In this document: piece by piece, positions 1 through 17,630 of the stretch | Layout of the letters: each line of letters starts with the position of its first letter | Position numbering within the stretch: the first letter of the stretch is position 1 | From: Paraspadella gotoi | Taxonomy: Eukaryota > Animalia > Chaetognatha | DNA: 17,630 nucleotides | Reading direction: 5' to 3' | Assembly: GCA_051294375.1 (NCBI GenBank) | Contig: JBJCIZ010000020.1 | Span: 1 to 17,630 of the forward strand | The notes under the pieces: model-generated | Told to the model about the DNA's origin: nothing | Seen by the model: the letters and a program-made list of their open reading frames with translations, nothing else | Database searches by the model: none | Made by a program: the position numbers and the translations under genes

Positions 1-70
1 TTTCAATGGCGTATTTATTTATTTAAAGTTTTTTTTTTGTTTTTTTTTTTTCGAAAATCCTTATTTTGGA

Positions 71-650
71 ATGGAGGCCGACGAAGATGATCCAATGATC
101 CCTATAAAGTGTGGGCTCACGAAGCGAGCGTCGATGGCCGAAAAGACGATGGCGCTGCAGATCGCGGTCCACGAGGCGTTGCACGGTCGCGTCGGCTCGG
201 ACTCAGCGTCGAACCAGTTTCGAAAGACGCTGAATCTCGTGGCAGAATCCTACGCTCAGATCTGGAATCCCGAGGAAAATTCGTCGAGCAAATTCTCTTA
301 CTCGACGTCTCGTCGACGACCTCGGATCGAAATCGGCGTCGGTTCTGGCAGCGACGGAGGCGCTCATCGCGGCGCTGGATTCCTTGACGCGGCCGAGGAT
401 TGGAGCGGGATTCTCAGTCGCTCGCGGGAAGGCCCGAAACGTCAAGATCAATGTTTGCCGCTTCGTTGGACGCGTCGGGCGGACGTCGCGCGTCGTATCG
501 AAGCGGACCTTGCGCCGTGTGATGAGAGGGTCGCGACTCTTCCGCGCCGTCGCGATCACGACGTCGAGAAAAACAACAACGGAGAAAGAACTTCTGACGA
601 AAGACGAGAATGATTCTCTCGAATCCGAGATTCCATTTTTTTTTTTTCTA
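71..650 (+). other. GC-rich host segment, possibly a coding exon of unknown product
   Basis: Sharp GC/CpG-rich island with several overlapping open frames, flanked by poly-T DNA. Frame, strand and product could not be determined. Confidence 0.3.
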
Positions 651-1314
651 AGCGCGGGATTTTTGTCGGTAGAAGTCTCGGAAACAAGATAGGGATGTTA
701 GAAAATCATGGATAATGCGAATTTTTATACATTCTATACATAACTAACACTCAGTTCTAATAAATAAAATTTTTCATGGTTTTTATTAATTGATCATATT
801 TCGACATGTGGTATGTAATAAAATATGGGGTGGGCTGAGTCCTGGTCGCCGGCGTTGGTGATGTAGTTTTAATTCCGTAAAAGAGCGTAGTTTCCGATGA
901 TTACAGAGTGTGGTAAATGGCGTGTCCACACTCGTCCTGACAGGAATCCTTATCCCAGTTCCACGTATTTAATTATTATTAAATCTGAAATGAGAACAAG
1001 AACTATTAGAACAAGGGTAATTGCAGTATCTACTTATTACTCAGTATCACTTATTTACACAAAATAATCAATGCATGTCAAAATATGAAGCAGTAAAAAA
1101 GCGCAAATAGAAAATCCACTTGGAAAAGTTGTAGATGAATCCACAAAATGTTGTGAGTTTGTAATCCACTTTAAATTGAGACCCTCTTTGGCACCCCAAG
1201 TCTTGAGTTATTAAGCCTTCAAGTCTTACTAGACTTTAAACCCGGAAATTATTTTAACCCTTAAGTCCTATGGGACTTTTAACCACCTTAGTCTTTAGAG
1301 ACTATTATAATTTG

Positions 1315-1409
1315 GGACTTAGACGTTTTCAGTCTCTCCTGGACTTGAACGTTTTTTATCTTCTCGGACTTAGACGTTTTCAGTCTCTCCTGGACTTGAA
1401 CGTTTTTTA
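1315..1409. repeat. 44-bp direct repeat x2 (period 51) inside the LTR, each with two GGACTT..ACGTTTT sub-units
   Basis: ggacttagacgttttcagtctctcctggacttgaacgtttttta at 1315 and 1366. Counterpart at about 15815-15910. Confidence 0.9.
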
Positions 1410-1587
1410 AGAACCTTTTCCAGCCGGACAGAGTTTCACCTTACACACCAGAGGGTCTCAGCAGACTCTCCCAGAGGTCTGCAGTGCTCCTCCTTATATA
1501 GACACCTTCTGGGTCACATGATCAGCCCTTGGGTCTAGCTCTTGCATTTTGGAGGGCTAAATCAACTATCTTGTTGGTTTTTACTAA

Positions 1588-1835
1588 TGCTTTAGCTATT
1601 CTTTGGCTTTTGCCAGTGCTAACCTAAAAGTTTAGGGTCATTAAAATTATAACTGCTTTTGCTTTTGCTAAAGCTACTTAAATTAGAGAAGCTCATTAAA
1701 GTTCCCTCTGCTTTTGCTTTTGCCTTAGCCAATTCAATTAGATAAGCCTATTATAATTCTGTCTTGCTTTTGCTCTTGCTTTAGCTAAAGTTTAGTCTCA
1801 TTGTTAATTGCTTTTCTTTAGGAAAGCTATTGCTT
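1588..1835. repeat. Degenerate ~55-bp tandem array in U3 (TGCTTTTGC core), enhancer-like
   Basis: tgcttttgc(t/c) cores at 1654, 1709 and 1765, with degenerate copies near 1604 and 1809. Upstream of the TATA box on the minus strand. Counterpart at about 16085-16330. Confidence 0.75.
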
Positions 1836-1916
1836 ATTAGTTAAATTATCAGTTATTCTATGAAACTATAAAATATATAAACTAATAAAAAATTACCCAC
1901 CTCATTTTTTATTACA

Positions 1917-1926
1917 TCCTCCCCGG
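1917..1926 (-). other. Polypurine tract (3' PPT)
   Basis: Minus strand CCGGGGAGGA directly abuts the TGTA start of the 3' LTR. Short, but in the canonical position. Confidence 0.8.
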
Positions 1927-2021
1927 TCTAGCTTTCTGCATGTCCTCATGCACATTTTAACAATTTTAGCTATATTTCACTCTGTCATCATCCATGTTGC
2001 TTTTTTCATTACACAGTGCCT

Positions 2022-3122
2022 TTAAAACCGGATGTCCATTAAGTATTCCTCCAGGGTCGTGGGCAAACCTAACTGATAATACTGATTAATTAGGACCCTT
2101 CCTTGGTTGTTTTTCACTAATTCATGTCTTATGGTCAGCTTAGATAAGTGTTTCAGCGATTTAACCAATCCTACTGGGTTTTCTCTCTCATCATCTCCTG
2201 TCATATACTCCACCATCTTCCTTGCAACAAACTCGTGGTGTGAATGCTTTGCCGCCTGCCAAGTTGATATTTTCTTGGTTGCTGCTGCATTAACATAGGC
2301 GGTATCTTCTAAGTTTCCTCCCGCTCTATACACTCCTTTTATCATCCTTAGATCACCTACATGGGAAGCGTTCCACATTGGGGTTGCCTGGAAAATATTC
2401 TTACTTAGTATTTTTGTTACTGGGATATCCAATATTGCCTCAGTTACTTTACGGTTTCCTTTGTTAACAGCATAATGAAGCACTGTATTTTGATTCTTAT
2501 CCCCTTGATTAATATCAGCTCCCTGTTTCGTTGCCAATTGTATTACTTCAATGATAAATTCATCATCCAGATTATTAATACATAAATTCATCAGAAATGT
2601 ACGCCCTGTATAAGCATCCTGTTCTTCAGTTGGCACTCCCTTCCCTAGCAATATCTCATATAATCGTAAATATGCAATTTCTGAGTTAGATGCCAGTATA
2701 TGTAAGAGAGTTTCACCATGTGTATTCTTTACTTTATAGTCATCCTCACCCATTCTGCTGCTAATTAGTTCTATAATTACTCTTGCTTTTGCATCATATT
2801 TTTTTCTTAATATTTTTGCCAAAGATATATTTCCCGAGTAATCAGTTTTCATTACATTTCCTCCTCGTACAAGCATCTGTTCCACAATATTTATTCTTTT
2901 CCTAGTCACGGCTATGTGCAATGGCGTTTGGCCATCATGGAACCTTATTTCATTAGGGTCGAACCCTTCTTCAAGTAACCTTTTAGTTACTCTTTCTCTT
3001 CCATATTCCGCTGCCATATGTAAGGCACCATTCATTTTTTCTCGTAATGCGAGCTCAATTGCTTCGTCATCTCTGCCGCCCAGGAATTTAACGTATAGTC
3101 CATAATTTGTTAGCGGAAACAT
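2022..3122 (-). CDS. Ankyrin-repeat protein with C-terminal SOCS box (ASB-like)
   Basis: Ankyrin motifs GALHMAA, GQTPLHIAV, GETLLHILA, GRTFLMNLC, NTVLHYAV, ATPMWNAS. The C-terminus SLKHLSKLTIRHEL...LGLPTTLEEYL fits a SOCS/BC box. First ATG is at 3122; the track start at 3158 is a TTG. Confidence 0.88.
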   Translation of the reverse strand: MFPLTNYGLYVKFLGGRDDEAIELALREKMNGALHMAAEYGRERVTKRLLEEGFDPNEIRFHDGQTPLHIAVTRKRINIVEQMLVRGGNVMKTDYSGNISLAKILRKKYDAKARVIIELISSRMGEDDYKVKNTHGETLLHILASNSEIAYLRLYEILLGKGVPTEEQDAYTGRTFLMNLCINNLDDEFIIEVIQLATKQGADINQGDKNQNTVLHYAVNKGNRKVTEAILDIPVTKILSKNIFQATPMWNASHVGDLRMIKGVYRAGGNLEDTAYVNAAATKKISTWQAAKHSHHEFVARKMVEYMTGDDERENPVGLVKSLKHLSKLTIRHELVKNNQGRVLINQYYQLGLPTTLEEYLMDIRF

Positions 3123-3284
3123 ATTTACTACACCTAAGAATAAAGAAATGCATGCCAAATCATTTATTTAGAACAACATATTTGTAGAACTTGTTCTACA
3201 TTCCCCCCCCCCGGACAAAACCTCGAACCATAAAACAAAACAAAAATTTTTATCACTTAATCATTTAATTTCCACTATTTTAAT

Positions 3285-4886
3285 TTACAGATCAAGTTTT
3301 TTCGGCTCTTTCAGTGATTTCCTATTTCTCAATCGTTTATTCCAACTTAATTCTTGGTCATTCTTCTCCTTAATCACTAACTCCTCCGTCTCTTTGTTAA
3401 CTTCCTCCTTGCAGTTGTCTGTATCGGAAGACGCCGGCCATTGGTGTCTCCCGTCTTCATCAGCGGACTCAGTCGACGTATCTGAGAAATCCGATTGATC
3501 CTCCATAATTATACCACCCTTTTGACATTCCCTTGGTTTTAATTCCCTAACCACTGCCTTCTTCAACTTCCTAGCATTCACTATCCTTTCAAAACCTGTC
3601 TCGTTATTTTTAATTACATATGTGGTTGGGGAAATGACCTTAATTACCGTATGATTAATCTCATAAGATTTAAATAGCTTTCCCGGTTGTAAAGGAGGTT
3701 TGAACCCCACCAACTCACCCACTACATAAGTCGGGACATTCGCTTTCTCTTTAGATTTCTCCCTTCTTAACTCCTGTCCCTCCTCATACCTTAAATTTAA
3801 CATTTCCATAACTTTTCTTCTTGCCCGTAATCGTTCTTCCAATTCATCCAAGATTTTTCTTTCTTTCCAACCGTGACTTTCTTTCCTGGTTAGAATAAGA
3901 TCTATTGGTTCAATAAGATTTCTCCCGTAAACAATAAAATTTGGCGATACCCCTGTTGCTGTATTTATACTACTATTATAGGCGCTGAATAAAAGGTTAA
4001 GCTGTTTTGGCCATTCTGAGATGTAACCATCCAGCATAACTGTCAAAATGTTGGAAATATTTCTGTTTACTTGTTCAATTAACCCATTAGCTGCAGGATT
4101 ATAAGATGCCGTTAGACATATATCAATTTGAAGACTCTCATAGATCGTTTTAAGTATTTTACCCGTGAACGTCCTTGCTCTGTCTGAGATAATGGCCCTC
4201 GGAACACCAAATCTTGGGATCCACGAAGAAATGATAACTTCTGCAACAACCGATGCTTCCATCGTGGGCGTAGGATACGCCATTACAAATCTCGATGCAT
4301 GATCTATAATCACCAGCACAAACCGGTTTTTAGATTGATATAGTATAGATCTGTCACTAACTGGTAAGGGGCCTTTAAAATCGTAAGATATGCATCCACC
4401 AATGTCATAACTATCCACACTGATAGGCTGGATCTCCGCCATTGGTTTATTTTTTGGACTTTTTCTACGTACACATAACGGACAAGTATTTATAAAGTCA
4501 GAAAGTCTAACAACCATTCTAGGAAAATAAAAACTTTTTACTAGCTTAAAATATGATTTACTTATTCCATAATGAGCGGATAAGGGACTACCGTGAGTAT
4601 GATATAAAATTTCGCTCACCTTAGACTCTGGTACAACAACGGCTTTGTCACCACCCGAAGTTTTTCTTAGCAGAACACCATCGTTGTCAATTTCTAAAGA
4701 CCGATAGACAGACTTGTACCCTTTGATAACCTCGTTCTTGAAATCGGGCTTTTGCCCCTCTAAAATGGCTTTCTTTACTAGTTTAATGCCTTCATCCTGG
4801 TTTTGAGCATACGCGAGTTCATTTTTTCGTGGTATGTTGGTTTCAAAAAGGTTGACAACATTATCATTCAATTGTAGTTCCATCAT
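3285..4886 (-). CDS. Stand-alone retroviral-type DDE integrase
   Basis: HHCC zinc domain (HGSPLSAH...CPLC). Catalytic D (SYDFKGP), D (ISDRA) and E (NGLIE) with 35 residues between the second D and E. Degenerate GPY/F-like segment (GKLFKSYEINHTVIKV) and acidic/basic tail. Confidence 0.95.
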   Translation of the reverse strand: MMELQLNDNVVNLFETNIPRKNELAYAQNQDEGIKLVKKAILEGQKPDFKNEVIKGYKSVYRSLEIDNDGVLLRKTSGGDKAVVVPESKVSEILYHTHGSPLSAHYGISKSYFKLVKSFYFPRMVVRLSDFINTCPLCVRRKSPKNKPMAEIQPISVDSYDIGGCISYDFKGPLPVSDRSILYQSKNRFVLVIIDHASRFVMAYPTPTMEASVVAEVIISSWIPRFGVPRAIISDRARTFTGKILKTIYESLQIDICLTASYNPAANGLIEQVNRNISNILTVMLDGYISEWPKQLNLLFSAYNSSINTATGVSPNFIVYGRNLIEPIDLILTRKESHGWKERKILDELEERLRARRKVMEMLNLRYEEGQELRREKSKEKANVPTYVVGELVGFKPPLQPGKLFKSYEINHTVIKVISPTTYVIKNNETGFERIVNARKLKKAVVRELKPRECQKGGIIMEDQSDFSDTSTESADEDGRHQWPASSDTDNCKEEVNKETEELVIKEKNDQELSWNKRLRNRKSLKEPKKLDL

Positions 4887-5032
4887 TTAAGGCTTAACTG
4901 GAACAGAAAGCGAACGATTAAACTATTTTAAACAGTGCAGTTGAATTACGGAATGAACTAATTAATATATTTATTTTTCCGTTTACTAATGTTAAGCACG
5001 TCATATGTACAGTCCCATTGGTACGGATAAAA

Positions 5033-6328
5033 TTAGTCAAATAATTCACCACCTTCAACAAAGTCAATGAACTGCCTTGTGTGTGTGCAAGGACATTCAA
5101 TTGCATCGTCATGGCAGTGGAAGCACTTTCCGCACCTTTTGATACCACAACATAATACCTTACATCCCGGATCCAAGTGTCTTACCTCCAAGCAGAAACA
5201 GTTGCTGCATGCCATTTTGGCATTATAAAAACGTACTAAGCTTGAGGGAAATCTCTCCTTTTCCCTTAACACCAAACATTCCTTAATCCATGGCCTCACG
5301 AATTTAGATATATTAACCTTGCACTTTTGGCTCATACGTATTTCTTTTAGTTTTTTCATATAAAATTTAACCCCACTTTCAATTTTCCTTCCAGTTTCCT
5401 CTTCCTTTTTCCCATCCTCTTTTTTGTCATCTTTCATGCTTTCTTTTTCATTCCCTTCTATATCCCTTTTGATACTTTTACTACGGTCATTTTCAGAAAA
5501 GCCTCTATTCTGATAACCAATCGTCCTGTATTCCCCCCTATTAGTATCAGTATTTTCTATTCCCCTAATTTCCTCTTGTGATACAGTAACAACAAGTTCC
5601 TCACCCCATTCCGATTCTTTATCACTATCATAGTCCTCACCCCCTTGACGACATAATCCCTGAACTTTATCCAGTTTATTCTGTACCATAGCTATTATTT
5701 CATTTTTATATTTATATATATCTTTGCTCTTCTCATACAACTCTTCCTGTATTATATCAACCTTTCCTTTCTCAATTTTCACCTTCTTCCACTCGGCTTC
5801 TAGTTTTTCCCGTTCTTTTATAAAAGTTGAGAGATCTACGTGCTCATAAAATGATTTTAAGAGTGGTTTCGTACGGGAAATCTCTTTAGGTAATGAAGCA
5901 GTATCATTGGGCCCCGGCGGAACTTGTTCAAATTCGCGCATTTCCCTCACTACATCATTAAGTACTCCTTTGGTTTTTAATATATACGTCAGGGTCTCGA
6001 TTTCTATCATATGTACTTTATCCAAACCAATATCTTTCTTTAAATATACCATAGCCCTCTCCTTTTCGACATTATTAAAACGTAATTTCGGATCTAGTTC
6101 CGTGACTAATTTTCTTAGCTCTCGGGAGTTATTAATTTCTTCTTGGAGTTGTTTATATAGTCTCCCGTTATCATCTTTTTCACACTCCAGTTGGATTTGA
6201 AGGATACGATAATCACTCTTGAGTCGCTCAATAGCTTTCTTACTTCTAGTTTCCGTCTCCCTTATCTTCTCCAGACAAGCGTCCAAATCGTTGGTCTCCA
6301 TTTTATATGATTCAATATTCTTTTCCAT
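5033..6328 (-). CDS. Hypothetical protein: coiled-coil N-terminus, charged linker, Cys/His-rich C-terminal domain
   Basis: 431 aa intact ORF in AT-rich DNA. E/K/L-rich heptad-like N-terminus. C-terminal CSNCFC...H...C...CC...CGKCFHCH...CPCTH. Confidence 0.8.
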   Translation of the reverse strand: MEKNIESYKMETNDLDACLEKIRETETRSKKAIERLKSDYRILQIQLECEKDDNGRLYKQLQEEINNSRELRKLVTELDPKLRFNNVEKERAMVYLKKDIGLDKVHMIEIETLTYILKTKGVLNDVVREMREFEQVPPGPNDTASLPKEISRTKPLLKSFYEHVDLSTFIKEREKLEAEWKKVKIEKGKVDIIQEELYEKSKDIYKYKNEIIAMVQNKLDKVQGLCRQGGEDYDSDKESEWGEELVVTVSQEEIRGIENTDTNRGEYRTIGYQNRGFSENDRSKSIKRDIEGNEKESMKDDKKEDGKKEEETGRKIESGVKFYMKKLKEIRMSQKCKVNISKFVRPWIKECLVLREKERFPSSLVRFYNAKMACSNCFCLEVRHLDPGCKVLCCGIKRCGKCFHCHDDAIECPCTHTRQFIDFVEGGELFD

Positions 6329-6506
6329 TCATCTGCTTAAATCAAGTTCACAAAAAATCAATAACATTATGGGAATAATTGAACGTGAGTAAATTAAAAT
6401 TAACTGACCGGACTTGATTGACCGTAATATAAGTAGAACAGAACTGCATCATTTAAGATTTTTATTAGTTCTGTATACCATACAATAAATATTTACAAAC
6501 AAAAGA

Positions 6507-7091
6507 TTAATTACTGTCGTCTTTATCTTCAGGCCCTATGTATGACAATACATTGTTCATTGATGACGTTAATTCTTCATGCATCATTACGTGAACTATC
6601 ATACGGTTTTTATTATTTCTAACCTTCTGACAATTAAAACACTGATATACTACAGGGTGAACCCTTTCCATATGCCTGTCTATATAAGTTCTATTAGGCA
6701 ATGGTTTATCACAAATATTACAACTAAAATTATGACGTTTTATGCGCCTTTTTAAACTTTTTGTCTTACTAAACCTTTTCTCGCATTCCAAGCACTGGTC
6801 CGTCTTATTTTCCGCCAACAGTCCGTAACGTTTCAAGCGCGGGGCTCTACCGAATCTCAACTTCTCGCTTTGCGACGTCATACTTCCTTCGTCCGTGATC
6901 ATGTGCGTTGACTCCGCACTTTCGACACCACCCATGAGCCTCATTCGGTTCTCGTTCGTCTAATCATTCTTACGTGGACGATCATCTTCCACGCTGGCGC
7001 GGGTTGGACTTAGCGCTTCGACGTCCGCTCTCATTGTCCGTTTCCTTGTATCAGGATTGATTAACCATATTTTGCTCTGGGGCATGGCCAT
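6507..7091 (-). pseudogene. Second three-finger C2H2 zinc-finger gene (ZnF-B), interrupted by an in-frame TAG
   Basis: The frame of track ORF 6507-6944 extends upstream to ATG 7091 (MAMPQSKIWLINPD...) through a single TAG at 6960-6962. Fingers CLEC...RIKRH (first His replaced by Arg), CNIC...HMERVH and CFNC...HVMMH. Confidence 0.72.
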
Positions 7092-7408
7092 TATTTCTGA
7101 CAAACACGTAATCTGTCAGTTAATTGTAAAAAAAAAGACGGTCAGTGAATCCGAATGGGTTAAAAGAATATAATAAAAGTGAATGGCAAAACACACGGCA
7201 AAACACTCATGGAATAATAGCCAATAATAAAAAAAAGAAAGACCGCGTTGGCCGTTTAATAACATTGTTACTCCTAAAACAAGAATAGCAAAGATGTAAA
7301 AAGGGTGGCTTGGCCATGGAAATATAGGAACAAGATCATTGACATTTCTGTCAACATACAGAATTAATGAAAATTGTGTCCAACAGAACGTAAAGAATCA
7401 CGTTTAGA

Positions 7409-7609
7409 TTAAAAAACTAAAAACTCCCGTTGAGTCACGAATCTTTCAGAACCAAAATATAATTGATTAAAATAATATATCAAAGCCACCAGCATTGGTG
7501 AACGAATTAAAAAAGAGGTAGTATGTTGAAATAAAAAATAAAAAACGATCACTTTGATCCACCCCATACTCTTCAGCATCTGTAAAACTAGGATCAATTC
7601 GTCATTCAT
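7409..7609 (-). CDS. Candidate small hydrophobic protein (66 aa)
   Basis: ATG overlaps the ZnF-A stop (ATGAATGA). Two hydrophobic stretches, though T-richness alone could produce these. Confidence 0.3.
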   Translation of the reverse strand: MNDELILVLQMLKSMGWIKVIVFYFLFQHTTSFLIRSPMLVALIYYFNQLYFGSERFVTQREFLVF

Positions 7610-8321
7610 GAATTTTCACTTTCGCGGCAATTTTGCGCGCCTCTTGGGAAAATTCCCGATGCAGTATCACATGGAGCGTAACTGAACTGCCCTCCCGAAA
7701 TTGCTTTCCACACACCAAGCATTCGTATTGTTTCGGGTGATACGCTTTATTGTGCAGTTCATACATCAACCGGTTCTTTATTTTTCTTTCACAATGTGTA
7801 CAAGTGTAAGAGTGGCATTTTAAGTGTCCGTTCCTTGCGTGAGGCGTCGAGAAAGTTTCTTGACACTGCTGACAATCATAGACAGTGGCGCCTTCGTTTT
7901 CTTCACCGCTTGCATCATCAGGCTTCTCAGTCTTTGTGTTGGCATTCACCGCGTAGGTTCCCACGTTTTCAATCCGCTGCCTTTTGTGCGGGGGAATCTC
8001 GCTGATTACAATGACGTCCGCCTCTCCCTTGACGACCGTTTCGTCTTCCCAAGCCTCTTCTTTTAGTGGTTCGCCGAGCTGCTTTTCGGGCGGAATGTGT
8101 AGATTCTTCAGACTCTCAGCTGGGCTCCCGAGTTTCTCCGTGTCCTTAGCTTCCTCATTCGCCGCTGCTGGATCATTGGCTCTGTTCCAACACATCCACG
8201 GATCTGTTCTAGAGGACATGGGCGCTTGCTCCAGTTCTCCGAGGATTCCGTCCGCATCTATGTTGCCCGTCAAGGATGCGTAGGTCGCCAGCGAGTGATG
8301 CCGATCTGCGACGCGTTCCAT
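7602..8321 (-). CDS. Three-finger C2H2 zinc-finger protein (ZnF-A) with acidic/disordered N-terminus
   Basis: Fingers CQQC...HLKCH, CTHC...HNKAYH and CLVC...HVILH. Start codon in GCCATGG Kozak context. Confidence 0.88.
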   Translation of the reverse strand: MERVADRHHSLATYASLTGNIDADGILGELEQAPMSSRTDPWMCWNRANDPAAANEEAKDTEKLGSPAESLKNLHIPPEKQLGEPLKEEAWEDETVVKGEADVIVISEIPPHKRQRIENVGTYAVNANTKTEKPDDASGEENEGATVYDCQQCQETFSTPHARNGHLKCHSYTCTHCERKIKNRLMYELHNKAYHPKQYECLVCGKQFREGSSVTLHVILHREFSQEARKIAAKVKIHE

Positions 8322-8421
8322 GGCGTATTGATCATATCCGCCACCCGTAGGGGCGCTATCGAGCTGTTGAATTTATTTATACGCCCTTATTATCAACGCC
8401 AAAAACACTGCCCCCAACCCG

Positions 8422-8645
8422 TTTATTCCTTTATTGATTTATTCATCTATTTATTTATTTCTTCATTTATTCGTTCATCTATTTATTTATTCATTTAATT
8501 TATTCATTTATTTACTTATTTCTTAAATACTACTCTTCTATTCAATCCATTCTATTATTTATCTATTTTAAACTGCCTCTAAATAACTAACTCCTCTCAC
8601 TCATAACTATTATTAAACTAATTACTAATTATTTATTTATTCTGA
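8422..8645. repeat. Low-complexity (TTTA/TTCA)n tract
   Basis: Repeated tttattta/ttcattta units upstream of ZnF-A. Confidence 0.8.
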
Positions 8646-9318
8646 ACTAAACTACACCATGCTTAATTATACTTCATGCTTTAACTACTCAGATTTTCCT
8701 ATCCCAAACCTTCAACCCAGACACTAACCAACGCTGTTGGGATCATCAGGTTTATCTCTTCCGACGGGTCATAATCATCAGGCGTGTACAACGGGTCCTC
8801 CGGCGACGTTTCGTTGAGTATCGGTTCCATCTTTTCGTCACAACGGGATAATTGGTTACACCACGAATCTCCGGTACCGTTAGAGCAGAACAATTCGTTC
8901 AGTCGCGGAGACGTTTTGAAGAAACACTAAGACGTTTCAGTTTATAATACGAGTTCCTTGGTTGTTTAAATCGCACAATTAAGTTTCACCCAAGCTCGGC
9001 GGCTTGCGATAATTATAATATTCCCAACCTGTTCAAAGAATGAGCAAAACCGACTTCATCTTTCGTTGTTTCAATTTACAAAGTAATCATCAATTTTTAA
9101 CCCTTTTTTCTTTTCACGCAACTTTTACAGAAATTTTACGACAGCGGTTAGTGTTTAGACTAAGTTCACACAAAAACTAAACTCGTCTTTGAACGGAACG
9201 TACTAACAGAGCCACATGATAATTCATTATTACCGTAATAATAGACATCGCGCGTCTATGTTTCTATGAACAGAACTTTGGACGGAACATAATAACTAAA
9301 AAATTACAACTATAGTTA

Positions 9319-10107
9319 TTACCGAAACAATAAGGCTTGTGCGTTTAACAGTTTCAGGGGGGTCTTGTACCATTCTACTTCAACTACATTTACTCGAATG
9401 CCGAAAAATACGGAGGGGATGTACCTATTTGTACTCAGACGATTAAACCATCCTAAATTAGGTATGTTCTGAGGCAAAATACTAATAGATTCACGATGAT
9501 CAATAAAAATTTTATCACTACGGACATGCAAGTCCATTCCAAAATGTAAAATACTAGCTAAATTTTCTACTTGTTTCATACTTAATCTTCCATTATAAAT
9601 TAAGTACTTACCAACATTGGAATGTTGTATGTTCTGCGCTAGAGAGTATAACAACCAATACTCTTGGAAGTCTGACATAATTAATCCTTTACCGAATTGT
9701 AAGACTTCTGCAAATACACAACCACACGAACTAACTTTTCCTGTGAGCTCAATAGAGGCAAATTGATATTTTCCGTTATCTGTAGCTTCTTTAAACCATC
9801 TCACTAATCGTAATATGTCTTCCACCTCATTCATCTCTGTTAAACGTCTAGAAATAATAATATGTACATGCTGATAAGCAGCGCTTTCAAATGCCGCCTG
9901 TATCGGCCAGAGTTCCTCTGTTTCGCACAGTGTGAGGATTAATGTTTTTCTAGGGAGGACGTTGAACAGTGTAGAGCTCTCTACTTGGATTTCCAAGACG
10001 CTTTCGAAGATCATTGACGCTTCGGCCGCCGCCATCTTGTCTCGAGTCGGGAGATACGCCATAATATCTCGTTTCACGTCCGCCGGTAATTCTCCGATTG
10101 TAGTCAT
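9319..10107 (-). CDS. F-box domain protein
   Basis: The N-terminus IGELPADVKRDIMAYLPTRDKMAAAEASMIF follows the F-box pattern (LP..v...I..YL...D). The remaining ~220 aa were not recognised. Confidence 0.75.
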   Translation of the reverse strand: MTTIGELPADVKRDIMAYLPTRDKMAAAEASMIFESVLEIQVESSTLFNVLPRKTLILTLCETEELWPIQAAFESAAYQHVHIIISRRLTEMNEVEDILRLVRWFKEATDNGKYQFASIELTGKVSSCGCVFAEVLQFGKGLIMSDFQEYWLLYSLAQNIQHSNVGKYLIYNGRLSMKQVENLASILHFGMDLHVRSDKIFIDHRESISILPQNIPNLGWFNRLSTNRYIPSVFFGIRVNVVEVEWYKTPLKLLNAQALLFR

Positions 10108-10208
10108 CTGAGGAGGAATTAAAATTTTCTATCAATATACGTCTATTACAATTATAACCGTTACTAATTAATTATAGGGGCAAGGTTAACCGTACACTCT
10201 TGTCATCA

Positions 10209-10442
10209 CTAAAAACCGAATAAGTAAGTTTGACAGAAAATTTCATAGGCAGCGGCACCTATACCTGGCGATAATATAATATACGTACGAATTACGTAAC
10301 AAAACCTCCAGCCTTTTGAGGTTTTCATTGTAAAATTAAACCAGACGATCGGGATTTTCCAAGGACCACAAGGATTTTTCACTGAGAAAAGCCGGTGTCT
10401 TAGTCTGGACCGTCTAAGGATGACCACCCTTCCCTTTTTCAT
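10209..10442 (-). CDS. Candidate small basic protein (77 aa)
   Basis: ATG start with a CAG 9 nt upstream. Arg/Lys-rich N-terminus MKKGRVVILRRSRLRHR. Same strand as all element genes. Confidence 0.4.
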   Translation of the reverse strand: MKKGRVVILRRSRLRHRLFSVKNPCGPWKIPIVWFNFTMKTSKGWRFCYVIRTYIILSPGIGAAAYEIFCQTYLFGF

Positions 10443-10682
10443 TTTAGTTGGCTGGCCGGGCCGGATATAAAATTTTCCCTTAGGTCACCTTATAAACCCA
10501 TGACCAATAGCCGCGGTTTTCTAACGACCACAAGTGCGCACCACCCTGCGTCCACTTCACCCTCGTCTCTCTATAATTCAATATTGAATTACAACCATTA
10601 AAATAAACACAATAGTAGGTTAATCGCCGTCACTAAATTATCCCAGGCTTGGCACCACCCCTGCCATTTAATGCTTTCCTTA

Positions 10683-13631
10683 CTACAGTTCCTCTACATC
10701 TTTAGAAGCAAGAATCCGAAAACTACCCTCTTTTCCTCCTTGCTTCCTTTTCCAGACAAATCTAACCAATCCCACTCCGATATTTCCTTCCAACTCCGTT
10801 TCCTTTTGCATTTTTTTCAGTGATCGTCTAAGTTGTACTTCTTTACCCTCCCCATAATTAACTTCTACTACTTCATTATTTATTATTAACTCCTGATTTT
10901 CGTCAAAATCTTCCTTAGTGGGTTTTTCCACTTTAAACCATGATCTTAAGATAGGGCTACCATAATCAGTATAAAGCCTCAAAATGGGCTTTTCCATTTT
11001 AACCGCCATTCTTTCCTCCTCGTTGGCTTCAAATCCATACGGAACTCTACTCAGAATGTCAGCTACAATCATTTCCCTACTGTCCCCAGGTTTATGGTGA
11101 ACCTCAAAGTTAAATTGAGATAGAAAATTTAACCATCTGCTAATCTTTTGAGAGGAGTCTCTCATAGTAGAAACATATCTTAAACTACTATGGTCTGAGA
11201 AGACAATAAAGGGGGATGTTAAGTAATGTCTATATTTTTTAACCCAATGGGCAATAGCAAAACACTCTTTCTCCGTTGTACTCCACGAAACTTCGGCTGC
11301 CTTCAGCGTGCGCGATCCATAAGCTAATAAACTTAATTCTCCGTCAGGTTTTAATTGCGACAGAGTAGCGCCGATCCCTTTTCCTGATGCATCGGTAGTT
11401 AATATCATGGGGAAATTAGGATCATAATAATTTCGTATAGGGGCACTTATTAATTTTTGTTTTAAGGTATCCATGGCAACTTGACACTCATCCGTCCATC
11501 TAAATGGAACACCTTTTCTTGTTAGATTAATAATGGGAGCTAAAATCTGACTATGAGATTTAATAAAAGTCCTATAATAATTACAAATCCCAAGGAACCT
11601 TTGGACGCCTTTAACATTTTTAGGTATAGGAAACTCAGTAATTGCGTCAACTATATGTTTACACGTTTTTATGCCTTTATCAGAAATTACAAAACCTAAA
11701 AATTCTACCGACGATTGAAATAATTTACATTTTACCGCTCTTAATTTCATACCTCCCTCTTTTAATTTTTTAAGTACCCGGATTAATCTCTCATGTGCCT
11801 CTTCTAAAGTTTCCCCAAAAATTATCACGTCGTCTATGTAAACGACAGCCTCCTTCCAACACAACTCTCCTAGAACTTCCTCCATTAATGCTTGATAACT
11901 TGTTGGCCCCGAATTTAAGCCAAACGGAAGTCTTTTAAACTCAAATAGCCCTTTCCTAGTAGAAAAGGCCGTTATTGGCCGCGATTCCTCCTCCAAGGGG
12001 CATTGATGATACCCCTGGAAAAGATCTAACGTGTGAAACCATTTCTGGCCACGAAATTGATCTAACAGTTGTTCTATATTAGGCAACGGATGGGCTAATG
12101 GAGCAACGCACAATGAATTAACTGCTCGGTAATCAATGCACAGTCGCCACCGGTTCTTCCGTTCCTCCCAAGATAAAACTATTCTGGAGTTCCAATTACT
12201 ATTGGAGGGCTGTACTATATCTTGTTTTATCAGTTTCTGGACTTCCTTATCTATAAAGGCATTCTGTTCTTCACTAAATTTACGATTTTTCTGCTTTACA
12301 GGATTAGTATTAGGTTTAAGGATTATTTTATGTCTAGTCTTAGTAGTATGGCCTACTGGTCGATCCTCCCACTGAAAGACTTCTTTATGCTCATCTAATA
12401 TTTTTCTTACTTTAGCTTTTTCCTCATCACTAAGCTCTGATTTTTCTAGCCCAAAATTTACCTCATCTAGTCTTTTACTATCAAAATCCTCATAGACCAT
12501 AGTATCTTCTACACACTCGTCACTCTCTAAACACTCAGCGAATTCTTCCTCATAATTTTTCCCATCCCCCACTGTATTTATTAATATAGGCATAGGACGT
12601 GAAAAAGAAAATGTGCCAAAATCCTCACCTTTCACTAAAGCCAACCTACGGGTCCCTTGGTTTATTACTTGAGTAATTACCACTGGCTTAGCTATGGTCA
12701 AAACCCTACTAGCATTAATACCATATTTCCATATATCTTTAAATGGCTGAATAATACCTTCGCCCCCTTCATTTTTTAGGCCCTCAATTTCTACCCTAAT
12801 ATCACAAGCAGATTGTGGTGGCAGAACGACATCCTCTGCTATTCTAACCTTTCTTACACCCCTCTGATCCTTATACATAAAATTTATATGCATTTGCCCC
12901 GCCTTAGGTTGGAAGCAAGTACCATCTGCTAAATTAACATTAAATGAATGACGGCATATCTCATCTAATCCCAATAGACCTTGAATTTCTAATCCCCTTA
13001 TAACATAAAATTTAATAGTAGCTGAATAATTACGTTTAAAACCATAAAATATAACAGGTAATTTTACGTATCCTATGCACTCGATCTTTGTCCCATTAAC
13101 TGCCTCAAACTGTGAACCATGAGGGTGTAAAATATACCTCTTATCTGAATTAATCATATCATACATTTCTTCTGATAATAAAGTTTTCACGCTACCAGTA
13201 TCAAAGCCCAACCTAGTTTCTATACCCCTTACTCCTACAGTAATATACGTGTAAGTAGGGAGAGACTGGAAATCGTCATAAACTTCTTCTTCTACTATTT
13301 CCAGATCCTTATCAATCTGCGGGCTTTCTTCCTCAACCCACCCAAAAATTTCCTCGGCCCCAGTGATTTTTTCAATTTCTACATTTGAAATTTTTTCCTC
13401 ATGGGACTTATTTTCTTTCTTACTTAACTCTTCATTAACTACTCTTACTTTGGGGCTCTCCTTTACTTCTAAACTTTGTTCCCCGTTTATTTTTGGGATT
13501 ATATTTTTCTCAGTTTGATTGTTTAAATTAAACCGGACCTTTTTCTTTACATCCGTTACCCCTTTTATTTCGCTTTCTAGTTTATTTTTTATCCCAGGCT
13601 GCCCCCCTCGCGGGGGGCTATTTAGTTTAAA
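10683..13631 (-). CDS. pol: Pol: aspartic protease, reverse transcriptase and RNase H, with no integrase; expressed as Gag-Pol by frameshift
   Basis: Frame is stop-free from 13643 to 10683; the track start at 13211 is an internal TTG. Protease: ITVGVRGIETRLGFDTGS. RT: WRLCIDYRAVN, LDLFQGYHQ, LPFGL, YIDD. RNase H: TTDASGKGIGA, TEKECFAI, SDH, ADILSR. Confidence 0.96.
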   Translation of the reverse strand, partial: FKLNSPPRGGQPGIKNKLESEIKGVTDVKKKVRFNLNNQTEKNIIPKINGEQSLEVKESPKVRVVNEELSKKENKSHEEKISNVEIEKITGAEEIFGWVEEESPQIDKDLEIVEEEVYDDFQSLPTYTYITVGVRGIETRLGFDTGSVKTLLSEEMYDMINSDKRYILHPHGSQFEAVNGTKIECIGYVKLPVIFYGFKRNYSATIKFYVIRGLEIQGLLGLDEICRHSFNVNLADGTCFQPKAGQMHINFMYKDQRGVRKVRIAEDVVLPPQSACDIRVEIEGLKNEGGEGIIQPFKDIWKYGINASRVLTIAKPVVITQVINQGTRRLALVKGEDFGTFSFSRPMPILINTVGDGKNYEEEFAECLESDECVEDTMVYEDFDSKRLDEVNFGLEKSELSDEEKAKVRKILDEHKEVFQWEDRPVGHTTKTRHKIILKPNTNPVKQKNRKFSEEQNAFIDKEVQKLIKQDIVQPSNSNWNSRIVLSWEERKNRWRLCIDYRAVNSLCVAPLAHPLPNIEQLLDQFRGQKWFHTLDLFQGYHQCPLEEESRPITAFSTRKGLFEFKRLPFGLNSGPTSYQALMEEVLGELCWKEAVVYIDDVIIFGETLEEAHERLIRVLKKLKEGGMKLRAVKCKLFQSSVEFLGFVISDKGIKTCKHIVDAITEFPIPKNVKGVQRFLGICNYYRTFIKSHSQILAPIINLTRKGVPFRWTDECQVAMDTLKQKLISAPIRNYYDPNFPMILTTDASGKGIGATLSQLKPDGELSLLAYGSRTLKAAEVSWSTTEKECFAIAHWVKKYRHYLTSPFIVFSDHSSLRYVSTMRDSSQKISRWLNFLSQFNFEVHHKPGDSREMIVADILSRVPYGFEANEEERMAVKMEKPILRLYTDYGSPILRSWFKVEKPTKEDFDENQELIINNEVVEVNYGEGKEVQLRRSLKKMQKETELEGNIGVGLVRFVWKRKQGGKEGSFRILASKDVEEL
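13601..13631 (-). promoter_or_regulatory. -1 programmed ribosomal frameshift signal (gag-pol)
   Basis: Minus strand T TTA AAC slippery heptamer (13631-13625) in the gag frame just before the gag TAA. It is followed by a 6-nt spacer and the hairpin GCCCCCC-GCGA-GGGGGGC. The -1 frame is open, by manual translation, through to pol. Confidence 0.92.
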
Positions 13632-14971
13632 GGAACCGTGGCATTAGAATTTACCGGTTGTAACGCTGGGACTTGTGAGGGCAAGCCCGTCTGATTATCC
13701 TGTCCCCTTACGCGGTTTTGAGCCTCCCCCAATTCTGTGTTCGCTGGCAACCTAAAAAGTCCTCTTTCTCTATCCTCCCTTTGTATTTTTATAAGGTAAT
13801 TGTCTGCTAATTGTAGAGGACAGTCCCTTCTCAAATGCCCTTTTCTTTCACAACGATAACATGTCACGTTCCTATCCCTATTCCAGTTACTGTCACTTCG
13901 TCTCCTCATATTTCCATTATTACCATTATTATAATTATTGATATTCCTATTATAATTATTCTCATTACCCCAGTTATTGTTATTGATAGGGTTATTATTT
14001 TTACCTTGATTTTGACCTTCCTCATTCACTTTCCCTATAAAACTATTTTGTGCGATAAGCATTTCATCAGCCTTTTCTATGAGCTGATCTAAAGAGGCTT
14101 CTTGACCCACGGTCGCTTTTAAAATCTTACGGTCGGTCAGTGCAACTGATTCATATACCTTAAATCTCATCATCTCAACTGCAAAAGTTCCGGCCGGATC
14201 CATGCCTGCCCTTCGAATATACATGCGACACCTATCAATAAATGTAGTTATACTTTCCTTCGGGTGTTTTTTAGCAGAAAGAAAATTTTCTTTATTTTTC
14301 TGCTCAGACTGAGGATCCAGCTTCCTTCTTAACGCTTGAATTAAAATCTCAGTGCTTATTTTTTCCCTTTCCGTTAGGGTATCATAAGCCCTTTTTGCGG
14401 CCCCATTCAGGCTAGGTGGTAAGGCCGCTACGAACTTTCTTATATCCCAACCGTTACAAGTAATACATGCCTGTACCTTATCCACCCACTCATCAAATTC
14501 CAATCCCACTCCGTCATACGATGGTAACTTCTGATTATTAATTGCCCGCGAATTTTCTTGAGAAATACGTAACCTTTCAAATTCTGATGCCAACGATTCC
14601 ATATCATCCCTATGATATTTTTGTTGATTAAGAATTAAATCCCTATATGTATCCTTATCCTCCTCCGCTTGCTTTTGAATTATATTTATATTCCGCTGCA
14701 TATTCTCATTTTGACACCTTAATACGTCGGAGATCATTTTACCCATCTCTTTTAACGCTTCGCCGATCTCACCCATTTTCAGTACTTTCCCTTTACTCCC
14801 GTCGGTTTCCTTCAAACCCTGGGAATTCTCAGTTACAAATATTTCTTGAGGGAGTTCTAACTCACTCTCCCCTAACCCGCTAGTATCCAGTGAAACCTTA
14901 AATTTTTTAACCGCACTATTAGTTAATTTAGCTGCCTGCCTTTTCGTTAATCTCGATTTTTTATTTTCCAT
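13622..14971 (-). CDS. gag: Gag (coiled-coil N-terminus, capsid-like region, Asn-rich linker, CCHC zinc knuckle)
   Basis: 449 aa ORF. Zinc knuckle CYRCERKGHLRRDC (CX2CX4HX4C). Capsid-like LPSYDG...FDEWV motif. Located between PBS and pol. Confidence 0.93.
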   Translation of the reverse strand: MENKKSRLTKRQAAKLTNSAVKKFKVSLDTSGLGESELELPQEIFVTENSQGLKETDGSKGKVLKMGEIGEALKEMGKMISDVLRCQNENMQRNINIIQKQAEEDKDTYRDLILNQQKYHRDDMESLASEFERLRISQENSRAINNQKLPSYDGVGLEFDEWVDKVQACITCNGWDIRKFVAALPPSLNGAAKRAYDTLTEREKISTEILIQALRRKLDPQSEQKNKENFLSAKKHPKESITTFIDRCRMYIRRAGMDPAGTFAVEMMRFKVYESVALTDRKILKATVGQEASLDQLIEKADEMLIAQNSFIGKVNEEGQNQGKNNNPINNNNWGNENNYNRNINNYNNGNNGNMRRRSDSNWNRDRNVTCYRCERKGHLRRDCPLQLADNYLIKIQREDRERGLFRLPANTELGEAQNRVRGQDNQTGLPSQVPALQPVNSNATVPLN

Positions 14972-15007
14972 AAAATTTAAACTCTTACGTATTTATATTT
15001 CTTATTC

Positions 15008-15268
15008 TTAAGAGTATGTAACACCACAATTAATATCGAGCGACCCGTCACTCACCCTCGTAACAACAATATTATGTATTAAAACCCGTTCAGGCACTGG
15101 CGAAACTGGCAAAGGATTTAACGCGTTCTGTATTAACCTTCTTATTATCTCAGGGTTGATATTGTGAACTCCTGTCACTCTACCCAAATTATTACGTTGG
15201 TTACTATTACTATTATTATTGTTACCGGAACCTTGCCCACTACTATCACACGGTTGCCTTAAAACCAT
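15008..15268 (-). CDS. Candidate 86-aa upstream ORF between PBS and gag
   Basis: ATG at 15268 (MVLRQPCDSS...), open to 15008, filling most of the leader. No recognisable domain. Confidence 0.4.
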   Translation of the reverse strand: MVLRQPCDSSGQGSGNNNNSNSNQRNNLGRVTGVHNINPEIIRRLIQNALNPLPVSPVPERVLIHNIVVTRVSDGSLDINCGVTYS

Positions 15269-15271
15269 AGG

Positions 15272-15279
15272 ACTCACCG
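15272..15279 (-). promoter_or_regulatory. Candidate major 5' splice donor
   Basis: CG|GTGAGT, with the intron starting at 15277, 9 nt downstream of the PBS match. This is where retroviral major donors lie. Confidence 0.65.
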
Positions 15280-15286
15280 ATTCGAA

Positions 15287-15301
15287 CCACGTTGGGCGCC
15301 A
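15287..15301 (-). other. Primer-binding site complementary to the tRNA-Lys(CUU) 3' end
   Basis: Minus strand reads TGGCGCCCAACGTGG, 2 nt after the 5' LTR end. This matches the first 15 nt of the known Lys1,2-type PBS TGGCGCCCAACGTGGGGC. Confidence 0.93.
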
Positions 15302-15303
15302 GT

Positions 15304-16413
15304 TGTAATAAAAATATGGGGGTGGGCTGAGTCCTGGTTGCCGGCGTTGGTGATGTAGTTTTAATTCCGTAAAAGAGCGTGGTTTCCGACGATTACAGAG
15401 TGTGGTAAATGGCGTGTCCACACTCGTCCTGACAGGAATCCTTATCCAAGTTCCACGTATTTAATTATTATTAAATCTGAAATGAGAACAAGAAATATTA
15501 GAACAAGGGTAATTGCAGTATCTACTTATTACTCAGTATCACTTATTTACACAAAAGAATCAATGTATGTCAAAATATGAAACAGTAAAAAAGCGCAAAA
15601 TAGAAAATCCACTTAGAAAAGTTGTAGATGAATCCACAAAATGTTGTGAGTCTGTAATCCACTTTAAATTGAGACCCTCTTTGGCACCCCAAGTCTTGAG
15701 GTATTAAGCCTTCAAGTCTTACTAGACTTTAAACCCGGAGATTATTTTAACCCTTTTTAGTCCTATGGGACTTTTAACCACCTTAGTCTTTAGAGACTCA
15801 GCTATTATAATTTGGGACTTAGACGTTTTCAGTCTCTCCTGGACTTGAACGTTTTTTATCTTTCTTCGGACTTAGACGTTTTCAGTTCTCTCTCTGACTT
15901 GAACGTTTTTTAAGACCTTTTCCAGCCGGACAGAGTTTCACCTTACACACCAGAGGGTCTCAGCAGACTCTCCCAAGGTCTGCAGTGCTCCTCCTTATAT
16001 AGACACTTCTGGTCACATGATCAGCCCTGGGTCTAGCTCTTGCATTTTGGAGGGCTAAATCAACTATCTTGTTGGTTTTTTACTATGCTTTAGCTATTCT
16101 TTGGCTTTGCCAGTGCTAACCTAAAAGTGTTTAGGTCATTTAATTAAACTTGCTTTGCTTTTGCTAAAGCTACTTAATTAGAGAAGCTCATTAAAGTTCC
16201 CTCTGCTTTTGCTTTTGCCTTAGCCAATTCAATTGATAAGCCTATTATAATTCTGTTCTGCTTTTGCTTCTTGCTTTAGCAAGTTTAGTCTCATTGTTAA
16301 TTGCTTTTCTTTAGGAAGAAAGCTATTGCTTATTAGTTAAATTATCAGTTATTCTATGAAACTATAAAATATATAACTACTAATAAAAAATTACCCACCT
16401 CATTTTTATTACA
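15304..16413 (-). repeat. 5' LTR
   Basis: Starts TGTAATAAAA at 15304 and ends TTTTATTACA at 16413. Near-identical to 814-1916 and directly adjacent to the PBS. Confidence 0.96.
15995..16001 (-). promoter_or_regulatory. LTR TATA box (copy in 3' LTR at 1494-1500)
   Basis: Minus strand CTATATAAGG, with a candidate AGT initiation site about 32 nt downstream (15969). Confidence 0.65.
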
Positions 16414-17630
16414 AATATAAAAATAAGTGGTTTGATATTGACTCGATCGAAAAATACTGATTAATACAAACTTTTAAGAAGAAAGTATGTGAATGATATT
16501 AATTTTATGTACATTACATATAACACTCTTGCATAGTCTGATTAATGTCGTTGCTAAGAAAAATGATTGTTTGACGAATCAGTCCGCACATTCTTAATGC
16601 GGAAGTCACCGATTCAACCGTATCGGTGATTTGATTCTTGTTAAATATTGAGTTGAATCATCACGAATAGGAATGCAATTTAATTCTTACTGTTAAATGG
16701 AATAGACAACTAACAAATTAAACTTATTAATTAATTAATTAACTTTGCATTCCCATTGGATTATTACTTAGCTGTTACTAAAATAAGTTGATCAATCGTT
16801 CTTAAATGTGACCTTTTCCGTAACCTTTTTGACCTTTTTGACTTTGGTCACCAGGAGGTCAGCGCCGCCTGTATTAGATTGTGTTCAGTCTCTCACTATG
16901 GTTACGCGCAATCATAGTATTTTTTTTTCAAATTTCTTTCATCATGTACCAACCTCCATCCTTGTCCATCTTTTCCAAAAAAAAAAACCTATTGAGATTG
17001 ATCAAAAAAATATATATAGTTATTTAATTATTATCATCTCCAATTATCAGTCCCACTTCTATCCACATCATAACTGACATTTTTATTTATTATTCCCGAC
17101 TTTACACATTTTCTTAATTAACATTATGCTAATAACTCAATGATCATTAATATTGGATAAGAAGTACTGATTTCTCAATTATTCCATATTAAAATTTAAA
17201 AAAATTCTTTTCTTTACAAAAAAGAACACAGAACAACATTACACGCGTGCAAGGCCGTCGAAGAGTATATTGAAAAGTCTAACGTGAGGTATGTGCAGCA
17301 TATAACAGGAAAAGCACAAAACAGTTGGAGAAAACAAATGTTTTATATTTTACTCATTTTCCCACCCATTTAAGTATTATATTTTTTTTTTCAAAGAATT
17401 AATTCAATTCCAATATTATCAAACAGTTTCTGTTATCATTTTGAGAATAATTCATTTGTTCTTAAGTTATAATATACTAAAAGTTAGATTTATAGAACAT
17501 CTAGAAGAGGAAAAATAATACCCAAGTTATTAAAGTCCGGTCAGTCAGTCACGTGTACATACTCATTGCATACGTGGTTAGCGTCCATCACCACATTCAC
17601 ACTAAATCTCAGCAGTGCGGTAAAATTTCC

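Follow-up and report, generated by a model that had tools for sequence, protein, structure and literature searches.

In the textbook scheme, integrase (IN) enters the particle only as part of Gag-Pol. Complex retroviruses and foamy viruses express several accessory genes from subgenomic mRNAs, have env and keep IN within Pol; foamy viruses produce Pol independently of Gag and have to package it separately. The pol of Ty3/Gypsy elements (Metaviridae) includes IN, and their internal region spans 3 to >15 kb (PMC7879559). In PMC10309623 and PMC3315495, CERV of the C. elegans element Cer1 is presented as a spliced, SL1-led, Cys-rich export factor, and the subgenomic mRNA of Cer1 as the product of SL1 trans-splicing. 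Foamy-like fish endogenous retroviruses reach 17 kb according to PMC6431247.

In the window (the whole stretch of DNA that was analysed, 17,630 nt, from Paraspadella gotoi), we found an intact Gypsy-like element of 15.6 kb on the minus strand, bounded by 1.1-kb TG..CA long terminal repeats (LTRs). Like Ty3/Gypsy elements (PMC7879559), it has LTRs, a primer-binding site (PBS), a polypurine tract (PPT), a CCHC gag, the order PR-RT-RH-IN and an internal size within the known range; unlike them, it encodes IN in a separate gene that lies 5.8 kb downstream, beyond four others, and carries a new Pol tail. The element works like a Ty3/Gypsy element, but we do not class it as a canonical member of Metaviridae because its pol lacks IN, as do those of all 11 close relatives.

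Like Cer1, it is of the Gypsy type, lacks env, encodes a Cys-rich accessory protein and has numerous splice sites in the genomic RNA, whereas Cer1 keeps IN in Pol and has a single accessory gene behind pol (PMC10309623, PMC3315495). Burro/GYPSM1 of planarians are likewise large and Gypsy-like, and their cargo includes ankyrin, coiled-coil and zinc-finger domains and functions related to ubiquitination; however, they exceed 30 kb, show env homology, hold the cargo mostly in one polyprotein between gag and pol, and have contiguous PR-RT-RH-IN (PMC6431247). The element described here has no ORF1 of ~5000 aa holding cargo and env homology before an unsplit pol; it has eight separate ORFs, the longest of 986 codons. 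Bdelloid Juno/Vesta/TelKA (PMC5408684) and Oikopleura Tor (PMC4402516) also have extra ORFs whose separate expression depends on splicing or on a promoter inside the element, but they have one ORF3 behind an unsplit pol.

Our preferred reading, to which we assign a probability of about 0.62, is that this is a Ty3/Gypsy-like element with a pol that ends after RNase H and a separate integrase gene, in which Gag-PR-RT-RH would be made by a -1 frameshift and the integrase and cargo likely from their own acceptor-led mRNAs.

Anatomy of the element and support for its assembly

The features are as follows, in minus-strand order.

15304..16413, minus strand: 5' LTR, 1110 nt, TG..CA, with a TATA-like box at 16001
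15287..15301, minus strand: PBS, separated from the 5' LTR by a 2-nt spacer
13622..14971, minus strand: gag (449 aa) with a single CCHC knuckle and weak matches to capsid
13601..13631, minus strand: predicted signal for -1 frameshifting, consisting of TTTAAAC (gag frame), a spacer of 6 nt and a GC hairpin of 7 bp
10683..13643, minus strand: pol frame, PR-RT-RH and a 120-aa clade-specific tail, then a stop; no integrase
9319..10107, minus strand: F-box-like ORF, 262 aa
8927..9028, minus strand: GT-AG intron 5' of ZnF-A exon 1, seen in one RNA-like dataset
8729..8830, minus strand: ZnF-A coding exon 1, 34 codons
8364..8728, minus strand: ZnF-A intron, 365 nt, containing a TTTA microsatellite
7602..8363, minus strand: exon 2 of ZnF-A, encoding three C2H2 fingers; the protein has 287 aa after splicing
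6507..6959, minus strand: ZnF-B, with two C2H2 fingers plus a third that is degenerate; first ATG at 6944
5033..6328, minus strand: 431-aa coiled-coil protein whose C-terminal Cys/His domain is conserved and belongs to no known family
3285..4886, minus strand: stand-alone integrase of 533 aa in which both HHCC and DDE are intact
4619-4304, 4162-3886 and 3789-3482, minus strand: three frame-breaking GT-AG introns in the integrase gene, in runs X6/X7 only
2022..3122, minus strand: ankyrin-repeat and SOCS-box ORF, 366 aa, ASB-like
1917..1924, minus strand: PPT, a purine run adjoining the 3' LTR
814..1916, minus strand: 3' LTR, 1103 nt, TG..CA

The coordinates, the eight co-oriented ORFs and the Pfam domains agree with what had been read from the sequence alone, namely an LTR pair, a PBS and a PPT enclosing this minus-strand gene order. 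The Pfam matches comprise a Zn-knuckle gag, RT, RNase H, integrase (H2C2 and rve), C2H2 fingers, ankyrin repeats and a SOCS box, and all catalytic residues are kept, consistent with the claim that the genes are mostly intact. Gag matches zf-CCHC (E 1.8e-05), falls below the cut-off for Retrotrans_gag (E 0.015) and gives E values of 0.001-0.002 against capsid chains. The two LTRs differ by 16 substitutions and 32 gap events, and the PBS is putatively of the tRNA-Lys type. Searches of the element sequence found no Rfam family and no tRNA gene.

The reported lack of env was also borne out. The ORF behind the integrase is the ankyrin-SOCS gene, not one with transmembrane and surface parts, and no transmembrane-like stretch occurs in the eight ORFs (maximum KD19, 1.23). 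At 7397-7119, a hydrophobic frame of 93 codons (KD19 1.70) was considered as env and rejected; its region is rich in substitutions and contains 8- and 10-nt deletions among samples.

A target-site duplication is expected from integrase-mediated insertion. At this locus, none is present (5' flank ATATT versus 3' flank TACCA, in flanks that may hold assembly errors). This absence, the small indel errors in the flanks and LTRs of the window relative to short-read contigs, and the fact that no single record spans the whole element would be compatible with a mis-assembly that joined unrelated pieces between two LTRs, which the sequence-only reading had named as a possible refutation. However, overlapping contigs from the source sample and a second study tile the interior almost without differences, so the gene order is not a product of mis-assembly: contigs of run X1 (the source sample) show 8 differences over 1917-8129 and none over 8181-10700, without gaps, and those of X5 (another study) bridge pol/F-box, coiled-coil/ZnF-B/ZnF-A and integrase/coiled-coil. 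In both X1 and X2, read depth is flat from pol through the cargo. The flanks may, at most, come from different insertions, and we regard a mis-assembled element as extremely improbable.

A split pol across the lineage

The pol reading frame ends at 10683 and the integrase ORF runs from 4886 to 3285, with four genes in the intervening 5.8 kb and a fifth behind. The closest solved structure is Ty3 for both RT-RH (E 1.9e-95) and integrase (E 5.5e-25), and the RT resembles that of Ty3 far more than those of foamy viruses or MLV. In a profile alignment to Ty3 Gag-Pol, the two halves meet at residues 1017 and 1021, which places the break at the RH/IN boundary. The sequence-only reading had counted the integrase among the accessory genes; it is indeed a separate gene, but its distance from RT, the main departure from known elements, had not been singled out.

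The same separation was found in the relatives. In a search that allowed proteins up to 1726 aa, integrase was present in none of the 11 close Pol relatives (63-75% identity) versus 92 of 109 distant ones. Conversely, none of the 14 close integrase relatives contains RT/RH, and 12 of them have a Met in register at the start. The Pol tail, which has no match in Pfam or PDB, occurs in 11/11 close Pol clusters and in no other among 222 proteins at E<0.8. The RT-RH and IN phylogenies that had been called for, built here from the protein relatives (the RT-RH tree with FastTree), each recovered one group with a support of 100. In the 121-row RT tree, the group has a stem of 0.73 and no supported sister among these rows; in the IN tree, which omits P0013 (too short), it meets another long branch. 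The split is kept across relatives as distant as 63% (RT) and 44% (IN). Scans of viral contigs and prokaryote genomes yielded no relatives. One JGI metagenome locus among 40 candidates (L001, 28% identical) was set aside as lying outside the clade, its integrase frame continuing from RH-like sequence.

These data largely refute the idea that an ordinary gag-pol Gypsy element was split at this single locus when 5.8 kb of host or transposon DNA inserted. A break at the RH/IN boundary would leave both halves unharmed and the cargo is host-like, but every relative at 63-75% RT identity has the split, the tail and the integrase start are conserved, the block has no terminal repeats around it, and joints skipping the cargo, i.e. 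an uninterrupted form, were absent from 8 runs, making such an interruption very improbable. Sequence comparisons show that the split pol is a trait of a whole, unnamed lineage. Because its integrase is encoded apart from RT, production and packaging would need an unusual route; stop-restart translation is excluded by the 5.8 kb and four genes that separate the Pol stop from the integrase start. No description of this layout was found in the open-access full text searched.

Accessory genes

For the coiled-coil/Cys protein, 30 relatives sharing the Cys/His domain were found, and 12 Cys/His positions of this domain are retained in 25-30 of the 31 alignment rows. Between these relatives and the integrase clusters, we found three exact matches of contig size and source versus 0.09 expected; apparently, three Cys-domain relatives share contigs with split-type integrases, a link made through contig size and source alone. 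The lineage shares the split and likely also the Cys-domain gene, which, judging by domain conservation, is the only one of the five accessory genes established as a lineage trait. The suggestion of a possibly undescribed lineage is accordingly supported for the split pol, by the trees, and for this gene, as far as sequence can tell; that of a virus-like accessory set common to the lineage holds for one of five genes and lacks backing for the F-box ORF, for which none of 755 candidates proved to be a relative by sequence. The Cys domain has no match in Pfam, PHROG, PDB sequences or BFVD, and a VIA fold search of the protein was dominated by the coiled coil and barely sampled the fold of the domain itself. 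Its Cys pattern, compared by spacing only, differs from that of CERV (C193, C195, C200 and C269 in the Cer1 reports).

The remaining cargo was seen in one species only, and run X10 (organism B) contained nothing matching except the microsatellite. F-box and SOCS box are ubiquitin-ligase adaptors. The ankyrin-SOCS ORF has ankyrin repeats (Ank_2, E 1.5e-22) and a C-terminal SOCS box (25.5-30.8 bits, above the 23.5 cut-off), the architecture of a putative ASB protein. The F-box assignment is weaker: the Pfam match over the first 48 aa is below cut-off (PF00646, E 0.053, 13.9 bits versus 20.5), whereas the eight Atlas clusters listed score 0.92-0.96 and seven of them have F-box members, at a recognition value of 2220, under the 2300 mark. 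Taken by themselves, the Atlas look-alikes would point to a nematode as the likely host. This ORF has no PDB or PHROG match; its single-sequence model has a pLDDT of 50 and Foldseek matches of TM about 0.25, which are meaningless, and a VIA fold search gave middling LRR-like matches (Z up to 7.2).

It is unlikely that gag, PR-RT-RH, the Cys protein and the stand-alone integrase form the lineage trait while the F-box, ZnF-A, ZnF-B and ankyrin-SOCS genes are recently transduced host genes, useless to the element. The restriction of this cargo to one species, the empty X10, the F-box ORF without a relative and the GC content of ZnF-A (51% versus 37-40% in other ORFs) fit this view, but ZnF-B and ankyrin-SOCS share the A-rich strand composition of gag and pol, ZnF-A is spliced in frame, and two cargo genes have strong acceptors at their ATGs. 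ZnF-A and ZnF-B are paralogues with only 24% identity over 86 aa (E 1e-13), which argues for an old duplication. All four cargo frames are open, with no stop codon among the 33 variants listed. The signal of selection on the cargo is weak, which fits the passenger view: the unbiased set has 11 synonymous changes among 28 (p between 0.02 and 0.11, depending on the mutation model), and 9 of 14 changes in the coiled-coil gene and all in ZnF-B are non-synonymous.

Introns, acceptor-like sites and possible expression

The claim that the genes have no apparent introns did not stand. A GT-AG joint at 8728-8364, present in X5 and X6/X7, joins the 34-codon exon in frame to ZnF-A, and three frame-breaking introns lie inside the integrase gene in one RNA-like dataset; X6 and X7 look identical and count as one, their RNA status is a guess, and the joints were called from 28-nt sides at 85% likeness. 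The integrase introns were not seen in X1, X2, X5, X8 or X9. A joint at 12642-12750, not GT-AG, and joints from look-alike records were set aside.

An acceptor-like site stands immediately before the F-box ATG, and others 11 nt ahead of the integrase and ankyrin-SOCS ATGs. At a threshold set after the sites had been seen (at least 10 of 12 pyrimidines), such sites mark 3 of 7 gene starts versus 1% of 295 other minus-strand ATGs; the background is 1.5% of non-coding positions and 5% on the plus strand. No joint or leader at the acceptors of these three genes was found among the ends listed.

These observations bear on whether the integrase and cargo are instead transcribed from internal promoters, in the same layout and without trans-splicing, like env of Oikopleura Tor3b/4b, the precedent given in PMC4402516. 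In favour of this, the RNA-like runs contain short introns but no long-range splice that would link the 5' end with one of the genes further downstream, and the spacers before F-box, ZnF-A and ZnF-B measure 488-657 nt; those before the coiled-coil, integrase and ankyrin-SOCS genes, however, are just 146-178 nt and contain AATAAA followed by an acceptor-like site. We consider this alternative unlikely.

Under the preferred reading of a split pol with acceptor-led mRNAs, Gag-PR-RT-RH would very probably be made by -1 frameshifting at TTTAAAC and the hairpin (folding z -2.16; 5 of 200 shuffles fold equally well). The integrase, F-box and ankyrin-SOCS mRNAs would probably be joined at the splice acceptors 0-11 nt before their ATGs. 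These acceptors may be reached by spliced-leader trans-splicing of an operon-like 3' block, at somewhat below even odds, or, more doubtfully, by cis-splicing from a 5' donor. Since splicing of any of the three introns truncates the integrase, intron retention would set its dose, with a chance slightly better than even. By analogy, the coiled-coil/Cys-His protein is tentatively a Rev/CERV-like factor that would let intron-containing RNA exit the nucleus. The untethered integrase might conceivably be brought to the particle or cDNA through non-covalent contacts, for which the Pol tail would be the obvious candidate partner. The F-box, ankyrin-SOCS and two C2H2 genes could, at nearly even odds, be captured host-type genes retained because they destroy or regulate silencing factors of the host; domain identity suggests that the two ubiquitin-ligase adaptors may serve in host manipulation. 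Quite unlikely as a whole is the fuller scenario of an env-less 'complex' lineage with a nematode-style operon 3' half, combining a trans-spliced integrase dosed by intron retention, a zinc-binding Rev-like protein, Pol-tail packaging, and SCF/Elongin-Cullin adaptors and zinc fingers that counter silencing.

Elements of this kind would be split or overlooked by pipelines that demand contiguous RT-RH-IN, a possible explanation for the missing description. The Pol tail and the Cys/His domain are two new conserved domains, and the locus provides a candidate second Rev-like factor in an invertebrate retrotransposon and possibly a transposon with two kinds of ubiquitin-ligase adaptor. A natural clade with a free, distant integrase makes the independent recruitment and dosing of integrase open to testing.

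Structure and assembly of the element

Two long direct repeats with a spacing of about 14.5 kb are present in the window, and the terminal features of the element, all on the minus strand, are as follows.

16413-15304, minus strand: 5' LTR, 1110 nt, TG..CA
Two bases past the 5' LTR, minus strand: primer-binding site
Directly ahead of the 3' LTR, minus strand: purine tract
1916-814, minus strand: 3' LTR, 1103 nt, TG..CA

The ORF listing reproduced the order of eight long minus-strand ORFs given by the sequence-only reading. By Pfam, gag has a CCHC knuckle, pol has RT and RNase H, two ORFs (ZnF-A and ZnF-B) have C2H2 fingers, a separate 533-aa ORF (the integrase, IN) has H2C2 and rve, and the last ORF has ankyrin repeats with a SOCS box; none of the eight looks membrane-bound. 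The catalytic residues of PR, RT, RH and IN and the HHCC motif are intact in the window and invariant across relatives where covered.

The two LTRs align at 1070 matching positions, with 16 substitutions and 32 gap events. Because short-read contigs differ by similar indels in the window flanks and the 3' LTR, many of these gaps are probably consensus errors, and the insertion therefore looks young. A target-site duplication is absent at this locus (both element flanks compared). The LTRs also contain 26-27-nt and 55-nt tandem repeats (1315-1406, 1639-1788 and 15815-15912), which are candidate enhancer or R-region motifs, and an acceptor-type hexamer, TTTCAG, in the 3' part of each LTR (15482-15477 and 990-985, minus strand), a candidate trans-splice site as in Cer1.

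At least half of the words of 2000-11900 recur in each of nine short-read runs from three studies of one organism. One of these runs, X1, may represent the source sample; in it, a single contig spans 1917-8129 with eight differences and no gaps, and a 7158-nt contig matches 8181-10700 without difference and then extends further. Between them, 8100-8210 is present as two alternatives of equal depth (72 and 72.5), representing two alleles or two copy sets; the other variant occurs in X8 and X9. X2, from the same sample, covers 9948-14811. X5, from another study, joins pol to the F-box gene (8729-12269), the coiled-coil/Cys gene (CC) to ZnF-A (6150-8129), IN to CC (3256-5746) and pol to gag (12242-15184), and X6 bridges the ankyrin-SOCS gene and the LTR. 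No joint skipping the cargo was found among those listed in the eight runs compared. This bridging evidence consists of overlapping contigs of the interior, none of which spans the element from end to end, and the element-flank junctions lie outside it.

The left flank (59-705) is GC-rich and gene-like, and none of the frames tried has a Pfam match; its depth is about 670 in the RNA-like runs X6 and X7 versus about 10 over the element, and the window has 14-15 gaps there relative to short-read contigs. The right flank (16465-17630) is an AT-rich, high-copy repeat region in the DNA-like X2 (summed depth 500-970).

Split pol and the coiled-coil/Cys gene

Among the best 120 of 533 matches in the RT-RH search (lengths of 542-1726 aa admitted), 11 proteins show 63-75% identity, and the next reach at most 43%. 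An IN domain is present in none of these 11 versus 92 of the 109 other listed proteins. All 11 are closed by a conserved tail after RNase H, which was found in no other protein at E < 0.8 (222 compared). Conversely, 14 of 45 matches in the IN search show 44-58% identity; none of the 14 contains RT or RH, and in 12 of them a Met aligns with the IN start in the window. Fused forms longer than 931 aa are outside the reach of the IN search but within that of the Pol search. On Ty3 Gag-Pol, the match to the RT-RH profile runs to residue 1017 and that to the IN profile begins at 1021. FastTree analyses place 12 of 121 Pol rows on a single branch with support 100 and a stem of 0.73, for which no sister group is supported; 14 of 124 IN rows likewise form a single branch, subject to a long-branch warning. 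The close relatives derive from ENA, Logan and one JGI record. Judged from these sequences, split pol is a trait of the whole lineage. The IN C-terminus (3288-3330) carries a basic W..RLR.R-type tail behind an acidic linker, a candidate nuclear-import or packaging signal; the window shares it with 11 of the 14 close integrases, and the remaining three end early or diverge.

At E values up to 0.001, CC has 30 relatives, of which four are close to it in length. Each of twelve Cys/His positions is conserved in 25-30 of 31 rows, and the domain that holds them is modelled with pLDDT 88-96; no family match was obtained in the searches run, among which the structure search is a weak probe of this domain. 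Three Cys-domain clusters pair with IN clusters from the same source on contigs of equal length (5782, 2550 and 4698 nt). With 20 of the 30 Cys-domain clusters looked up and 18 by 32 lengths compared, 0.09 such pairings were expected (P of three or more, 8e-5), which implies, but does not show, that CC accompanies the stand-alone IN in relatives. Of the five accessory genes in the element, lineage support extends to CC only. Many of the domain's relatives (P0183-P0210) are only 113-217 aa, and some longer forms (P0195, P0196) have RGG-rich linkers, a pattern that suggests that versions of the domain may stand alone or be spliced separately and that it may bind RNA.

Introns, proposed expression and cargo

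The depths of X6 and X7 are identical, and these runs, whose RNA status is the tool's guess, were counted as one dataset. Their joint at 8363-8729 (183-nt side), also seen in X5, is a GT-AG intron whose removal joins a 34-codon exon to ZnF-A in frame (287 aa); the earlier description of the genes as lacking apparent introns is therefore wrong at least for ZnF-A. Five further joints have 28-nt sides, and four are GT-AG, namely 9028-8927 and three within IN (316, 277 and 308 nt). Splicing the latter, in all seven combinations, shortens IN to 95, 270 or 369 aa. These short-side introns are only moderately supported, because X1, X2, X5, X8 and X9 do not list them and short sides at low likeness carry a warning from the tool.

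A -1 frameshift signal usually consists of a slippery sequence followed by a spaced hairpin. Here the overlap between gag and pol is 22 nt, TTTAAAC lies in the gag frame with a GC hairpin 6 nt further on, and the first Met of pol is at codon 160; Gag-Pol would be made by the predicted frameshift. IN cannot be the product of either the Gag-Pol polyprotein or stop-restart translation. Three of seven starts, those of F-box, IN and ankyrin-SOCS, have a strong acceptor-like site 0-11 nt ahead of the ATG (versus a background of 1-5%, at a strength threshold set after the sites were seen), weaker ones lie upstream of the CC and ZnF-B ATGs, and each of the last three spacers measures 146-178 nt and contains AATAAA. 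Because of these sites and short spacers, we favour subgenomic mRNAs led by acceptors, with SL trans-splicing slightly ahead of cis-splicing. The alternative is that internal promoters drive the downstream genes; the RNA-like data revealed short introns but no long-range joint. The genomic RNA and the IN mRNA have to retain introns. Cer1 meets this problem through its Cys-rich CERV protein, according to extracts of PMC10309623 and PMC3315495. By analogy, CC, the sole cargo gene conserved clade-wide, is a natural candidate for a CERV-like role. The Pol tail is a candidate route for IN into the particle.

F-box and SOCS-box proteins bring substrates to cullin ligases, and a putative counter-defence role for the F-box and ankyrin-SOCS products is plausible. 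The homology search found no sequence relative of the F-box ORF; its N-terminus has a below-threshold Pfam F-box match, and its look-alikes in Atlas are nematode F-box/FTH/FBA clusters. The ankyrin-SOCS protein resembles animal ASB proteins, its top nematode match being tied with mollusc and arthropod clusters. These look-alikes suggest an animal host, probably a nematode. ZnF-A and ZnF-B are, by sequence comparison, old paralogues. A stop just upstream of ZnF-B is common to X1 and X9 and reads as a weak acceptor, so that a private lesion was rejected. There is a hint that the ZnF-B frame may start upstream of its first ATG. In X8, separate contigs carry 1-nt (6890) and 20-nt (6933-6952) deletions near the ZnF-B 5' end, which sum to a multiple of three. 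Cargo variants between samples give weak evidence of constraint: 11 of 28 are synonymous in the main list and 14 of at least 33 when the second list is counted, versus an expected share of 0.20-0.27 (p 0.003-0.11 over both sets), and none of those listed creates a stop.

Relation to known elements

The element works like Ty3/Gypsy elements, and its enzymes are nearest Ty3. However, IN lies within pol in the ICTV description of Ty3/Gypsy (PMC7879559) and outside it here; we therefore call the element Ty3/Gypsy-like. Burro (PMC6431247), bdelloid ORF3 elements (PMC5408684), Tor (PMC4402516) and Cer1 carry extra genes, but their pol is unsplit in the extracts consulted. The layout is not described in the extracts of PMC13524379 or PMC2774666, and searches of the open-access literature found no published match. 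The element is real and intact, its insertion is probably recent, and its clade is apparently unnamed. It combines a stand-alone IN with two new, conserved domains and with five accessory genes.

What the first reader, a model, noticed from the sequence alone, without database searches (positions are those of the whole stretch)
3120..15279. One donor after the PBS and acceptor-like sites before the downstream ATGs: subgenomic mRNA programme
Seen on the minus strand: donor CG|GTGAGT (15277). Acceptor-like sites are ttttaattcctcctcag|ATG (F-box, 0 nt from ATG), gtgtttgtcag|aaataATG (ZnF-B, 5 nt), gatttaagcag|atgaATG (coiled-coil, 4 nt, weak tract), ttcgctttctgttccag|11 nt|ATG (integrase), catttctttattcttag|11 nt|ATG (ankyrin-SOCS) and ccggcccggccag|9 nt|ATG (77-aa ORF). 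gag has none, as expected for unspliced RNA. Inference: each gene is expressed by alternative splicing to a shared leader, as in complex retroviruses, or by spliced-leader trans-splicing if the host uses it.
Basis: partly seen in the sequence, partly recalled or inferred. Interest (0 to 1): 0.85.

Follow-up and report, generated by a model that had tools for sequence, protein, structure and literature searches.

The report
Gypsy retrotransposon with free-standing integrase gene
This jumping gene keeps its integrase enzyme as a separate gene far from the polymerase gene, a layout shared by its relatives, and likely makes integrase and several extra proteins from separately spliced messages, though the splice that would join them to a shared leader has not been seen.

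Summary
The window holds a 15.6-kb Ty3/gypsy-like LTR element (16413-814, minus strand). All seven quoted splice-like motifs are present. The acceptors before the F-box-like, integrase and ankyrin-SOCS ORFs are among the best 5 of 1007 internal AGs. Two more are moderate, and the coiled-coil one is poor. The donor sits 9 nt before the first ATG of a 698-nt leader that has no ATG (0 of 2000 shuffles). RNA contigs show five GT-AG introns, none of them predicted: two build a 287-aa ZnF-A and three cut into integrase. No joint from 15278 to any listed acceptor appeared, but contigs cannot show absence. 'One donor' and 'gag has no acceptor' do not hold. The main result lies beside the finding: integrase is split from Pol across a lineage. 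All 11 close Pol relatives lack integrase, and 16 stand-alone integrases were found. In 4 of 5 clusters readable upstream, the residue before the start Met fits an AG|ATG acceptor. Integrase therefore needs its own route to translation, most likely a spliced mRNA. Its 5' partner is probably the LTR leader (0.45); SL trans-splicing or internal promoters remain open.

The parts
15304..16413 (-). 5' LTR (TGT...ACA), TATA-like box at 16001
   Evidence: aligns with the 3' LTR, 1070 matches, 16 mismatches, 31 gap blocks; no target-site duplication seen
15278..15975 (-). ATG-free R-U5-PBS leader (5' end inferred from the TATA box); holds an acceptor-like site at 15477
   Evidence: 0 ATG in 698 nt against 10 CAT, 0 of 2000 dinucleotide shuffles; 15477 scores 4.9
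15287..15301 (-). primer binding site, tRNA-Lys type (assignment recalled)
   Evidence: sequence directly, 2 nt after the LTR end
15272..15279 (-). candidate major splice donor CG|GTGAGT (intron would start at 15277)
   Evidence: joint 6th of 807 GTs; not seen used; contig 14225-15331 crosses it unspliced
15008..15268 (-). ORF0, 86 codons, first ORF on the unspliced RNA; acceptor-like site at 15106 and donor-like site at 15055 lie inside it
   Evidence: no Pfam match
13622..14971 (-). gag (CCHC knuckle; weak Retrotrans_gag)
13601..13631 (-). predicted -1 frameshift signal: TTTAAAC (13631-13625) and a 7-bp hairpin (13618-13601)
   Evidence: hairpin -18.1 kcal/mol; slippery-site rule recalled
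10683..13628 (-). pol (protease region, RT, RNase H) ending without integrase
   Evidence: 11 of 11 close relatives lack integrase domains and 9 of 11 end at the same motif
10209..10452 (-). 77-codon basic ORF with moderate acceptor-like site at 10452
   Evidence: no Pfam match; contig 10344-11069 crosses the site unspliced
9319..10108 (-). F-box-like ORF (262 aa) with top-ranked acceptor-like site at 10108, 0 nt before ATG
   Evidence: F-box label rests on Atlas look-alikes (0.96, recognition below threshold); no Pfam F-box match, no homologue
8927..9028 (-). 102-nt GT-AG intron upstream of the ZnF-A start codon
   Evidence: RNA joint 8926/9029, one contig, side 28
7602..8830 (-). ZnF-A gene, two coding exons (8830-8729, 8363-7602) around a 365-nt GT-AG intron (8728-8364); 287 aa, no internal stop
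   Evidence: RNA joint 8363/8729 with 183 letters on the short side; frame check; C2H2 matches
6507..7097 (-). ZnF-B region: moderate acceptor-like site at 7097, ATG 7091, in-frame stop at 6962-6960, 145-codon C2H2 ORF from 6944
   Evidence: contig 6604-8129 crosses the site unspliced and lists no difference at the stop
5033..6333 (-). coiled-coil ORF (431 aa, Cys-rich tail) with a weak acceptor-like site at 6333
3285..4898 (-). stand-alone integrase (533 aa; H-H-C-C zinc motif, D169 D235 E271) with top-ranked acceptor-like site at 4898
   Evidence: 16 stand-alone relatives
3482..4619 (-). three GT-AG introns inside the integrase ORF: 4619-4304, 4162-3886, 3789-3482; every spliced form computed truncates integrase
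   Evidence: RNA joints 4303/4620, 3884/4162, 3481/3790, one contig each, side 28; products 95, 270 or 369 aa
2022..3134 (-). ankyrin-repeat SOCS-box ORF (366 aa) with strong acceptor-like site at 3134
1917..1937 (-). purine-rich tract before the 3' LTR
   Evidence: sequence directly
814..1916 (-). 3' LTR

Best explanation
This gypsy-like LTR element carries integrase as a gene of its own 5.8 kb downstream of the pol stop, and it likely expresses integrase, the ankyrin-SOCS gene and the F-box-like gene from spliced subgenomic mRNAs that would join the ATG-free LTR leader (donor 15277) to acceptors 0-11 nt before each start codon. Shown: separate ORFs; Pol without integrase across the lineage; strong acceptor-like sites at three starts; an ATG-free leader; splicing of the element's RNA at five other introns. 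Inferred: one LTR-started precursor. Unspliced RNA serves as genome and makes Gag and, by a -1 frameshift, Gag-Pol. Splicing puts each downstream ATG first on its mRNA. ZnF-A is reached through extra exons (acceptors 8927, 8364). Further splicing inside integrase would lower the yield of full-length enzyme. Integrase would have to reach the cDNA in trans, not as part of Gag-Pol.
For: Acceptor ranks. Leader with 0 ATG in 698 nt, 0 of 2000 shuffles; the ATG-to-ATG gap 16018-15268 is the longest in the element. A top-1% donor among only 4 GTs between LTR end and first ATG, at the last place that keeps the leader ATG-free. 11 of 11 Pol relatives (63-75% identical) without integrase domains, forming one long-stemmed group (SH-aLRT 100, quick tree). 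16 stand-alone integrases, 14 with a Met near this start. Residue before that Met is Q, Q, Q, K, I in the 5 clusters open upstream; Q/K/E make up 10 of 150 other extension residues (p 9e-5; 1e-3 if P0008 and P0015 count once). Five GT-AG joints in run X1 show that the spliceosome acts on this RNA. Precedent for LTR-to-downstream-gene splicing: Tor3a env (PMC4402516, passages), Cer1 (PMC3315495, passages).
Against: 0 of the 6 predicted joints among the 7 joints listed for X1, and none of the 4 loose ends listed for 2990-10600 lies at an acceptor, while junction contigs of depth 4-16 were kept elsewhere. Single contigs cross 15278, 10451, 7096 and 4897 (variant at 4901, 79 letters from its contig's end) unspliced; this shows that unspliced RNA exists, not that spliced RNA is absent. 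An ATG-free leader is also needed for gag alone. The one leader-type intron seen (9028-8927) uses a local donor, and good donor-like sites lie closer to the acceptors (5185, 6408, 3789, 3718). The coiled-coil site is poor. The evidence from relatives is protein-only (Q may be CAA), and Pol and integrase relatives could not be paired on one contig.
Confidence: 0.45

Rival explanations
1. The same acceptors are spliced-leader trans-splice sites: the LTR transcript is cut into single-gene mRNAs like an operon, each capped by a host SL RNA.
For: Acceptors lie 0-11 nt from the ATG, and AG|ATG appears likely in relatives; short spacing is typical of SL sites (recalled). AATAAA lies 34-133 nt before the last three acceptors (6466, 4975, 3168). 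All listed look-alike clusters of the F-box-like protein are mainly nematode (the tool warns that this gives no range). Cer1's spliced mRNA occurs with and without SL1 (PMC3315495, passages). A short SL tag would be a dead-end tip that assembly may drop (my knowledge of assemblers), so X1 contigs do not test it.
Against: Host not identified; no SL tag seen. AATAAA in 3 of 7 gaps is not significant (p 0.073). It does not explain the well-placed donor at 15277.
Confidence: 0.25
2. Downstream genes are transcribed from internal promoters, and the acceptors pair with nearby donors as ordinary 5'-UTR introns.
For: The intron 9028-8927 has a local donor and lies upstream of the ZnF-A ATG. Strong donor-like sites sit within a few hundred bases upstream of the integrase and coiled-coil acceptors (5185, 6408). 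Tor3b/4b env is driven by an internal promoter (PMC4402516, passages).
Against: Only one TATA-like box in the downstream gaps (8381, inside the ZnF-A intron). Several gaps are only 100-175 nt. No local joint to 4897, 3133 or 10107 was listed either.
Confidence: 0.2
3. The acceptor-like sites are by-products of T-rich gaps, and downstream ORFs are read from long RNAs by reinitiation or internal entry; the introns seen are cryptic host splicing of a foreign RNA.
For: T-rich gaps hold other good AGs (7274, 7348). The strict rule fires often on the antisense strand. Unspliced contigs cross four of the sites. The integrase introns yield only truncated products.
Against: Rank test within gaps p 0.0013; Q/K before Met in relatives; most gaps hold several ATGs; the ZnF-A intron joins two open frames exactly.
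Confidence: 0.1

Closest known systems
Ty3/gypsy LTR retrotransposons (Ty3; Metaviridae)
   Same: LTRs, PBS, purine tract, gag with CCHC knuckle, PR-RT-RH order; the best solved-structure matches of Pol are Ty3 RT (243 bits, against 129 for foamy Pol); D-x35-E integrase.
   Different: Integrase is not part of Pol. It is a separate 533-aa ORF 5.8 kb downstream, behind five other ORFs. About 96 of the 109 more distant Pol hits listed carry integrase domains (counted by eye).
C. elegans Cer1 (PMC3315495, PMC10309623; passages)
   Same: Gypsy element with an unspliced genomic RNA and a multiply spliced mRNA for an accessory protein; consensus splice sites inside coding sequence must be skipped; SL1 is added to the spliced form.
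   Different: Cer1 keeps integrase in Pol and has one accessory product; no export factor like CERV is identified here.
Oikopleura Tor elements (PMC4402516; passages)
   Same: One family uses either LTR-leader splicing (Tor3a) or an internal promoter (Tor3b/4b) for a downstream gene: the same alternatives that are open here.
   Different: The downstream gene there is env; here there is no env-like match, and the downstream genes include integrase itself.
Foamy viruses (PMC7828637; passages)
   Same: An enzyme gene is translated from its own spliced subgenomic mRNA and must be packaged without Gag fusion.
   Different: There the whole Pol, integrase included, is the spliced product; here PR-RT-RH is predicted to come by frameshift and only integrase stands apart.
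Planarian Burro giant gypsy elements (PMC6431247; passages)
   Same: Large gypsy elements with ankyrin and ubiquitination-related cargo.
   Different: Burro packs most cargo and integrase into one polyprotein of about 4,900 aa; this element is about half the size and splits its genes into separate ORFs.

Membership tests
Ty3/gypsy LTR retrotransposons | Two LTRs with TG...CA ends, PBS and polypurine tract | tested here: met
   PBS type recalled
Ty3/gypsy LTR retrotransposons | RT and RNase H closest to Ty3/gypsy | tested here: met
   (Ty3 best); the tree has no named reference clades, so the clade within gypsy is not placed
Ty3/gypsy LTR retrotransposons | Domain order PR-RT-RH-IN along the genome | tested here: met
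   the protease rests on a DTG motif seen and a weak Pfam match
Ty3/gypsy LTR retrotransposons | Integrase made as the C-terminal part of Pol | tested here: not met
   pol stops at 10683, integrase starts at 4886; 11 of 11 close relatives lack integrase. Hence a variant, not a canonical member.
Ty3/gypsy LTR retrotransposons | Target-site duplication | tested here: not met
   flanks ATATT and TACCA; may reflect recombination between copies or assembly
Complex-retrovirus splicing programme | Major donor between PBS and first ATG | tested here: inconclusive
   motif and position fit; use not seen
Complex-retrovirus splicing programme | Several acceptors joined to that donor | tested here: inconclusive
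   three strong sites; 0 of 6 joints in one contig-level run
Complex-retrovirus splicing programme | Element-encoded factor that exports unspliced RNA | not testable with these tools
   candidates by composition only (Arg-rich 77-aa ORF, zinc fingers)
Retroviridae or env-bearing gypsy | env gene | tested here: not met
   no env-like Pfam match in any of the 10 element ORFs scanned
SL-resolved operon | Host SL RNA and SL tags at acceptors | not testable with these tools
   no genome held; contigs only; no Rfam match in the window

The most novel reading that the evidence does not exclude
A whole lineage of gypsy-like elements has moved integrase out of Pol into its own spliced (possibly SL trans-spliced) mRNA, supplies it in trans, and uses introns inside the integrase frame as a switch, within a programme of seven or more mRNAs that also makes ubiquitin-ligase adaptors (F-box-like, ankyrin-SOCS).
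Probability: 0.35. Interest if true: 0.87.

Novelty: new variant of a known kind. Interest (0 to 1): 0.7.

Why it matters
In retroviruses and LTR retrotransposons integrase normally enters the particle as the tail of Pol. A lineage that makes it apart must have another way to bring integrase to the cDNA and can tune integration separately from reverse transcription. That makes the reason for the usual fusion testable in a natural system. The element also shows retrovirus-like complexity of gene expression without env, and real exon-intron structure in its cargo genes. Splicing of subgenomic RNAs as such is known (Cer1, Tor, foamy viruses); the free-standing integrase is the part I did not find described in searches, which leave out Repbase and most subscription journals.

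Tried and rejected
No genome is held for this window, so copies, the host's splice consensus and an SL RNA could not be checked. Low cover at 10102-10355 says nothing about the F-box site. Two of the 7 joints (12642/12750, 14398/14601) have non-canonical ends and are set aside as likely diverged sister copies. Metagenome scan: 16 loci, all 24-32% identical; the 10 whose ORFs I listed were not family members and gave no DNA for comparison. Viral scan: none. F-box homologue search: none. The long proteins among the top hits of the unrestricted integrase search are multi-copy polyproteins at about 21-33% identity to this integrase, not fused family members. The operon-type AATAAA pattern is not significant. 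TATA scan: no pattern before downstream genes. The donor-like site at 6973 has no convincing partner acceptor within 170 nt. Single-sequence fold of the Cys-rich tail failed (pLDDT 39.6) and was not searched. Flank frames gave no Pfam match, so the host is unidentified. No tRNA or Rfam match. Earlier-findings look-ups were empty. The careful tree did not finish; the quick tree is cited (47 of the 120 listed hits used). No supplementary files were read.
Full report
What the window holds. The minus strand carries one LTR element from 16413 to 814. The LTRs (16413-15304 and 1916-814) align with 1070 matches, 16 mismatches and 31 gap blocks; no target-site duplication is seen. Inside lie a PBS (15301-15287; tRNA-Lys type, recalled), an 86-codon ORF0, gag, a predicted -1 frameshift signal, pol with RT and RNase H, a 77-codon ORF, an F-box-like ORF, two C2H2 genes, a coiled-coil ORF, an integrase and an ankyrin-SOCS ORF. 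Among solved structures Pol is closest to Ty3. The integrase has its zinc motif and D169, D235, E271 with 35 residues between the last two. The F-box label rests on Atlas look-alikes only; Pfam and a homologue search gave nothing.

The observation. All quoted motifs are at the stated places. With a simple hand-set score over 1007 internal AGs, the F-box, integrase and ankyrin sites are among the best five; only 2 of 292 other ATGs have so good an AG within 12 nt. The 77-aa ORF and ZnF-B sites are in the top 5.4%, the coiled-coil site in the top 28%. Ranked only within their own gaps, the six sites give p = 0.0013. A stricter rule marks 3 of 6 starts against 3 of 49 other intergenic ATGs, but also 63 of 506 antisense AGs, so composition explains part of the contrast, and the sites were first chosen by eye. 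The donor is joint 6th of 807 GTs and one of four GTs between the LTR end and the first ATG.

The donor is not alone: 15055 scores higher and RNA uses five others. gag does have a candidate acceptor (15106), and the first ATG of the unspliced RNA opens ORF0, not gag. At the coiled-coil site the first ATG is out of frame, and ZnF-B has a stop at codon 44. That fits a scanned leader, but gag alone would need one too.

RNA. One run holds the element (X1, contigs, RNA status a guess). Seven joints were listed over 700-16600, five with GT-AG ends. The best supported (8363/8729, 183 letters on the short side) joins an exon starting at ATG 8830 in frame to ZnF-A, giving 287 aa without a stop. A second intron (9028-8927) lies just upstream. 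Three lie inside integrase and truncate it to 95, 270 or 369 aa; unspliced contigs over two of them are also listed. These four joints rest on one contig each with 28 letters on the short side, below the tool's caution line of 30; their canonical ends are the reason to trust them. None of the six predicted joints was listed, no loose end lies at an acceptor in 2990-10600, and contigs cross 15278, 10451, 7096 and 4897 unspliced.

Relatives. Eleven Pol proteins at 63-75% identity have RT and RNase H but no integrase domain, while about 96 of the 109 more distant hits listed have one (counted by eye; only lengths 454-1448 were searched). Nine of the 11 end at the same short motif as this Pol, and with it they form one long-stemmed group (quick tree, 48 rows). 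Sixteen integrases at 44-58% identity stand alone, 14 with a Met near this start. A search without length limit returned no fused protein of that closeness among its top hits. In five clusters the frame is open upstream of the Met, and the residue before it is Q, Q, Q, K or I; Q and K fit CAG|ATG or AAG|ATG. This is protein-level evidence, since no DNA of family members could be fetched, and the two sets of relatives could not be paired.

How it likely works. Integrase must be translated apart from Pol, behind many upstream ATGs, so it needs its own mRNA 5' end or internal initiation. I put about 0.9 on processing or initiation that makes separate mRNAs, split as LTR-leader splicing 0.45, SL trans-splicing 0.25, internal promoters with local introns 0.2, and 0.1 on none of these. 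The donor's position and the ATG-free leader favour the first; the very short AG-to-ATG spacing fits the second; the one leader-type intron seen fits the third or a multi-step splice.

Comparison. Cer1 has an unspliced genomic RNA and a spliced accessory mRNA found with and without SL1 (PMC3315495, passages; PMC10309623, passages). Tor elements use LTR splicing or an internal promoter for env (PMC4402516, passages). Foamy viruses make whole Pol from a spliced mRNA (PMC7828637, passages). Burro elements carry ankyrin cargo in a polyprotein (PMC6431247, passages). Bdelloid elements carry third ORFs, said to be typically spliced (PMC5408684, passages). None of these passages describes an integrase separate from Pol, and searches listed no title or abstract that does; searches were for precedents. 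The library omits Repbase and most subscription journals, and no supplements were read.

Verdict. Observation partly confirmed, interpretation partly supported, a new variant of the Ty3/gypsy kind. Subgenomic splicing is known; a lineage-wide free-standing integrase with a likely acceptor at its start and introns inside its frame is the surprising part. Interest 0.70.

Noticed in passing
window 15268-15008 (-): An 86-codon ORF opens 9 nt inside the candidate intron, in the gag frame but cut off from it by three stops; 15265-14972 holds no ATG (expected 4.7). How gag is initiated is open: leaky scanning, reinitiation or a 172-nt splice 15277-15106.
   Followed up: partly
window 15722-15477 (-): Donor-like and strong acceptor-like sites inside the LTR leader; the stretch between is also ATG-free (expected 3.9). 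No joint was seen.
   Followed up: partly
window 8520-8420 (-): An A-rich short tandem repeat lies inside the ZnF-A intron; all 4 loose ends fall here, so it varies between copies.
   Followed up: no
window 1869-1916 and 14361-14601: Contigs of X1 share only the first 48 or so bases of the LTR, or a diverged gag stretch, which suggests sister families in the same host.
   Followed up: no
window 6604-8129: The X1 contig here differs by 12 substitutions, a 3-nt insertion and a 4-nt deletion in ZnF-B, and lists no difference at the stop at 6962-6960; ZnF-B looks decayed in two copies. ZnF-A and ZnF-B are related (24% over 86 aa).
   Followed up: partly
window 10442-10209 (-): The 77-aa ORF begins with an Arg/Lys-rich stretch, as RNA-export proteins of complex retroviruses do (recalled); no family match.
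   Followed up: no
window 5371-5033 (-): The coiled-coil protein ends in a Cys/His-rich domain that may bind zinc; no Pfam match and the fold failed.
   Followed up: partly
window 1-813: GC- and CpG-rich flank with open frames on both strands; an X1 contig runs from the LTR side into it (loose end at 702 matches the window), which suggests the run is from the same species.
   Followed up: partly
P0174, P0178: Two more integrase-only proteins (541 and 549 aa, 33% identical) may belong to other lineages with separate integrase, or be fragments.
   Followed up: no
L003 5694-21031, L004: An unrelated gypsy element with gag, full pol and an 858-aa third ORF with a signal-peptide-like start; L003 holds a second gag-pol start downstream.
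   Followed up: no

Follow-up and report, generated by a model that had tools for sequence, protein, structure and literature searches.

The window, which is the whole 17,630-nucleotide stretch of DNA that was analyzed, contains what is very probably a 15.6-kb LTR retrotransposon of the Ty3/Gypsy type, with the anatomy described below and with all of its genes on the minus strand between one pair of LTRs. Its integrase is encoded apart from pol, and it carries five extra open reading frames (ORFs), which specify an F-box/LRR-like protein, two C2H2 zinc-finger proteins, a coiled-coil/Cys protein and an ankyrin-SOCS protein. To our knowledge, intracellular LTR retrotransposons usually encode gag and pol alone, and the few extra ORFs known from them are env-like, enzymatic or concerned with RNA export. 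A preliminary description of this DNA had proposed that adaptors for two different cullin-RING ubiquitin ligases are carried by one retrotransposon, and the two architectures are indeed found between the two LTRs of the same element, with good support for the SOCS box and moderate support for the F-box. Intact adaptors for two cullin ligases, if they are such, would be direct evidence of transposon attack on host defence at the protein level, and their substrates would name host factors that act against transposons, much as Vif led to the recognition of APOBEC3 as a restriction factor.

The LTRs, each of ~1.1 kb, are located at 15304..16413 (5' LTR, with TG...CA ends and terminal inverted repeats) and at 814..1916 (3' LTR) and differ by 16 substitutions (K2P 1.5%) and 32 small indel events across 1070 matches. 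The primer-binding site (15284..15301) begins with TGG, lies 2 nt inside the 5' LTR and presumably matches the 3' end of a tRNA-Lys, and the polypurine tract (PPT) is at 1917..1929. These features, together with the order of the genes (gag, followed by protease, reverse transcriptase, RNase H and integrase with their catalytic motifs intact, the integrase being downstream of RNase H), are those of Ty3/Gypsy elements. The target-site duplication, normally of 4-6 bp in this group, is absent, since the flanks of the element differ from one another. No env-like ORF was recognized in the element. The leader contains an 86-aa upstream ORF (15008..15268) with no family match, and an internal copy of the PPT with LTR-start-like bases (3197..3214), detected by local alignment with the terminal PPT, is located upstream of the ankyrin-SOCS gene.

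The gag gene (13622..14971, 449 aa) encodes a CCHC zinc knuckle (zf-CCHC, 25.1 bits, above the cut-off; Retrotrans_gag, E 0.015). At its end, a UUUAAAC heptamer is followed by a GC stem-loop (13596..13633; z -2.56, with 3 of 200 shuffles folding equally well), and the two together make -1 frameshifting at this position likely. The 986-aa open frame of pol (10683..13643) encodes protease (DTG), reverse transcriptase (YIDD) and RNase H and then reaches its stop at 10683, whereas a stand-alone integrase of 533 aa (3285..4886), with HHCC and D169/D235/E271 (D,D35E) motifs, is encoded 5.8 kb farther downstream and has its own ATG at 4886, directly preceded by an in-frame stop. In the usual Ty3/Gypsy state the integrase is translated within the Pol polyprotein, and in this respect the element departs from the group. 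The split is lineage-wide, because all 11 close relatives of the pol protein (63-75% identity) end in the same region, after RNase H, and lack integrase domains. A quick tree of 50 rows, which included no named Ty3/Gypsy clade references, placed the 12 split-pol rows on one side of a 1.8-long branch with an SH-aLRT of 100. The location of an integrase outside Gag-Pol raises the basic question of the route by which the enzyme reaches the particle or the cDNA, and this question stands with or without a counter-defence role for the accessory genes.

The better supported of the two adaptors is the 366-aa ankyrin-repeat protein (2022..3122), in which Ank_2 (E 7.7e-23) and a SOCS_box at aa 320-362 (25.6 bits, the cut-off being 23.5; E 1.5e-5) both exceed their Pfam cut-offs, in the domain order of the ASB proteins. 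The profile searches suggested in the preliminary description therefore bear out its claim of a C-terminal SOCS/BC box for this protein, and the BC-box pattern [TSP]-L-x3-[CSA]-x3-hydrophobic, taken from the part of PMC6232478 available to us, matches it once, at aa 322-331. When this pattern was combined with LPxxLxx[YF]L, a second half that was composed after the sequence had been seen, none of 5000 shuffles matched. The Cul5-box region reads LGLP and then TTLEEYL; it retains the final proline of the Cul5 box motif, LPxP, and has a glycine in place of the first one. We take this cullin box to be compatible with either Cul5 or Cul2 patterns. Database comparison found no ASB orthologue, and no recent host donor can be seen for the gene, because its closest matches are generic ankyrins, mostly of 20-36% identity over part of the length.

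The F-box claim fared less evenly. The 262-aa accessory ORF (9319..10107) exists, and homologues and structure lend support to an N-terminal F-box (aa ~4-40), but the protein itself has no Pfam F-box match at E<=1. Among selected homologues, 11/15 match F-box, F-box-like or PRANC at the N-terminus, in stretches starting from aa 3-23, although all stay below the threshold (highest scores 17.5 bits for F-box, threshold 20.5, and 17.9 for F-box-like, threshold 24.3); in an alignment of 25 members, eight match PF00646 and five match PF12937. A bare F-box core pattern falls within the first 25 aa of 256/5000 shuffles. Model and alignment together place a family-conserved core (hydrophobic-Pro-x2-hydrophobic-x3-hydrophobic) in an N-terminal three-helix bundle, with L7 hydrophobic in 13/14 homologues, P8 present in 12/14, E10 in 11/14, I/L15 in 14/14 and L19 in 18/18. 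The third helix has an unusual conserved AAEA. An ESM-Atlas comparison returned F-box clusters in 7/8 listed rows (top score 0.96), with a recognition of 2220, below the guide value of 2300.

The AlphaFold model of this protein (pLDDT 92, pTM 0.90) consists of three N-terminal helices and an LRR-like solenoid (aa ~37-225) and aligns moderately with Skp2/FBXL proteins (Z 6-8), the alignments to F-box/LRR proteins starting at residue 1-4. Of its 10 closest structural matches most are LRR solenoids, at Z 7.8-8.9 and rmsd 3.7-5.0, with the body of the model matching such solenoids at Z 8.1-8.9 and rmsd 3.7-4.5, and F-box/LRR proteins make up 12/18 of the best re-aligned rows from Foldseek's top 1000 chains, among them D3 (Z 7.8, rmsd 5.4, 215 aligned) and Skp2 (Z 7.0, rmsd 8.9, 194 aligned, model 1-225). 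Common arrangements also give values of Z 6-9, and the protein shares 6-13% identity with solved FBXL chains. At E<=0.001 Foldseek itself matched no PDB entry and no viral protein, its top PDB rows being TIM-barrel enzymes, and no LRR sequence family matched. With 24 true homologues at 25-41% identity, the family is old and kept open. Homologues and structure together give moderate support for a divergent F-box followed by an LRR-like domain. The latter domain is absent from the preliminary description.

Between the two adaptor genes are three further accessory ORFs. The one that we designate ZF2 (287 aa, three C2H2 fingers in the second exon) is interrupted by a 365-nt GT-AG phase 0 intron (8364..8728) between exon 1 (8729..8830; 34 codons, ATG at 8830) and exon 2 (7602..8363). 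Runs X5, X6 and X7 yield contigs that lack the intron, the data of X6 and X7 being identical, and the intron-less joint is not present in run X1. ZF1 (6507..6944, 145 aa) has two C2H2 fingers by pattern and is separated by an in-frame stop (6960-6962) from a 51-codon open piece upstream, and therefore some of the cargo may be decaying. The third, a 431-aa ORF of no family (5033..6328), has a Cys/His-rich C-terminus and a charged N-terminus that is called coiled-coil-like from its composition. A pattern scan located seven splice-donor-like sites, including one just 3' of the primer-binding site (15272..15278) and a second at ~15056, and acceptor-like sites precede three of the four internal ATGs scored, as compared to 30/302 background ATGs. 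The leader donor-like sites may be used in splicing. No joint from a leader donor to an adaptor acceptor was found among the 15 listed of 26, and contigs of X1, X5 and X9 continue unspliced across the acceptor of the ankyrin-SOCS gene. The integrase split, the three additional genes, the intron and the splice-type signals do not figure in the preliminary description.

The reading that we favor, at slightly short of even chances, is that this Ty3/Gypsy element with a separate integrase and five accessory genes uses its two adaptors to direct the host's cullin-RING ligases against host proteins that keep it in check, much as HIV does with Vif. Gag-Pol would be made from unspliced RNA through the -1 frameshift, and the integrase and accessory proteins from spliced subgenomic mRNAs via the leader donor, as in complex retroviruses. 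The F-box would bind Skp1-Cul1 and the SOCS box Elongin B/C with Cul5 or Cul2, while the LRR and ankyrin surfaces would pick the substrates, which may be silencing or restriction factors. Both boxes probably bind their ligases; given such binding, the targets would on balance be host defence proteins, and a counter-defence role for the adaptors is what we infer from this. As described in the accessible portions of the sources, viruses use ANK/BC and ANK/F-box adaptors to suppress immunity (PMC6232478), and extra ORFs of LTR elements are expressed from spliced mRNA (PMC5408684, PMC10309623). Only tentatively would we go on to propose that the element belongs to a lineage of 'complex' LTR retrotransposons not described before, with an integrase gene of its own, a programme of accessory genes expressed from spliced mRNAs in the manner of retroviruses, and two independent adaptors, for SCF and for Elongin-Cul5/2, that destroy host silencing or restriction factors and would be the transposon counterparts of Vif and of the poxvirus ANK/F-box proteins.

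The same adaptors could instead be aimed inward, degrading the element's own Gag, free integrase or coiled-coil protein and so limiting harm, or serving as the antidote of a toxin-antidote pair that makes the host element-dependent. We consider this rather unlikely, although both boxes are supported, a free-standing integrase gene is one whose level needs control, and F-box antidotes of C. tropicalis destroy linked toxins through SCF (PMC12680543, in part); no ORF in the element resembles a toxin or a duplicate of an essential gene, and the viral proteins of such architecture, in the available text of PMC6232478, act on host immunity. It is also unlikely that the proteins are decoys or shields that bind Skp1 or Elongin C, occupy host ligases and stabilize the element's proteins, or that their LRR and ankyrin surfaces work ligase-free. 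The divergence of the F-box, with its AAEA helix, and the glycine in the Cul5 box would suit such a role, as would the inhibition of IRF-3 by poxvirus ANK/BC proteins even without the BC box (PMC6232478, in part), but the core residues of the boxes are conserved and the substrate-binding domain of each protein is complete.

Against the steering of ligases onto host proteins one may also set the view that the element picked up its extra ORFs from host genes and that they now travel as neutral passengers, with one or both boxes defunct. The missing Pfam match of the F-box in the window and the stop before ZF1 favor this view, the intron and the duplicated PPT suggest capture events, and transposon-rich regions are enriched in F-box genes (PMC12062965, in part). 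Variants among runs are few, with three synonymous and two non-synonymous in the ankyrin-SOCS gene and three and four, respectively, in the coiled-coil ORF, so that no purifying selection or synonymous excess is evident among them. However, all ORFs except one are open across 145-533 codons, the ankyrin matches point to no recent host donor, and the pol split is common to 12/12 clade members. Moreover, a sister family within this host, found in four runs, likewise has an integrase and then an ankyrin gene, is colinear with the element over part of the latter, and keeps its length despite >20% DNA divergence; in X1 and X9 length is conserved from 2254 to 2600, and only short pieces align, at ~80-90%. 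The spacer with the internal PPT also aligns to the sister family. We regard neutral passengers as unlikely.

It is very improbable that the locus is a composite, produced by nested insertion, by recombination between two insertions or by faulty assembly, whose adaptors do not come from one element. A composite would be in keeping with the lack of a target-site duplication, the many 1-nt indels between the LTRs, the repeated flanking sequence and the absence of any listed contig across 8129-8181. Against it, the genes share one strand and a single LTR pair with its primer-binding site and PPT, the single pol and single integrase are complementary at the usual RNase H-integrase junction, and relatives have the same split. 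In addition, two contigs (1887-8129 and 8181-15338) from run X1, which is possibly the source of this DNA, have equal depth (136.5 and 137.3) and span nearly the whole interior, each extending into an LTR, with the unbridged 51 nt inside the open ZF2 frame.

A literature search found no element of this kind, but its parts have counterparts elsewhere. The two adaptors have the domain orders of cellular ASB proteins (ankyrin and C-terminal SOCS box) and FBXL proteins such as Skp2, FBXL2/5/17, TIR1 and D3 (N-terminal F-box and LRR solenoid), except that here they are transposon-encoded. HIV Vif is a retroelement accessory protein with a BC box and without ankyrin repeats, and complex retroviruses have accessory ORFs behind acceptors that are fed from a leader donor; their integrase is within Pol and env is present, whereas the integrase is separate here and no env-like ORF is recognized. 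Cer1, a Ty3/Gypsy element of C. elegans, is likewise env-less and expresses from spliced mRNA an accessory protein, CERV, whose coiled-coil and Cys-rich parts are by description loosely reminiscent of the 431-aa ORF; the text on it (PMC10309623) has 0 occurrences of 'F-box'. The bdelloid rotifer elements Vesta, Juno and TelKA have made family-specific captures of a non-env ORF3, with spliced messages, but these are of GDSL, DEDDy, env, TM or coiled-coil types and bdelloid pol includes the integrase; the text on them (PMC5408684) has 0 occurrences each of 'F-box', 'ankyrin' and 'ubiquitin'. Poxviruses likewise have ankyrin proteins with a C-terminal BC box and adaptors for two cullins per genome, but they are large DNA viruses, their F-box (PRANC) is C-terminal on ankyrin proteins rather than N-terminal on an LRR-like domain, and their BC box lacks the downstream proline or cullin box, whereas the SOCS box here is complete (PMC6232478, in part). 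Drosophila telomeric elements, also in a setting of host conflict, have captured sequence of an F-box gene, CG12520, along with piwi and aub, in their case as 140-235-bp fragments (PMC13534243, in part), as compared to the intact ORFs of the element described here.

One LTR retrotransposon occupies 814-16413 of the window, on the - strand. Its LTRs (814-1916 and 15304-16413, both -) begin with TG and end with CA; across 1086 aligned bases they show 16 substitutions (K2P 1.5%), together with 32 small indel events. A PBS, which may match a tRNA-Lys-like 3' end, follows the 5' LTR, and a PPT precedes the 3' LTR. In reading order the interior encodes a leader ORF of 86 aa, gag (CCHC knuckle), pol with DTG, YIDD and RNase H (its overlap with gag lies at a UUUAAAC heptamer and a GC stem-loop), a 262-aa ORF (9319-10107, -), two C2H2 zinc-finger genes (ZF1 and ZF2), a charged, Cys-rich 431-aa ORF (5033-6328), a 533-aa integrase with HHCC and D,D35E and, last, a 366-aa ankyrin ORF (2022-3122, -). 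By its LTRs and domain order the element is a member of Ty3/Gypsy, its departure from that family being the separate integrase, and its mode of action would resemble that of a complex retroelement, with predicted virus-style ligase adaptors. No env-like ORF was recognised in the window, searches for tRNA genes and Rfam families found none, and no target-site duplication was present at flanks 809-813 and 16414-16418. Nine sequencing runs from one organism and three studies match the window, each with at least half of the sampled words. In one of these, X1, possibly the source of the window sequence, the right flank is a repeat of very high depth (~2657), and another, X5, has a different insertion flank at 15303; the left flank contains a GC-rich (54%) open frame of 180 aa at 71-613, without a Pfam match, that is possibly a piece of a host gene or of another repeat.

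The preliminary description had assigned ankyrin repeats and a C-terminal SOCS/BC box to the 366-aa ORF, and both were recovered: Pfam returned the repeats at E 7.7e-23 and a SOCS box, above cut-off, at aa 320-362, and the BC-box pattern given in PMC6232478 fits at aa 322-331. All 85 database matches of this ORF are generic ankyrins, with the SOCS family listed for 0/85. Judged by the usual Cul5 and Cul2 motifs, its cullin box could be of either type. The same host also has a sister family whose integrase, ankyrin ORF and PPT are colinear with those of the window element; the two align in short pieces only (14 differences in 74 nt and 5 in 47 nt), and the stretch from 2254 to 2600 is unchanged in length in this family in X1 and X9. 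Between runs the ORF carries five variants, three synonymous and two non-synonymous, a number below what a selection test needs. PPT-like sites at 3197-3214 and 1917-1929 bracket the gene, a pairing that suggests either that the gene was captured where the PPT meets the 3' LTR or that a second plus-strand primer is used.

The N-terminal F-box proposed for the 262-aa ORF holds, with weaker backing from profiles: family matches among homologues, a conserved core and the predicted fold speak for it, whereas Pfam finds no F-box family match in the window protein itself. HMMER against 1.84 billion proteins gave 26 matches, 24 of them true homologues and many of these fragments; P0236 and P0237 were dropped as repeat artefacts. 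Among 25 aligned members an F-box was matched in eight and an F-box-like family in five, every score being below the cut-off, and an N-terminal F-box, F-box-like or PRANC match was present in 11 of 15 homologues whose start was expected to be intact (12 rows of the alignment and three cluster members, so not independent). The core L-P-x-E-hydrophobic-x3-I-x3-L is kept across the homologues. The nearest Atlas clusters are nematode proteins, with F-box families in 7/8 rows and a score of up to 0.96, recognition being slightly low. A word-indexed search found nothing among 1851 candidates, and sequence searches of the PDB gave no useful match. AlphaFold with an alignment produced a model of pLDDT 92, with three helices at aa 9-35 followed by strands alternating with helices; prediction from the single sequence was poor (pLDDT 49.6), and fold searches with that model were left out of the evidence. 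A wide structural search placed LRR solenoids on top (Z up to 8.9, aa 37-226), FBXL2, FBXL17, FBXL5, TIR1, D3 and Dia2 align with the model from the N-terminus (Z 6.2-7.2, rmsd 5-8), and F-box/LRR proteins made up 12 of the best 18 rows of a second structural comparison; no Foldseek match reached E<=0.001. Homologous sequences and the modelled fold together indicate that the ORF probably encodes a divergent FBXL-type protein. IMG/VR contigs contain Skp1 homologues (L081-L092); several of these contigs carry giant-virus MAG labels, and one giant-virus Skp1 was verified as a stand-in for the host protein.

The interpretation given in the preliminary description is supported in part, for the two adaptor architectures within one element. 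Our overall reading, by analogy and tentative, is that the adaptors may steer two cullin ligases onto host defence factors. Most likely the F-box would be the docking site for Skp1-Cul1, and the SOCS box that for Elongin B/C plus either Cul5 or Cul2, both as predicted binding, while the LRR and ankyrin surfaces would choose the proteins to be ubiquitylated; after the example of viral adaptors, for which HIV Vif serves as the comparison, these would be host defence factors. Three other roles are each unlikely: foremost self-regulation of the element or an antidote function, then, with a little less credence, action as a decoy or independently of any ligase, and, less probable again, carriage of the ORFs as mere passengers.

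A mosaic locus is very improbable, given that two X1 contigs are of equal depth over the interior, that the gap between them falls inside the open ZF2 frame, and that the end of pol and the start of integrase match the RNase H-integrase joint in 9/9 fused relatives tested. These contigs span 1887-8129 (8 differences) and 8181-15338 (0 differences), and each extends into an LTR. The earlier claim that a single retrotransposon carries both adaptor-like ORFs is borne out by the LTR pair, PBS, PPT and equal-depth contigs.

Arguably the most novel feature is the split integrase common to close relatives. In the window, 5.8 kb of cargo separates PR-RT-RNaseH from integrase (pol stop at 10683, integrase ATG at 4886), and an in-frame stop immediately 5' of that ATG means that the integrase cannot be fused to pol by splicing at the acceptor 12 nt upstream. 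Among the best 120 of 848 matches to the RT-RNaseH core there are 11 close relatives at 63-75% identity, the next match being at <=44%. All 11 end 76-147 aa past the core, the integrase family is absent from every one, and nine share a similar final motif. A quick tree of 50 rows (49 of the top 50 matches passed the length filter) placed them with the window on one side of a long branch (SH-aLRT 100). No pol relative was present in viral or prokaryote contigs. Of 107 metagenome loci, 80 were kept, all distant (28-42% identity), and among the 48 listed, each of at least 4 kb, none matched an accessory ORF. Five such distant Gypsy elements (L001, L004, L008, L010 and L042) have ORFs of 800-1300 aa downstream of integrase. 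The longest contigs of F-box homologue P0220 and split-pol protein P0213 are each 5168 nt, a hint only; a further comparison added no other such pair. Open PMC/bioRxiv text, judged mostly by title and abstract start, yielded no LTR element in which an F-box or SOCS-box gene is intact, nor a lineage-wide separate integrase in LTR elements; an earlier entry in subscription journals or repeat databases is possible.

As to expression, polypyrimidine-YAG sites lie <=16 nt from three of the four internal ATGs scored (F-box, integrase and ankyrin ORFs), that of the 431-aa ORF falling below threshold, against a background of 30/302 ATGs; donor-like sites occur just past the PBS (about 15278) and within the leader ORF (about 15056). 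No leader-to-adaptor joint was among the 15 of 26 joints listed, and contigs read through the ankyrin acceptor unspliced, so that subgenomic mRNAs for the adaptors are an inference. One splice-type joint was found, 8364-8728 being missing from contigs of X5, X6 and X7 (X6 and X7 are identical data). Read on the element strand, these 365 nt start with GT and end with AG, and the open pieces on either side join in phase, for which reason a polymorphic insertion was rejected; judged from sequence, the segment is a canonical in-frame GT-AG intron in a retrotransposon accessory gene, and the contigs may be spliced transcripts or intron-less DNA copies. Because intron-bearing unspliced RNA must exit the nucleus, the 431-aa ORF is a candidate Rev/CERV-like export factor; it is an orphan whose N-terminus is charged and helical and whose C-terminus is rich in Cys and His. 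At ZF1, an in-frame stop (6960-6962) separates its ORF from an upstream open piece (6960-7115) that has an acceptor-like site near 7116; in this region, 12-16 letter differences and 7-19 gap letters set the contigs of other runs apart.

Follow-up and report, generated by a model that had tools for sequence, protein, structure and literature searches.

An LTR element of the chaetognath Paraspadella gotoi with an integrase gene separate from pol

Described systems and the layout of the element

In LTR retrotransposons and most retroviruses, integrase (IN) is packaged, and its ratio to reverse transcriptase (RT) is fixed, by means of the Gag-Pol fusion. The element described here shares with Ty3/Gypsy elements (Metaviridae), e.g. 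Ty3, the LTRs, primer-binding site (PBS), polypurine tract (PPT), CCHC-type gag, -1 overlap, HHCC spacing of the gypsy kind and the order gag-protease (PR)-RT-RNase H (RH)-IN. It differs from them in that IN lies outside Pol, 5.8 kb away, in that Pol has a new tail, and in the presence of five accessory genes, one of them with introns. Because the feature 'IN within the Pol polyprotein' is not found, the element is filed as a variant derived from Ty3/Gypsy and not as a canonical member.

Four other systems approach this arrangement. In foamy viruses, Pol is made from a spliced RNA and packaged through genomic RNA (PMC7828637, text in part); in this element, too, an enzyme is encoded apart from Gag, with signals that would fit a spliced subgenomic RNA, and a candidate central PPT and accessory genes are present, but foamy viruses separate the whole of Pol including IN, whereas here IN alone has left the fusion with Gag that RT retains. 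The env genes of Tor elements and errantiviruses likewise lie downstream behind a splice acceptor or an internal promoter (PMC4402516 and PMC13524379, available parts), a position occupied here by integrase. Burro and other large Gypsy elements carry ankyrin and ubiquitin-pathway cargo, as does this element, but the Burro type keeps PR-RT-RH-IN in one polyprotein, and its extra ORFs are described as following pol or env instead of separating RH from IN (PMC6431247, partial text). The DNA transposons Ginger1/2 also encode a stand-alone Gypsy-like integrase, but enclose it in terminal inverted repeats (TIRs) of 40-270 bp (PMC2836005, in part), none of which is found here; the YPYY and GPY/F motifs and the C-terminal OTU or Ulp1 domain of Ginger1 are also absent from this gene, which sits inside an LTR pair together with RT. 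Within the full-text literature covered, which is represented by parts of papers and has most subscription journals and Repbase outside its scope, no account was found of an LTR element whose integrase is encoded by its own gene far from pol.

The window, i.e. the whole stretch of 17,630 nt that was analysed, contains one complete LTR element of 15.6 kb on the minus strand, from 16413 to 814 (Table 1). Its genes are all on the sense strand, in the order gag, -1 overlap, PR-RT-RNase H, four accessory genes that fill the block between pol and IN, IN, and an ankyrin-SOCS gene. The host is a eukaryote with GT-AG introns, and the named relatives of Pol are mostly from invertebrates. We take the PBS to be of the tRNA-Lys type. 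The two LTRs differ by 16 substitutions and 41 gap columns; since several of the gaps are contradicted at full depth by contigs of the sequencing runs, this difference is partly an error of the window, which has indel errors in its 5' LTR region and is error-prone at its right end. No target-site duplication is present at the ends of the element (the 4- and 5-bp flanks at 809-813 and 16414-16418 differ), possibly because of recombination between copies or an assembly join. The internal PPT, with its near-palindrome, may serve as a central PPT, or it may be what is left of a former 3' end that predates the addition of the ankyrin gene. No tRNA genes were found in the window, and the left flank (2-697) is GC-rich, with overlapping open frames and no Pfam match.

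Table 1. Coordinates of the features of the element in the window.
Feature	Position	Strand	Remarks
5' LTR	15304..16413	-	TG...CA; 1,110 nt; TATA-like box at 16001
Primer-binding site	15287..15301	-	from sequence
Candidate major splice donor	15272..15277	-	just after PBS; predicted
gag	13622..14971	-	449 aa, CCHC knuckle
Predicted -1 frameshift signal	13601..13631	-	slippery heptamer and 7-bp GC hairpin
pol	10683..13643	-	PR-RT-RNase H and 120-aa clade-specific tail, no integrase; from sequence, Pfam and profile
Accessory gene 1	9319..10107	-	N-terminus F-box-like (E 0.15, weaker than the Pfam cut-off); ATG abutted by strong acceptor 10108
Accessory gene 2	7602..9029	-	C2H2 zinc-finger gene with introns; coding sequence in 8830-8729 and 8363-7602; 287 aa
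Accessory gene 3	6507..6959	-	C2H2 zinc-finger ORF; start provisional
Accessory gene 4	5033..6328	-	431 aa; coiled-coil-like start, Cys/His-rich end
Strong 3' splice acceptor	4898..4914	-	ends 11 nt before IN ATG; 12/14 pyrimidines; predicted
Stand-alone integrase gene	3285..4886	-	533 aa
Skipped GT-AG segments in IN ORF	4619-4304, 4162-3886, 3789-3482	-	one contig each, side 28, one data set
Internal polypurine tract and 18-nt TGT...ACA near-palindrome	3183..3212	-	72 nt after IN stop
Accessory gene 5	2022..3122	-	ankyrin repeats and SOCS box; strong acceptor at 3134
Polypurine tract	1917..1931	-	adjoins 3' LTR
3' LTR	814..1916	-	TG...CA; 1,103 nt

The contigs of seven of nine sequencing runs were compared with the window, X3 and X4 being left out. 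In the DNA-like run X1, which is possibly the source of the window and hence not independent, contigs 1930-8129 and 8181-15338 are joined by two 111-nt alleles; the DNA-like run X2, and X5 from another study, agree with X1, and long contigs bridge the layout. No run is recorded as RNA; X6 and X7 (apparently one data set) are taken as such only because of GT-AG joints that X1 and X2 do not show. Summed contig depth in X1 and X2 is several times higher in the LTR (15304-16413) than in the internal region, and higher still in the right flank (16517-17000); possible sources of this excess, which is not a copy number, are solo LTRs and, where the element inserted, a repeat.

The separate genes and their relatives

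The initial annotation had described a complete HHCC and D,D(35)E integrase that starts from its own ATG at 4886, and this is borne out by an intact ORF with an in-frame TAA directly before that ATG. The protein comprises a bridge mini-domain, the HHCC and D,D(35)E domains, a beta-rich C-terminal domain, an acidic linker and a basic end motif. The residues of the two motifs are H98-H105-C135-C138 and D169-D235-E271, with 35 residues between D235 and E271, and all seven are invariant in 16/16 aligned rows. The best fold matches of the model are the foamy-virus and Ty3 intasomes (pTM 0.33, TM-scores about 0.23). Of 20 INs compared, 12 match the basic end motif, and five of those that do not are fragments or have altered ends; the motif may have a role in nuclear import or at chromatin. 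The first 95 aa are predicted to fold as helices and three short strands, much as the bridge 'mini domain' of errantiviruses is a helix plus three-strand unit (PMC13524379, in part), and they match a region that starts a median of 31 aa past the RNase H motif in contiguous Pols (63 matches). The N-terminus of IN thus corresponds to the region just after RNase H in contiguous Pols, which implies a cut at the natural RH/IN border with nothing lost.

Between the pol stop and the IN ATG lies a gap of 5,796 nt. The Pol ORF had been noted to stop about 120 aa past the ADILSR motif of RNase H; it ends with TAG TAA exactly 120 aa after it. Pol matches Pfam RVT_1 and RT_RNaseH, its nearest matches are contiguous Gypsy-type Pols, and the top fold matches of the RNase H model are the RTs of CaMV and Ty3; RT-RH is only 40-43% identical to that of the nearest contiguous elements. 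A profile of the Pol tail matched 19 of 296 fetched proteins, every one of them inside the clade of close relatives. The model of the tail is of low confidence (pLDDT mostly 45-63), with fold matches that cover residues 15-155 only. A contig joint within pol, between 12642 and 12750, is non-canonical and was set aside.

In the Pol search, which allowed lengths up to 1,724 aa, 7,990 candidates were scored and 639 passed. Among the best 120 of these 639 matches, 11 relatives are 59-69% identical and the next are 33-44% identical; IN domains are absent from all 11, which end 87-147 aa after the RNase H motif. As nine of them share the same EVE(Y/D)L-like end, these ends are taken to be real stops and not contig ends. 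The IN search was limited to proteins of 293-933 aa, and a 50% cluster could conceal a fused relative; within this range, 16 of the 19 matches are 44-58% identical and none has RT. In ten of the 16 the first residue is the matching Met; four are called with extensions and two start later. The extensions end in L-Q-M, L-Q-M, F-Q-M and S-K-M, which fits a yAG/ATG junction (known from protein only). A profile search without length limit yielded, among 150 matches listed of 83,027, two more stand-alone INs, P0155 and P0158 (33% identical), as well as three fragments; the two INs are sister to the IN clade with a support of 1.0, which indicates that the split is old. No close relative with contiguous RH-IN was among the matches listed. 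Several high-scoring long matches were considered as fused relatives and rejected as concatenated gene models; all seven that were looked up are from Cordylochernes, and their IN identity is 19-33%.

The conservation of the split, which the initial annotation had proposed to examine, is thus met with in 11/11 close Pols that are free of IN and 16/16 close INs that stand alone; these relatives are loose proteins, with Pol and IN unpaired on any one contig and the spacers unseen. With high confidence the split is real and conserved, and judged from protein sequences the stand-alone integrase is a trait of the clade and not of one copy. No DNA of the relatives was obtained from viral contigs or prokaryote genomes. 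Metagenome contigs gave five loci at 26-30% identity, and both of those read (L001 and L004) are ordinary contiguous elements. L004 (1-14064) is unrelated to the split clade: it contains tandem contiguous Gypsy-like gag-pol copies with a period of about 7.6 kb, followed by a downstream 375-aa ORF. The gag-pol of L004 has an extra C-terminal domain, which to our reading resembles a DNA adenine methyltransferase.

Expression of the integrase gene and its route to the cDNA

The element is a complete Ty3/Gypsy-type element whose separate IN gene, common to its closest relatives, is on balance probably expressed from its own spliced mRNA, with IN joining the particle or the cDNA non-covalently. The splice signals bear on this reading. 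The internal region contains 372 YAG sites, four of which have 12/14 upstream pyrimidines, and three of these four are placed 0, 11 and 11 nt before the ATGs of the F-box-like, IN and ankyrin genes. The one before IN is the pyrimidine-rich CAG that had been noted 11 nt upstream of its ATG; the CAG ends at 4898. When only the 78 non-coding YAG sites are considered, all three with 12/14 pyrimidines are within 15 nt of an ATG (p 1.3e-4, with a threshold picked after seeing the data), and in none of the three spacers does an upstream ATG follow the strong acceptor. Beyond the IN acceptor every reading frame closes within 15 nt, so that a Pol-IN fusion through this acceptor is impossible. The acceptors seen in use are weaker, with 5-9 of 14 pyrimidines, and acceptor strength is therefore not needed for use.

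At the other end, the 695 nt from the predicted start to the donor at 15277 contain no ATG (8.1 expected), and the first ATG lies 9 nt beyond the donor. As the remaining gag leader is also ATG-poor (1 vs 5.3 expected), the lack of ATGs would fit a spliced leader without being diagnostic of one. Taken together, donor, leader and acceptors have the layout of env-style subgenomic mRNAs. An upstream ORF of about 86 aa (15008-15268) begins 9 nt downstream of the donor-like site and stops 36 nt short of gag; its ATG would be lost on splicing to an acceptor-like site at 15097.

Separate translation of IN, as initially proposed, is supported by the stop before its ATG, by the closed frames after the acceptor and by the stand-alone relatives, and the likely template is a spliced subgenomic mRNA that serves IN alone. 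Gag-PR-RT-RH would very probably be produced by -1 frameshifting from the genomic RNA, and the IN mRNA would quite probably use the acceptor at 4898. As its 5' partner, the donor at 15277, used in the manner of env behind an LTR leader that lacks ATGs, is the most likely and has about an even chance; an internal promoter would be a rather unlikely source of the 5' end, and a trans-spliced leader a still less likely one. A junction at 4897 had been named as the transcript to look for: the acceptor signal itself is there, but the junction is not among the joints listed. No joint at 4897, 10108, 3134 or 15277 is among those listed in the contigs of the seven runs, and contigs cannot show absence. 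Position 4897 is crossed unbroken by X5 contig 3256-5746, which counts against the env-style reading. A splice from a weak donor at 10683 to 4898, which would give a bicistronic pol-IN RNA, was rejected, as contigs cross 10683 unbroken. In run X6, depth steps are seen near 4950; these were set aside.

The same split could also be served by an internal promoter upstream of 4898, with a short 5' UTR intron or none. As a full account this is unlikely, though local promoters would fit the local 5' UTR intron of the zinc-finger gene (9028-8927, joint 9029/8926), and two contigs, X6 14225-15331 and X8 14639-15333, run through the donor at 15277 without a break. Precedent exists in env of Tor3b/4b, which is expressed from an internal promoter (PMC4402516, in part), and in the accessory genes of foamy viruses. 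Such a promoter, however, would not require the strongest acceptors of the element to stand directly before three ATGs, and no clear TATA box is found in 5032-4887.

These acceptors, 0-11 nt before ATGs and with no partner donor among the contig joints listed, could instead mark a polycistronic block from which spliced-leader trans-splicing at 10108, 4898 and 3134 would release one mRNA per gene. Such a spacing of acceptor and ATG occurs in trans-spliced operons. The presence of a retrovirus-like donor and of an ATG-free leader speaks against this account, which is quite improbable.

If IN is expressed from its own mRNA, it has to reach the cDNA by other means than Gag-Pol. The initial annotation held that it needs another route into the particle. 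Entry into the particle is only one option: free Ty1 integrase integrates linear DNA outside particles (PMC2939329, text in part), and IN could meet the cDNA later. Co-packaging, with IN binding to the genomic RNA and/or to the new Pol tail, as in the packaging of foamy-virus Pol, is by analogy slightly favoured; an encounter with the cDNA after reverse transcription would be a little less probable, with somewhat under an even chance. HIV-1 IN binds genomic RNA (PMC9601147, available part).

In X6 and X7, five GT-AG joints are seen (X5 shows one), of which two build the zinc-finger gene and three lie inside IN. Removal of the three IN segments deletes the HHCC domain together with D169, E271 and the C-terminal domain, and leaves 95 aa from the IN ATG. 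Run X8 has an unspliced contig over 3894-4560. These IN-destroying splices, which count against the preferred reading, may represent host silencing, cryptic splicing or a regulatory switch. A wider reading, tentative and unlikely as it stands, is that of an old, undescribed lineage of complex LTR elements in which IN is an env-like, splice-controlled gene, integration is switched apart from RT, and the Pol tail docks IN. If it were true, intron retention would make IN and splicing would destroy it, among captured ubiquitin-ligase adaptors and zinc fingers.

Descent of the split and the accessory genes

RT and IN trees were built with 69 contiguous elements as background (roots arbitrary, ten near-identical cluster members left out, no named reference set). 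The 12 split RTs form one clade and the 17 split INs another, both with a support of 1.0 and on long stems. The split RTs group with 10 contiguous elements (0.957); the split INs group with nine of the same 10 (0.54), with all 10 at 0.73, or at 0.60 with deep INs. The correlation of RT and IN distances is 0.37, against a baseline median of 0.68 and range of 0.14-0.91 (18 focal elements). The proposed test of congruence therefore has a divided outcome: RT and IN have the same 10 of 69 neighbours, but the IN support is weak and the distance correlation is below the median. Common descent of RT and IN is compatible with these trees, weakly so, and long-branch attraction is possible. An origin of IN in an unrelated clade, which would have told against the split, is not indicated, in that IN groups (with weak support) with the same contiguous elements as RT.

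This weakness of the trees, the internal PPT and TGT...ACA motif after IN, and the missing target-site duplication would all fit a chimeric copy in which IN is a nested or captured unit, derived perhaps from a Ginger-like DNA transposon or from a second LTR element that gave its 3' half. The absence of nested-element termini around the intervening block had been noted at the outset, and no LTR-like or TIR-like pair is found inside 1917-11000 (the longest inverted pair has 29 nt at 72%). Together with the absence of the Ginger hallmarks, and with two clades, one of Pols lacking IN and one of INs lacking Pol, that match in size, source kind and depth (IN/RT clade-depth ratio, by distance, 1.67 vs 1.86), this makes capture very improbable.

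A hidden splice or recoding event that rebuilds a Pol-IN fusion, so that the split exists in DNA only, could draw on the bridge domain that IN retains and that normally follows RNase H, on three weaker YAG sites in IN codons 1-95, and on weak donors near the end of pol. The frames closed after 4898, the start Met kept in 10/16 INs and the Pol end motif kept in 9/11 Pols oppose it, as do contigs that cross the pol end unbroken (X5 8729-12269 and X6 10344-11069), and it is highly improbable. The in-frame pol-IN splice that was to be looked for is not among the joints listed in the contigs of the seven runs, which cannot show its absence. An assembly artefact, or a recent insertion of host DNA into an ordinary pol, could appeal to the indel errors in the 5' LTR region of the window, but X1, X2 and X5 agree and the split recurs at 33-69% identity, and it is counted as refuted.

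With the preferred reading of an ancestral split, the history would probably have been a break at the natural RH/IN boundary and the gain of a tail by Pol, followed by capture of host-type genes into the gap. A natural, conserved lineage without the Gag-Pol link makes it testable how IN finds the cDNA, and also whether IN is needed in reverse transcription and whether integration can be regulated on its own. In annotation, elements of this kind would be wrongly entered as defective copies without IN and as unrelated Ginger-like genes.

Among the accessory genes, the joints of accessory gene 2 are found in X6 and X7, and the one between 8363 and 8729, which is well supported (side 183), also in X5. 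The element would thereby be an LTR element shown to carry an intron-bearing gene through an RNA stage. The 365-nt intron contains a TTTA-type microsatellite and is kept in the DNA despite the RNA stage. For accessory gene 4, 5,872 candidates yielded no homolog and Pfam gave no match at cut-off, so that sharing across the lineage is shown for the split only. No Pfam env match was obtained for any of the 8/8 ORFs, and no env-like ORF was recognised among them. Two candidate ubiquitin-ligase adaptors are present in this one retroelement, the ankyrin-SOCS protein (above cut-off) and the F-box-like protein (below cut-off).
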